Positions 1 to 64,000 of a DNA stretch of 64,000 nt are shown in pieces. The notes under the pieces are model-generated. The model did not search any database. It saw only the letters and a list, made by a program, of their open reading frames with translations, and was not told the origin of the DNA. The stretch lies in NCBI GenBank assembly GCA_001179505.1, contig CDMY01000338.1, positions 1 through 64,000 on the forward strand. The letters are read 5' to 3'. Positions within the stretch are counted from its first letter, which is position 1, and every line of letters begins with the position of its first letter. A program made the translations under genes and the position numbers. The stretch comes from Vitrella brassicaformis CCMP3155. Taxonomy: Eukaryota > Protista > Chromerida.

Positions 1-306
1 GTCAAGGGATCGGCCATGCTGTCAAGGGCCCTAGCAAAGCTTTTCTGACCTCTTGATGAAGGTGCGATTCTGAGCTGGAGAGGCCTGTATGTTATTTACT
101 TCAACTCCTTCCACGGTGGGATACCAAAACAGCAACTTCGGATTCCCCTCACTACCCACACACACAACGCCATTCCCTCTGCTTGGTAAGGCCGGATAGC
201 CGAAAGTCACATTATTTTGCACACACGCCCTCAGCTTCTGCCCTGCACCTTCTCTGTGCTCGACTCCGTCTCACTGAGCCACCGCCCCCAGTCTCTCTCT
301 GTTAAG

Positions 307-1175
307 GTCTCGACAATTATATGCCGTGTGACGTCCGGCTCTTGACCCAAGACAATGGTGGCACTCTGCTGCTGACGATGTATGACAACGGTCCGCGTGA
401 CGTTCCCGAGTACTCACGAGCCGTCAGCTACCTTGTTGATGAGGCCGCCATGACGGCCACACAGGTGTGGGAGTACCGGCACTCGCCGGACTTATACACG
501 TGGGCGACGGGCAGCTCCCAGCTGCTGGACAACGGCAACTACGCGATAGACTGGGGCGGTATCGGGCAGCCGCTGATGCCCTTCTACACCGAGATCGACC
601 CTCAGACCAGCAGCAAGGTGCTGGAGATGCAGTTTGTGCACGGCCTGTCCTATCGAGCCACGCGGCATCGGTGGCAGGGGAAGCCGGCCGAGCCGCCCAC
701 ACTAATGGTGGCCAACCAAGACAATGGTAGTGGCCATGGCAGCACCGCTGTGGCAACCAGCCCGTCGCTGCACTTCAGCTGGTGAGTGAGCGTGGGCAGT
801 GAGTGCGGTACGACAGACACGATAGATACATTCAATGAGTGAGTGCACTGACTGACTGCAACTAACGCGTCTATCTCTGTGTGTGTGTCTTTGATGTCTG
901 TCGATAGGAACGGTGCCACGGGTGTGGTGGGGTGGGAGGTGCTGGTGGGCGAGCGTGAGGGCGTCCCCATGACGGTGACGCGGCATGTGGAGAGGAAGCA
1001 TTTTGAGGATGGTGTGTCGACGAGTGAGTTGGTCGATTTGGTCGAGGCCGTCAGGAACAGTGCGGAGGAGAGCGAGGGCAGTGCTGCCGAGTGCTGTGTG
1101 TGGCAAGTGGTGCCCCTGATGGCCGACGGCACCAAAGGCAAACCGTCCAACACCGTGACAATTCGCTCAACATGA
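307..1175 (+). CDS. Arylsulfotransferase (ASST / Arylsulfotran_2-like), 3' part; exons 307-781 and 908-1175; 5' exons uncertain or outside the window
   Basis: Motifs LTMYDNG..YSRAVSY, VWEY, GSSQLLDNGNYAIDWG, SYRA and HFSW|NGATGVVGWEVL (joined across GT-AG intron 782-907) match the C-terminal half of PAPS-independent aryl sulfotransferases. Confidence 0.8.
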
Positions 1176-1538
1176 CATGACTGTGTAGCTAAAGTACTTA
1201 ATTGCTCTCTGTGGGTGAATGTGTGTGTCTGCATGCGGTGCGGTGCGTGAGAGTGTGCGTGGTGTGGTGTGGTGGATGCGACTATGTATTGGTGAGTGAG
1301 TACTTGGCGTTTGCCACCCGATTTACCCGATGCTGCCTGCTTCTACGTTTTATATGAACCGGTTCGTTTGACTGACTGCGATGGACCACACGTCCGTGGA
1401 TGTTTGGACACAACATCCACCCACCTCAGCGAGTAGTGGTTCATTCATGTCACGAAGCATGGCATACGTACGACATGATTGGTCTCTGACAGTGCTTTGC
1501 TTGCTGCACATGTCTCTCTTAGTCAACCACACACCTAT

Positions 1539-4500
1539 CTATCGATAGCGCCCCTGCAGGCGCCTCGACAACTGCACCGTGCCATCATCAGAGCTATTTG
1601 ACTCCCCATAGCCTCCTCTGCTCACGTCATGGCGACCCACCAGCTGCCGCCCTCCACCGTCCCTCCCCGCCATCCCACTCCCACCCCCAGCCCGACTGCG
1701 GCAGGGCGACATGCGATCGTGGCTGTCATACCACTCCCCCATCAGCCCATGTGCCCTCCCTTCCTCGCGGTATCGCCGTGGGTGTCTGTTGCGCACGTCA
1801 TGTCGGTCGAACTCCTCTTGCTTGCCCCTGCAAGTGAGGCTGGGCTGCAGGGGGCGGGCCTCATCGCCGATGTGTCTCGTCGGCTGCCGATGAGGGCCCA
1901 GACGCGACAATCGACTCGGAGCGGGAGATGGGTCACGTGTGTCGTCCCTCCAGCCGTCGTAATGCGGCCCCAGTCTCGGCTCGTTGGCTGCCGGTCGTCT
2001 CTCGTCGCGACGTGGGTGCTGAAGGCGAGAGGACGGGCGGCGGGTGGCGTCCATGTGTGAGTGTCTGGTGTGATCAGACAGCTCATCGGATGACGGCGAA
2101 CGAGAACGTCGCGGCCGGCGTGCGAAGCGGCGTGGGCTCGGCTTGAACCGCTGGTAGTCTTCCTCCGTGAGACGATGGCTGCGCTGCCCACTGTCACGCT
2201 GGCTGGCGGGCACATCGTTGCTGAACAGATGCCATCGGCTGCTGACCTCGTGTCTCGTACCGCCACGGCTGAGATTGCCCCCCTCCACCTTACGTACAGG
2301 CTGAAATGGCACCTCCCTGTCCCTCGGCTGTGGGTCTTGGTCCCGGAGTGGCGCAGGGGCGGCCAGTCGGGTGCCGGCCGCTGGAAGGGGACGCTCGTGA
2401 TACGTCACCGACGATGGAGGTGAGATGTGTGGTGGGGAGCCATGGGCTTCTGGGGCCTTCTTGTTGGCGCTCGTCGCGACGGGCTGTTGGAGGCGAGCAC
2501 TCTCCTGAGCGACAACACCATCACTGGTCAGTGGGATGTCGGGGCGAGGATGGGCCCGGATCGGTACAGGTCGGCCGTCCTCCCACACGCGCAGCCCACG
2601 CCCGAGCCCCCTCTCCCTCCCCCTCCCTGGCTGTGCAGACACAGTGGCGCCAGTCAGCGACGAGAACGGAGCTCTCCTGTTGGCTCCTTGGTCTGGTGAT
2701 GGCGATGACGACTCGGTGGCTGGTGCCTTGCTCAGCGGCGATGGGCTGCCTGACTTGACCCGCTGCCACTCGGCCTCGTCGGCGTACTTACACGAAGCAG
2801 CCAAAGCTGATGGTGGTGGGGCGGGGGGCTGTGACGGGGCCTCTGCCAGCTTGGTGCGCTGTTCTGCAGCGGCAGCTGCAGCTGGGGCAGCGTGTGTGTC
2901 TGCCGTCGTGTGTGCCGGTGGTCCGGCTGCGGTCTCATGATGCCGGATGGCTGACGGGTGGGGCTCCCTGCAGATGCTGGCGTGCTGCTGGGCCCTGCGG
3001 CCGCCGACCCCCAGAGTGTTCTGTATCATCCGGTTGGATGCGATAGGGTCGATCCTCGTCAATCGAGGCTCATCAGGCCGCTGTGCCGGAGGGGAAGGGG
3101 AAGGGGGCATGGGCGGCTGGTCTCGATGCGGTGGCGGAGGGCTTGGTGGCGCCACGGGGGGGCGTGGTGGCGAGAGGACCGCCGCTTCCTGCTCGCTGAG
3201 GTATTCCTCCACTCGTTTGTGCAGCAGGTCGACCTCGACACTTGTGGCGTGGTAGCCGAACACGGGAACAGCATCGCTCGCAGACGCAGCTGAACGTGCC
3301 CACACACAGCAGGGGGAGAATGCAAGACTTGTTTTGGTGCATATCTGTGCATGACTTACTTTGGTTTTCTTGATCAGGGCGGGCCTCGATGTGGGGTCTT
3401 CGTGCGTCGGGGTAGTGGCGGTAGAAGTCGATGTATCGGTTCTTCAACAGACACAGATGCTCGCCAAAGATGACTGACATGAGAACACATGATGCGGATA
3501 CATCAGCGGCGATGTTTGATTGATGCTTTGTCTGTGTATCGCACCCCATGGGAAGGAGCGGAAGATGGCCACGGGATGGTGATGCTCGTCAAGCTCTCCA
3601 TCAGACCTCAATCTGACACCGACAAAAGCATTCAATCACCTCTCCACCTTTCCACCCTGCCCCTCCCTCACAGCTGTTTTGCCCCCACCTGTGCATGGCA
3701 CTGGCGGCTTCGGTGTATGTGGCGATGTATGCGGCCGATGCGCGTGCGTAGAGCCTCTCCAGCTCCCTGCTGCGGTCCTCCTCTGTCTCGCCGAGCTCTC
3801 GCCGGTGCAGACGGTCGGCACACACGTCAGCCGCAGCCCGCAGCTCACAGGTCATCTTTGCGGCAACGTCGCGGTCCTTGGCATGGTGCTTCTCGGCGAG
3901 TCGGGCGATGCAGCCTGTGGCGAGCTCTGACTCCTCAATCGCCCCATACTGACGCATCATGTACATCACCTGACCGCAACAACACAACACAACACACGCA
4001 CAGACAGACAAAGAAAACCCCATATGTGACGGACGAAGCTTTCGGCTTTTCATGTAGCAAGCTTGGCTTGCCTGTGCGTTCCATCTGATGCATTCCTCGC
4101 GCATCTCGTGGAGATGTTGCGGTGCGTCCCTGTGCAGCAGATCGGCATCGGCCACGCCGGCCGGCACGGTCTGGTCAGGCGGCCATCGCCACACGGCCGC
4201 ATCCTCGTCGTCCTCCCCGTCACGCACCTCCACCTCCGTCTCTCCATCAGCCGACACAGCACTGTCCTCTACCGTCTCGAAGAACACGTGTCTCGGCACC
4301 TCGACGCCGCCCCAACACACCATGTCACACTCGGGGACCGGCTGGCCACTCAGGCGAGCACGGCACCGACCGACGATCCAGGCGACACAGGCCTTGCTGA
4401 TCTCATGGAGGTCCGTGCGTGGCACCAGGAAAGTGGACTGAGAAGGGGCTGGTGGTGGTGCTGCAGCAGTCGCAGGCTCCTCTGACAGGTGTGCAGGTTG

Positions 4501-7500
4501 GTCCGTCGTGCACTTGAGCACGTCTGCCGGCACCTTGGGGTCGCCACTGCATGCCTCGCCATTGACGCGAGCCAACGCCCGATGAATGATCCCCTGGACG
4601 AATCGACTGATCAGCTCTCTCAGCCCGTCGCTCCCGTGCTTGGCTTTCTCGTCGCCTGGCCCACACGACGGCCGCTTGGACGACGTAGCGGGCGATGTGG
4701 CCTTAGACGACCGCGGGGATGGCCGTCGTGAGTCGCACTGCCGCCCTTTCTCTTGCTGGCTGCGGTGCCTGATGCCGGCAGGTGAGGGTCGGGGGCGCCT
4801 GACAAAGAATGCGCCGCCGACGTGGTAGAGTTTGATGAAGTGGAGGGTGGCGTCGAGGCTCTTGAAGCGGACGTCAAAGTCACGCTTGGGGGCGTCGGGA
4901 GAGGGCACAGGCTCGATGGCAGGCGCACTGCATATCAAGACATGCATGGCGGTCGATATCGATATGGCCTGCCAGGTATCTCTGTCTTACGCGAGGTTGG
5001 TTCGCTCCCTCAGATGCGTCTGTGCGTGCGGGTGGATGCTGGCGATCGGCCTCTCTTGGTCGGGGGCAATGCCGGCCTCGCGCAGCTGTCGGCACAGATA
5101 GTCATCCAAGTCAGCCTGGAGGCAGCAGCAAGGGACAATACAACTGGTGTGCGTATGGTGCGAGCTGGTGAGATTTGTGTCTCATATGTTACCTGGGAGA
5201 AGTTGCATCCGGTCACTTGGACGTTGTATGGTTTGCTGTAGAGGTGCTCGAGATGCGAATAGGCCTCAACCAACGAGTAGCGAGTCTCTGTGTGTGACAC
5301 ACGACACACACAAAGGCATACATACAATGGAGACGGCACTCAGTCTGCCTTCTGCGTGGCTGGCTGACCTCTGGCGCCAGGTCTGCTGATGGTAGCCTCC
5401 TTGAGGACGGTCTCGCCCCGCAGCCGCTCCTGACACTCGTCAAACAACCTCGCCACCTCCACTGTCTGAACCAATGAATGACACACGTACACGCACGCGT
5501 CAGTCAGTCCCTTGCAGATACATACCCACAGGCAGCCAGCAGTGGCTGACGCATATATGTTCACCTAACCTACCTCAAACACAATGTCGACAGCAGCAGC
5601 CCTCGGCCCCCTGGTGCCGTCGGTGTTCTGCACATTGATGGGCCGGATGAGGATGTCGCTGTACCCTCCCGCCGTGACGCATGCCGCCTTGTCGCGCAGG
5701 CGGGCGGCGTCGAGGAAGGCAATGAGGGCCCGGAAGTGCTCCACCAGGCGAGGCCGGCTGTAGGCATCATCTAAACACCCCGACAAAGGGAATGAACGAG
5801 TAAGTGACCATGGATGGCTTCATCTGTACTGTCTGTACCTTGTGGCAGGTAGGTGACCCTCCTCATTCGCTTGATGTTGGGCGGCCCCAGCAGTGTCTCG
5901 TCCCGGGAGCCGCGCTTGCCGGCCATGCAGCTCTCAAACGCCAACACTACCGGGTCCTCATCTTCCTCTCATGCACGACACATACAGACAGGTCGATCGT
6001 ATGTGCGTCAGTCATGTGTGTCCTTTTGTTTCATGTGTATGTATAGATTGGGTGCAGTTGCGTTGCGTTGCGTTGCGTACCCCAGGCGATTCGCACCCAG
6101 TGGTGGCGGCCTTGTCTTCCCTTGACATCCATGCCAGGCTGCGGCGCGCGGCGCAAACGACTGTACCGTACCCCACACACAAATCACACAAAGGAGATAT
6201 CTAGCTTGTTCACACATGACATACATATGACATGTGATGCGTTACACATCATACACACACAAGGCGAGCCACAGCTCTTCTCTATGTGTAAGTAATGTCG
6301 GTCAACCAATGATTTACCGCATGATTTCTGCAGCCGTCTTGGCGTCGCACAGCTGCGCCCTCGCGGTGTACCTGCCCTCACTCGTAAGCTGCAGGTACGA
6401 TGTCGACTTCTGCACACACACACAGGTCGATGGAGTGGACAGAGAGGCGTTCGTTTGTGTTTTTTTGTGTGTGATGCGATGTGATGTGTGTATTGGGTGT
6501 GTTTGCATACGATGAGGTCTGTCGTGACGAATTGGCCCTGGTGGTCTGGCATGTGGAGACAACACTCCGCCTCGAGCTGCTCCCTTAGCCCCGTGACATT
6601 CACACCGTGCTCAGGCACATCCTTGAGCCAGAACACACTCCCACGACCTGACGCACACACAACACACACAACGACGCCCTTTTGGCTGGCCTGTCGCCTT
6701 TTCCACCCTCCCAATATCCCTCTCATCAACTTGAGGTGGTGGCGGCGGCTTTGTATTTGTCCTCGACGTCGATGGCGATGGGGTCGCTGCTGACGGATTT
6801 GTCGCTCTTGGCGCCGCCCCGCAGCCAGCACTGTACCTGGAAGTGCACCGCCTCCACTGACAGCGGGATGGACAGCTCCACTCGTGTGGCGGGGGTGCGG
6901 GTGTGGTGGACGAGCTCCTTGAAGATGGCGTTGCAGCTCTGCAGGCCGTCGCCCACGTGAGACTCGTCCTGGTGCTCAATACTGACAGACAGACAGCCAC
7001 AACACACGGAGACACATGTTTGTTCTTCATCGGCTCACTCGGCTCACTCGGCTATGTATCTGTAGAGGATGCGGTGTCCGACGACCCTGGGGATGAGGTC
7101 CTTGGGCACAGTCCACTCGAGCAGCAGGTGGCGGGCGACGGCCTTCCTGCTGGAGGGGTCCTCAGCAATGAGGGGGGCGCCAACCACCTCGGGACGGCCA
7201 GGACGGAAATCTAATTGGCGGATGGACGGATGGCGCACAGACGACAATGGCACTTACATGGCCGTTTCTTGCTTCCTGCGTCTCTCCCCCTCTCTGCATC
7301 TCACTAACATACCGTCATGTGTGTCGGCGCAGAGGTGTTTGGTCTCGCGGAAGATCTGACCAATCACGCTCTGGGACTCAAACACCTTCCCAGGCTGATT
7401 GATATGATGGCCAACATACACGTCAACACACAAGAGGGCATGAGGGCATGGCATATAGGATATGAAGGTGGCGGCCGGGCTGGTGTGTGTCATGTCACGT

Positions 7501-8213
7501 CACATGGAGGTACCAGCCAATGGGCCTTTGAGGCCATGAAGTCGGGTCGCTCCTTCGGCACCAGCTCGCGAGGTAAAGACACACTGATGCCTGATCCATT
7601 GCAGAACCACATTCATGTTTGTGTGCTTCTGATCGACCCATGCATGTGATGTGTCCATGGATGTCTTGGCGCTGCAGCTGGTGCGTGTACCTGTCTTTGC
7701 GAAGTCGACAGCGTCGCTGTGCAGCTCGGCGAGCTCGAGACATGTCGGGTGGCGGGCCTGCCGTGGTGTGGCGTATGCACACAACATACAACAGAAGACA
7801 AAACACAGCACAAGGCACATGGGGTGTGTGTGTGGCATAGATGGTGCAGACTGACTTGCCTTTTGGTCTGCATAGATCTCAGGCTGGTGGCACTGGCTCA
7901 GCCACGCCACAGAGATCTTGCCCAGGTTGTCGTTGCGGAAGTAGTTGATGAAATACTCCTGCACACACACACACACACACACACAACAAAGACGCTACCC
8001 ATACCCATCTTTCCATCCATCCCTCCCTCCCCATCTGTCAGTCAGTGACACTTGCCTTGAGTGCCTGCTGCCGGCTGAATGGGTCTGAGAGGTCCACCTC
8101 ACGCAGTGTCTCCTTCGGCCGCGGCTTGTAGTACTCCGCACCCGGCGGGTTGGTAGTGGGCGGAACGCATCGAGGGTCCCAAATCACGTGGTACTGGTCA
8201 CCTGACACACACA

Positions 8214-8250
<37 letters not shown>

Positions 8251-11200
8251 GATGGTCTCGGTTTTGTTTTGTGTGTGTAGGGTCTGGAGGGATTGGTGCC
8301 ACTGGGTGGGTAGGCAGGCAGGCCATCGCACCGTCTAGGTCAGAGCCGCTGAGTTCGTTCGGGTGCGGCCTCTCCCCCTTGACGGGGAAGACAATGACGT
8401 TGACACAGTGCTCCAGCTCCTTCCGCGACACCGCTCTCAACACACGCGTGTCGCCGGGATCGAACGCGGGATTCTTGCTCACATTGACATCCCCTGCAGA
8501 CACACACACAGACAGAAGGGATGATGGCCGGTGTCTGTTTGGGTGTCTGTCTGTCTGTCTGTCTGTGACCTTGGATGGTTTGTGGCGGCTCGTTGGGTCG
8601 TCTGATGCGCACGTGGACCTCCCCCTCCTCGAGCACGCCGGCCTCATCAGACACGCCGAACAACACGGCACCTGCACAACACAGACGAAAAGGACACAGA
8701 GCGTACGGGCTGTTCGTTGCGGGGCGTCCAGCCACGCACCTTTCTGAACGAACAAAGCAGAAGACAGAAAGATACGAATGGCCATATTCTCATAACAAGG
8801 CAGGCGATCCTATCTCACCTACCTTGACATATAGATGCGTTTTGTTGAGGATGTCTTTGCAAATGTACCGCCGGATGTCCCGCAGACACACCCGGACGAA
8901 CGGCTCGGTGGGTTCGATCCCACGGCCGATGAGGAAGGCCAGACGCCGCACGAAGAAGTGGTCCGTGCTCACCTTGTGCAGCAGACGCAGCGCAGCGCCT
9001 GCCGTGAGTGAGTGACACACAGACACAGAGAGAGACACATCGATTCGTGGCTGTGCATGTACAGGGGACGGGAGGGGGGGAGGGGGGAAGGGCAGGGAAG
9101 GGCACCTTTGTTAGTGGTAGCGCGCCTGATGTCCTGTATGGTCTCATCTTTGACCTCGTGGATGGCCTCTGGCGGCACCTCACGCGTCAGCAGCAGAGTG
9201 ATGATCTCGCGGTTCAGGTGCAGCGGGATGAAGCGACTGTCAGTCAGACAGACAGACAGACAGACAAAGAGAGAGAGATGGGGTGTGGTGTGGTGGGGTG
9301 TGTTGTTCACGCGTAGTCGCATATTTCCAGCATGTGGTGCTCGGCCTTGAACTTGTTCTGCGACTTGCGAAGCACCACGCGAACCCTATGAGCCGGCACA
9401 CACACACACATGCAGTCATTATGAGACAGACATACACATACGCAACCCACAGAAATGGGAGGGAGCATTTGGTAGTCTGAAAAGCTAGCTTACGGGTGTG
9501 TGTGTTTGTCTCTGAAGTCGGGATCGACCACCAGCATACCCTTGGCGCCGTTGAAGCGGATCTGAAGACACACAAAATGAATGGCCAGGGAAGCATGCAG
9601 AGTCGGTGTCGGTGTCGGTGTGTCGCTCGCTATATATTCTACCTGGAAAGCGCATGGCGTCTCCGAGAGGTTCAGCTTCCGCGAGAGGTCCTCAGCCACA
9701 TTCACGTGGCAGTACCCACACCCATCTGCATCAACACACACACACACATACATCTCCATGGCCACCCCCACCACAACACACCCAGACATTGGCAGGGCTC
9801 ACCGGTGAACTCGTATACGCACTTGTTGCGGTCACCATCGAAAGGGTCCACTGGTCGGGCGATGTCGTCCTCGAGACACACCTGCTCCGGTGAGATGTGG
9901 ATGCCCTCGTGTGTGGCCGAGAAACACATACCCTGACGGGCCGCATACTTGCCTGACACGCAATGGGATACAGTGACAGGGAGAGAGGGTGTGGTGTGGT
10001 GTGGTGTGCTTAGTCGTGTACTGTACCAGGTAGTCTGACGTTGCTGAAGTCGCCCATGAAGGACTCGATCTCGACGAACCCCAAACTCTCGTCTACACAG
10101 AGACATCACGGCACACGACAGCAGTACCAGAGAGAGACCTATGAGCGTGATGCTATTCGTCGATGGATGGGCAGCATTGTTCGTCTGTCTCTCTCTCTCT
10201 CTTGGCACCAGGTCTGAAGAACCACGTGGCGCAGTTTCTGATCTGGCTGGAGCTGTAGGCCAGCATCTGGTAGGCTGGCAGAAACGACAAACGAACACCT
10301 GCACAAAAACCACACCCCACACACGACCAGTCCAGATGGCAAAAGCTCCCGGCCCCCATTTGTGTGTGTGTGGTGCATGCCGTCATCGAGAATGGTCCTC
10401 ATCCGCTTGTCCACGATCTCCTCGATGGCCGGCTCGTACATCAGACGACTGCCGTCCTCGTCTGTGGCAGACAGAAAGGAACGACCACACACTCACACTG
10501 GCGTGTTGTGTTGTGTGGCTCACAGGCCCACCTACCGACGAATGCGACGCGCAGGAAGGCGTCTGCCTTGTCACGGAACCGACGCAACACACTGCAGCCG
10601 TCCACCGTCCACACAAAGAGAGAGAGGACAGGACTGCAGTTCATGCGACTGGATGTGTGTGTGTGTGTGTGTGTGGATGGATGTGTGTGCCCACCGACCG
10701 GTTCGACTCCTCCACCTCAGGGCCTCTCACAATGAGCTTCAACGGGCTAACCTGCTCACACACGGACACACACACACACAGACAGACAGACAGACAGACA
10801 GCTGGCCTGGATGGCCATGGATACTCCTGCCTGTCTGACTGACGGACGTAGGCGTGCATCACGCGCATGCAGTGGGCGGGGTAGTCCTGCAGATGACGAA
10901 TCAAACCCAACCTGTGTGTTTGGAGAACACACACACATGCGGTGCGGGGGCGTCGACTGAGTATCTGGATGGCCACCCACACTCACTGTCGGCGCGCACG
11001 GGCAGCGATCTTCTCAAACACTGATGGATGACCGAATCACCGACAGCCACACACATGCAGGGATCGAGCCAGCCGTCATTGTATGTGTGTCGGTGTGGGT
11101 CCCCGCCCCAGTGGCAGTGGCACCTTTTGCTGGTTCCGTGATGGGGCTGCGCACTCCCGCCAGCTCCATCTCCTGCACACAAGACACACACACATAGACA

Positions 11201-13904
11201 CACAGGTGTAGACAGACAGACATGCACCATGATATGTATGCGTGTGTGTACGTTGAGGCAGTATAGTTTGATGTCGACCGAGTGCCGGCGGCTCAGCAGA
11301 CACTCACGCACAAACGAGGGGTCAATCTGACAAAGATTAAGGCAGGCAGAGACCATGGGTGTGTGTGTCTGCCCTACCGCGTTTGACCCCTGGATGACGC
11401 CCGTGGTGATGAGGCAGTGATAGCGCGCGAACAGCAGGAAACTCTCCTTCCACAGCTTGAACGACACCCTGAGATACACAGACACGCAGACAAGCCATGC
11501 CTGCCAGCACCCCTCCCTCCCTCCCTGCTGTCCTTTTCATTCATTCTTCTGTGTCTCACATACTTGTATATTTTGTCGAACAAGTCATCGGTGGAAAAGG
11601 CGCCTGAGCTGCGGGCGTCCTGCGATGAGTGTGAGGCGTTGCGGCCACGCAGATGGACATAGGAGATGTGCTCAATAGGCGGAGCAGCCTCGCCTTCCGG
11701 CCTACAGGGCAATAGATATTGCACAAGGGGCGGCGAGTGTGTGTGCTGTCTCTTTTGTTACGTGGCGGATCCGCTGAGCAGCAGGCCGGCCTTGACGAGC
11801 GAGGGGGCGATGTGCTGCTGGAAGTGAGCCTGACACCACACACCACACCACACCACACACACATGCAGATGGAACGGGAATGGCCCATGCGTGCGCCTGG
11901 TGTGTGCACCTTTCGATCAGGGCACACCACACACACGCACCAGGAGGCCTCGAAGGCCTGGAAACAGACAGACACCACCGTCCCCCTGGCATCCATCCCT
12001 GTGTGTTGTGTGCCTGTCCTCACCGTGACGCTCTTGCGCGGCATGAACACCGAAGACCTGTCTCTGCCTGCCCGGCCCCCACCCCGACCCTCACACTCGC
12101 CGTTCTCGTTCTCGGCCCCCTCCTCATCCTCATCCTCGTCATCAGTGGAAGACTCGGACTCATCGCCGGGGGTGGGGCTGGCGGCTCCCGCGGTCGACTG
12201 CTGCTGCTGCTGCTGCTGCTGCAGCAGCGATGACTTGGACTCCTTCTGCACACGCAACACGATGAGGTGACCCTTTTAGCCAAGAGATGTGATATGTGTT
12301 CCGGCGGGCGGGCGGGCGGGATGCATGGGATGTGCACACATACACGCGTACGTCCAGTGCGTCGTCAGCGGGTCCTCTGCTGATGATCCATGGGTCTACG
12401 ATGCGGCACCACTCGATGCGCCCGTTGCCAAGACACCCGTCGCCTGGGCCTGGTGGGGCTGACGCTGAGGCAGAGGCAGAGCTGCTGCCGGTGGTGCTGG
12501 GCATGCCGGGATCGCGATACAACTGCATGGTGCATTGATGCCAGGAAAGGCACAGCAGATGTGTGGGAGGGGGGGACTGAGGGGGGGGAGTGGTGGGTCG
12601 GTCACCTTGGGGGCAGTGATGTATACGATGGCTATGTGCAGGTCGTTGTGGGTGTCGCTCGGGGCGGCCCCTCGGCCGCCATGGCTGTCAAACACTCTCA
12701 GGTTGACAGATGAGAAGGGCCACTCCATCTTGTAGGAGCGGCCACACAGCCTGAAAAGAGAAACAAGAACCAATCGAACGAGGCCCAGACAGAGATCGTG
12801 TGTGCACACATGTCCGTCTTGCCTGAATGCGATACGCACGAGCCTGTCGGTGAGGCAGAAGTAGACGCACACCGAGCCCTCCTCGTCATACGTCAAACCG
12901 AAGTTGTTGCGCTGCGGGGAGAGGAAAGGGGCAGACAGACAGACAGACAGACGGGCAAACGACAAACAGACGGCGTGCAAGAATGGATGGATGGATGGAT
13001 GGATGCTTACGATGGGTTTATCCATGTTGGACAGCGCCTTGTAGGTCTCAACCTCATCGTCCTTGACCTGCATCACACACATCGGGCACACGGCCACACG
13101 CACTCCTCTCCCCTGCCCACACAGCTCAGTGAGTGCCCCATTCTGACTGACAGGGATTCACTCACCAGGTTGCCAAAGTATATCTTGGTGCCGAATATGG
13201 CGGTGGTGCGGTGAGCGGGTCTGGTGGGGTCGACCTCGGCAGTGATGACGTGGCCGTAGGAGTCCCTGGTCTTGTTGAGCTTGGCAGCAGCCAACTCGGC
13301 ACAAGGCGCGCTGCAGCGAATGCATTCATGAAGCCACATCAGTCATATATATGACTGCGGGCCGCCTTGTCGCTTGCCTGTAATATCTGATCAGTGCAGT
13401 ACCGTTGTCATTCAGCTGGAACCTGCAGGCATTGATCAGGGAGCTAACTGCTCATGTGTTGTGTTGTGTGCCCCATTGCATGCAATTGGCGTGTGGTCTT
13501 GTTCAGGGCGACCGGTCGATTTGGCCATAGTATCCGAAGCCCGGCGGCCCGCGGATGTCCCACAGATGCACACCTGGGCTGAGATCCCGCACAACCACTG
13601 TGCCGGACGACTGCTCCAGACCCTGACACACACAACACACAGACACACATCCAAAGCATCCACACAGCTCGTTCTTGGTGGTTTCTTCTCTCTCCATGTG
13701 CACACCTCAAACTCTCTCTTGTAGACCCATCTGAACAGCCGCAGCCCCATCTCGTACACCTGACACATCCCTGCACACACACAACAGGAAGGAACAATAC
13801 CATACCGCCCGCCACGAGATCTTTTCCTCTTTCTGGATGGGTGCACCATTGATGTCAGGGTAGACGACATCTGCCTCTGCAGCATCCGTGCTGCCACCAA
13901 ACAT
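1539..13904 (-). CDS. RDR: Eukaryotic (RNAi) RNA-dependent RNA polymerase, multi-exon, very large, with an internal insertion and a low-complexity tail
   Basis: RdRP motifs occur in order on the minus strand: GPEVEESNR, MLAYSSSQIR, KYAARQGMCFS, FTDGCG, AFQIRFNGAKG, LFGVSDEAGVLEEGEV, VSKNPAFDPGD, catalytic GSDLDG|DQYHVIWD (phase-1 intron 8202-8331), NDNLGKIS, CLELAELHSDAVDFAKTG, FESQSVIGQIFRE. C-terminal MMRQYGAIEESELATG, ARASAAYIATY and FRSFPWG lie near 3490-3980. ATG at 13904, stop at 1539. The N-terminal exon chain is only partly phase-checked. Confidence 0.93.
6730..7215 (-). other. Fibronectin type III-like domain inside the RdRP insertion
   Basis: PGRPEVV...LLLEWTVP...GHRILYRY...VHFQVQCWLRGGAKSDKSVSSDPIAID reproduces the FN3 pattern (P-x-P start, LxWxxP, YxIxY, FxVxA..G.S..S.P). 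Confidence 0.6.
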
Positions 13905-14136
13905 GCTGCGCTGCGCACGGGTGGAAGGCCTTCAGCGCATCTCTCTCGGTAGCTCAATATTCTGCGGGTAAATCTCTTGAGGCGCGGTCACAAAGCCGAG
14001 TCGCCACGCCCCAATGCATGCTGCAGACCTCAGGAGGGCGTGAGGCCGATGAGAGGGGGATCGCAACAGCCTCAAGCTCGCACGCCGAGGGGAAAAGAAA
14101 AGAGGAGGGGGAACGGTTAGCGTCGGTGTTTCGCCG

Positions 14137-15159
14137 ATGGAAGGCTTAGCGTCGGGAACCTGTGAGGTTTGCGGCACGGTGACTGAGCAGCGGTGCGCGG
14201 CGTGCATGGCTAGGTTCTACTGTAGCAAAGGTTGCCAGAAGCGGGACTGGAGAAACGCCCATCGGGACAACTGCCGCCGCCACGTTAACACGGCGCTCAC
14301 CGCCTCCCACGATGTCCGACATCAGCTCCAGCTGGACGACCTGTGTCGGGCCATCAGGGGGCCCTTCATGGTCTTCCATGGGAGGGACGCCGAAACCTCA
14401 GCCCCTGTGGCGCAGGTATGCAACACTCACTCATCGTCCATCGTCCGTGTGGTTTGCAATGTGCACCTTTCTCTCCAGGTGTGCCACAAGGGGCAGGTCG
14501 TATCGCTCATTCGCTTTGTTGAGTCCGCCCGCTACATCACGCCGGAGGACCGCCGGATGTTCCACGTGCCGCTGTCGAGTGAGCATGGGCTGGTGACGAG
14601 CATCTCGGTGGCCGGCACAGGGGACGAGTACGCCCTCGTCAAGGCCCTGGCGCCCCTCCACATCTGCCGATTCGCCGCACCCGATGTGCTGCCGACCCTC
14701 CAGCGGTCGGACGACATCGAGCCAGACGCCAAGCACGCGCTGCCGGGCCCACACATGTGCTTTGTGCCGGTGGAGGGGCTGGCGCAGAGGCAGCTCTCGT
14801 GCACCTTCGGGCTGGCACTGAGGGTGGGGGTGCAGTTCGCCCTGATGTCGGCGACCTCCTTTCACGTCGTCCTGTGCACCGAGCCGGCCGATGCGGTGGC
14901 GTCCAGGGCCGTGATCGCCATGCCTTACATGCAGCAGAGGGAGCAGAGGGAGCTCCTGGCGGCGGGGGCGGAGGTGGTGTGGCTGCCGGTGCACCTGCCT
15001 ACGGTGGTGCAGTACCCCAACATCCTGCCCTCCCAGCGGCCAGGGGAGGTGCCGGTGATCAAGACGCACCAGGAGAGGGTGGCGGGGGTCGCGGATCGGG
15101 CATTGGCCCTCGGCATCTCCCAGACGGGGCGTCGCGGGGCCCCCCGCCGCCGCCCGTAG
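14137..15159 (+). CDS. MYND-type zinc finger protein with an unassigned C-terminal domain; probable in-frame 63-nt intron 14416-14478
   Basis: CEVCGTVTEQRCAACMARFYCSKGCQKRDWRNAHRDNC is a canonical MYND (CxxC..CxxC..YCS..CQ..DW..H...C). The gtatgc...ctccag segment reads as an intron. Confidence 0.8.
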   Translation: MEGLASGTCEVCGTVTEQRCAACMARFYCSKGCQKRDWRNAHRDNCRRHVNTALTASHDVRHQLQLDDLCRAIRGPFMVFHGRDAETSAPVAQVCNTHSSSIVRVVCNVHLSLQVCHKGQVVSLIRFVESARYITPEDRRMFHVPLSSEHGLVTSISVAGTGDEYALVKALAPLHICRFAAPDVLPTLQRSDDIEPDAKHALPGPHMCFVPVEGLAQRQLSCTFGLALRVGVQFALMSATSFHVVLCTEPADAVASRAVIAMPYMQQREQRELLAAGAEVVWLPVHLPTVVQYPNILPSQRPGEVPVIKTHQERVAGVADRALALGISQTGRRGAPRRRP

Positions 15160-15794
15160 TAAGTGTGCACATAGTAAGGGGAAGGGCGGGGCGAGAAAGG
15201 TAACTGGGGGGATGGCTGTAGGTGTGTCTGTTGGTTGGTCGGAGGGTTGGAGGGTTGGATGTCGCGTCGCAGTATGTGTGCTGGGGTCACGAATGGGGCA
15301 GGCAGGAGATGTTCATCGCTAAGTGGCTCGTCCGATCGACGATTGCTTTTGCTTTGCCTGTTGATAGTGTGAACCGATCGGGCATTCACTGGAATGGCAG
15401 ACGAACAAAGTTGTCTGTCTGCCACTGCGCGTTGATGTTGCGTGAAGGTTGGTCGGATGACGTCTGTCTGTCTGTCTGTCTGTGTTCCCTTGGTGCGTGA
15501 AGTTGGGTCGCGTGATGTACATAGTGGGGGGAGGGGTGCGTAGAGGTGGGCTCTCGTGCACGTTCTGGACACACAAGACTTCGCGCAATCAAGGAAGTGC
15601 ATGGTTCACCGATAAATGAGGCTCTTGAGACTCTGGCACGCCCTTTCACTCAACGAAGGCACACTGAGCCGTTCGTTCATCAACCACACACACTGCTGGC
15701 TAATCCATCATCTGTTCCACCACACCAGTACTTCACGCTCACACTTCTGCTCAATACGCAAAAGGCGTATGCAGATGAGATAAAAGCACTGCGT

Positions 15795-17252
15795 TCACCA
15801 ACCCGCCACATCACGTCTACCCTCGCCGGTATGTGAGAAGTCCAGCCGTCGCCACAAGACGATGTTGCCGATCGAGTCGGCCGACGCGATCAGGGTGTCG
15901 AGCGCGTTCACCGCCACTGCCAACACGGGCGCCTGGATGGACCGACCGGCAGACAGAGAGCACTAGACACATGGCGTTGATTGCGTGTACTGTACGTTGT
16001 GGTGCTTGAGGTAGTGCATCTTGTAGTTGGCGCTCTTTGCCAGCGAACAGATGTATATCTGCACCACAAACAAACCAAGCCAAACACACACCGAGGTCCC
16101 AGAGGTCTTGACGGACGGACAGATGCCGTCTACGTGATGTGCCTGACTGACGTCTCTGTCTTCCGACGCCGAAATGAGGAAGCCCCCTCCGTACACAGAG
16201 AAGCAGTTGCGCAGCGGCAACAACGAATGCGCCACCTGCACACAGATGTGCCAGTGACAAACACACACCCATACACCCACACACACACATCCACGTCTGT
16301 GTCTTCGGGGGAGAGGGAGCGGGGGCACCCCAAAACGCACCTTGACCCGTTGCCTGACGAACAGGTTAGTGAGGACGCCCTGCGGCGGTCCGTATATGCA
16401 GTCGATGATAGTAATGTGGGAATCGCAGCTGTTGACCAGCAGACAGGGGTTGCTGTCGGGGCTGTTCGAGCCCACAAAGGTAATCCAAGTCACCGCACCC
16501 TAGGATAAGGATGCACCCACCGTCCATCCACACACACATCCATGGGGAATGGCTGGCCTGCCTACGCGCGAGAGGTGGTACTTGAATTTGAACTTGAGCG
16601 TGTTGGAGTCGGAGGTCTCCAGCACGTGGATGGCGCCGTTCTTGGTGCCCGCCAGGCAGAACAGCCCGGTGTCGTCAAACTTCAACGCACGCACCTCCGA
16701 CTCAACCTGACAGCTCCCACACAACCACAATGAACCCCATGTGTGTGCGGATATCTGTATGTGTTTGTGAGGGAGGGAGGGAGGGAGGGAGGGGGGGAGT
16801 CATGTTGCCTGCCTGCCTGCCTGCTCGAGTTGCTAGCTTACTTTGAGCTTTTGCACGACGAGCCCATTCTGCACGTTGACGAGCCGCAGGACGGCGTTGG
16901 CGTTGGCGGCGACGAACACCGACGGGTTGAAGGGCAGAAAGGCCGCCACGAGGGCCGGGCTGCTGTCGGGGAACACCTTCAACATCTCACCTGCACACAC
17001 ACCGCACCATTGGCAGTGTGTCGGGGAGAGGGGAGAGAGGGGGGGAGAGTTCAGGGGGTGGTGCCGTGCCACCGACCTGTGTCGACGTTCCAGAATCTGA
17101 CTGATTTGTCGATGGAGGTGGTGACGACCTGGTCCTCCAGAAGGTTGAAAAACAAAGACGTCACCGCCCGCTGATGGCCAGTCTGTCCATTCAACACACA
17201 CACACACACAGAGAGAGAGAAAGAGAGAAAGAGACACATTCCCGAGATGGAT

Positions 17253-17283
<31 letters not shown>

Positions 17284-18015
17284 GAGGGTCCTGGTGAAAG
17301 ATGTGCACGGCGACCGACGGACCATCCTGGAGTGTATGGCGATGTTGGAGTGTTCCTGGGGCACCGGCTGGGCCTCGTTGGTGCGGAACGGGACGTCCTT
17401 CAAGATGGACAGCTCCATCTCAGTCCGATAACACCTGCACACACCCCACACACATGCACCCCTCCCCCCACACCCACACCCTCCCGCCTCCCGGCATGCA
17501 TACCTATACACGGTGACGGATCCGTCCTTTGCACCCGTGGCGAGCAGCACATATCCCCTGTGGTGCCTTTCCTGTCCGAACGACAGGCATGTGACTGCGC
17601 TCTCGGTCTCCTGCAGTTCCTGCACCGGACGAATGTCAGCCCATGCAGTGTCGGTGCGCCGGTCGGCCGCTCGCATGCCCTCGGTGCCCTTGAGCGAGGC
17701 CTGCAATGGCCCATCAGTGGGTGCGTTGAGCGCCCCTTCCCTGCGAGTGTCGATGTTGCTGTCGGCCTCGGTCGGCAGCTCGTGTTGCTCTTGTTTCACC
17801 GAGATCCTGGCTTGCAAGGCCTCGATGACCGCCTGAGCATCATTGAGCTGTCTGTTCCTCTCGCCCAGCTGGGCCTCGAGGGTCATGATGCTGTCCTGCT
17901 GCTGCATGAGCTGCCGCTCCGCCTCGATGAGCCGATCAGCCGTTTCCTCAAGAGTAAGCACACGGGGCGATAATGGCTCTGGTGATGGCTCACACATCGC
18001 TGCAATTGCAAGCAC
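15795..18015 (-). CDS. Coiled-coil plus WD40-repeat protein (WDR13-like)
   Basis: N-terminal coiled coil (LIEAERQLMQQQDSIMTLEAQL), then WD repeats: AVTCLSFG..LLATGAKDG, GHQRAVTSLFF..TTSIDKSVRFWN, VRALKFDDTG, FLISASEDRDVYI, VLAVAVNALDTLIASADSIGNIVLWRR. Stop TGA at 15797-15795. Confidence 0.85.
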
Positions 18016-18750
18016 ACAAGTGTGGGAGGATGAATGCCATGCTCGGTGAGTGAAGCGTAGCCGTGTGTACCTCTTCGTGTGTTGACGGGGCAGGGAGGCG
18101 GTGGCAGACGCTAGATCTGACTCATCTCAGAGGGCAAGAGGACCGACGCGGATGGGTCAGATCTAGCGGACACCGCACAGGCTGAAAGATGGGATCTGCC
18201 GAGCAATCCGGTGTGGTGTGAGGAATCTGACACACCACGCTCAAACACATGCAGATCAATGCTCTGACGCGTTAAAAGTGCATCTGCCGTGAATCGAACA
18301 CGGGTCACGCCGATGGCAACGGCGTATTCTACCACTAGACCACAGATGCTTATGGAAAAGGGCAGCGAGCTCACTCCAGAGTTCCCCTTTTCTCGTTGTT
18401 TTTCCTCAGGTTTCTTTCAGCGGGTGTGTGTGTGGTGGCATGCTAGGCGGAGTCACCCCACCGAACCGGATGGCTCAGCGTGAATAGGGAGTGGATCGAG
18501 TGAGGATCGAATCGCCGGTTTTCTCGAAACCGGCAAATTCGTTTTGCGAGTTTATGGAGTCAGTCTGTTCCCTGTGACCACAGACGTGTTCCCTGAGCAG
18601 CAAATGCCAAAAGAAGTCCCTGGGAAGCTCAAACGTGTCGCAGTCTTTAGCTCGCACCCAGTCTTCACGTCAGTCACCCTTTGAAGGCTGACGGCGCTTT
18701 CACAGAGCGAGCCTATCGCAGTGTCATCAGATCTGAGGTCACTGGGTGCA

Positions 18751-21190
18751 ATGGAGAAGGGCAAGAAGATCTGGCAGTCGTCATCAGGCGGGCTGCATCC
18801 GCTCGTCGAGGCCTTCACTGTGGGCGACGACTACCGGCTGGATGGGGAGGTGCTGCTGCCATATGACGTCAAGGCCAGCAAGGCGCACGCACAGATGCTC
18901 CACAGCATCGGGGTCCTCACCCAGGAAGGTACGCACACGTCAGATGACGAACACATTTGTGCCTCTCGAGAGCGTGTGTGTGTGCGATCTCAGAGCTGGA
19001 CGTGCTCCTGGGGGCCTTGGGTGAGATCCTGACTAAGTGGCAGGAAGGCGAGTTCAAGGTGAGTGCGGCAGCACGACCCATCAAGCCGCAGTCATACCGC
19101 CACACACACCCACACACAACCACGCCTGTTTGTTTGTGTTGGCTGCAGGTGCTGCCTGAGCATGAGGACGGCCACACGGCCATCGAGGAGTACATCACTC
19201 TCAAGTATGGCGACGTCGGCAAGAAGATTCACACCGGCAGGAGCCGAAAGTGAGTGGTGTGTGGGCGGCCTGGAGGATGACGGATTGGATGCGTCTGTGT
19301 GTGTGTTGGTTTGTGTATGTTGGTTTGCGGTGCAGTGACCAGTCGCTTGTGATGCTTCGGCTTTACATGAAGGGTGAGCACCATTGTTGGTGTGTTTATG
19401 TATGGTTGTTGCTCGTGAGCACATCTCCTGCTCTCCTTCCCTCCCTCCCTGTCTGGCAGACAAGCTGTCTGAGTTGACGAGTGGCGTGCAGCAGCTGGCC
19501 TCGCTCTTCGAGAATAAGGGAACCGAGGCCTCAGATGTGCTCATGCCCGGATATACACACATGCAAAAGGTGCGCGTCGGCGCGCACACAGGCGGGCAGA
19601 CAAGCAGACAGACAGACAGGCAGACACACAAATGCATCCCATCCATCCATGACTGTACTGTACTGCCTCCTTCTGTGAGTCTATGTTTTCCTTTCCGCCT
19701 TCAGGCGATGCCCACGACGGTCGGCCTGTGGCTCGGGTCTTTCGCGTGTGCTCTGCGTGACGCCACCATAGCCATGGAGGCCGCCACCAGGCAGATCGAC
19801 CAAAACCCTCTCGGATCGGCTGCTGGTGGGGTGGGCGGCCTGGCGGGGCGGGGAGAAAAGAAAAGAAAAGAAAAGAATAGAGAGGAAACGAACGCCAGTC
19901 GCTCTGCATTCACTCACACCTCTGTGTGTGTGTGTGTCCGCGAGTGTCTTTATTGTGTAGGTTTCGGCATCTCCCACCTGCAGCTGAACCGGCAGATGAC
20001 GACCGAGGCCTTGGGGTTTGAGCGGCTGCAGGCGAACTCGTTGTATTGTGGCTTCAGCCGCGGCTACTTTGAGAATATCGTTTTGCAGGTAGGCGGCTTT
20101 GTTGAGGCGGCCCCATTGCTGGAGCGTGTGTGTGTGTGTGTGTGTGTGTGTGCAGGCGCTGTCTCAGTGCATGATAGTGATGTCCCGCTTTGCCGTCGAC
20201 ATGATGATGTTCACACAACAGGTGAGTGAATAAGCTCGGCTTGCGCACCGCACACACGAGTAAAGCCGCTCTCTTGGCATTTAATGTCTGTCAGGAGACG
20301 GCATTTTTCTCTCTGCCTGACGAGTTTGTGACGGGTTCGTCTATCATGCCGCAGAAGAAAAACTATGACCTCTTCGAGATCATGCGGGCCAACGGAAGAG
20401 GTGCATGCCACGCCCGACCATCCCATGACTGAATGGGGATGGCCTGATAATCTGTTTGTGCTTCTGTGTGCTGCGTCGATATCTGCAGTGTATGGGAGTC
20501 TGCAGCAGCAGGTGCAGCAGATCGTCACGGGGCTGGGCAGCGGATATCACCGGTAGGCAGACGCCACGCCCATCGATGCTGACGGACGGACGGAAACATC
20601 GTCCGTCCGTCCGTCCATCCATCCATCCGTGTGTATTTTCTCAGTGATCTGCAAGTGACCAAGAAGGCATTCATAGAGGTAGGTGGGCGGGGGCGGCCAA
20701 CTGGCTGGCCTTCACTCATGCCTGTCTTGTGTGTGAATGGAATTCACTGACTGCACTGCAGGGTGTGAGTCTGTGCAGCCAGAGCATCGAGCTGATGCAC
20801 CAGATCGTCCCTGCCCTCAGGATACACCAAGAACGACTCAGGTCAGTCACAGTCAGTACTGCCGCATTTGACGTCTCGCGTCCTCTGCAATGGCTGTGCA
20901 TATATGTGTGTGTGTGTGTGCGCGTGTGCAGGTCCGCAATGACGCGAGAGCTGTATGTCACAGGTGCGCTGGACGGGGCGGGTGTGGTGATGTCGACCAC
21001 TGCGTGTCTGGACGTCTGGATGTGTGGACGTGTGTGCATACAATACGTGTCAGATGAGGTGTACAAGCATGTGGCGAATGGTATGGCCTTCCGCGAGGCC
21101 TACCAGAAGGTCAAGGCCGAGTTCTTCGCTCACACCACAGCCAATGCCAAAGCAAGTGCATCAGACAATGGGGCAGCGGCGACCCATTGA
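18751..21190 (+). CDS. argH: Argininosuccinate lyase, short bacterial-like type, about 14 exons
   Basis: [40 protein letters not shown] (spliced), [22 protein letters not shown], and the fumarase/ASL signature [18 protein letters not shown]. Ends [12 protein letters not shown] shortly afterwards. Confidence 0.93.
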
Positions 21191-21527
21191 CAATTCTGCC
21201 TTAAGCCTGCCTGCCTGCCTGCCCGCGTGTGAGTGTGTGAGTGTGTGTCATTTTGCTGCATCCCCTACCTATGGCGGGGCGGATGGATGGTGGACATAAT
21301 ACTCCCAAAGCTAGCTTTGAATGGATTCAGTCACTCACGGCCTGCACGGAAGTTCTCTTTCTGTCTATCCACATAACATAACACACGTGTGTGGCACACA
21401 CACAACAGTCAGTCAGTCCATTTGCTACTATAGGCAATCCAATCAATACAATCCACACACACGTGGCGCCACGTGGCTGCTGTGCTGTGCTGGGCTGGGC
21501 GGCCGGTTCCTTCGTTCGTTGAGTCAG

Positions 21528-22009
21528 TCAGTAGACGTAGATGCCGTAAGCCGTAGCGACACAGAAGAGGGTCTCATTGCGGTAGACCTCCGACACGCAC
21601 GTGTCGGTATCGCCGTCCCAGAAGCAGCGGCTGCCCACCCTCACGCCCTGCCCCCGCTGCTCGCCTATCACCACCTGCACTATCAGCTTGTACCGCGGCA
21701 AATGCAGCTCCTTCAGACGGTCCTTGACCTCGTCAGCCACGGCCTTGGTTAGCACGGGAGTCTGGTCGGCGTGATACTGCGCCTGGTCTGCCAAATAAAT
21801 TGAACCAAAATGATGCAGGGCGGACTCCACAGGGAGGAATGCATGCATTCACACGGTGCGTCTGTGGCTCTCCGTGGTGACCGCTCTGCGTACCTACCGA
21901 GTTTGGCTGTGAGTACTTCTCTGAGTATTTCCTTGACGGGCTGCGGGCGGAACTTGTCTTTGTATGACGGGTGGGTGATGTAGGTGTTCTCCACCTTCTT
22001 GCGCTCCAT
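21528..22009 (-). CDS. TCTEX1D2: Tctex-1 family dynein light chain (TCTEX1D2-like); exons 22009-21898 and 21787-21528
   Basis: ENTY..KFRPQPVKEILREVL, PRYKLIVQVVIGEQRGQGVRVGSRCFWDGDTD, YRNETLFCVATAYGIY. The phase-1 intron is consistent. Confidence 0.92.
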
Positions 22010-22050
22010 TTTGGCGTTGGGGATATACACAAGACGCCCACAACACAGAA

Positions 22051-22111
22051 GGCTCAGGGTTTGGAAGGAAGGGGCTTAAGGGTTTCAAAAGTCTCAAAGT
22101 CTCGAAACCCT
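22051..22111. promoter_or_regulatory. Telo-box-like motifs in the Tctex1/hypothetical divergent promoter
   Basis: AGGGTTT at 22056-22062 and 22079-22085, AAACCCT at 22105-22111, plus a duplicated AAAGTCTC. Confidence 0.4.
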
Positions 22112-22140
22112 TGAAGTCGTCAACTGTACTGGACTGAAAG

Positions 22141-23325
22141 ATGGAAACGACTTCCGCTTCTCAAGGCTTCCAAAGCATCCTTTCGCACAAGATCACCTGC
22201 AACTTCTCATTCATCAGGTGTGCATCCCTTCTGGCGTCGACTGCAGCAGCTGAAGCATGGTGGCGCCTCCACAGTCCCCGTCAGCCGCATCCACTGTACG
22301 CCACACACACACGCACAAACAGCTGGCATGACATCGGTCATTGACTCTTGTGCTTCGCTTGGCTGCTGCGTGTTTGTTTGTCAGGTGTGCTCTGTCAATG
22401 AAACCCCGTCGAAGGCATTGTCATCGTCTGAGAGGGCGCGTGAGCTGCGCCGCGTGGCGATGCAGCAGTGCCTCTCCCTCTCTCTGCTGATGCTCTTCAC
22501 CGTCTTCTTGTTAATCGCGCTCGTTGGTGTCATCTTCTATGTCTTCGGACTGGGTGAGTGGGTGTGAACAGCCAGCCAGCAAAAGATGGAGGGCGGCAGG
22601 GATGCCCACCCAGTGCACTGCATTCATGTGTTTGTGGTTGATGCGGTCGGTGTCTGTTGTATGCAGTGCCGTCTTCGTATGGTGGTACTGTCGAGTACCG
22701 ATATGATGTCGAGCCCGTTACCACCAACACATGTACGCTCGCACACCACAGAGAGGAACACCAGGGTGCTTCAATCATGCCCTGTCTGATGTCTGTCTGT
22801 GTGTCTGCAGATGCCCCCCCTCCCACCAGCAGCAGCACCAAGAGTAGCAGCAACCCCACTTCTCTCAGCACCGATGACGGATCCGCACACACCACTCCAT
22901 CAGAGGACCCTTCAGCGTCACCATCAGCATCGGCTGCAGAGCTCGAGCCCCTCGCAGCATCGCCGCCGTTCGAGCCGGGGCCCGTCCTCATCGACCAGAC
23001 GAACACTGACGCCACCGCAGACAGCAAGGGCTCGGACGAAAAGACACCTTCACCAGCACCAGCTGCTGCAGCTGCTGCGTCAGGGAATGTCCGTCGCCTC
23101 CTACGCGGCGGCAGTGGTCGGTCACTGATAGACGTGAATGTGCTCCCCGGTGGCTCCCCAGCAGTGCCAGGGTATCCACGTGGCGCGCAGTTCCCCTACG
23201 ACTACCCGAGTGGCCTGGGGATTGACGCGAGTGAGGGCACCTTCTACCACTGCGGGAGCGGAGAGGCGATGGCCCGCAACTGTGAGCACATAGCGGGGGA
23301 GTATAATATCTGCAGATGCTGGTAG
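22141..23325 (+). CDS. Hypothetical single-pass membrane or secreted protein with a Ser/Pro linker and a Cys-containing C-terminus; start uncertain
   Basis: Hydrophobic segment LSLLMLFTVFLLIALVGVIFYVFGL spliced (gtgagt at 22554) to VPSSYGG; the last exon ends YHCGSGEAMARNCEHIAGEYNICRCW*. Confidence 0.5.
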
Positions 23326-24026
23326 ACATCCGTTCGTGTGGCCGGCGGGCGGGGGAGGGAGGGAGGGAGGGAGGGAGGTGGTCTCGGTTGTGTTTTGTAT
23401 GTGTCTATAGATGGATGGGGTGGGCGAATGAGTGGGGTGGGTCGATGTGGATATGTTCTTTGAAGCGTTTCATGTGTGTGTGGTGTGTGAGTTGGTTATT
23501 TGTGGCATGGCATGCATGTGTTGTTTCATCCGTGGGGGCATCGCATCCCAGGGGTCGGCTCCTCCTTGCATCTTTTGTTTGTCAAGTACGTTCGTGTGAG
23601 AGAGTGCGAGAAGGAGCTGTGCTCCGTTGGTGTGGTTTCTGTGAATGTATAATATGGATAGCAACTAGCGATGACTGTTGTGTATGTATGTATGTGTCAA
23701 GGAGACGCACGCACTCTGCTGTGGCTGTCTCTCTGTGTGTGTCAAACTGTGTGTGGACGTCCGTCTGTGCCAGCTTGAACGGACTGGTCGGTAGATAGAT
23801 GTGCTCTTAACCAACCCATCTGTCAGGAGTCACTGGATGGCTACATATCTACACGCACTGCACACCACACCCCTACACACCCACCCACCCACGCACACAC
23901 CACTCTACACAAAGTGCTTTTTCATGGCTGTTTTCTGTTTGTGATCGGCCCAAGGCAAAGAAGCTGTCATCGTAGGCAGTTCAGCCATGAGAGAGCAGCA
24001 CACACAGAGGCACCCTCCACGGTCGC

Positions 24027-27000
24027 TCACATATCACTTTTCCTTCTCGCTGAGCATGCGCCGAGAGAGGAGCGACGCCGCTTATCCTGCTGTTGCCGCC
24101 GCTGCTCCACAGAAGGCATCTGCACAATACACAGTACACACACAAACATGGTGAAAGACCTCACTGATGTGATATGGACACACACACATCCGTACCGGCA
24201 GAGTGCTAAGATACGAGGGCACCTGGCCCTGTGTGGCGGCGACCAACTCGTGCCTGCAGACATGGACACAACAAGGATACGCACAGCCCCTGCTGCGTGC
24301 CCACCCATGACATGTGTACGCACCGGTAGTCGGCCCATGTGTGTGCCGTCACGCCATAGATGTTGAGCCGCTCCGCCACCGACGCCTCCACGCTCCTACT
24401 CCAAAAGTCGAACTCGTCAACCGACATGACCAACAACAGCTGCACGCCGCACAACCAGATACACACCACACCACATGTGTGTTGGAACCCATCCATCCCA
24501 AAGCTGTTTTTGGCCGCTCACCTTGGGCAGTTGGGCCAGGTGTGCGAGGACCCTGAGAGTCCGTGTGTCCCGCAGCCTCGGCCCATCGATGCCGTGCACC
24601 ACCAGGGCAGTGGTGGCCTGTGACGCTGCCACACACTCGCTAAACACCTGACGTGACGCACACAACACACCCAGACCACACAAGGCACATATCTCTTCTC
24701 TCTAGTGTGATTTCTCTCTCGTGTCGCTGAGCTGACGCACCTACCTACCTGTACTATCTCTTTGAGGGATCTGCCCCGGGCTTCTGCCGCCTTGCTTGCT
24801 ATGTCCTGCACACCTGCGAAGGCATTGGGCGTCTCCATGAACCGCAGCAACGGCGCCCTCAGTGGCTCGACAGCGTCCAGACGGACGTCATGGCCGTAGA
24901 GCACCAGCCGGCTGGAATCGCTGACCGATAGCATGGACGACACACACACGAACGAATCAGCATGAGGTGGTAGTGGTCTGTCTGGCCGTTGCTTGGGGGG
25001 TTTCTCCTCACTCACCTGAGGCATCGTCTGTCAAACTTATCTAGCAGGGCCTGCTTGGACCCAATGCCGCTCACACACAGGGAGAAACCGGCGACAAGAG
25101 CCTCCTTCCAACGGCCGAAGTCAAGACATGCTCGGCTGAATATCTGCAGCCAGTCAACGGTCACACACACACACACAGGGGAAACAGCCAGGCCCTCACA
25201 CACAAGGGAAACAGCCCTCCACGGGACCCGCCATTTTGCACACACCCATGGCCTCGTCCTGACCTGCTGTTTGTCCGGCTCTTGTTCGACCGGCATGGCC
25301 AGAAGCCGCTCCGCAACCCACTGCGGACTGTACTCCTCGGCGCCACTCTCCCCTGCCCCACGACGACCACCACGACCATCACCATCACCAGCAGCGGCAG
25401 CGGCAGCAGGACCAGTCGACCCTCCACGCGTAACGCGTCCGCCACCTGCACCCCTGGTGTGCCGCGCCGCCTTGCTGCCGCTCTTGCGAGGCTGGTCGGG
25501 TATCGTCTTGCCTGTCCTGACGGTGGGGAGCTTCTTCTTGGCGGCCGGGAAGGGGTGGTAGGGTGGCGCGGGATGAGAGGCTGCTGCTGCTGCTGCTGGC
25601 ACTTGCGATGGCGATAGGACGTCGGCACTGGCCTGACCCTGGACACACATAAGGATGCATGATGCGCGTCAAGTGTTTGTTTGTCGTGTGGTGGATTGTG
25701 TGTGGGTATGGCGCTGACCTTGGTTTGAGAGACAAAGAGAGGCGGCTCCTCCTCGGCTGCTGCAGGCACCTGATCGTCCCTGATGGCCACCTCCTCGCCG
25801 CCCTCCATGTCTACATCCATCATGTCCGATTGCCGCTCCCGGCCCTCACCCTGCCCGCCTTGTGGATGCACCACCACTGGCTGATCCACGCCACTGTCCT
25901 CACCTCCCATCCCCTCGCTGCTCGTCGCCTGGCCGTCCTCTCTGGCCATGCCCCTCTTGCCCTTCCTCCCTCTCGGCTGCAGTGGCTTGCTGTCGGGGCT
26001 GTCGGCAGCGGGTGGTGGGTGCTCCTCCTCGGTCTGGTGTCTGCTGCGGCCGGATCGACGGGCGGAGCGTGGCCCTTTGGTCGACCAATAGCCGCCGTCG
26101 AGGCCGTCGACTCTGGCCCCCGACGACGGGAGGTTTTCTGCAGGCGGGGGGCTGGCAGGCACAACTGCCTTTGGGGCATCCGCGGGTGCCGCTGCTGCTG
26201 CTGCTGCTGCTGCAGGGGGGAGAAGGGGAGGGATGGATGGGCCAGGAGGGGGAGGGAGAGAGGGCGGCTGTGGCTGTGGCTGTGGCTGTGACTGTGGCTG
26301 TGAGTGGGTGTATTTCTTGGCCTTCTTTCGGGTGCGAGAGGGGCCGCTGGTGAGCTTGCGGCTCTTGGGCTGGTGGAGAAGCGCGGCGAACTGGTCCTTG
26401 CTGGCTGCGTGTGTCGGACAGAGGAAGCCCCTGACCACCTGACCCGGCGTCTTTTCATAGTAGAACTGAGCAGAGAGAGAAAAGGGCAGAAGGGCAACCA
26501 CCAGAATGAATGAACGACAGCCACATCACATCCACACACTCTCACTCACCCACTCACTTACCAGCAACACATCCCCCGCATCTCTGAGGCATGACGCGTG
26601 GTAGGCCACCCGGCAGTGTGGCCAGCTGCACTGGATTGGCGCGCCGACCCCCTTGCAGCCGCAGGTGTGGCAGGTCTGCTTCCACCGAGAGGCCGGCACC
26701 TTGGCCACATCCACCACCACATGGCCCTGCTCCCCATCGCGACGCAGCCAAGTCTCGGGCACCCACAAGGCGCACCGGTGATGTGCCCACCGCCCGTCAT
26801 CCGTCGGCACCAGCGGAGGGTGCCCCTCGCGCCAACAGAGGACACACTTCATGGGCTCCTCTGGGGCGGTGGGTGAACAGCTGGCCTGCGCCTCTCTGTC
26901 TCGTCGATGGCTGCACGCGCGGCAGATCCATGGGGGGCCGTCTTCTGTCGGCTTGGTGGTGAATCCATAGCACTCGTCGTGTACCCGTGTGCCGCACCCG

Positions 27001-30000
27001 CCGTCGCAGAAGATGATGTTCTCTCCCTCAGAGCACTCGTAGCTGTCGCATATGTCGCACGGCACGAGGTCGTCGTCGATGACGCGACCACTCGAGTCCG
27101 TGTTGGCCTCTGCAAGCTTCTTGGGGCAGTAGAAACAGATGTCGAGGGGCAGCTGGCCGGACAGCGATGGCGATGGCGATGGCGACGGTGCTCGGGGCCT
27201 CTTCTTGGCCTTGGGCTTGGGCTTGACGAGGTCGACGGCAGCCGCAGCAGCGGCAGCGGCAGCAACAGCGGTGGGCCGCCGCTCGCGCACCGTCCTCTCG
27301 CGGATGTATGGCCATTTCGGGATCACCCTGCTGGGCCTGCCCCCCTTCCTCTCACCCTTGGCGGCCCTCCCTCCCCGGGGCAGAAGCCACATCGGCTCCG
27401 GCGGCTGCATTTTCTCATTCTGCATCCTCTTCGCCTGCCTTTGGGGCGAGATGCGCCGGCTGACCCTCCTGATGTTGCGAACCAGGAAGGGCAGCAAGCG
27501 CCCTGGAAACTGACGGCGACTGAGGCAGGGCGCCAGCCGTGTAGCTGCGGGTGTGGGAGACTTGTGGGCGGGCCTGGTGCGCCGAGGGGGCCGAGGGGGT
27601 GGTGGTGGGGGGGCTGCCGGCGGAGAGGGAGAGGGCGAGGGAGCGTGTCGCTCGCCGAGAGGTGGCAGGGGTGGCGCGGTTGCACGTGGCTGCTGAGCCG
27701 GCCGACCGCTGGCAGGAGCTCCTGGCAAGTTGAAGGGCACAGGAGACAGGCCACCCTGAAACATACACACACAAAGACAAACGAGAGAGAGAGAGAAGGT
27801 CACCCAGTAGCCTGTCTCAGCGTCACCTCCTCTCTGCATTCATTTCATTCCCCTCTCATTGTCCACGTACCCGAAGCGAGCTGCGCCCTGACCGCGATGC
27901 GTCTCTCCGGCCGGCCTTCTTGCGCACCACGGCCCCACCACCACCACCACCACCAAAGTCGCCCTCTTCCTCGACAATCTCAAGCTCATCATCATTATCG
28001 TCATGGGCCGTGATGCCGTGATGTCGCTGATGTCGCTTCGGCGAGGTAGGCATGCGTGGCGTGGGGCGTTTGAAGGGGGTAGGTGGCGACATGAGACGCT
28101 GCTGCTGCTGCTGCTGGGTGCCCACTCGGGGCGGTGGGCTGCGGTTGACAAAGGGCGTGGTGGGAATGAGAGGCTGATCGGGGAGAGGCGAGAATAGAAC
28201 AAGCCCGCCTGTCTGTCTGTCTGTCTGTCTGTGTGAGTGTGTACCTGTCTCTTGACAGGCGAGCCCGACGGAGATCCTGCCGATCCCCGTGGGCGGCGAG
28301 ACGAAACATCTCCGCAACGCTGCAAGCATGCAGGCAATGCAGATGAAGCAACACTCAGTTGCTCGTATGTATAATGCGGGAGTGCTGCTTGTAAAATACG
28401 GCACGCTCCGTCTGCTCTGCTCAGCCCACCTTACTTACCTCTCTGCCCTGCGCGACGCCGATATCGACACGCCTGACACAATGCTCCGGCCCCCGCTGCT
28501 GCACCCTCACTGCCCCCAACAACTGCTGCAGGCTCCAAAGGGTCCCATGAAAGCGGAGCCGCACCAGGTGCGGGTCGACCTCGACCTGCCCCTCAAGGCC
28601 CCCATGCCGCTCCTGCCGGTCCACCACGTGCCCCGCATACGACTGGAACAGCTCGAGCATCGCGATGCTCTCCCGCAGGTCCGACGGCATCAGCCGATGC
28701 ACGAACGAGATGGCCTCCAGCCGTCTCATTCCCCCCTGCGTCACTTCCAGCGTGTCCAGAAGCTGCACAGTGGGTGGGCCGCTGCGGGGAACTTCGCCAG
28801 CCGGGCGATGATAGCGCATCATCTCAGCGGCCAGGGGGAGAGCGCCTGCGGGTGTGAAGCGGTCGGAGTCGTCCGGTCGCAAGATGAGGGTCTTCATGAT
28901 CTCGTAGAGCGTGTACATCAGCATCTGTGCGAGGGCTGAGGGGCTCTTGCCCTCGCACAGCTTGGCGGCCTCATCGTTGATCTCGGCCTCCCTGTTCCTC
29001 TGGGCAGACTGCGCTTGCGAGACCGGCCGTCCTCCGCCCTCCTGCTTGTACAGAACAGACCGCCTGGCCACGTTATCCTTGAGATGACCCCACGCCCTGT
29101 GCTGCTGCCGGCTGGCCTGGGAGCCTGGGGCCGCTTCAGGGCGCGCGGCAGTCTCCAATAGACCCAGGTAGACACGAACCCTCCTCAAGTGCTCGACATG
29201 CGGCCACTGCTGCCTCTGCCCAGCTGTAGGGGGCTGTCCTGATGCTGATGCCGATGCAGCAGCAGCAGGAGCAGCAGCAGCAGCAGCAGCAGCTGAGGTC
29301 TGTGGCTGTCTGTTGGCCATGGGGGAGGGGGAGAGGGCCGGGATGGATGGGCGAGCCGGGCGAGAGGGTGTTGCGGGAGGGTGTCCGCTCTGGGTGGGGG
29401 GAGGGAGTGAGGGTCTTGTGTTGGGTGTGGGTGTGTGGGGGCCGAGCTCTCGATCGAGGAGCTCGCGCACTCTCTGGGTGAGCTTGCCAAGGTCCTGCAG
29501 TCGCTCATCGAGCTGGTCCAGGTTCATGACGCGACGGGTGCGATCGTCCAGCATGCGATCGATAGCCGTCCCAGATGGAACCGACCCATCTAACGACACA
29601 CAGGCACACACACATAGACACACACGGCCAGATGCACCCACTCCTTCCTTCTGTGCACATGTTATGTTGCTCTGCTCGTCTCTCTCACCGTACCGTCAGG
29701 GTAGCACTTGCGATGGATCTGCTGCAGGAGTTCCCATTCCTTGGCCTTCCACCTATGCCAGAAGAGCTCCAACTCCAGGAACACCAGCATGCCCAGCCCC
29801 TCCCTCTCCCGCTGCATCCGAAACCGAGCCATGTGCCGCGGCATGCTCCTCCGCAGACACGCCCGATCATCATCCCTTCGCCCGACCAGCGCAAGGCGCG
29901 TCCTCGCGTGGGGCTTGTCCTTCGTCTGCTCGATCACATAGTCCGCCTGCACTTCGGTGAGGGTGTGTCGGGCGTATAGGGGCGCCAGGGCCACCTCGCC

Positions 30001-30921
30001 CTTGACGATCCGCTCCCTCTTGTGGTCATTGGGGCAGTCGGTGAGCGACGCACAGGGATGGAAGGTGACGTAGGTGGCCAGCAGGTGCCACAGGGTGCGA
30101 CAGAGGTCGGTGAGGGTGGTGGTGTCGGCGATGGCCTGGAGGTGGCTCGGCGGCAGGGTGAAGGGCAGCATGGAGGGGTCGGTAGCGATCGCCGGGATGA
30201 CGAAACGGTCCATAAATATCGACATCCTCTCCATATTGAGCACCTTGGGCTGAAGGGCCATAACCGCGGGCAGAAGCATGCCGAGAGACCTGTTGCAGCT
30301 GCCCAGCACCAGCACCACAGACACCCCCTCCTGCCGCAGGCCCTGACAGACGGCAGACAGCCCGCCGATGCCCTGCGATGGCTCCGTCACGCCCGCCCGG
30401 CTGTCTGCGTCGGGCACAATGATGCCCACGATGTGCCTCTTGCCATCCCCCAGACCCCGGCTCCCCCGAACAGCCGTCGTGACATCCTGCTGCCAATCCA
30501 GCCAGTCGGTGAGGAAGGGCGGCGTCACAATAGGAGAGCCGGCAGGCAGCCCCTCCTCGAGCAGCCCGCTAAGGGCAATCTGCCGGTCCGCCATCGACCT
30601 ATCTTCGTCGCTAAAGATGGCCACGGCCGCAACGATGCCGGGGTGGTCCGACGCTGCATGCGGCAGTAGCTGTTGCTGAAACTGCTCCTCTGTCAGCCGC
30701 TTGCCCTGGATCTCGGTCGTGCTGAAGACCATGCTTTGGATGCGCCGCATCACCCGACGCCACGTGTTCTTCTGCAGCTGGAGGAGGGCTGACTCATCTG
30801 CCCGCTGGCTCGCTATCGAGGCCGTGCACTTGAGAGGATAGATGGTCCCTGCATTGACGCTCTCAACTGCCGACGCTGGACCAGGCGACGTAGGTACTCG
30901 AACGGCAAAGCCTGGCTCCAT
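24027..30921 (-). CDS. ORC3-PZP-ORC2 fusion protein (13 exons, 1921 aa predicted)
   Basis: Exons 30921-29694, 29589-28439, 28319-28245, 28173-27871, 27755-26562, 26465-25719, 25638-25264, 25143-25016, 24920-24749, 24647-24522, 24439-24324, 24253-24196, 24119-24027. All introns are GT-AG, all phases match, total 5766 nt with no internal stop. ORC3-like, PZP and ORC2-like motifs occur in that order. The last exon is the least certain. Confidence 0.72.
24196..25143 (-). other. ORC2: ORC2-like domain
   Basis: DFGRWKEALVAGFSLCVSGIGSKQALLDKF (ORC2 pattern F.KW..QL..GFNI.LYGLGSKR.LL..F), LVLYGHD, ALVVHGIDGPRLR..LAHLAQLPK, LLLVMSVD, VTAHTWADYRHE (ORC2 pattern TTY.PY.EE). Confidence 0.8.
26400..27065 (-). 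other. PZP module (PHD1, Zn knuckle, atypical PHD2; BRPF/JADE/AF10-type)
   Basis: CDICDSYECSEGENIIFCDGGCGTRVHDECYG..WICRAC; CVLCW..LVPTDDGRWAHHRCALWVPET; CHTCGCKGVGAPIQCSWPHCRVAYHASCL..FLCPTH (last ligands in the next exon). Confidence 0.93.
28439..30921 (-). other. ORC3: ORC3-like region (AAA+-like N-terminal part and winged-helix C-terminal part)
   Basis: IVGIIVPDADS..VSVVLVLGSCNRSLGMLLP..LPFTLPPSHLQAIAD..LTDLCRTLWHLLATYVTFHPCASL parallels the ORC3_N pattern ([48 protein letters not shown]). LRFHGTLWSLQQLLGAVR..EHCVRRVDIG parallels the ORC3 C-terminus (ARFIRAVSELELLGFIK..DHVARLTWG). Confidence 0.62.
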
Positions 30922-31030
30922 CAGACCAACCGTCCTACAACCCACAGAGAATGCCTGCCCTCCTCCTAGCGGTCAAAGCGATCCGCCTCATTGGAGCTCG
31001 CAAATGCCGCTCGCCGGAAACGAGTTCCAT

Positions 31031-31741
31031 ATGTCGCTGCACCTGCTCTCTCTTGTCTTACAGGTGGCTGGCATCACTGCTGTTGCGTGGCGGAAGACCG
31101 ACGAGATCTTATCGTTGAGGACCAAATGGATGCATCTCATCGGGGAGCGCTACGACACTGGGCAGGGCAAGGAAGCAGTCGAGTACTGGCGCGTCATCAA
31201 GCCTGACAGGTAAAACGCACAGATCATTCATCCACAAATCCAGTAGCTGTACATTGTCGCTGCGTGCAGCGTCATCGTGATAGTGCTGCACGAAGGCCAT
31301 ATCATCCTCCCGGCACCGTCCTACCGTCCCGGAATCGGCAAGCCCACCGTTGACTTCGTGGGCGGGCGGCGACGGAGTTGCAACGGCACATCTGTCCGAG
31401 ACGATGCACTGGCACTCATAAAGAAGGAGCTCAACGTGACTGCAGCTGATGCGCGGACCCTTCGTGTGGTCAACGAGGGCCCCAGAGGCTATGCTATCGA
31501 CAGCTCTTTCAGCAGCCACCGGCTGTGGGTGGCTGTCTGTCGGCTCAAAGAGGGTGTGGTGTTGCCATCCGACTGTGTGCGGTATCGCGTGAGTGAAGTG
31601 GATGTGTTGCTGCGTGATTTGGAGTGCCTGCAGTGCCGTGCTGCCCTGATGGAGCTGATGCTGAGAGAGCCGGGGCTGTTCAAGGAGAGGAGGGGGTGGG
31701 GGGGATGGATGGGGAGGACAGCAATGACACGGCATAGTTGA
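31031..31741 (+). CDS. NUDIX-fold protein of cyanobacterial/algal type, with a possible signal peptide; start uncertain
   Basis: WRKTDEILSLRTKWMHLIGERY..EYWRVIKPD|SVIV..LPAPSYRPGIGKPTVDFVGGR..KKELNV..YAIDSSFSSHRL resembles a cyanobacterial NUDIX family I recall. One phase-2 intron begins gtaaaac at 31210. Confidence 0.7.
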
Positions 31742-32205
31742 GTTGTGAAGCTAGCTTTTGCTGCTCTCCCTCCCCGGAGGAGTACGCGTAGCACGGACAC
31801 CGATCATTGACGTGGGTCTGCTTGCGCTCCACTCACTCACTCACTCACTGAGAAAGTCCCGAACAAGAGGAAGAGGTACACACACGCTTACACACATTAC
31901 ACCGCTCACACTATCTACTGTCAGTCATACAAACAACACGTAGATGCTTTCACTTCACGTCCATGCCCTCACTGCACACATACCTAGCTACTGTACAGGT
32001 TGGTTCACCATCACCCACAACCAAAAAAGACGACAAGGAGCTGACAGATAGGCTCTCCTTCCCCCATGATCCATCCATCCATACGGAAACACAAGATGGC
32101 GACAATCACACAAGAAATGGCAGCCTCTCCCTTCAACACACACACGCACGCAATCGGCCCGACCCCTCGTCGCTCTGTAAGTGCTGACTGTTGCTCTTTG
32201 ATCAG

Positions 32206-32482
32206 TCAAATGAGCTTCGGCAAGGGGAATGGATTGGGAATCAGCACCCACGCCTCCTTGGAATAGGCCTTGAAGGCCTCATACCGCGAGAGCGATTTGT
32301 CCTTGCTGCGAATCTGCACACACACAAAAGATACACCACAGCCATGCGTGTGATGCAGCCAGCCACCCAACGTGATGCAGTCGTGCTGATTGATTGATGC
32401 TCACGTTGGGTGTGAAGACGAGCAGCCACCAGGCCAGGCACACAAACCAGCCGATCCACGCCTTGGCTATCAGAAGGTAACT

Positions 32483-32519
<37 letters not shown>

Positions 32520-33421
32520 CCAGCGATGAGAATGAATCTCTGTGTGTCTGTGCACCCTCCCACTTACACACCCGATGTAAAGCAGAATCTCGCCAAAGTA
32601 GCTGGGGTTCCGTGTGCGGCAGAAGAGCGCCTCAGTGACCAGGCCCTTCCGGAACTTTAGTGTGGTCATCAGCTGTGCGTCACTGACAAACTTGAGGTAC
32701 ATGCCCATGACGTACACGACCAGGGCCACACACACACGGGCGGGGTGCAGGGAGCGAGTGGTGCTGGCGAGCGACCAGGGGATGACCAGGTAGCTGTTCG
32801 CCGTCACGAAAGTCATGACCCAATAGGGAAACGGTATCTTGTACTCGAAGTTCTGACAGTCTCACGCAGATGGATGGATGGACAGAGCAGAGTGGCAGAG
32901 TGGCAGCCAAACAACAACCAAACCATGCCTATATGCCGACCTTCAATGGGAAGAATTGGGCGCTGACGAGCCAGCAGACCGAGTACATGCCATGCATTGC
33001 AAGATAGACAAACATCGGCGTCTCGTAGTTCCCGTAAACCACCATCATCAACACGACAAAGAGGGGGCAGCACACTGAGCGCACACACAACAAAGACGAA
33101 CAGCATCACATGAGCGGAGGTGGACACGTCGCTCCTGCAGGTGCCGCCCATCTGTGTCTGTATTTCGTACCTTTGTGCAGGTTGATTGCCTGGTTGGGAG
33201 TGGACGTGCCTGAGTTGAGATGAGAGAGCAGACATATGTGTACAGACGGGCGGATGCGGCAGTACATATGTGTCAAACGTGCCGAACGTATGCGAGAACT
33301 GTATCTGCTCAGCGCTGAGGCCATAGTTGGAGGCGCCGGGCTCCCGTCCCAATTGAGGTACTCCGGATCCCTCCCTGCCGCCCTCTGCTGCCTCGTTGCT
33401 CTGCTTCGGTGCATCCGCCAT
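32206..33421 (-). CDS. DUF1295 / steroid 5-alpha-reductase-like (ICMT-like) membrane protein
   Basis: Several TM segments, LKFVSDAQLMTTLKFRKGLVTEALFCRTRNPSYFGEILLYIG, and C-terminal KDKSLSRYEAFKAYSKEAWVLIP. Confidence 0.8.
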
Positions 33422-33822
33422 AGCGGCGCAGATCTGCGTCGATGAAGAAAGATCTCTTCTGGCGGCGGTGGAAGGTGACTACGCCAATAGTCCCGAGCAC
33501 GTTTCAGAAGCGGCGAAGCCAATTTGAATTTGAGCTCGCAGAGCGCCCGCTGCGTGAGCTTCTGGGAACTTGAGCCGGCGCCAGCCGTCCGCGCTGCTGA
33601 CCCGCAAACGACACTTCCCCCTTCTCTGGGTCTGCCCGACCCCTCAACGCTTCAATGGATCCTCTGCCGAACTCATCTTTGACTAGATCTGATCCTGGCA
33701 GTGCGGATGACTCGTCTGATGAGTCTTGCAGACGGCAGCGGTCTCAATGGCCCGCGCCAGGCGGCTCTCAACACCGCAGCAGCCTCGCACTTTCATCCCC
33801 TCCACCACGCGGCTGGAGTCTT

Positions 33823-35452
33823 ATGCGAGGCTTCATGCTCGTCCTGCTCTTCTTCAGTGCCCTTTCCTGGAGGTCGATGACTACAGCAGCTGAGGCAGTG
33901 CAACGACAATGGCGCAACAGCCACCCGTCGGCATTTCTCCCGCCCTCGGCAATGCGGCCAACCCAGCATGATAGAGGAGCCTCCAAGAGGCCGACCTGCG
34001 TTGGCGTGAGTGGGAACCGAGATCTGTTGGTGGTGCCTGGCGAGAGGGAGAGGCAGTCGCGGATATTCTTCAACCCCATATGGTCGCCCTACGTGGTGCG
34101 GCCGACGGTGCGGAAGCAGGTGGACAGGGACGTGTGGATATTCGAGCAGGAGCTGGGGCTGCTCAACGTCACCGAGGTCATCAGGTACTTACAGCACTAA
34201 CTCGCACGAGTGACAAGACAGACATGCCTGCATCGGGTGGGTGGCATTATGCGGGCTGTGTGAGTGTGCAGGATGACAGCCATCCGTCTGCAGGAGGGTG
34301 GGCTCTTCATCTACGCCCCGATCGCTCCGACAAAGGAGTGCATCCGACTCATTGATGAGCTCAACGAAGGTCGGTGGGCTGGTGGGGCAGCCGGGCCACC
34401 CACACCCACAGCCACACACATGCACGCACAGATACGGCATTGCTCTGTACTTCCTCCTCACTGTCAGAGGTCAAATATGTGGTTCTGCCGGTAACTGCCG
34501 TCGAGCACAAGCTCTTCACCAAACCCTTCGTCAACCACTTCACGCAGGCCAAGGTCTACATCGCCCCTGGCCAGTTCTCTTTCCCCCTCCCCCTGCCGCT
34601 GGGCTTCCGCGTCAACGCCGAGCTGCCCTCGTCCAGGGGGCCGCGCGATGCGCGCCTGCCCTTCGAGAACGAGATTGAGTTCGAGACCTTCTCGTTCAAC
34701 ACGCCGATTGGCAACAGTGTCGAAGTTAGTGAGAGAGACGAAGACAGGCCTCCCGGAGGGGACAACATTTGGCTGTGTGGGTGGGTGTGCTGGCAGGTTG
34801 CGTGTTATCACAAGAGATCAAACACCCTGCTGACCACTGATTCGCTGCAGTTCGTTGACGCCAAGAAGAGAACACCCGAACAGATATGGACTGCACTGCA
34901 GGTGGGCCGGCCACACCAGCACGGCAAAACGATGTGGCCTGGCTGCTCTCAGTCAGTCACTGACTCGTTCCTCTCTGTCTGTCTGTCTGTCTGTCTTGAT
35001 GTTGTGTGTGCAGGTGTTCTTCATCCTGGCGCCACGTAACGAGACGAACAGCGGCTTCTTCTACAACGTGCCCGAGGGCTTCAACGGTGTCCTCAACAGA
35101 CACTACGTGCCGCCACAGCTGAGGAAATGGGTATCGTCGACACACGGCATAACAGAGCCATCCATCCATCCATCACTCCGTCTGCTGACTGACACAGGTG
35201 TTCGAGCTATCACCCGTTGCTGCCCGCGCGTGGGTGGATCGTGTGTCGAGGTGGCCCTTCCGGCGGCACATATCGTGCCACTTCGACTCTCCGACGCGCC
35301 TGAACCCCTCCCAGTTTCGCGCGGCTTTCTCTTTCCTCGACGACCCCTCACCGTTGTCGCCATCGGCTCCATTCCCCGAGGGCCGGGCGCCCTTCATCGA
35401 GTCGGTCGAGAGATTCCTGAAGCAGACGGTGTTCAAGGGCAGGCTCACGTGA
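33823..35452 (+). CDS. DUF4336 family protein, probably plastid-targeted
   Basis: Signal peptide MRGFMLVLLFFSALSW followed by SAFLPP. Core motifs RPTVRKQVDRDVWIFEQ, MTAIRLQEGGLFIYAPIAPTKEC, VKYVVLPVTAVEHKLF, VYIAPGQFSFP, YHKRSNTLLTTD. Confidence 0.85.
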
Positions 35453-36006
35453 GTTGGACAGGGGATGGATGGCTGCATGGATGTGATTTTGCGTCCGGGT
35501 TTTGGCGAGTGTTTTGGCGAGCGAGGGACTGACTGGCGGCACACAGACAGTGCTGTGCTGTGTGTACAGATGGACGGTGTGGTGGCTGTCGTCTGTCAAT
35601 CAATGCATTGAGGTGTGGCTGTCTTGTCAGTCAGTGTATAGGCCTGTGGGTGGCGACGCTTAAGCATAAAGGGACCCTCATGTGTTCGTGAGTGAGCCAT
35701 CGAATTAAGTCAGTTAAATGGAGAGAGACGACCCAGACTTCCCGACAAGGCATACATACAAGGCATACAAGCCACACCGTCAGACAACCCTCACAGTCAT
35801 CGCTCCAGCACACGCACACAACCGACACTTGATGTCATATATCAGTAATTACACACGCAACGTCGCACGCGGGCATGCTGGGACGGAAATGTGACGCTAA
35901 AAGCGCGACCACACGGCAGCTGCGATGCGACTCTCGGTCATTCGGCAACACACGCTCATCCACACGCACCCCGCCCCCCTTAATTACCTACAGCCCGCCC
36001 TCTCCC

Positions 36007-36639
36007 TTAATAGTACTTGATGCACGTCTCTGCCGGCGCCTTGCAGCTTGGGAACTTCCCGTCTGGACACTCCTCGGTGAAGGGCCAGGTGATGGCCTCA
36101 GGCCGCTGTCCAGCCACCTGCTGGGCGGCGGCCTTCTCCCCCGCGCCTTTGCCGCTGACAGGCTTGCTGACGCCATCGCTGCAGAGGAGCTCGTACTTGT
36201 CCGGGCAAATAATGTTGATTTGGGTGACCGGCGGGGTGGCCTCGGGCACGTTGCAGCTTCCGTCCTCGAGGATCTTGTCCGTGAAGGGAGGGCAGCTGCA
36301 CAGACGCGACGCAACAGACGGCCGGGAGTGCAGAAAGTTGTTCTCTTTCTCCCCTGACTCTACCTCACTCACTCTTACTCACCAGGAAGCCACGCCGCTG
36401 ACGAGATTGCGCAGGGTCGGGAAGGGGCAGGCCACACACGCCTGCATCTGGCCACCACCCTCTCCGCCCTCACCACCAGCATAGTCCCCCCCCTCGTCCC
36501 ACTCGCCGCCCCAGTTCCGGTGCTTGCCCAGTCTGCCTTGGTTCTTCCGCCGCAGGATGAGCCCTCGATGCGACGGCTCACCGGCGGCAAACACCACGGC
36601 GGCCAAAATGAAGAGGACAGGGGGATAGAGCGTCATCAT
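36007..36639 (-). CDS. Small secreted Cys-rich protein (2 exons)
   Basis: Signal peptide MMTLYPPVLFILAAVVFAAG, Gly-rich spacer, CVACPFP..VASC|CPPF..CNVP..ICPDKYELLC..ECPDGKFPSCKAPAETCIKYY*. The phase-2 intron is consistent. Confidence 0.65.
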
Positions 36640-37152
36640 CGCTGCTGCTTCGACTCCCGGGGTGCAGAGGCCTGCACGACTCGTCAGTATTTCTGTTGCC
36701 CTACTATTTCGACCATACCCTGATCCATTGTTTCGGCACATTGACTCCTCGGTGACCTGTTGGGCATGCACTTGCCCTCCGGAGGCTGGAAATCCTCGAG
36801 CGGTCACCTGGCTGCAGAAACAGGGCAGAAATAATCCGACATCCTCCAACGGCCACTCCATTGTCGGCTGTTGGTTGGCGATGTGCCCCTTTCGCCTGCC
36901 CGTCGCCCTGTTTGTCATTTCAACAGGTGAGCAGCACCGCAAGAAACGCAGCACACAATGCCTCCCTCCACCTCTTTCTTCCGTTCTTTGCCCCTCTCCT
37001 TCTCTCTTGCTCAAATGTTGGTTGATCAGTGTGGGAGTGTGGTGCGGCTCCCGCCCCAGCCACCCTCCACTCTGCACCCAGAGCGCTGGCCAAGCGACCC
37101 GAGGGCAAACTACCACCAAAAGCTGCTAACGGCAAGCACGAATCACATGTGA

Positions 37153-37633
37153 ATGGGGAATGGTGACGTACACGCGTGTCTGTCATACCATATCAGAGAC
37201 GGTCCCGAGCTTCGAGATCAGCGCCTCGCAGATGGTCACAGGCAGCTACCTGCGTCTGCCCACCCCGATGCGAGAGCAGCTGGCTCCCCTCCTCGACGAC
37301 GGCAAGCTTACGGTTCCTGACGAGCTCGACCAAGTTGACACGGCTGTGCGCCTGGAATTCCTCAAGAACCTATGTGTTGAGAGGTGGCCTCAGCTGGTGG
37401 GGGAGGGCATCACCGCAGACGAACTCAACGAATACGGCATTTTGGAGCAGATCATTGCCCTTGCCACACAACTGCTGCCTCCCTTGATTGAACTCGGCCT
37501 GAGGCTTGTCGACTTGGAGCTCCTGCCGGCAGGCATACAACAGGCGGTGTATATGATTCTTATCGTGGCAAGGGGTATCTTCGGACGAGGGACGACAGAG
37601 GGCGATGGAGCCAAGGAAGTCGAGCACACCTGA
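37153..37633 (+). CDS. Hypothetical protein with a hydrophobic helical C-terminus; 5' end uncertain
   Basis: Microsatellite-free, protein-like ORF 37160-37633 (..EQIIALATQLLPPLIELGLRLVDLELLPAGIQQAVYMILIVARGIFG..). No family recognised. Confidence 0.5.
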
Positions 37634-39377
37634 TGGACACTCCTCATTGCCAGCCGATGGTATTTGTGTGGTTGGCTGAGAAGTTTTTGGAGCCTTTTAG
37701 TTGGAGGACAGAGGGCTGGCTGCACGGATTTCATGTGTGAGTGTGTGTGTGTGGTGTGTGCGTGTGTGTGCGTGTGTGTGCGTGTGGGCTTCTGTTTTCA
37801 CCAGCGTCTTTATTTGTTGAAGGTGCCATCCGTGTCTGTAAGACGTGATCGTGTCATCACCACACTGAAATGACTGTACACACATGTGGAACGCACTCGC
37901 GGTTTCATATACGGCATATATACGGTTGCCTAAGTACTAGTGCTTTAGTAAGTGGATTGCCGTGTGTCGAACACGTGCGTGCGACCTTGGGTGTGTTTTT
38001 TCTTACATGCCTGGATGGATGGCTGTGGCTGGCAAGTGGTGATATGACTGACCAATGCGCATCCTATCTATCCCATCACATGTGCCGGCCAAGGGTGGGT
38101 ACGTTTGTCACAGACATGAGTGTCTCAACGGTTGAAACAGCCATATGATGTGTGCGGCCGGCTAGATGTTCGCTAGTAGGTGTGGGTCCATCCATCCATC
38201 CATCCATCATGCAGAGCCAAAAAACACTCACGCGAATGGGATGGGTTGCAAAAAGAGTCGGTCGCGCGTATGTACAACACACACACACACACACACACGT
38301 ACAGACATGAACACACGTAATATATAGATGGGACATCCATACCTTCACACACACATTATTATGCACAGAAAAATGGTGTCCATGGCCGACTAACACGGGG
38401 AGCGGGACACACAGGCAGGCAGGCGCACGGCTATCGCCCAGCAGATTTCTGCTGGCTGTCGCCGCGGTGGCTGCCCATTATCAGAGGGAGAGAGAGACAG
38501 ATGATTGACACACACAAGATAGTCAGATAGTTAGATGTGCATTCATATCAGCAACCAAGCAGTGAGTGAATGACATACATAGATGGGCCGGCAAAATCAC
38601 CTCACATCATCCTTCATCAATTGAGAAAGAGGGAGAACCCAAGACGTGCAAAGACAAACACGCACCACACACCGGTAAGCAAACTTTCTAGAAGATAAAA
38701 AACAGAACATGGTGGGTGTGAGCGCGCAAGCACGGCACTGATCTGCTCTGCTCTGCTCTGCAGACAGACCCGTCTTTCTTTGCAACGATGACGAATTAGG
38801 AGGCGCACATAAGTGAGAGAGAGCGAGAGGGGCGGGTGCATCGTCAGTCCGGCTCCTCTACTGACCACGCCATACCAACAGAAATGAAAACAGATTGGTG
38901 GGTAGATAGATGCCCTCCGCGCCGAGCAGAGGTCGTGGAGCGCATGTACACCGTCAGACAGTCAGACAGACAGACACACCGACAGAGGCGAGCAAGGGAC
39001 GATCGATCGCAGCAACGACACCAGGCAGCAGCACCTATGCACGGCAATCCATCCATCCATCCACTGGCAATGAGATGAACTCATCCATGGGTGCCTCTTG
39101 GCATGCCACGCCACACAAGTCCATCCATCGCAACTATCACAACAACGCTGTCCCTTCCCCCTCCGCCCGTCCCTCACTCGGACCCAACTGACGCCTCGCG
39201 CACATTCCTACACTCAGACCCATAGTAAGCTGCCAAAAAATTCCTCCACGGCAGGCAGGCAATGAGCCGACCAAAACGATCGTCAGGTCAAAACCAACGA
39301 ATTCCACCCACCCAAGACCCTCCATCCCCTCCCCTCCCACCGCAACCCCCCCCATCCCATCTAGCCCTTTTTCTTCC

Positions 39378-41837
39378 TCACTGGACGGCCGTCACATGAT
39401 GCGTGTTATCCACAGCTGGGAGCGGCTGCTGTGCCAGTGTGTCGGGCGTGGGGCAGGTCGTGTCGCCCACATGGACGAGCGCCATGATTGTCGCGAGCAC
39501 CATGAGGGTGGAGGAGCCCACGAGGCACGCCCAGGCGAGCCCGTGTCGCCACGAGAAGGGCCGGTGCTTGCGGATGCGCAAGAAGAATAGCGATGGCAGG
39601 AAGAAGGCGATGATCAGCGAGCATGAAGCACCTGCATCACATCACAAAACAAAGAGGGAGGGACATATCAGATATATGCGCATTGGCGGCTGCCCTCTGT
39701 GTGCTGTATGCTGCCCACCAGCGATGCTCCATACGACCATTATGTTGTCCAGGAAAGTTGCAGTCACGAGCGCGCTCCCCAGCTGCAGCGTCGTCAGCAG
39801 AATGAGCCGCCCCTCGCCCTCCACAACCTCATCAGCCGAGAGCACCGTGTCGCGCCGGCCCACAGACTCATTCTCGCTGTCAGAGGGGATCTCGCCCGGC
39901 GGTGGGGCGTTGTAGAGCGACCCCACCACCACATGAGTCTGGCCCGGGTTGCTCGCATCTCCCCCCGTCCCACCATTGGTGCTGATGACACGGGAGAGGT
40001 CGGGGCCCTTGCCGTTTGACACTGCAACTGGTCCTCCTGCTGTTGGATGTGTCTGCGAGCCCCCCTCCTGGATGGTCGTGAGGGAGTTGTTGATGCTGGC
40101 CAAGACGTTGCGCGACATGTCGTCCATGTCTGACGCCTCCGACGCCACATCGGCCGACAGCAGAGAGGCGCGGCAGTCCCCCCTGTCCGTGGGCGAGCGG
40201 ATCATGTCGATGGACATGTGTTCAGGGGAGGCAACGGCCGGGGGCTGGCCGCGCGCCTGTGGCCGTGGGGGGCCTGGAGGGGGAGGGGTGAGGGAGGACC
40301 TCTTGGCCGCTACGGGTGCTGAAGCGACTGGTGTGGTGCCGTTTGTGGTGTTGGTCGTGGTGGCTTGGGAGCCGCCGTTGACGCCATTGTGCTGCTGGCG
40401 GTGCTGCTGCTGCTGGTGGTGGTGGTGGTGGTGCGCCTTGGTGGCGCCGTTGAGCGTCGCGTCTTCCTGCTCGTCCAGATGGAGATCCAGCACCTCCTCC
40501 CCAGGACTCTCCAGCTCACGCAAGTAGTAGTTGCGGTTCTTCTGGTGCTGCTGCTGCCTAGCTGGGTCGCTGCTGGTGGTGGGGGAGAGGTCGATGGCCG
40601 CCGCGCCGCTGCACGAGGGAAACATCAAGTCGAGGAGCCGGCTCAGCGCCTGCCGGCACGGCAGCACCACCAAGGGCACCGACCCCAGCACCGTCACAGC
40701 CAGGCAGATGCGCCCCACCTGACACACGCCACGCCAGACACACCACCAACACAGATATCTAGATGGCTGGGCGCGTCGCTCGCTCACTCACTGCTTACCG
40801 TGATGAGTGGGTCACCAGGTCTGAAATTAAGCAGGATGTTGGCGCACACGTGTTCCCTCGTGTACAGGTATCCGAACACACCCACCACCAGGTAGAGGAA
40901 CGTGCACGTGGCGATCGTCAGGTGCGTCACGCCCCTAATTCTCTGCCGCGTGGGGAACGCCAGCTCGCTGTGGGTGGGCAGGATGTTGTACTGGCACATC
41001 AGCGCCATGATGAACGTCGGGAAGACGTACACGAAGTCTCCCGTCGAGTCAGGCCACAGCTTGAGCCCAGCACGGCCAGGGTGCACCAGCACGGTCTCTG
41101 TGCTGCCCGCAGCCGTCCATACGACCACCGTGTGGATGTGCCCCAGCACCGGAATGGACTTCATGAGGATAGCAAATGTGAGGAACACGACGGAGATCAC
41201 CGACACAATCGACATGAACCGAAGGGCGTTCATGGTCCGCGAGTAGCAGAGTGGCGCGATGGCGCAGCACGCCGCTATCTTGACGGCCAGACGGATAAGG
41301 TTGCCGGCCATCTGCGCCCCAGGCGGCATGAGAATGGTCACCACGGGCGAGATGAGGTCGGCCACAATGATGATATAGGCCACATTGACGAGCCACAGCA
41401 TGCACACCAGCACCAGGATGGTGAACAGCCGCGCACCCAGGCCATAGCTTTTCTGCGCCACCTCCTCGTACGAGCTCGTCCCGGTACGCCGAGCACATGC
41501 CACGAGTATGTCGAGAGTGAAATCGTTGAGGAAGGCCGCAAGGATCATCGTGGTGGCGCCAACCACAAGACCGCACTTCTGCATCGACAGAGGAAGCGCC
41601 AGCACACCGCCACCGACTGCAGGGTAGCCAACCACACACAAACGAACGGGCAATGATCCAATCGTATGGCATTCGATGCTTCAGCCATGTGCTCGGGAGC
41701 TCACTGATGGTTGCGATGAGGCTCCATAGGGCCGTAGAGGCGGTCGTCTGTCTGGTCGGCGAGTCCTGGTGAGGCGAGAGCACTTCTCCATCCAGAAGTG
41801 GCGTCGGAATCGAGCCGATGGAGGTCCTTGACACCAT
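39378..41837 (-). CDS. Amino-acid transporter (Aa_trans / SLC36-38, AAAP family)
   Basis: TALWSLIATI|IGGGVLALPLSMQKCGLVVG, SSYEEVAQKSYG, FPTFIMALMCQYNILPTHSEL, YLVVGVFGYLYT..NILLNF, VLPCRQAL, IMVVWSIAG; about 11 TM segments. Confidence 0.9.
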
Positions 41838-41946
41838 CCCCTTCTCCCCTCCACCTCGGTCCTCTCTCTTTCCCTTCATTTGTCCCTTTATAAGCTCGCG
41901 ATGGCGATCCACCGCCCCTTTCCTCCCTGGCTTTCCTCCGGCTTAC

Positions 41947-43036
41947 ATGGCAAGCACAACAGCGTGTACGAGTGCTGACCGCAGGCAGCTGCTCTTCATC
42001 GGCGTCGGCGCTCTGTCGGCCAGCGCTGTCGGCCTCTCTCTCGTCCTGCTGAGGCGGCAATGGAGGCGGAGAGCAAGGCAGGCGGAGCAGGAGCCCTGCA
42101 GAGAGCGTGCCAGCTCACCGGCAGAAGAGGCGAGCGATGACGGCAACGTGGTTGCCGGTGCTTTTAGTGCTGGAGGGTGTGAGGAGGATTCTGATTTTGA
42201 CACAAGCAGGGCAGCGCCGGCCGATGGGGCAGCCAATGCACTGAACCAAATGCCGCTCGAAGTGCTGCAGGTACGCTCATTCACCTCGCACAGAGGCACT
42301 GAACAAGCCCTGGATGCGATGCATGCCTCTTCTATCCCGCCTTCTGTGTGTGGTTGTCTGCAGAGAGTTTTGCTATGCCTGGACGGCAGCGGGCTGTATG
42401 CCTTCAGCACCGCGTCACGTGCGGCCTTCCTGGACACATTCGAGTGCGCAAAGATCATCGCGGAATCCCACAGCGCCACACGCCCGGCCTCGCCCTCATC
42501 CCACATACGCTCGGCTTCACCAGCCACCCCCCAGACAACGACCACCTCTCGTCGTGTCTTCTCGCAATTCGTGATTGCGTCGGTCGCTCGCGAGTGGCTG
42601 AAGAGGATGGGCTGCGGGAGGGTGCGTGAGGCCCAGCGGCAGGGCGAGAGGATGCTCGGCTTCTTCTCCGTCTTCCACAGCGAGAAGGCGCACGGGCTGG
42701 TGTGTCTGGGGTTCGATCCCGTGAAGGCTGCTGAGGGGCTGTCTGACAAGCGGAAGGGGGCACTCGCTGCCAGACTGATAGACCTCCAGTACCCCAGGTG
42801 AGTGCGTTCATGCGTTTCCGTCTTGCGGTGACTGTTGGGGGTGATTCCTTCTCTCGCTCTCTGTCTCTGTGTGGGTGGGTGGGTGTCTGTCAGCATGGCT
42901 GCGCGCGTGGCGCGTCAGATAAGGAAGGATTACAACGAGAAGAGGGACGTCATGGACATGCTCTCGTCCAGAGGTGCGATACACACACACACACACACCC
43001 ATTCGTGTCTCGTCTACTCGGCCATCAACACATTGG

Positions 43037-43070
<34 letters not shown>

Positions 43071-43141
43071 CAGGGTTCAACCGTGAGGCAATGGAGGTGG
43101 CCGACACGGTCGACTGCCAGGCGGGGCAGACCTACTTCTGA
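41947..43141 (+). CDS. Membrane-anchored protein with an F-box-like motif
   Basis: N-terminal TM segment LLFIGVGALSASAVGLSLVLL followed by RRQWRRR; LNQMPLEVLQ|RVLLCLDGSGLYAFSTASR matches the F-box pattern. The spliced frame ends DCQAGQTYF* at 43141. Confidence 0.55.
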
Positions 43142-43206
43142 CTGACCCACTCACATGTGTAGACAGCCAGCCAGAGAGACGGACCGACAGACGAACAGAC
43201 AGACAG

Positions 43207-45050
43207 CTACACGTCGCTTGGTTTTCGTCGCGACAGAGAGATGTTCTTCTTCGCTTTGGCTCGCTCACTTTCGTGTGTATGCATAGGGAACACCGGACGG
43301 AACTGCAGGGCAATCGCCGATTTGCTTTGCGGTTTGGTCGGGTGTTTCTGTGCCGACACGCGACAGACAGAGCTGCCGACTCGGTCACAAAGTCGGGCGA
43401 GTGCGTTCAGTGTTGCCGATTCCGTGTCGTCAATGTGTCGGTACTCTTTGTGTTGGCGACGTGCGTGCCGTTGCCGACGTGAACAGCACTGACACGGAGA
43501 CAGGCACAGGACAGCAGCATGGATGCCATCGATGCGTGCAGTCAATCGGGGGGAGAGAGAGAGGCTCACTGATGGATGGATGGGTTCATTCGTGTAGAGG
43601 GTGTGGTGTGATCTCTCGTGCTGGTGCTGTGCTGTGTGTGGGTATGTGGGTATGTGTTGTACAGCCACAGATAAATCACATCTTGGCAGTCAAGTGAAGT
43701 GCTGTTCCATGACTTGTCAGTCACCGACTGACGTGACGGGATGCCTGGATGGATGGATGGATGGCTGCGTGTCGATTCTGCTCCCTCTGGCTGTGTGTAC
43801 AGACAGACAGACAGACAGCCAGATAGGGAGGTAGGGAGGGGAGTTTTGGATTTTGCAGCATGGTGACATCCTCACGAGAGACCTCAGGTCGCTGAACTGA
43901 ACGAATGGACAATAACAATGTACTCACCCATCGCAACGAAATACACACCAACGAACGACACATTGGCAACATAGCACGACGACCGCACCCTCAAACACCG
44001 TTTGCACATCAATCACATCCACGTGTGGACACATCACACCACACACGTGTGTGTCCCTCTTGTCTCACCTCACTCTTGGCTTTGTCTTTTGTGTGCCCCC
44101 CCGTTGCCTTGTGTGCGTCTGAGAAGGTATGGTAGGCCCTCGGTTTGGCGGCGGCATTGCCCTCTGCCTCCTGCGGCCCCCCACTGCTGGGCTTCTTGGG
44201 TCTGCTCTGAGCCTCAATCATCTCCCTATCCTTTATCTGACCTGCACACACACAGTTTGAGGCAGAGCAGTTCGAGACAGAAGCTTACACCAACGGATGG
44301 ACGCAGCACACACAGCAGAAAAGGCCACGTGTGTTGTGTGCACCGTACCGAGAAGGAAGCTGCGTGTGAGGTGGTGGTCTTTGGCTGAGGCGCCGTACTT
44401 GTTTCTCTCTTGTGCGAGGAAGTCCTTCAGCGGCGCACACCCGTCCCACCAATTGCCAGGCGGCTCTTCCTTGTTGTCTGCCTTCTTGCTGTAGCGGGGC
44501 ATGGCCCGCCGAATCACCCGACCCTTGGGCTTCTGCACGTGAGACACAGTGAGGTCAGTGAGACGCACACAGACGCCAGCGGCGGAGGGGGGAGGGTGTG
44601 CACTGTGTGTGTGCGTGTGCGTAGTTGTTGTCGACAGACAGACAGACGAACGGACCTTTTGTCGCACGTTGAGGTAGCAGAATAGCCAGCCATAGGTGAA
44701 GTACAGCTGCACCAATGACAGAGCCGTCACGACAGAGACAGACAGAGACCGAGACATTGGTCGGTCGACCGCAGCTGCAACTACATCCCGGTCGCCGTGA
44801 TTAGGTACCAATGCTGCGATGAGGAAAGTCGACGGCTGACACAAGAAACTCCTGAACCACACACACACACACACACATATCGAGAGACCTCACACATGCG
44901 CAACAACACAGAAGCCAGTGGTGGCAGCCCTGCCTCTCTGCGTCCATCCATCCATCCATGTGTGTGGCTCTTGTCTTGGCGCTCACAGCGTCCGATAGGT
45001 CCAAAACCACAAAGAATACAAAGCCCCATAGAGCCTCATGACATTCATAA
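43207..45050 (-). CDS. Hypothetical multi-exon protein with an N-terminal hydrophobic segment; boundaries uncertain
   Basis: Protein-like exons (LYGALYSLWFWTYRTL; LYFTYGWLFCYLNVRQK; KPKGRVIRRAMPRY..GNWWDGCAPLKDFL) separated by minus-strand GT-AG microsatellite introns. Confidence 0.4.
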
Positions 45051-45320
45051 ACAAGCAAACAAGGGGCTTCTCTCCAGCTGCTCCCCTTTGGACCACTACC
45101 CCTTCACGTCTCCCCCGGCAGATGAGGGTCGCGTCTCCTTCTGTTGCCCCTGTGGTTCGATCAGTGGAACCTGTCGAGATGGGGGAGGGGGGGCCCGGGT
45201 GCAAGGCGGAAGCGTGTTCTTTCAGCTTAATTCGTTCCACAGCCTACAGCCAATTGCCTTTTCTTTCCTTCCTTGCCCCTTGGCTCGCATCCCCCGCTAG
45301 CAGACACCGTGAAGATGAAC

Positions 45321-45407
45321 AGGGTTCAGGGTTCAGGGTTTCGTGCGCGCTTCCGCATCATAGAAATGGGTTCAGGGTTCAGTTTCGTGCGCGCTTCGGC
45401 ATCGTAG
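45321..45407. repeat. Degenerate tandem duplication (about 46 and 40 bp) carrying GGGTTCA telomere-like repeats; a third partial copy at 45489-45506
   Basis: GGGTTCAGGGTTCAGGGTTTCGTGCGCGCTTCCGCATCATAGAAAT is followed by GGGTTCAGGGTTCAGTTTCGTGCGCGCTTCGGCATCGTAG; CGGCATCATAGAAATGGG recurs at 45489. Confidence 0.85.
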
Positions 45408-45559
45408 TAGGGGGCGGGAGCTAAGCGAGAGGGGTAAAACATCCATTCGCTCGCAGATAAGTGTCGCGGCCCGGCGCAATGAGTGCGTCGGCATCATAGA
45501 AATGGGTGTCCCAGCCGATCTTCTCAGGAGAGGCGCTTTAGGACTTGCCACGTGCTGGC

Positions 45560-46420
45560 ATGGTCCTCCTATCCATTCCTTTGGCAGGATCTTCCAGTGG
45601 CCTGCCCTTCCCCTGCCCTCCAGCCTTCCTCACCCCGCCTCGGCTGCTCAGAACACACAGGCAGATGCCGCACGTCATGGGGGATAGACCTGCAGCAGCA
45701 GCTGACCCACCATCAGGGTTATTGGCAGATCTGAGGATGGATCTGGATGAGCCGCCTATTGCTCGAGCGCCCGGCCGCGCGGCGCTCGATGACGTGGAGA
45801 GGATATCCAGAGGTACACACACATGCATTCACTCACACGCATGGAACACCCATGGGTGGGCTGACAATGCGCTCTCTCACTCATAACGGATGGACATCGG
45901 TTCGTTCCTGCGTGTGCAGGTCAGGCAGCCCGGAAGAAACGGAGAGGCACCGGCAGCCGCAACGTGCCCCACAGGCTCAATCAGGAAGAGAGGAAGGTCC
46001 GCCTAGGCACACACGATATGATGGTATACAATGAGTGTAGTGTGTTTGGCTGTCTGTCTGTGGTTGCTTCCTTCATTATTCCCTGCACACCTGCCTGCAG
46101 CTGTATGACATCGCCAAGGGCCGGCGGTATCTGGTGACGTCGGGGAGCGCATACAGGAGGGAGCGGAAGGGCAGCCCTTTGGCCAACATATACCGCCAGT
46201 GGTGCGACGCTCAGGCAACACCCTGCATCAACATACAAAAGGTGGGTGGGGGGCAGACAGACAGACAGACAACCATGAAGATCGTTGCTGGCTTACGCAA
46301 TCGCACATGTATGTTTGTGTATGCTATGCTATGTGTGTGGTGTCACTGCAGGGTCTGGGTCCCGAAGGCAGCGACTTAGTTGTCGTCGATCTCTCGCCGC
46401 TCAGAAGGTTTGCATCCGTG

Positions 46421-46457
<37 letters not shown>

Positions 46458-46898
46458 TGAAGGAGAGAGGGGTCATTTATCCATCCATCGGTCGGTGTGT
46501 CTACCTGTGTGTGTGTCTATGCATTCATGCAGGCCTGCGTCACATCCGGTCATGCAGCAGCTGCTCGAGGTGAGTGGACGAGCCCACAGACGCAACGCAC
46601 ATTCACACCCGCTCACACACGCATACAGAGTCCTCTTCTTGCCTTTGTGCAGAGTCTGTGTTCCCTCCTTTCATCTCTCGGCTGCACAGTGGTCGAGTCG
46701 CCGTCGATAGCGGCAGAGCCATCTGAGTCAGTGCCGACGATAGAGGGTCTGCCCGCTTTGGATTGGGACGAGTGGGCGATATGGGAGCTGCCCGAGGTGG
46801 CTGTGAGGGCGGGAGGTAAGGACAGGGAGGGCATCAAGGCCGTCTGTCAAGCGGTGCTCGAGTGGTGGGATGGGGTTGGGTCGGTGGACAAGGGGTGA
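45560..46898 (+). CDS. Conserved-looking hypothetical protein, probably plastid-targeted; start uncertain
   Basis: Leader MVLLSIPLAGSSSG..PPAFLTPP. Spliced core KKRRGTGSRNVPHRLNQEERK|LYDIAKGRRYLVTSGSAYRRERKGSPLANIYRQWCDA..|DLVVVDLSPLR. Ends VLEWWDGVGSVDKG*. Confidence 0.65.
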
Positions 46899-47705
46899 TG
46901 TGTGTGTGGATGGTTGGATGGATGCTCTGAGACCTAAGCATTGCACGCGTTGACCCCGAGTATATGCAGCAATGTCTCAGTCATTGCATTCGAGCCTTCT
47001 TTCTTCCTTCGCACACATGACATCATGGTGTCCATAAAAATCGTCGACACACACATCAACAGAAAGGAGGACAGAGACCATACATACCCCCCTCTCTGTG
47101 TGAAGCAAAGCCTCCCAAAGAAATGAGAAAGACAAGAGAACAGAACGAAACGTCTTTCAAAGCGGCCCCGTTGGGCTTGAAATGACTACCTCAGACAATG
47201 TCTGTCATCCCATGTGCGTACCCTACAGCGAGCGCTACACCTACGTCGACTCTCTCTCTCTCTCTCTCTCATTGAAAGACCCCTCTGCCTTGAAAGCGCC
47301 ATGAGTCTAGTCTGCTGCCTTAGACCTATGGCCTTGCTGCTTACACATAGATAATACACAACATACTCAGGTAAGCACACACATACTAACTGCCAGAGAG
47401 ACCCGCACCCATCGAGTGCCGGTGACCGTGCAGTCTCATCTCATTCAGTCGCCACCATCCCCGCCACCACCATCCCCTCCGCAACCACCATCCCCTCCGC
47501 CACCATCCCCTCCGCCACCATCAGAATCGCCCCTGAACCATAGAATATATATATCACAAACCGACGAATGCGTGGAGTAGTGATAAATGCAGAGAGGCAC
47601 GGGGCGTTCGCGTGCCTACCTTCCTGCCGCACTGTGCCTGTCTGCCTACCATCCGCCGCTGGAGCCGCCCCCGCCACTGACCGAGCCGCCTCCAAAGCCG
47701 CCTGA

Positions 47706-49254
47706 TTAGCTGATGCCACCACCAGAGTAGCCGCCACCACCGCCATAATAGCCGCCTCCAGAGTAGCTGGAGCCGTAGCTGCTGTAGCTTCTGTAGGTGC
47801 GTTTGCTGGTGGTGGTGGATCGGCGCGTCTTGGTCTTCGGTTCCTTTGGCCCGGCTGTGTCGTCGTCGGGCGGCTTCGGGCGGTTGTTGAATTGGTACTT
47901 GGCCCAGCTGCATGGCATGCAGCGGTATAATCAGACAGACATGCAGCCAGAATGAATCTGTGTAGCAATCGGTTCTCTGTTGGCGCTCGGTTGGTCTTAC
48001 AGGATGGCAAGGAAGACCACGACGGAAATGAGAAAGACCGTCACTATGTCGTCGTTGATCGGATGGGAGACGGTGATCGTAGTTGATGGCGAGGAGGGGT
48101 CCTGCAGCTTGGCCTCCAGCAAGGTGAGGCCCTTGCGTATGGCGCCGGTGTAGTCCTCCCGTCTCAGCTCAGGCCTGCGTCCATCCGTCCATCCATCAAG
48201 AGACCCAATGAATCACTATTCAATCGTCTGTCTCCTCTGTGTGCCTCTCGCTGACTTCATGTCATCGATGATCTTGCTTAGGTCCTCGTTGCTGACCCGC
48301 ACCGCCGCCTGGTTTGCCGTCCGGATGTGCACCACCTTGTCATCTCGACTCAGGAAGAACACCAGCCCGTTGTCGCATCCCTTGTCGCCCACGCCCCACT
48401 GATTGCCAATCGCAGTGGCGTACTTGGCCGCAAGAACATATTTGTCGTCGCTCTCGCCCAGCAGCATCTTTCGGACCAGTGCCACTCCGACTTGGAAGCC
48501 TTTCTCTTTCCCATCAGGGCAGGCCACTTTGCAGTTGTCGCGGATGTCGTTGAGAATCCTCTGGATCCCCTCTCGGTCATAGACACTCGGCAGGATTCCG
48601 TCGGGGTCACATATCCACGCCTGGTTGCGCAGGCCGCACAGCTGCAGGTCATATTGGGGATTGGGGAACGGGCCGGAGGGAAGGGCTGCAACGGACAGTC
48701 ACACACATGACATGTATGTGTCTTGTCTTTGATGTGCGTGCGGTTGTGCGGTCGCTTCCTCACTGAAAGCTCGAAAGCCCTTTCCAAAGATGCCGGAGAG
48801 GGAGAACTTCTCGCCCTGCCCGCCGTCGGGCACTGTGATGGTGCTCTCGTCATCCTGAACACACACAAAACAGTGGACAAATATCGACACATGGCTCTCC
48901 CTCCCTCCCTCCCTCCCTCCCTGTGTGTGCCTGTCTTCTCACCGCGGCAATCTCTGCAGCCTCAGCAGACGAGACAAACCTTTTGCCAATGCGCTTGCCG
49001 CCACTCTTGACCAGCCGGGCCGGCTTCACGATGGCTGGCGGCGTGAGCTTGGAGGGATCAAGTGTCGTCAGCGAAGGGTGTGTGAGGACGCCGGGCACTC
49101 GAAAGGCAGACAGGGAGGAGGTGCCTGCGAACGAGCGCTTGGCGGTGGGTGTCGTTGGGGGAGAGATTGGCGAGACGAAGGCGCCAGGCTGGACGGCATC
49201 TATGCCTGCCGTGGCCAGCAGCACCGTTGTGAAGGCGTAGAGCACGGCCGCCAT
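47706..49254 (-). CDS. TPM-domain (TLP18.3/Psb32/MOLO-1) protein with a signal/transit leader, TM helix and Gly-rich tail (tail continues in frame to 47646 beyond a TAA)
   Basis: CGLRNQAWICDPDGIL, FQVGVALVRKM, AIGNQWGVGDKGCDNGLVFFLSRDDKVVHIRT, IIDDMK|PELRREDYTGAIRKGL, TM segment IVTVFLISVVVFLAIL. Confidence 0.85.
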
Positions 49255-49641
49255 CCTTGTTGATGTACTCTCCCTTTCAGCAGTCGACGCCAGTCAAGAC
49301 AGGACGGCGTCGACAAAACAGGATGGATGACTGCGGCTGGAATGCAGGTCACTCACAGGCCTGATGAACGCCGATGCATGTGCACAGATGCCATACCGAC
49401 AAACTCCATGAAGGGCGCTCCCTGTGCTCTTAGCTCGCAGATCTCCGACCGCTGCTGCGAGCTAGGCGCGCCGGCCCGTGAGCGGCTGTGATTTGCGCCA
49501 TTACGGTCTGCCGTGGCGTCGAGAGGGCCGTCCTGCTGTGAAATCCAACTGAGATCTGAGCAGTGCAGCTGCAGCAGTGACGTCACCTCTCGTCAGCAGG
49601 CAGCCGGCCCATCCACGTGTGTGCTGAGAGCGACACAAAAA

Positions 49642-51201
49642 ATGGCGCGGCTTCAGCTGAGCAGCTACGCATTGCACAGCAGCGGGGACCGTCACCGATT
49701 TCTCGACGAGATATGGCCGTTTCTCATCCGCAACGAGGCCTATCACACGCATACCATCTCAGTTCTGCAAGCAGCCGGGTGTCTTCCTCAGTCGCCTTTC
49801 TCGTCAGTGCCACTCCCATGCTTCGACAAAGACCCCTTTCGCCCACCCATCTCTTCATACGCCTTCGCCGACAGTGCCGCTGCATCCGGCGATGATTATG
49901 TAGAGGTGCTCTGCTACGCACTGGCAGCGGCAGCAGATGACCCCGCACAGCCAGCCTGGACGGCCGTGCGCTGCGTGGCTGTGGTCGCCGTGCCCCGCGA
50001 TGAGTCAACGGGAGAGGCCAAGGTCGCATTCACGCCGCTCTATGCGAGCGCATCATCCCACGGAGATGCGGCGACCTTCACGCAGGCCGACCTGGATCAA
50101 CCGGCGGTGGACTCAACTATTCAGCCTCTCATGGCCGCGGTGCAGGCGGTGATCAACGCTCATGCGTTTGAGAAGATCCGCATCAACGGCCCGGCGCCCA
50201 TTGTGTCGGGCATCCACACGGGGTGTGAGGCGGCTGTGGGTGAGAAGGAGGGGTGGCTGGGTGGCCTGTACGACAACACGGCGTGGATCAAGGACGGTGC
50301 CTTCAATGCATATGCGCTCGACCTGACCGACCTGCGCCGCACCCTCAGCGACCCTGATCTGTGGACAAATGCGGTCGTCTCGCCCTCGCCGCTGCTTGGC
50401 GTCAACTTCACAGCCGCCGACCCGACGGTCCACCCGTCCCTCAAGGCCATGCAGCAGAAGGAGCCCATCGTCATCTACCAGTGGGATGGCAGTGACGGGT
50501 GTGTCACTCCCGAGACATCCACTGGCTCGCTGCCGTCGGTCAACAGCAACAGCGACAGCAGCGGCGACAGCAGTGGCCAGGACGACCCTTTCCAGCCCCC
50601 ATTGCCCCCGTACCAGTTGGTCTTCCCGTCCCTCTCTCCGGAGTCGGTCGACCGCCACGTCAAGTGGGAGGAGCACTACATGAAGCATTGGGTGCAGAGC
50701 TACCCGTTTCTGGCCAAGTATGCCGTGGCCGACGTGCTTCGTCAGCGCATCACGGAGTCCTTGTCGAGCGGATCGATTCTCGTGCTGCAGCGAGGCGACG
50801 AGCAGCCGCTGTGTCGGTCCTTCTTCCGGATGTCTGAGGGTGGCGTGGCGGAGGTGGGGGGCATCATGACCTGGCCGCAGTACCAGGGGAAGGGCTATGC
50901 CAAGGTCATCACTGCCGCACGTAAGCAGCCTGACACACAGGGGAGGAAGGCATGTCCTTTACTGTGTTGTTTGTGTGTGTGGCTGATTGACTGGTCTTCA
51001 GAAAGTCTCTTGGCTTTCAGTCGCGGGTTTCGTGTGTGTCGCCTCATGACAGAGGCCAGCAACGGTGCCAGCAACCACATCTACAGTGGCCTCGGCTACC
51101 GGTGCATAGGCAGACCCACCCATCTCGAGCTGTCGAGAAAGGGCACCCACGAGAACAGTGCAGAGGCGGATGCAGCTTGCGCCTCCAAGCTGTGCAGGTG
51201 A
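49642..51201 (+). CDS. GNAT-family acetyltransferase (C-terminal FR47-like domain)
   Basis: AEVGGIMTWPQYQGKGYAKVITA (acetyl-CoA-binding motif A) and CRLMTEASNGASNHIYSGLGYRCIG. One long first exon and one intron beginning gtaagc near 50920. Confidence 0.8.
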   Translation: MARLQLSSYALHSSGDRHRFLDEIWPFLIRNEAYHTHTISVLQAAGCLPQSPFSSVPLPCFDKDPFRPPISSYAFADSAAASGDDYVEVLCYALAAAADDPAQPAWTAVRCVAVVAVPRDESTGEAKVAFTPLYASASSHGDAATFTQADLDQPAVDSTIQPLMAAVQAVINAHAFEKIRINGPAPIVSGIHTGCEAAVGEKEGWLGGLYDNTAWIKDGAFNAYALDLTDLRRTLSDPDLWTNAVVSPSPLLGVNFTAADPTVHPSLKAMQQKEPIVIYQWDGSDGCVTPETSTGSLPSVNSNSDSSGDSSGQDDPFQPPLPPYQLVFPSLSPESVDRHVKWEEHYMKHWVQSYPFLAKYAVADVLRQRITESLSSGSILVLQRGDEQPLCRSFFRMSEGGVAEVGGIMTWPQYQGKGYAKVITAARKQPDTQGRKACPLLCCLCVWLIDWSSESLLAFSRGFRVCRLMTEASNGASNHIYSGLGYRCIGRPTHLELSRKGTHENSAEADAACASKLCR

Positions 51202-51539
51202 TCATGAGACAGCCGTCGATCCGTGGATGGTGGTGGGGTGGTGGAAGTGGTGTTTTGTAGTCGTATTGGTTGTGGCGCGCCTTTAGAGCGCCTTTCAATT
51301 TTCGTGGCGGGGTGTTTTATTGTCCTTCCGGCTTGCCTCTGACTGGCGTTTTGGACTGGTTGACGATTTTCGCGGACACCCGGCACCCTCTGTGTGTGAG
51401 GGCTGCATGTTTGTCGGATCGGATAAGACGTGACTATACGCTACACAAGCGTTGATTCTGATCCAGCAGTCGCGTCTCTCTCTTACACGCACGCAGGTGT
51501 GTCTTTGTCTCCGCTGCACATGTCGCACCCACACCGTAG

Positions 51540-52660
51540 GAAAGAGACTAAGTAGCTCGTCCGTCTCTAAGTGCCGTGGATCATGTGCACACTGAGCCAG
51601 CCAAAAGAGAGCACCAACAGGCGATCGACGGTCACACAATGTGTCCTTATGTTGGTCAGCACACACACACACACACACATACGCGCTCGACTCGTACGAA
51701 CGAATCAACACAAACACCACCACGCGCCAGACACATGTCTCAGCCCGACAAAGAAAATCCACCCGACACACGCTGCCTGCAGCACGGAAGGCACACCACG
51801 ACCGGCGATCGAAGTCCTCTTCCTGTACACACGCCCCTCTCCCCTCCCCCCCACCCCGACCTATGCGTGACGGAAGAGACGCGGGACCATCGAGCAAAGC
51901 AGAAAAGAGCCATGAAGTCACAGGTGGAGGCCTGCCTGTCTGCCTGTGGGTGTGGTGTGGTGTAGTGCGGTGTGCAAAGACGCGAGAGCGATAGACACAC
52001 AGACAGCGCATCCTCGGTTCGGGCAAAAACTCTCATCAGCCGTAGCCAACACCGATTCACCGACACACACACACACACACACAGACTTAGACAGGGAGAG
52101 AAGAGGGGAAAGGCACACGCACGCAACGAAGGCCAGCCAACAACAGCGTTCGCCTTGCCCTCAATCGCATTCGCGATGAGATGATTGCTGGTCGGCCACC
52201 CCATCCCGCTCGCCATCTAGGCATCCCCCTACCGACAAAAATGCGTGTAACCGAACGAACAGGGGGTGTCGCACCTCGCTGCCTGTCTGGTGTTCTCATC
52301 GACCGCTTCTCCTGTCTCATCTGTGTCCCGCCTGTGCCTGTCGCTCACCGCCCCGCACTCGGCCATGGTCACGAAGCATACTGCAGCCACTTGCCGTGGT
52401 GCAATGTGCTCCGTGACAAGGCCAAGGGCGAAGCAGAGAGGGGGCTGGTGCGGGGCATGAGACAGCGAAACATGACCACAAAATGGAGGGGATTGAGAGA
52501 GATGAACGTCGCAGTTATGACAACAACGTGTATGGACTTGTTGTGTGTCGGCTGGTGGTACGTGTCTGCTGTCCTGTGTGCAGCCGGCCGGCCCTCCTTG
52601 AACCTGCTCGAGATGTGAGTGTCTGAACACATCTTCCGCAGATCCAAGCAGACACACTCA
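51540..52660 (-). CDS. Possible multi-exon hypothetical gene; frame and ends unresolved
   Basis: Microsatellite-free blocks flanked by minus-strand splice-like sites (e.g. GALFWLAQCAHDPRHLETDELLSLFP). No family recognised. Confidence 0.25.
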
Positions 52661-53151
52661 CTCAGAACATCAGGCACAACCACGCCCACTCACCAAAAGA
52701 AGCCACACAGCATAAATCCCTCGTTAGGAAACACAAGCCATTCATGGATGGATGGCTTTTCTGTCCGCTAGCTATGCCTTTCGTCTCGTGTCGTTTCGCT
52801 CATCTATCTGCCCCTCTGTCTGTCTGTCTTTCGTTCTTTCTACGGTCACCGTACGCACAGCAGACTATGTGTGTGCGGTGCGCATGTACGTGTGAGGGTA
52901 AAAACCCGCCCGCCCCTCTCATGGCATGGCGGCCAGCCAGCCCAGCCAGCCAGTGAGTCAAAATCGCCATCCATCCCACCCCGCCCCACCCCACCTCTCT
53001 CTCTCCCTTGGCCATCCTCTGGTGCGGTGCAGCCGAAGAAAAATAGCGGGCGGGCACCATGACATCACAAACACGCACATCCAGACGTACACATTGTTGT
53101 CATTCGTCACATCACGCCACACCCCACACCCCGGGGGAGACACACCAAGTC

Positions 53152-54597
53152 TCATACGTCCCCGTGCGTCTTGCCCCTGCACTCCTCTCCCTCCCCCTCC
53201 CTCTCCCTCTCTGCAGCTACTACAGGCAATGCCCTCGACGCTTCCTCCTTCGCACTGCACTCGGTGATTGCCGGTGGAGACAAAGACGGTGACGATGGCG
53301 AGGATGGTGGCGATGACGCCGCTCTGTCCTTCTCCCCTTGCTTGTCAGCCGCAGGAGTGTCGGTGACGGCTCCCGCCGTCTGCAGCACCGTGATGGTGCT
53401 GACGTCCTTGTCCTCCCTCGCACCCACGGCTGCGGTGATGGGCCTGCCAGCCGGTGTCTCGATCTGGATGGACTCGACGCGCGGCAGATGCAGAGAGGGG
53501 GTGGGAGGGGGAGAAGAGGGAGAGGGAGAGGGGGATGAGGGCGGTGTGTCTGAGGAGGTGGTGGCGGTGGTGGTTGTCTCGGCCTTGTTAGTGTCCTCTT
53601 GCTCGAGCTTGTTCATTGGCGAGAGGCACGACAGCAGGATGGACCAGCAGAAGCTCACACTCGCCGCGAAGGCAATCCGAAACTGTCAGCAAGGCAAGAC
53701 CCACACACAAACAAACAGAGAGGGATGTCTGGCTGTCAGAGGTGGCCAGGCAGGCGCAGGTGAGTGAGTGCCTGCCAGACCAGACCAGACCAGACCTGCA
53801 TGGGCATGAGTGGTCCGAAGTTGATGAAGTTGGCGGGGATCCATATCATGGCGTAGCGCGGAATCACACCCCCAATCTCATCACAGTACATTTGCACGCC
53901 CTAACAAGCCGCACACGCACTCGCAGATGCACGTGCAGAGAGTGTCCTTTCGTTCGTGCTCGCTCGTGTCGGCTGTTCTGTTGAATGGTTGGTGTGTTGT
54001 TGTGTTGTGTTGTGTTGTGTTGCGTAGCGTAGCGTACGTCTGTGACAGATTTGCCATTGAGGACGGCCTTGAAGAGGTAGTAGTTGGGCATGTACAGCAA
54101 AGGAATGTACACAAAACACTCTGACATGACAACACAACACAACACACACACAGAGGTGGCCAGCACTCACGTGAGGTTGAGTCTGTCTGTCTGGCTGTCT
54201 GTCAGTGTGGTGTCACCCCTTCTCGACTCGACTCACCGGTGAGTGTCTTCTTGAGTGCGTTGACCAGAGTGGTCGACGTGCCGTACATACGCGTGAACAC
54301 CACATTGTACGCCCTGCACTCACACACACACACACACACATGCCCTCCCTCCCTCTGAGTGATCCCTCCCTCCAGGCAGGCATCCTTCCTGACTGACCAG
54401 TGCTGTATAGCGCCCGTCTGCACGGCTCCCCACAGAGTGAACTTGAGGTTCCTGCCGACGTCGAATTTGTCGTTTTTCTCGACGACCATCTGCGCGAGGC
54501 AGTCGCTGGCCGAGGCCTTGATGGCGCAGGTGCAGAAGGCCATCACGTACGGGTGCTTGTCGTAGTTCCGCTTGTACCAGCCGAAAAAGCCCCTCAT
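53152..54597 (-). CDS. Mpv17/PMP22 family membrane protein with a long Ser/Pro/Thr/Glu-rich C-terminal tail
   Basis: WYKRNYDKHPYVMAFCTCAIKASASDCLAQ, RNLKFTLWGA..GAIQHW, FVYIPLLYMPNYY, MIWIPANFINF..VSFCWSILLS. Confidence 0.88.
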
Positions 54598-56354
54598 CGT
54601 ATCGTGGGTGGCGGGAGGGGGGTGGGAGGGAGGGGGGGAGGGGCAGACAGACGTGCAAGCGGGCCGATCGGCCTGTTCGGCTGCCCTTAGATGCTCACTC
54701 GACTGCAGTGATTGCTTTGCCTGCGCCGAAGGCAGTGATTGGGGAGGGAAGGATGTCGCGAAGCGTCGAGAACCGGCTCGCAACAAGTGTTTTTTCGCAC
54801 CCTAACTCGTCGGGCGACGGTTCTTTCAAATCAACGCGTATGTGCGTGTGTGTGTGGACAAATGCATGATGAGTGCATGGCAGTGTCTGCGGCCTCTGCA
54901 GCCAATGGATACAGTGACCAACCCGACGCATGTCTCTCGTTAACACACGGTTGCTGATGTGACTGACGCACACATGGCATGATACTGTCTGTCTGTCTAC
55001 CCTGTTCGTTCTACACGCACCCATCCCCCCACCCCAACAGGCACAACAAGCACACACGCACGATGATGGATGGCCGGGCCCATAAAGGACTTTGCAAATC
55101 ACATCTAGTAAAACACCCGCACGCACATGTGCAACGTCACGCGCTCGGCAGGCAGGCAGGCAGGCAGGCAGGCAAATCAATCAATCCCCCCCGCCCATCG
55201 ACACACACACACACACACACACCACACACACACACAGACACACATACAACGCACAGATGAAGCAGTCCCACCAGGTGAGCCGGCCGGCCGATCGGCCTGT
55301 GTGAGTCGGCACACACGCATCCGGCCGGCCGGCCGGCAGGCACGCCGCAGCCAAGAAATGATAAGCACACTGTCTGTCTTACGCACCTACCTACGCGTGC
55401 GTACCAACGATTGGTAATACGAAAAAATGAATGGCTGGCTGGCTGGCTGGCTGTACAAGAAGAGATTCGTGGAGGATGGCTGGCTTGGCTGGATGGATAA
55501 GTGGATGGATAAGTGGATTGGATGGGTGTGGTTTGGTGAGTGTATTGTGTGTGTGAGAGTCTGTGGCCTCGCGTCGCGTGTGACTCGACTGTTTGGGAAA
55601 ATTGACACGCGTGAGATGGCGTACGAACGTCCACCCATCCGCTTTGGGAGAGATAGTGCTGCTGAGCTGAGCTGACATCATCTACGTCTGGCTGGCTGGC
55701 TGGCTGGCTGCATGGCTGCATGGCTGGCTGCACGCACACGATGGACGGATGGACGGATGGATGGATGGATGGTACAACAAGACAGACGGAAAAACAGCCG
55801 TGACGAGCAACAGCCTGCCTGCGATTGGTAACTACGTAAGAAGGGCACCGCCCCGCCCCGCCCCGCCCACATGCAATTTACTTGCGATAGATCGCTACGA
55901 TTACTGCATCCACTCACTGTACAGAAGGGCAAATAACACACCAACCAACCAACCAAAAGCAAGACACACCGAACGAACATCCACCCCACCTGTACACTAA
56001 GTACAACACCCAACACACAACACACAACGAAGCCAATGCATGCACTATAATGTACAAAAAGACCAAAACACACCGAACGAACGAACGAACGAACCGACCA
56101 GCCCAACCTAACCCAGCGGGCGACACCCACCCAACCACGCACGCAAACCGTAAACAAAACCCAACTGGCTGACAACACACACAAACCGAAAAACCGACCC
56201 TCACCCCAACCGACCCTCAACCGACCATCCGCCACACCAACAGGCAAGCTAACCTCTCTTTCTATACACTCACTTCCACGTGGACCCACACACAACCCAA
56301 CCCAACCCAACCCGCCGAATGAATGCATTGGGTCTGTCTGTCTGTCTACTTTCT

Positions 56355-56831
56355 TTACTTGCCCTTGAGGTGCCGAACGCGTGACGTTTTCTTGGCCTGC
56401 ACGCACTGGCCCGTCTTGTCGTCGTACACAAAGTGCTTGGGGCAGCTGCGCTTGGGTTTGGCCGTGTCGACCCGCTGACACCTCGCGCCCTTCTCGTCGC
56501 CCTCCACCGGAGAGTAGTTCTTGGGGCAGTAGGTCTCTTTCGCCTCATACGCCTTGCCCTCACACATACTGCAGACAGACAGACACACAAAGAAGAGACA
56601 GCCACGCGGGCATTGGAGTGAGTGACTGAGTGAGGGTGTGTTCGTGTGTTCGTGGGCGGGGAGCGAGGGAGGGAGAGGGTGCGGTACCTACCCAGTGTTT
56701 CGGTTGTATGTCGTGTCGTCCGAGCATTGCCGTGCAGGCCCCTGGTAGACGTCGGTGACGCACTCGCCGTTGATGAGGTAATACTTGGGCGGACAGTATC
56801 GCGTGGGCGGCACCTGCTGCGTCTGATGAAC

Positions 56832-56862
<31 letters not shown>

Positions 56863-58798
56863 AAAGCGACACACACCGAGGTAAATGGTGTTTGTGCTTG
56901 CATGCTACGCGTGTGAATGTCCGTGAGTTAGTTACCTTTTCGCACATGTTGTCTTTGTACTCGTAGGACTTGGGGCACAGCAGCTTCGGCTGCCCTTGGA
57001 GCTCCTGCACACACCGGTCCTTCTCGAGGTCATACTCTGCACCAACACACCACACCAACAACACTTGAGGGGACTGGACTGCCGAAAAGGCCAACGGCCG
57101 ATCTCACTCACTCACCAGGTGGGCAGTCGTAGTCGGGCCTGGCCTCGACGTACTTAATGCACACAGTACCGTCTTCGCTGAGAATGGTGCCCTTGGGACA
57201 CCTGGGCTCCTCGTTGGCCTCTCTCACCCTCTCGCACACACCATTTCGCAGCGTGTACCTGACCAAACAGAGTGAACACAACACAACACATTACGGAAGG
57301 AACAACAGACACTGATAGATGCAGCAGAGATTGGGGCAGTACGCCCCTCCCTCCCTCTCTCTCTCTCTCTCTCTCTCTTCATGTGTGTGTCGCATACCCT
57401 TCAGGGCATTTCTGCGTGACGTTTGCCGTCCTCATTCGCACGCACGTGTTGTTGACCACCTCGTAGTCGGGCGGGCAAGTGAACTGAGGCAAGACCTCTT
57501 CCTCTTTCTCACACGGGGGAGGGCTGCCGTCCTGCAATCCACAACACACACACATACACCACACAGCACACACACATTTTCGAGCCCGTCTGTTTGCTGA
57601 CGCACTCACTGACGCACTCACCGAGCAGACAGTCTCTGGCGGTTCGGTCATGATTTGGCAGACCGACTTCTCGCAGTTGCCTGTCTGATTGTTGTAGGTG
57701 TACGCTGCGGGGCACTTGATGACCTCGTCCAGGATCTCCTCCTTCTTGCACACCCCGTCGACCAGCTCCCCGTCGTCGCACGAGGCCGTGGCCACCAGCT
57801 GGTCCTCCTGCACACACTCGTCGTTCCTGCAGGAATGAAACAATGAAACGAACCAGCCAAAACACACACACACACACACACATAGGAGAGATCTATCGGT
57901 CACATGCCGTCCTGTCTGTCCTTGCAACGTACGCGGTGTATTCATAGCCCTCGGGACACTCCTTCTCAGTGTCGGTCTGCTCCAGTGCCACACAAGTGCC
58001 GTTCCGCCGCTCATAGCCGTCGGGACAGACCCCCTCAGCAGGGCCCGCCACCTGCTTGACGCATACCCCATCGGCGTGGTCGCCCTTCTTGTGATGCTTC
58101 GGAGCCGCCACCACGTGCTTCTTGTGGTGCGTCTTCGGCGGCGTCACCTCTTTCTTGTGATGCTTCTCGGGCGCGGGAGCCGTCTTCTTGTGGTGCTTCG
58201 GGGGCGGGCTCTTCTTGGGCGGGGGCTCTTTCTTGGCTTGCAGCTGGCGAGTGTGCTTCTTGTGTCGGTGGGGCTGGAAGTCGTAACCGTCGGGGCATGA
58301 CGGCGTGGGGTCCTCATACTTCTTGCGCACACACACACCTGGCACGCGACACACAGAAGAATCAATTGATGGGAGCATGCTTGCAGACCAGACCGGGGCA
58401 TGGCATGGTGACCGACCGTTTCTGTAGGTGCCTTCGTCGCACTCCTCCTTCGGATGCAGCTGCATCACCCTGATGCAGGTCATCTCACCGGGCTTCTTCT
58501 CGTACCCCTTCGGGCACCTCATCTGTACAAGGAATGCACCAAACCCATGCATGGATGTGTGTGGTTCTTGCCTGCCTCAGGGGAGGGGTGTCTAGTCTAC
58601 CTGGGGGTCCGCCCTCTTGGTGGTGACGCACTTGCCGTCGAACTTCTCGGTGCCGTCGGGGCAGTCGACGTCGGGCGGGTGCGATATCACCTTCACACAC
58701 TGACGCTTGTTGCTGCTGTCCGGTTTGTAGCCTGTGTATGACACACACACACACAGACAGAGGCACAGAAAGGGATCTGCAGATGTGGCCCAATCTGA

Positions 58799-58832
<34 letters not shown>

Positions 58833-58955
58833 ATGTGTGTGTGTGTGTGTCGCGTACCACTTGGACATCGCACCTCTGCAGGAGCGTACTCAACCTGCGT
58901 GTGTCCATGGAGCAATCACACACACGAACGCCCCCCACCAATCCGATCATCAACC

Positions 58956-58988
<33 letters not shown>

Positions 58989-59146
58989 CGTGGCCCCATG
59001 CCCATGCGCACCTTTTCGCATTGCTTGCCAATCATCTCATAGCCCTTGGGACACTCATGCGTCGGCGCTGCTACTGTCGACCCTGCATGACATGACAGGA
59101 TGAAAACCATCACAACACTGAGGCAGGCCCTCATGCATCCCTTCAT
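56355..59146 (-). CDS. Oocyst-wall-protein-like (COWP/TgOWP-type) secreted Cys-repeat protein
   Basis: Signal peptide MKGCMRACLSVVMVFILSCHAGSTVAAP, then many CP(K/D/E/P)GY/T...C repeats (ECPKGYEMIGKQCEK, CPDGTEKFDGKCV, CPDGYERRNGTCV, CPPDYEVVNNTCV, CPKSYEYKDNMCEK, CPKHFVYDDKTGQCV) over about 12 exons. Confidence 0.85.
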
Positions 59147-59758
59147 CTCATCTTCTCGCGCACCTTTCTTGGTGCCCTGGGCCGCACCCCTGAAGCTCAT
59201 CAGCGCCCACAGGAAGAATAAAAGACGGAGGTGGAACGGTAAAGCGAACGACGACGATGTCGATGAGGGCCTCATCGGACAGACGAGAGAGACAGATCAG
59301 TCACACACACAGATAGATAAAAACGACAGAAAGAATCAACTGCCTCAAGGCTGTGGCTTGGGTGTGGTGTATGCGATAGATGTGGGAGGTGCGATGCGAT
59401 ATCTGGTGCCAGGTGCGTGCGATGGTACGATAGGTACGAAACCTAAATGGTCTGGGCTCCCTCCTCCCCTCTGTTGGTTGCCGTGAGATCTCTCGCAAAG
59501 CAGTGGATCGCCGATCCACTGACTGAAAAGACGGGGTGTGTCTCTGCTGTTCTGGCCTTATTCGACGCGTGACTGTGCTGTCACCATCCCCAGAGTCCAC
59601 TGCTATCCATAGCGGCTCGAAACTCGCCGAGACTCGGGACCGCCCAATCACCCCCACCCCGACAGAACTGCTGAAGAGTGACACAGGGTGTGATTGCACT
59701 GTTGCAGCACGCACTGGGTCCCCCTGCACACCGCCCACTCAGTGCATCTCCATCCTTT

Positions 59759-62700
59759 ATGGCTGACATCGACGGCAGCTCTTCTCCCCTCCCTCCCCAC
59801 CCCTCCGGGCCCTCCCGCACCTATCCCGAAGCACGGCTGCCGCATCTTCAGGCCAGCAGGGCGCGGAACGCCATGTATGTCACGTCGAGAGGCACCATCG
59901 TTGAGCCGCTGCTCGAACGACGCTTCAAGCCAATGACCCAGACCACCGACAGCCCACAGCAGACAGAGAGGAAGACCGCCACATCTCAACACACCCGCCC
60001 ACGCACCAAAGGTGCGAGGAAGCTGTCGGCACAGACCTTCCCGTATGAAGCCAGGTTCGCCCGGTCGCCCCAGCCGGTGCAGGCGCGTGTGACGAGGCAT
60101 TCCCTTCTGCATCCTTTGACACTTGGAGATCCTGTAGATTCTGCTGATAAGAAGCAGAATGGTGGTGGTGCTGGTGGTGCTGTGGTTGGTGAGGATCGTG
60201 AAGCGGGCGAGAAGGAGAGGGCGGTGCTGCGGGAGATGGAGGAGGTCGCAGCGGTGCCTGTGGAGACACCGAGCCCTCTTCTGCTGCATCCGGCTGTACA
60301 GACCGCAGCAAGTAACGGGACGCGAGTAAGCACACACACACACGAGAGAGAGAGAGAGAGAGAGAGACATCTCCCCTGCACAGACACACCGACATTTTCT
60401 CTTTGCTCTTTGCTCTTTCTCTGTGGTGCTGCGTGCAGGTGGTTGTGATGAGTGAGGACGCCTGGAACCGCATCAAGCGCGTCGTCAGCACCGCCGTCGA
60501 CGCCAAGAACACCGCCGAGGCAAAACACCGCGAGGCACAGAACAAGCTCCTCTTCACCAAGAAAATCGACGACCTCGAGTACAGAGTCGCCAAACTCCAG
60601 TCCGAACGCATCGAGCTCCTACGGGACCTCGGCACACGCGAGGCCGCCTTCTCGTCATCCTTCTGCCTGAAAGCCCGGCTGGAGGCCTGCAAAGTGGCGA
60701 GCATTGGCATGGTGGATGCGCTGGAGGCCTCCCTCAAGACAGTGCAGGAGCAGAAGCATGTCGAGGAGAAACTGGAGGAGGGCATGACACACCTGGGGAG
60801 GTTCGAGCACAACGAGCGGAAGGCGCTCGACGCGAGAATGGTGGATGAGGCGCTGGCTGGTGACGAGGAGGCAGTATCCGCGTCGGATGACGTCGGCAGG
60901 GAGGCCGCGCAGTGGCTGCGGTGCGTCATGGGAGGGATGGAGTCGCATGAGGGGAGCATGGTGCTGCACCGGTCCTCGGGGATCATCAAGGTGACAGGCA
61001 AGGCCGATCCGAGCTCGGGCGAGGGCCGATACTGCGTTGTGACCATCTATATCACCTTTCTTGCCATGCCGGTGGGTCGGGTCGGTGGGGAAAAAGATAC
61101 TTTACGACAAAGGGAACCATGGGAAGAGTGGGTAAGGGAGTGTCTTTGCTTTATCTTCAGGGTGCGTATGTTCCTTCGGCAGGTGAGGGTGCCCCGTTCC
61201 ATCCACCGACGTACCTCGAGCACTCCAGACAAGCGGTAGGCGAGCCAAAAGGCTCGATACCTTGCCCTCCCTCACTGCTGTGGTGATGGTCAGGGATACT
61301 CCCGCGATCCTGTCAGCCCCGGCGCCAGCCCGTGTTCACCGCACGGAGCCGCGGCGGGCGTCCCTTCTGTCATGCCTGAGCTGATTCTGGTGGTGTTCGA
61401 CGTCATGGTGAGTCAGCCCGGCGTCATTATTCTCCGCCAACCGGTACCCTGTCTCTTTTTCTGTGTGCCTGTGTGTGTCAGGCGTCGACACACTATTGGG
61501 TACCGCTGCCTCTCGACATTCAGGTGGGCTGACCCGAGCCGACCTGCCTCTGCCTCTGCCTGTCTGTATGTCATCGGATGGATGAATGTTTTCAGGCGAC
61601 ATCAGTGGACGACCTGGCTCAGCAAGTCATCCCTGACTGCCACTTCTCGGTTCGTCGGTTCGGTACCCCTCCCTCTCACACACACACATTAAATAACTAC
61701 CAGGGGGCGTAACGTCCCTGCGTGTGCGTCTCCCTCCCTCGGGTCAGGCTGAGGACTCCAACGGCCATCTTCAGTTTACCTTTGCCTTTGCCGGCCGGCA
61801 CAGGCCATCCGGTGCTCTTGTGTGGAAGGGACACATGGTGCTGCAGACCAGGCATGGCGATCATGGCGATTCAGCAGGCCAAGGCAGAGGGAGACAACAC
61901 GAAGGAGCCAGTAGTGGCCGGTTTGTTGAGATCACCATCAGCGAGGGGCCGTGCAGATACTTCACTGTCAGGTGAGGACGGACACACGATGAAGGGATGG
62001 ATGGATGGATGGTTCTGTCCATCTGGTGGATTGGGTTTGTGTCTCGCTGTCGTGCACGCCGCATGGCATGGATGTAGGGCTTTTGACCCGGCGGCATGTG
62101 AGCTGTATAGCTCATTTGTCGACAGAGACACGATTGAGGTATGAGATGTGCCTGTGCACCGAGAGACGAGCAACAGCCCACGGAGCGCCTGTCCGTGCCC
62201 TGTGGCCGCTCTCTCTCAGGATCTGGTTGAGTGCGAGGACGACGGCGGCAGTGACGCCGATACCTCCCCTACTGGTGGCTCCAAAAGCACGACAGTAAGT
62301 GACCAAACAACCAAGCCCCCCTTCATCTCACAAACATACATACAAACATACATACCCCCTCTCTCCTTTCCTCACTCAGGTGAAAGCCATCCTCCGGCAC
62401 CTCTTCCTGGACCTGCGCGCCAACACCCTCGCCCTTGACGAGGACATCATCGCCGAAAACGCTAGAATCCAGGCAACATCCCTCTCGCCAACACCGCGCT
62501 CGTCGGTCCCCCTGACGGCCGCGACGAGCGCCACTCCGCCGCATAAGGCGTTCCAGGCGATGGAGGAGGATCGGCGGTGTGTGGTGTTCCGGCAGGCTAG
62601 TGCCATGGGAGAGAGAGGGGGAGACAAGAGGGGAGGGAGATACCACCTGGCGATAGTGCAGGCTAATCTGCATAAGAAACGGCTCAAGATTGTCGTGTAC

Positions 62701-63156
62701 GCGACATTGAAATGTGTGTGTGTGGTTGGATTGGGAGCTTCTCCTCTCTCGGCTTTCCTTCTTTTTCAGGTATGACCCGAGCGCAGCGATCGAAGATAGG
62801 CGTGACAGCGCCGAAAGCGATCGCGACGGCTCGCCGTCAACAGGCGCCGTCTGGACAAGAGAACTGCCCCTCGTGAGCACCACCCATCCCCCACACCCCT
62901 GACACACCCACATACCTACCACACACGGATGTCTCTCTCCCTTCGCTGCCCATTGCAGGAGCCGACCCTCCAGGCGATGAAAGACCCCAATGCCTCCACT
63001 GCCCTGCAATGGGCTCGGCGCAGCAGCACAGAGGGACTGCTGCACGAGGGAGAGGGCGAGGATGAGGGCAGGGCTGCGCTGCAGAGGGCGATGAAGGTTA
63101 TAGTGGAGAGGCTGTCGATGGAGAAGGACGGCAGTCTCACCGTCAAGCTGGCCTGA
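59759..63156 (+). CDS. Hypothetical multi-exon protein with a coiled-coil region; start uncertain
   Basis: Long protein-like ORFs 59678-60448 and 60403-61239 (KKIDDLEYRVAKLQSERIELLRDL), further plus-strand exons with GT-AG microsatellite introns, final exon ending MEKDGSLTVKLA*. Confidence 0.55.
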
Positions 63157-63408
63157 ATCACTATGGTGGTGCATGGCGTGTGGTGTCTGTGTGCCTGTGG
63201 GTGTGGGGTGTGGAGTGTGGCGTGCTCGCCTGTGTGTCTCTCTGTTGGTCTGTGTGTGAGTTTATTGGAACGTCTGACGCACACACACACACACACACAT
63301 CACATCGATCCACATCGACGTATGTATTTGTCCACCCTCTCTCTTCTGCGTATATATTGACACCAGACATATCTTACACGATGGATGCGCTCACACACAA
63401 TTAATTGC

Positions 63409-63929
63409 TCACGCCTTCCCCCCACCACCCTCGCCACGCACCAGCCCCCCCACCAGCTCCCTCAACAAGATCCTGTCAGCATGAAACCGGCGCAAAGACA
63501 GGCCGCCCCCGCCCTGCAGCCACATGGAGTCCCCCTGGCCCTCAGGGTCGATCTGGGCGTCCCTCGCAGCGAACCCATTGACTCGCCAGGCCCGTCTCAG
63601 GAGAGTGAGCGTCCAGAGTGCCTTGTTGTGGGACGAGGCCGTCCGCTGCCACAGGTTGCCTTCGACAGTCAGGTGGCCGAACCCGCAGCGGAAAATGTAC
63701 TCCACAAAACCTGAAAGACCACCACAAGCAAGCGCTGCTCATTGGATGGGATGGCAGGCGCTTCAATTGTGTGTCGTGTCTCGTACGTACCCTCAAAGTA
63801 CATTTTGCCGAGACACACATTCGGGGGCGGCTCCGCCCAACTCTTTTTCCGTGGTCCACTACTGCTGATGCTCCCAGCGGTGTGGGGCGGGCCGGGTGGC
63901 GGAGCAGTGGCAGCAAGGACAGACGGCAT
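63409..63929 (-). CDS. Possible 3' exons of a minus-strand gene running off the window
   Basis: NVCLGKMYFE|GFVEYIFRCGFGHLTVEGNLWQR can be joined across gtacgt...ctttcag. No family recognised. Confidence 0.25.
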
Positions 63930-64000
63930 CCGTGATGACGATCGGGGTGCGCCTGCCCCGCTAGGTGGGTGTGTGAGGGGGCGGGTTGAGAGGGAGAGGG

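Follow-up and report, generated by a model that had tools for sequence, protein, structure and literature searches.

Gene model, transcripts and splicing

The window analyzed is a 64,000-nt stretch of Vitrella brassicaformis CCMP3155 DNA (contig CDMY01000338.1, positions 1 to 64,000). The gene described here, with all of its features, lies on the minus strand. Its complete CDS (24027..30921) consists of 13 joined exons with a combined length of 5766 nt, equal to 1921 codons plus the stop, with the ATG at 30921 and the stop codon at 24027-24029. The product is letter-for-letter identical to database protein P0001 from the same strain, which is titled 'unnamed protein product' or 'PHD-type domain-containing protein'. 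All 12 introns are of the GT..AG type and range in size from 70 to 120 nt. An unspliced RNA contig (30684-30979) gives the 5′ UTR a minimum extent of 30922..30979, and Met1 is the earliest possible start because this contig and the ORF table place an in-frame stop at 30973-30975. The 3′ UTR (24026 down to about 23449) is unspliced in RNA contigs. The gene beyond this end encodes a Tctex-1 dynein light chain. By composition the protein comprises four ordered blocks with disordered linkers between them; aa 1-793 are referred to below as the ORC3-like part and aa 1681-1921 as the ORC2 part, with a PZP module (PHD, Zn knuckle, extended PHD) between the two.

In order to assess splicing, RNA contigs were compared with the gene model. 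Eleven of the 12 introns are present as CT..AC joints in spliced contigs of RNA run X7, including intron 1 (29590..29693, 104 nt) and intron 2 (28320..28438, 119 nt; side 73), the latter directly after the ORC3-like part. The six 3′-most introns were also seen in RNA run X5, which comes from a separate study, and six RNA joints within the ORC2 part are found in both runs. Junctions flanking both linkers are among the joints observed. The RNA contigs cover the mRNA in pieces, none of which spans the full length; spliced RNA links the modules in frame, with 11 of the 12 junctions seen directly and the twelfth supported indirectly. A single transcribed and spliced gene encodes the whole frame. 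An earlier note on this DNA had joined 13 GT-AG exons into one 5766-nt stop-free frame. That frame is confirmed and equals the public 1921-aa protein, and the four junctions that the note had singled out for checking (28438-28320, 27870-27756, 25718-25639 and 25263-25144) were all found in spliced RNA contigs. A bacterial or non-coding origin of the locus was considered as well and is ruled out by the canonical GT-AG introns with RNA support.

The one intron without a direct view in RNA is intron 3 (28174..28244, 71 nt, GTACAC..GATCAG), which holds a (GACA)n repeat and is not directly visible because it lies inside a repeat-masked stretch (28090-28246). The fused frame depends on its removal: with the intron left in, the frame splits into overlapping ORFs of 1103 and 1203 aa. 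The fusion could accordingly be an artefact of the gene model, in which two adjacent genes were merged through a wrongly predicted intron. Apart from the intron being the one among the 12 whose joint was not seen in RNA, this explanation can draw on the poor coding score of exon 3 (75 nt; -6.4 in the model frame) and on the seventy alternative GT..AG pairs by which the frame could also be restored. We nevertheless find it very improbable. The RNA-confirmed joints 28439|28319 and 27871|27755 flank a 449-nt interval around the intron and tie exons 2-3 and exons 4-5 to spliced RNA. The reading frame that enters from exon 2 is stop-free across this interval (28319-27871), which leaves a separate upstream gene no place to end. 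The coding score of exon 4 is +27.8 in the model frame versus -5.7 and -47 in the other frames, and its strong coding character is thus confined to the downstream frame. Finally, the DNA-like runs X2, X3, X4 and X9 contain words that distinguish the unspliced form, and no such words are listed for the RNA runs with spliced contigs, X5 and X7.

RNA depth varies along the gene. From 30979 to about 26313 the word depth of the contigs stays level at 3-9, compared with 62 (X7) and 125 (X5) for a 2.1-kb contig covering 26213..23449. This ∼10-fold increase in the final 2.1 kb leaves room for a shorter transcript that encodes ORC2 alone. There would then be two products, a rare full-length fusion mRNA and a ∼10-fold commoner short transcript from exon 6 (about 26200-26300) encoding an ORC2-like protein of ∼390-430 aa, and the working ORC2 would be the free subunit. 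In-frame Met codons at aa 1490, 1503 and 1532 could serve such a product. However, the contig break falls in a masked low-complexity stretch (26179-26312) where assemblers break anyway, the 3′ bias of poly(A) libraries on a 6.5-kb mRNA could look alike, and no read starts, cap signal or promoter were seen. We therefore consider the two-product explanation unlikely.

Linkers, PZP module and ORC2 domain

The ORC3-like part is followed by linker 1 (27153..28319, aa 794-1120), which by composition is strongly basic and disordered. It contains 64 K/R versus 19 D/E and four full CDK consensus sites ([ST]Px[KR]), and is interrupted by introns 28174-28244 and 27756-27870 (RNA joint 27754/27870). Linker 2 (25297..26381, aa 1346-1680), with intron 25639-25718 inside it, is Pro/Ala-rich, disordered by the same criterion, and carries one AT-hook-like PRGRKGKRG. 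A long, disordered, basic N-terminal region with CDK sites is typical of ORC2. Linker 1 has the composition and the sites of such a region, and linker 2 is also disorder-like.

Between the linkers lies the PZP module (26382..27152, aa 1121-1345), split by intron 26466-26561, whose joint was seen in RNA. Pfam places PHD/PHD_2 at aa 1152-1200 and zf-HC5HC2H_2 at aa 1222-1333 (E 7.5e-17), and PHD_2, PHD, zf-HC5HC2H and zf-HC5HC2H_2 each exceed their cut-offs. A PDB search with the module returned BRPF1 as the best match (3.4e-25), together with JADE1, JADE3, NTO1 and AF10, over a range of E 3.4e-25 to 1e-14. The Cys/His zinc ligands line up residue by residue with those of the BRPF1 and JADE1 PZP. 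On these alignments we regard the predicted identity as a BRPF/JADE-type PZP as solid. The PZP of characterized relatives binds the unmodified H3 tail and DNA.

The ORC2 RecA-like domain (24027..25296, aa 1681-1921) is encoded by exons 7-13. Pfam PF04084 (RecA-like ORC2) matches aa 1681-1878 over profile positions 23-209 of 251, with 85.2 bits against a cut-off of 25.1 (E 5.8e-24), and ORC2 chains from Drosophila (6e-8), human (3.6e-6) and yeast (0.0097) were matched in the PDB. From these profile and chain matches, the assignment of the predicted RecA-like core to ORC2 is likewise solid. This agrees with the ORC2 call of the earlier note, and its coordinates for the PZP (26400-27065) and ORC2 (24196-25143) fit the Pfam matches. 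The C-terminus lies only 43 aa past the Pfam match and 77 aa past the end of the alignment with Drosophila ORC2 (residue 470 of 618). Pfam gave no match to an ORC2 winged-helix domain at E≤10 on aa 1840-1921, and none was found downstream in the 3′ UTR, which is unspliced, or in additional exons. Judged from the predicted protein, the ORC2 part is without a winged-helix domain.

The ORC3-like N-terminal part

The ORC3-like part begins with exon 1 (29694..30921, aa 1-409), an ordered domain resembling ORC3_N that has no Pfam or PDB match and is placed by its ESM Atlas neighbors. At aa 156 it has a degenerate GLGDGKR motif, after which comes a hydrophobic strand with IVPDAD at its end. Further on are a Pro/Ala-rich insert that is disordered by composition (29198..29557, aa 421-540) and an ordered helical region with a possible winged-helix end (28439..29197, aa 541-793), predicted from AF2 and weak Atlas neighbors and located where ORC3 has its insert and WHD.

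Exon 1 was submitted alone, with no ORC2 context, to the ESM Atlas protein-language-model search. Ranks 1-25 are all ORC3_N clusters, with a top score of 0.95 and 205/256 shared features, at a recognition value of 2045, which is below the 2300 level for reliable high scores. After ORC3_N the score falls to 0.76-0.78 for ORC5, ORC4 and other AAA+ families. It is very unlikely that the direct partner subunit of ORC2 would be chosen as nearest neighbor by chance. The neighbors of aa 535-793 are unrelated helical families, none of them ORC3, and aa 680-795 have weak RFX/winged-helix-type neighbors (0.74).

Searches by alignment were negative. Pfam ORC3_N (PF07034), ORC3_ins (PF19675) and WHD_ORC (PF18137) gave no match at E≤10 with the raw ORFs, the whole protein or ten fragments of aa 1-800 (those tested for ORC3_N being 1-150, 1-420, 40-300, 150-300 and 150-420), although HMMER filters discard most matches above about 0.1, so that a very weak ORC3_N match could escape. 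PDB phmmer with exon 1, exon 2, aa 1-800, aa 140-300 and aa 680-795 returned low-complexity noise and no ORC3 chain. An exhaustive phmmer search with exon 1 against 1.84 billion cluster representatives gave no homologue at E≤0.001 besides the protein itself, and a metagenome scan with exon 1 found no relative. With no homologues for an alignment, single-sequence AF2 models of aa 1-420 (pLDDT 34.6) and aa 535-800 (pLDDT 47.6 overall) were of low confidence; in the latter, long helices at aa 535-645 reached pLDDT 56-79 and the remainder was poor. Foldseek matches of both models in the PDB (APOBEC, helical bundles) were discarded as noise from low-confidence models.

A published survey bears on this region. 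For Vitrella, Ocana-Pallares et al. 2020 record an orc2 count of two and an orc3 count of zero, compared with a single ORC2 and a single ORC3 in each of Toxoplasma, Plasmodium, Perkinsus and Symbiodinium (PMC7058166, Supplementary Table 1). The non-ciliate alveolates listed other than Vitrella carry one or two ORC3, with the exception of a gregarine (PMC7058166). This pattern would fit a fusion gene that was counted as ORC2 alone. On another explanation this would be a long, PZP-bearing ORC2 whose first 793 residues form a domain that is specific to the lineage and has no relation to ORC3, and ORC3 would be lost or hidden elsewhere in Vitrella. The missing ORC3 signal in Pfam, PDB phmmer and exhaustive phmmer, the Atlas recognition value under the reliability level and the lack of ORC3 neighbors in the second half of the region favor this explanation, as does the survey itself, which used custom HMMs plus TBlastN and recorded no ORC3 (PMC7058166). 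On the other hand, the 25 best neighbors of exon 1 are all ORC3_N clusters, with a sharp fall to the other ORC AAA+ subunits, and chance would not select the direct partner of ORC2. A HMMER miss is not unexpected either, because ORC3 is the least conserved ORC subunit (PMC7058166). We judge the unrelated domain to be improbable. Aa 1-793 are likely, although not proven, to be a highly divergent ORC3-like subunit with a putative AAA+-like domain at its N-terminus. The earlier note had called this region ORC3 and had named failed profile searches as evidence against the call. No Pfam/HMMER or PDB match was obtained, and to that extent the call falls short; the ORC3_N identity of the Atlas neighbors and the orc3 count of zero speak in its favor.

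A candidate ORC3-ORC2 fusion and its relation to known systems

Taken together, the results make it probable that one gene joins a divergent ORC3-like subunit, a basic linker, a PZP reader, a second linker and an ORC2 RecA-like core, that is, an ORC3-ORC2 gene fusion. The earlier note had proposed a covalent ORC3-ORC2 link with a built-in nucleosome reader; that there is one gene with a PZP and an ORC2 domain is established, and the ORC3 part, lacking a HMMER match, is likely only. The most economical origin would be read-through from an ORC3 gene into an ORC2 gene downstream of it, by which the two became fused. Aa 794-1680 may then be the usual long disordered N-terminal region of ORC2 into which a PZP was inserted. 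ORC2 and ORC3 are adjacent and tightly interacting neighbors in ORC ring structures. The two ordered ends would come together by folding back and so make up the ORC3-ORC2 pair within the ORC1-4-5-3-2 ring, and the ∼890-residue tether would impose a 1:1 stoichiometry. The tether would also display the PZP and hold ORC on nucleosomes, like the ORC1 BAH domain or the PHD finger of plant ORC1. We infer that the full-length chain is made, that it assembles into ORC and that it reads histones.

A second ORC2 gene appears to be present in the Vitrella genome (PMC7058166). With two ORC2 genes reported, the fusion polypeptide need not be the sole or canonical ORC2/ORC3 of the cell. The architecture could be real and yet belong to a neofunctionalized paralogue, serving either in chromatin or as part of an alternative form of ORC, with canonical ORC3 and ORC2 encoded at a second locus. 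Besides the reported gene pair, the absent winged-helix domain of the ORC2 part and the extreme divergence, with no homologue of exon 1 at E≤0.001 among the 1.84 billion representatives, point in this direction. On the other side, word-indexed homologue searches with the ORC2 domain (length windows of 452-1438, 605-1925 and 1056-3360 aa; E≤10) found the protein itself only, and correctly spliced transcripts of the gene are seen in two studies. We consider a paralogue rather unlikely, although it deserves more weight than the explanations above.

ORC composition is poorly known outside yeast, animals and plants, and several subunits are missing or unrecognizable in relatives of the malaria parasite. 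We tentatively suggest, with somewhat less than even confidence, that the chromerid ORC centers on a single-chain ORC3-ORC2 with a PZP-bearing tether, that H3-tail reading on the ORC2/3 side directs origin licensing and that the reported 'loss' of ORC3 is only apparent, being produced by the fusion. Should the N-terminal part be ORC3, the published absence of Vitrella ORC3 (PMC7058166) would be corrected, the subunit being fused rather than lost. A natural single-chain ORC3-ORC2 would provide an independent Rosetta-stone confirmation of the interface and a possible handle for expression of alveolate ORC. Counting the BAH domain of ORC1 and the PHD finger of plant ORC1 as the first two, it would also represent the third independent route by which ORC has acquired a histone reader. 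The absence of the ORC2 winged-helix domain raises the question of how such a ring would close around DNA and make its handover to Cdc6 and MCM.

The earlier note had regarded this as an ORC architecture not known to be described. In agreement, our literature search found no paper describing an ORC3-ORC2 fusion and, on Vitrella ORC, nothing relevant beyond PMC7058166. As in other Rosetta-stone fusions, a protein pair that is stable elsewhere would be joined here as one ORF. We compared the predicted protein with canonical ORC2 and ORC3. Canonical ORC structures are available for Drosophila (4XGC), human (7JPO) and yeast (5ZR1). The Vitrella protein shares with the canonical subunits the ORC2 RecA-like core, found by Pfam and PDB, and an N-terminal domain that neighbors ORC3_N clusters. 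It differs in being one polypeptide instead of the products of two genes, in the ∼890 linker residues with a PZP between the two parts, in an ORC2 part without the winged-helix domain and in an ORC3-like part too divergent for HMMER.

The PZP resembles that of BRPF1, JADE1/3, AF10 and NTO1 in its PHD, Zn-knuckle and extended-PHD arrangement and in its aligned zinc ligands. BRPF1, JADE1/3 and NTO1 are scaffolds of HAT complexes and AF10 is a DOT1L cofactor; to our knowledge none of them is a replication factor. Unlike the HAT scaffolds, the Vitrella protein has no EPc, bromo, PWWP or other HAT-scaffold parts, and its PZP is a predicted reader. Chromatin readers are found on ORC1, as a BAH domain in yeast and metazoa and as a BAH-PHD cassette in plants. 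The Chloroplastida ORC1 gained its PHD through domain rearrangement (PMC7058166). The Vitrella protein would be similar in carrying a histone-reading domain on an ORC subunit, but its reader is a PZP rather than a BAH or a single PHD, and would be placed on the ORC2/ORC3 side of the ring instead of on ORC1.

Gene structure and transcript evidence

The stop-free stretches on the minus strand between 30972 and 24030 shift repeatedly from one frame to the next in the ORF table. Joining the exons gives a coding sequence of 5766 nt (1921 codons) from an ATG at 30921 to a stop at 24027-24029, interrupted by 12 GT..AG introns of 70-120 nt. This 13-exon model, proposed in the earlier note from the sequence, coincides exactly with the public gene model, and a public protein of 1921 aa (P0001) is identical to the exon-joined product along its entire length. 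In its source records this protein of a chromerid alga goes by two names, 'unnamed protein product [Vitrella brassicaformis CCMP3155]' on the one hand and 'PHD-type domain-containing protein' on the other. Met1 is fixed as the start since an in-frame stop at 30973-30975 lies within an RNA contig. Downstream, the next gene is represented by a Tctex-1 dynein light chain exon at 21531-21848 on the minus strand (Pfam E 7.8e-30).

Spliced contigs were available from RNA runs of two different studies, X7 (2013) and X5 (2015), and matched the window with zero mismatches; CT..AC joints in the contigs correspond to GT..AG on the coding strand. Joints in X7 remove the minus-strand introns at 29590-29693, 28320-28438, 27756-27870, 26466-26561, 25639-25718 and 25144-25263. 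A 2.1-kb contig found in both X7 and X5 joins across 25144-25263, 24921-25015, 24648-24748, 24440-24521, 24254-24323 and 24120-24195, also on the minus strand, and is unspliced 3' of the last joint out to about 23449. Direct RNA joints were thus seen for 11 of the 12 introns, including all four (28438-28320, 27870-27756, 25718-25639 and 25263-25144) that had been singled out for checking. Contig depth was flat at 3-9 over 30979-26313, the upstream 4.8 kb of the minus-strand transcript, and about 10-fold higher over 26213-23449, where the final 2.1 kb of the mRNA reached 62 in X7 and 125 in X5. This step could be due to 3' bias, or it could reflect a commoner transcript that starts inside exon 6 and codes for the ORC2 part alone.

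The reading frame across intron 3

With the 11 introns seen in RNA alone, the frame stays broken into two ORFs that overlap (1103 and 1203 aa), so that one further frame-restoring splice is required between 28319 and about 28170. Both the public model and the earlier note place there a 71-nt intron at 28174-28244 on the minus strand (intron 3, GTACAC...GATCAG). Within it lies a (GACA)n microsatellite at 28205-28240, whose 31-mers are present in many unrelated public runs. Because of this recurrence 28090-28246 was masked as repeat, and the joint was consequently invisible in contig placement.

Indirect support for this splice is of three kinds. Coding potential in exon 4 is strong in the downstream frame only (+27.8 versus -5.7 and -47), and within intron 3 it is about zero in every frame. 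Across 28319-27871 the frame incoming from exon 2 meets no stop, which leaves a separate upstream gene no place to end in that interval. Among the 31-mers sampled, the eight that mark intron 3 as unspliced are listed for the DNA-like runs X2, X3, X4 and X9, and the listings of the RNA runs, X5 and X7, include none of the eight; X5 has 78% of the sampled words of 24000-31000 (7 kb), a stretch of which exons make up about 84%. It is very likely that the exons join into one fused frame through intron 3.

Domain content of the protein

By composition the protein contains four ordered blocks (aa 1-420, 541-793, 1121-1345 and 1681-1900) with three disordered stretches between them. Pfam searches with the spliced protein placed RecA-like_ORC2 (PF04084) at aa 1681-1878 (E 5.8e-24), PHD/PHD_2 at aa 1152-1200 and zf-HC5HC2H_2 at aa 1222-1333 (E 7.5e-17). 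Among solved structures, the C-terminal part matched ORC2 chains, with E-values of 6e-8 for Drosophila, 3.6e-6 for human and 0.0097 for yeast. The central part matched the PZP module (PHD, Zn knuckle, extended PHD) of BRPF1 (3.4e-25) as well as those of JADE1, JADE3, NTO1 and AF10, and the zinc ligands line up. The ORC2 and PZP assignments of the earlier note were therefore correct. The ORC2 part ends, in the last exon (24027-24119), 43 aa past the Pfam match and 77 aa past the point that aligns with residue 470 of Drosophila ORC2 (618 aa in all), which leaves no space for a winged-helix domain. None was found by Pfam on the protein and no additional exon is used, the 3' UTR at 23449-24026 being unspliced in RNA. 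As judged from its sequence, the protein carries the RecA-like core of ORC2 and a PZP module, and lacks the ORC2 winged-helix domain.

The N-terminal part, which the earlier note called ORC3-like, was more difficult to assign. No Pfam ORC3 family was found at E<=10 with the whole protein or any fragment, and no ORC3 chain was matched in a phmmer search of the PDB. A phmmer search of exon 1 (aa 1-409) against 1.84 billion representatives returned only P0001 itself, and consequently an alignment could not be built. AlphaFold models made from the single sequence were of no use, with pLDDT of 34.6 and 47.6, and fold searches with them gave noise. The HMM test thus went against the ORC3 call, while a protein-language-model feature search of the ESM Atlas favored it. 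With exon 1 alone as query, the nearest 25 neighbors were all ORC3_N-bearing clusters, one of them of 1566 aa and mainly apicomplexan; they were followed, at 0.76-0.78, by ORC5, ORC4 and further AAA+ ATPase families. The best score was 0.95, expected by chance about 1 time in 100, with 205 of 256 features in common, expected by chance 1-2 times in 10, and the 'recognition' value of 2045 is under the tool's reliability mark. What favors the ORC3 reading most is that the neighbors, among millions of clusters, belong to the one family that pairs directly with ORC2 in structure, and that an ORC2 domain lies 1300 residues downstream.

A published survey that included custom HMM and TBlastN searches listed two ORC2 and no ORC3 for Vitrella, and one ORC2 and one ORC3 each for Toxoplasma, Plasmodium, Perkinsus and Symbiodinium (Ocana-Pallares et al. 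2020, PMC7058166). The Vitrella counts would be explained if the fused protein had been tallied once, as ORC2. We consider the ORC3 identity of the N-terminal part likely. Within the ORC3-like domain, aa 152-175 (window 30450-30470) contain a degenerate P-loop-like GLGDGKR and, after it, a hydrophobic strand that closes with IVPDAD; Walker A and B motifs may have left this remnant. Tentatively, aa 541-793 might form a helical block with a possible winged-helix end. Its last ~40 residues look by eye like what we take to be the C-terminal motif of ORC3 winged-helix domains, a resemblance that serves as a lead only.

Possible origin, possible paralogy and proposed function

Canonical ORC2 has a long, basic, phosphorylated and disordered N-terminal region before its RecA-like core. 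Linker 1 of the fusion (aa 794-1120), with 64 K/R versus 19 D/E, is strongly basic; of the five full CDK consensus sites it contains four, and linker 2 (aa 1346-1680) is Pro- and Ala-rich. Given the character of the canonical ORC2 N-terminus, the simplest history would be a read-through fusion of ORC3 onto a downstream ORC2. The PZP module would have been gained by the disordered N-terminal region of ORC2, either before the fusion or later. CDK-motif sites have also been reported on Plasmodium ORC2 (PMC7308089).

A second ORC2 gene has been reported in the Vitrella genome (PMC7058166). Word-based searches with the ORC2 domain of the fusion found no other protein, so the two ORC2 copies, if both are real, must be very divergent. 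The fusion gene may be a specialized paralogue; we infer that its product acts as ORC2 plus ORC3 with a reader added. The literature searched held no description of an ORC3-ORC2 fusion or of a PZP module in ORC. The protein itself is already public, although unnamed, and is of relevance to replication and alveolate biologists; the weight of the finding is reduced because the ORC3 call is unproven.

The tether between the ORC3-like C-terminus and the ORC2 core is about 890 residues long. Such a length would let both ends occupy their usual neighboring places in the ORC1-4-5-3-2 ring, so that the protein could assemble into ORC, and the PZP module would add nucleosome or H3-tail binding. Chromatin binding is likewise a property of the BAH domain of ORC1 and the PHD finger of plant ORC1, to which the PZP module would be the counterpart here.

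What the first reader, a model, noticed from the sequence alone, without database searches (positions are those of the whole stretch)
26400..27140. BRPF/JADE/AF10-type PZP nucleosome reader attached to ORC subunits
Seen: a full set of Zn ligands for PHD1, the Zn knuckle and PHD2, plus an extra CFYC just upstream. Established: PZP modules bind the histone H3 tail and nucleosomal DNA and occur in HBO1/MOZ acetyltransferase scaffolds and AF10; HBO1 complexes promote origin licensing in animals; ORC chromatin reading is normally done by the ORC1 BAH domain (BAH plus PHD in plants). Inference: origin choice here may be read directly from histone state through ORC3/2, placing a role that animals give to a separate HBO1-JADE/BRPF complex inside ORC itself.
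Basis: partly seen in the sequence, partly recalled or inferred. Interest (0 to 1): 0.7.

Follow-up and report, generated by a model that had tools for sequence, protein, structure and literature searches.

The report
PZP histone reader in ORC3–ORC2 fusion

Summary
Window 27059-26409 (minus strand, split by one intron) encodes a complete PHD1–Zn-knuckle–extended-PHD (PZP) module. All 20 zinc ligands are present. Solved BRPF1 and JADE1 PZPs match at E about 1e-24, and a confident model has only solved PZP domains as its 16 best fold matches.

The attachment also holds. A 13-exon gene (30921-24027) reproduces a public 1921-aa Vitrella protein exactly. Spliced contigs, evidently from RNA, join the ORC3-like part to the PZP exon in frame and carry on into the ORC2 exons. 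The only break is at a (GCT)8 repeat.

The C-terminus is an ORC2 RecA-like domain (Pfam 85 bits) without the ORC2 winged helix. The N-terminus is ORC3-like on indirect evidence only, with no Pfam match.

The functional reading is only partly supported. A second, more canonical ORC3→ORC2 locus without a PZP lies on contig C226, so this protein is a divergent paralogue. It lacks the EPL1 domain that links BRPF/JADE scaffolds to acetyltransferases. ORC1 and its BAH domain could not be found for comparison.

I found no protein elsewhere, and no paper, with this architecture. The scan noted the same fusion before on this same DNA (s1-218425), not on other DNA.

Verdict: a real, new domain architecture whose function is unproven.

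The parts
24027..30921 (-). Whole coding region of the 1921-aa ORC3-like–PZP–ORC2-like gene. It has 13 exons: 30921-29694, 29589-28439, 28319-28245, 28173-27871, 27755-26562, 26465-25719, 25638-25264, 25143-25016, 24920-24749, 24647-24522, 24439-24324, 24253-24196 and 24119-27027's end at 24027 (stop TGA 24029-24027).
   Evidence: The joined exons translate exactly to public protein P0001. All introns are GT..AG. Most junctions appear in spliced contigs of runs X5 and X6.
28439..30921 (-). Exons 1-2, the ORC3-like region (aa 1 to about 793), with a low-complexity insert around aa 455-545.
   Evidence: No Pfam ORC3 match. Protein-language-model features place ORC3_N clusters first at 0.94 with 203 of 256 shared features, and ORC5/ORC4 clusters come only at 0.77-0.78. 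BLASTP to the C226 ORC3-like exon gives 5e-7. The C-terminal motif aligns colinearly with the ORC3 winged-helix region. Predicted pairing with the ORC2-like domain has weak support.
27871..28319 (-). Exons 3 and 4 (28319-28245 and 28173-27871), the first part of the proline/serine-rich basic linker (aa 794-919).
   Evidence: Contig X5 record 10 holds 378-379 nt between 28439 and 27755, which equals 75 + 303 nt and keeps the frame. The exons match P0001.
26562..27755 (-). Exon 5 (aa 920-1317): the rest of linker 1, then PHD1, the Zn knuckle and most of PHD2.
   Evidence: 100% identical to P0001 residues 920-1317.
27126..27137 (-). The extra CFYC (C1126, C1129) upstream of PHD1.
   Evidence: Present in the sequence. 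It is not aligned to anything in other PZPs and lies in the low-confidence part of the model.
26409..27059 (-). The PZP module proper, C1152 to H1336: PHD1 27059-26913, Zn knuckle 26846-26772, PHD2/ePHD 26672-26409. It is interrupted by the intron 26561-26466.
25264..26465 (-). Exons 6-7 (aa 1318-1691): the last Zn ligand pair of the PZP, then a 344-aa low-complexity linker. The (GCT)8 repeat at 26190-26213, where the spliced contigs break, lies in exon 6.
24027..25143 (-). Exons 8-13. Together with the end of exon 7 (from 25296) they encode the ORC2 RecA-like domain (aa 1681-1878) and a short basic tail. There is no winged-helix domain.
   Evidence: Pfam RecA-like_ORC2 scores 85.2 bits, E 5.8e-24, on P0001. 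Single exons score 31.5 and 25.3 bits. In the PDB only ORC2 chains match: Drosophila 6e-8, human 3.6e-6, yeast about 0.01.

Best explanation
Shown: the stretch encodes a complete PZP module (PHD finger, zinc knuckle, extended PHD finger) closest to BRPF/JADE. It lies in the middle of one 13-exon, 1921-aa open reading frame of Vitrella brassicaformis. The N-terminal 790 or so residues are a divergent ORC3 look-alike. The C-terminal 240 or so residues are an ORC2 RecA-like domain. Two low-complexity linkers of about 350 residues flank the PZP. The region between the ORC3-like end and the ORC2-like fold sits where other ORC2 proteins have a long disordered N-terminal region (my knowledge).

Inferred: ORC3 and ORC2 are neighbours in the ORC ring, so the two ends probably pair with each other as an ORC2·3-type module. 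The PZP would then tether that module to nucleosomes by binding the H3 N-terminal tail through PHD1 and DNA through the knuckle/PHD2 surface, as BRPF1 and JADE PZPs do. PHD1 keeps the conserved Phe-Cys-Asp strand and has acidic residues nearby.

The genome also holds a more canonical ORC3→ORC2 locus without a PZP. I therefore read this protein as a chromatin-reading paralogue. I lean, a little over even, to it forming an alternative ORC rather than acting outside ORC. It reads chromatin only: it has no EPL1 domain to recruit a MYST acetyltransferase.
For: PZP identity.

One gene: X5 record 10 (2697 nt) joins 29232-28439, 378-379 nt of middle exons, 27754-26562 and 278 nt of exon 6. X5 record 9 and X6 record 12 join exon 6 (from 26217) to exons 7-10 and 840 nt beyond. 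The spliced joints have GT..AG ends and occur only in X5 and X6, not in the DNA-like runs X2 and X7. The frame stays open through all junctions. The model equals public protein P0001.

ORC2 identity. ORC3 likeness. Predicted pairing of aa 1-420 with aa 1670-1921: weak support, ipSAE 0.58 against a best control of 0.00, runs agreeing in at least 60% of contacts, partner pLDDT at least 74. That mark was reached by 51 of 78 solved complexes and 2 of 108 mismatched pairs, and scores of 0.60 or below are weak. Because ORC2-ORC3 complexes are solved, this shows likeness only.

DNA-binding residues: of BRPF1 K383, K390 and R392 (PMC4705663), the first and third are basic here (RWK and CGCK). H3 contacts: the JADE3 F219-C-D221 strand (PMC13483916) is kept as FCD.
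Against: No single contig crosses the (GCT)8 repeat in exon 6. The two contigs only overlap by about 30 nt inside it.

The contig covering the ORC2 part has 3 times (X5) to about 7-10 times (X6) the mean depth of the PZP contigs. This could be 3' bias or an extra shorter transcript. The tool warns that contig depth cannot rank parts of a gene.

Pfam ORC3_N does not match. The single-sequence model of the N-terminus was useless (pLDDT 32).

The ORC2-like part has no room for the ORC2 winged helix. A more canonical ORC3/ORC2 pair exists at C226. No relative with this architecture was found.

In PHD1 the loop that holds H3 Ala1 in JADE3 (P-E-G) is three residues longer here. The equivalents of JADE3 D216 and N224 are not kept, and BRPF1 K390 is Gly here. 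No binding has been measured.
Confidence: 0.5

Rival explanations
1. The architecture is the same, but the protein has left the origin recognition complex. It would be a paralogue with a new function, as yeast Sir3 is of Orc1. An ORC3/ORC2-like scaffold tethered to nucleosomes by the PZP would serve some other chromatin task such as silencing, cohesion or chromosome structure. The C226 pair would serve replication.
For: A second, more canonical ORC3→ORC2 locus exists. It has an ORC_WH_C match at 1e-4, Drosophila ORC3 as its only PDB matches, and ORC2 exon scores of 37.8, 18.1 and 24.1 bits. The window copy is more divergent: no ORC3 Pfam or PDB match. It shares only about 27% identity with the C226 ORC3 over 110 residues. 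The ORC evolution survey notes that ORC paralogues often take on non-ORC roles (PMC7058166).
Against: Both ORC-like halves were kept together in one frame. The ORC2-like fold still scores 85 bits against the ORC2 family. The two halves are predicted to pair, with weak support. None of this excludes a role outside ORC.
Confidence: 0.35
2. The fusion is an artefact of annotation. ORC3-like, PZP and ORC2-like would be two or three neighbouring same-strand genes in a compact genome, with read-through RNA making them look joined.
For: No single contig crosses the repeat at 26190-26213. Contig depth steps up on the ORC2 side. Contigs across two genes do not prove one transcript, as the tool itself cautions. 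In-frame methionines exist in exon 6 (for example around aa 1490 and 1532), from which an ORC2-only product could start.
Against: ORC3-like to PZP is joined by three removed GT..AG introns in one contig, and the 378 nt between keep the frame. From the PZP to ORC2 there is no stop codon in 345 codons. The last Zn ligand pair of the PZP lies in the same uninterrupted exon that runs on towards ORC2. The contigs from both sides end inside the same 24-nt repeat with an overlap of about k-1. A shorter ORC2-only isoform could still exist alongside the fusion.
Confidence: 0.06
3. The PZP is kept as a fold but does not read histone H3. It would bind DNA only, another protein, or serve as a structural spacer.
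For: The Ala1-binding loop of PHD1 carries a 3-residue insertion. Two side-chain contacts seen in JADE3 (D216, N224) are not conserved. One of three BRPF1 DNA-binding basic residues is lost. A 21-residue linker replaces the short PHD1-to-knuckle connection.
Against: All zinc ligands and the FCD strand are conserved, and most H3 contacts in JADE3 come from backbone atoms. Every solved PZP so far (BRPF1, JADE1/3, AF10, PHF14, NTO1) is listed with an H3 complex or a nucleosome role.
Confidence: 0.12

Closest known systems
PZP domains of the BRPF1-3 and JADE1-3 scaffolds of MOZ/MORF/HBO1 acetyltransferases (also yeast NTO1, AF10, PHF14)
   Same: Same three-part zinc module with all 20 ligands. It is 34-46% identical to BRPF-type PZPs. 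The predicted fold matches 6U04, 5ERC, 8GE0 and 8GDX at target-normalised TM 0.75-0.80. The FCD strand and two of three DNA-binding basic residues are kept.
   Different: There is no EPL1/EPc-N domain before it and no bromodomain or PWWP after it, so it is not a HAT scaffold. It is embedded between ORC-like domains. It has a longer PHD1 loop and a longer PHD1-to-knuckle linker.
ORC1 chromatin readers: the BAH domain, plus a PHD finger in green plants (Arabidopsis ORC1)
   Same: A histone-reading module that is covalently part of an ORC-family subunit. PMC7058166 reports the plant PHD as gained by domain rearrangement from a non-ORC protein.
   Different: Different subunit (ORC3/ORC2-like, not ORC1), a different reader (five-zinc PZP, not BAH or a single PHD), and a different lineage (chromerid alveolate).
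The canonical ORC2·ORC3 pair of the six-subunit ORC
   Same: An ORC2 RecA-like fold and an ORC3-like N-terminal region, predicted to pair. ORC3 and ORC2 are neighbours in the ring (my knowledge of solved ORC structures).
   Different: Here they are one polypeptide, in the order ORC3 then ORC2, with about 890 residues between them. The ORC2 winged helix is missing, and the ORC3 part is too divergent for Pfam.
S. pombe Orc4 with its AT-hook domain (my knowledge)
   Same: An ORC subunit outside ORC1 that carries an appended module for choosing where ORC sits.
   Different: AT-hooks read AT-rich DNA, whereas a PZP reads the H3 tail plus DNA. The C226 paralogue, not this one, carries AT-hook-like KGRPK motifs.
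Vitrella P0011 (CEM15557.1), a RING–PZP–BRCT×2 protein of the plant BRCA1/BARD1 type
   Same: It is the closest PZP in the same genome (46% identity, E 2.1e-26).
   Different: Unrelated flanking domains. It shows that PZPs in this genome occur in several contexts (about 8 further ePHD loci).

Membership tests
PZP domain (PHD–Zn knuckle–extended PHD) | C4HC3 ligands of PHD1 | tested here: met
   C1152, C1155, C1169, C1173, H1178, C1181, C1197, C1200. All are invariant in 52 aligned PZPs.
PZP domain (PHD–Zn knuckle–extended PHD) | C2HC zinc knuckle between the two fingers | tested here: met
   C1223, C1226, H1244, C1247, invariant columns.
PZP domain (PHD–Zn knuckle–extended PHD) | Extended PHD2 with eight ligands ending in C..H | tested here: met
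   C1281, C1284, C1295, C1300, H1305, C1308, C1333, H1336. The last pair lies in exon 6. Pfam zf-HC5HC2H_2 scores 61.9 bits over positions 2-106 of 109.
PZP domain (PHD–Zn knuckle–extended PHD) | The three parts fold as one globular module like the solved PZPs | tested here: met
   The AlphaFold2 model has pLDDT 81.7 and pTM 0.77. Foldseek ranks 1-16 are BRPF1, JADE1, AF10, NTO1 and PHF14 PZPs. This is a prediction, not a structure.
PZP domain (PHD–Zn knuckle–extended PHD) | Binds the H3 tail and nucleosomal DNA | not testable with these tools
   Only residue comparison was possible. The FCD strand and 2 of 3 BRPF1 DNA-binding basic residues are kept, and the Ala1 loop is 3 residues longer.
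BRPF/JADE/NTO1 acetyltransferase scaffolds | EPL1 (EPc-N) domain N-terminal to the PZP, which docks the MYST enzyme | tested here: not met
   No EPL1 match in P0001 at E up to 0.01, whereas BRPF-type hits P0021, P0024 and P0036 have it.
BRPF/JADE/NTO1 acetyltransferase scaffolds | Bromodomain and PWWP (BRPF branch) | tested here: not met
   Absent from P0001.
AF10/AF17 | PZP at the N-terminus of the protein, with an octapeptide motif and leucine zipper further on | tested here: not met
   The PZP starts at residue 1152 of 1921. AF10 is a weaker match than BRPF/JADE (2e-15 against 5.5e-25). The leucine zipper was not searched for specifically.
ORC2 | RecA-like ORC2 domain | tested here: met
   PF04084 scores 85.2 bits against a cut-off of 25.1, at aa 1681-1878. 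Only ORC2 chains match in the PDB.
ORC2 | C-terminal winged-helix domain | tested here: not met
   Only 43 residues follow the RecA-like match, they form a basic tail, and no Pfam family matches them.
ORC2 | Assembles into ORC next to ORC3 | tested here: inconclusive
   Complex prediction gave weak support: 0.58 against a best control of 0.00. Solved ORC2-ORC3 complexes may be recalled from memory. Assembly in cells cannot be tested here.
ORC3 | Match to ORC3_N, ORC3 insertion or ORC_WH_C profiles | tested here: not met
   No match in six-frame or protein scans, nor in the PDB sequence search.
ORC3 | Homology to a recognisable ORC3 | tested here: inconclusive
   BLASTP gives 5e-7 to the C226 ORC3-like exon. 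That gene has ORC_WH_C at 1e-4 (below cut-off) and Drosophila ORC3 as its only PDB matches at 0.05. Language-model features put ORC3_N clusters first at 0.94. The fold could not be predicted.

The most novel reading that the evidence does not exclude
Vitrella builds two alternative ORC2·3 modules, each possibly a single fused polypeptide. One (C226) carries a basic tail with AT-hook-like motifs. The other (this gene) carries a PZP that reads the H3 tail. Two forms of ORC would then license origins by different cues, DNA composition versus histone state, with histone-state reading built into the ORC core rather than delegated to ORC1-BAH or to a separate HBO1-type complex.
Probability: 0.18. 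Interest if true: 0.8.

Novelty: new variant of a known kind. Interest (0 to 1): 0.6.

Why it matters
How ORC finds origins in chromatin without a sequence code is an open question. The known built-in readers all sit on ORC1: the BAH domain, plus a PHD finger in plants. A PZP wired covalently between ORC3-like and ORC2-like domains would be a second, independent way of coupling ORC-family proteins to histone state, and I know of no other natural fusion of two ORC subunits. It offers a compact, testable object: a roughly 200-residue module for peptide and nucleosome binding, and a tagged 1921-aa protein for partner and localisation studies. The paralogous PZP-less locus provides a built-in comparison. 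If the protein proves to work outside ORC, it is instead a new example of ORC paralogues recruited to chromatin tasks, as Sir3 was.

Tried and rejected
(1) Pfam ORC3_N in six frames and on exons or P0001 gave no match.

(2) PDB sequence search with the two ORC3-like exons gave nothing relevant. A two-sequence profile of the C-terminal regions lost even the weak ORC3 match.

(3) AlphaFold2 on aa 1-420 with a two-row alignment gave pLDDT 32. The model was unusable, so no fold search was run on it.

(4) All three word-indexed homologue searches found no relative other than the protein itself: the ORC3-like part; the ORC2 region among long proteins; and the ORC2 region among proteins of 452-1438 aa. 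These blanks are weak evidence, because the domains are divergent and candidates must share exact 5-residue words.

(5) phmmer of the ORC3-like, ORC2-like and linker parts against the 150 best PZP proteins and 19 further cluster members found nothing at E up to 10. Of the 18 such proteins scanned with Pfam, none has an ORC domain.

(6) The search for ORC1 and its BAH domain failed. BAH, Cdc6_C and AAA_lid_10 gave no six-frame match, and no informative positive control was available. The two TIGR02928 hits followed up (of six weak ones) were a plastid-like contig and a GTPase. This check is inconclusive, not negative.

(7) The genome has three MYST loci, one EPL1 locus (C318) and about 8 other ePHD loci. 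The EPL1 hit is on none of the contigs with ePHD hits. Whether Vitrella has a true JADE/BRPF scaffold was not settled.

(8) A full PZP phylogeny against named BRPF/JADE/AF10/NTO1 was not built. The representative library carries no names, and a 170-residue tree would be poorly resolved. Only rank order and domain architectures are reported.

(9) The idea that the stretch before PHD1 (KKLAEANTDSSG) mimics the H3 tail was rejected as chance. HMMER aligned it to the H3 peptide and linker of the crystallised fusion constructs, but it has no free N-terminal alanine.

(10) Complex prediction gave only 'weak support' and is reported as such.

Joined-exon sequences were never typed into a tool. The spliced model was searched exon by exon by reference, or through the identical public protein P0001.

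Full report
WHAT IS THERE. The window is GC-rich eukaryotic DNA. The genome (72.7 Mb, 1064 contigs) is Vitrella brassicaformis CCMP3155, as named by the sources of the matching public protein. On the minus strand, an open frame at 26526-27839 carries Pfam PHD, PHD_2, zf-HC5HC2H and zf-HC5HC2H_2, all above their cut-offs. Against solved structures it matches, over the whole module, the PZP domains of BRPF1 (5.5e-25), JADE1 (6.4e-24), JADE3, NTO1 (2e-18), AF10 (2e-15) and PHF14 (2e-5).

In alignments with 8 and with 51 other PZPs, the first 18 of the 20 zinc ligands are invariant. The last pair, C1333 and H1336, is at least 90% conserved. That pair lies in the next exon, beyond a 96-nt intron. 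An AlphaFold2 model built on the 52-row alignment is confident (pLDDT 81.7, pTM 0.77). Its 16 best Foldseek matches in the PDB are all PZP domains, with target-normalised TM of 0.75-0.80 for the isolated BRPF1, JADE1 and AF10 domains.

It has no partner ligands, no counterpart in other PZPs, and lies in the model's low-confidence tail. I do not count it as a zinc site.

IS IT ATTACHED TO ORC SUBUNITS? I laid four public runs on 24501-30500. Runs X5 and X6, from two studies, hold contigs in which stretches with GT..AG ends on the minus strand are removed. Runs X2 and X7 hold the unspliced sequence. I therefore treat X5 and X6 as RNA-derived.

One X5 contig of 2697 nt contains 29232-28439, then 378-379 nt, then 27754-26562 and a further 278 nt. 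That is the ORC3-like C-terminal exon, two small exons, the PZP exon and the start of exon 6. The middle length equals 75 + 303 nt for exons 28319-28245 and 28173-27871, and it keeps the upstream and PZP frames in register. A second contig of 2140 nt, present in both X5 and X6, runs from about 26217 through exon 6 and the spliced exons 7-10, plus 840 nt more.

The two contigs end from opposite sides inside the (GCT)8 repeat at 26190-26213, overlapping by about 30 nt. This is what a k-mer assembler does at a common repeat. All 13 exons joined give an open frame whose translation is identical to public protein P0001. P0001 is 1921 aa and is named only 'unnamed protein product' or 'PHD-type domain-containing protein'.

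Two caveats remain. No single contig crosses the repeat. The downstream contig has 3 to 10 times the mean depth of the PZP contigs, which could be 3' bias or an additional ORC2-only transcript. The tool warns against reading contig depth this way.

WHAT FLANKS IT. On P0001, Pfam finds RecA-like_ORC2 at 1681-1878 (85.2 bits against a cut-off of 25.1). The PDB sequence search returns only ORC2 chains: Drosophila 6e-8, human 3.6e-6, yeast about 0.01. Only 43 residues follow, so the ORC2 winged helix is absent.

The N-terminal 790 or so residues match no Pfam family and no PDB sequence, and could not be folded. Three things make them ORC3-like.
- Language-model features put ORC3_N clusters first, at 0.90 for 1-795 and 0.94 with 203 of 256 shared features for 1-410. 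ORC5 and ORC4 clusters come far behind.
- BLASTP gives 5e-7 to an ORC3-like gene elsewhere in this genome. The C-terminal halves also align colinearly over the ORC3 motif before the winged helix.
- A predicted complex of aa 1-420 with aa 1670-1921 has weak support: 0.58 against a best control of 0.00, runs agreeing in at least 60% of contacts, partner pLDDT at least 74. That mark was reached by 51 of 78 solved and 2 of 108 mismatched pairs, and passes at or below 0.60 are weak. Because ORC2-ORC3 complexes are solved, it shows likeness, not binding.

The two linkers (aa 796-1150 and 1337-1680) are about half Pro/Ser/Ala/Gly/Thr. The first is basic.

THE SECOND LOCUS. The ORC2 profile also hit contig C226. 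That locus holds, on one strand and in this order:
- an ORC3-like gene with the textbook motifs LPDLTVMYRLYEKNPGLNMQLQDWFVAF and LQARF, Pfam ORC_WH_C at 1e-4 (below cut-off), and Drosophila ORC3 as its only PDB matches (0.05);
- immediately after it, an ORC2 with a basic N-terminal exon carrying two KGRPK motifs;
- RecA-like exons scoring 37.8, 18.1 and 24.1 bits, broken at the same profile positions as in the window gene.

There is no PZP at C226. If nothing were spliced there, the ORC3 stop and the ORC2 start would be 39 nt apart. A 121-nt GT..AG intron of typical composition would instead join them in frame. So C226 may be a second fusion, but I had no reads call left to test it. The ORC3-like part of P0001 has no other copy in the genome.

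COMPARISON AND NOVELTY. The nearest PZPs by score are multi-PZP proteins of scattered protists and algae. By identity (45-46%) the nearest are BRPF-type proteins with EPL1, PZP, bromodomain and PWWP, and a Vitrella RING–PZP–BRCT protein. P0001 has no EPL1, bromodomain or PWWP. It is a PZP of the BRPF/JADE kind, but it is not a member of the HAT-scaffold family.

Of the BRPF1 residues needed for DNA binding (K383, K390, R392; PMC4705663), the first and third are basic here. Of the JADE3–H3 contacts (PMC13483916), the FCD strand is kept, the Ala1 loop is three residues longer, and two side-chain contacts are not kept. Reading of the unmodified H3 N-terminus plus DNA is thus plausible but unproven.

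None of the 150 best PZP proteins has a region like the ORC parts. No homologue of the ORC parts was found by the word-indexed searches, which is weak evidence. The ORC evolution survey (PMC7058166) reports a PHD only in green-plant ORC1 and mentions no fusions. My literature searches found no ORC3–ORC2 fusion and no ORC-linked PZP.

WHAT COULD NOT BE SETTLED. ORC1 and any BAH domain were not found by six-frame profile scans, which had no informative positive control. The genome has three MYST loci and one EPL1 locus, and that locus is on none of the contigs with ePHD hits.

VERDICT. The functional inference is only partly supported. I read the protein as a chromatin-tethered ORC2·3-type paralogue, about even between an alternative ORC and a role outside ORC. 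It is a new domain architecture built from known parts.

Noticed in passing
G000:C226:63956-69800 (+); loci L014:7957-9717 and L013:2-3799: A second, more canonical ORC3-like gene is followed directly by an ORC2 gene, with no PZP. A candidate 121-nt GT..AG intron (L013:1098-1218, i.e. C226:67097-67217) would fuse them in frame. Otherwise the ORC3 stop and the ORC2 start are only 39 nt apart. The ORC2 N-terminal exon carries two KGRPK AT-hook-like motifs.
   Followed up: partly
window 24027-24253 (-) and L013:3584-4109: Both ORC2-like copies appear to end in a short basic tail soon after the RecA-like fold, with no ORC2 winged-helix domain. No further ORC2 exon was recognised downstream at C226 before a ubiquitin-conjugating enzyme gene.
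   Followed up: partly
window 24501-26178 compared with 26313-30500: The spliced contig covering the ORC2 exons has about 3 times (X5: 124.7 against 41.2 and 39.5) and about 7-15 times (X6: 62.2 against 9.1, 6.1 and 4) the mean depth of the contigs covering the PZP and ORC3-like exons. This may be 3' bias or an extra shorter transcript starting in exon 6.
   Followed up: no
P0011 (CEM15557.1, Vitrella; not in this window): The closest same-genome PZP (46% identity) sits in a RING–PZP–BRCT–BRCT protein, the plant-type BRCA1/BARD1 architecture. About 8 other ePHD loci exist in the genome.
   Followed up: partly
window 27060-27125 (-), aa 1130-1151: HMMER aligned the stretch just before PHD1 (KKLAEANTDSSGRVIDDD) to the histone H3 peptide and linker of the crystallised H3–BRPF1 and H3–JADE1 fusion constructs. 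This is probably chance, since there is no free N-terminal alanine.
   Followed up: no
G000:C467:32000-40000 (L021): This 71-kb contig of the assembly encodes plastid-type genes: a protochlorophyllide reductase subunit, a ClpC-like ATPase and ribosomal protein L11. It is therefore organellar or organelle-derived DNA within the nuclear assembly.
   Followed up: no
window 26179-26312, 27924-27963, 28090-28246 and 29233-29301: Simple repeats inside coding exons, (GCT)n/(CAG)n and GGT runs, and ACAG repeats in introns break the k-mer contigs. Poly-Ala, poly-Gln and poly-Gly tracts are part of the predicted protein.
   Followed up: no
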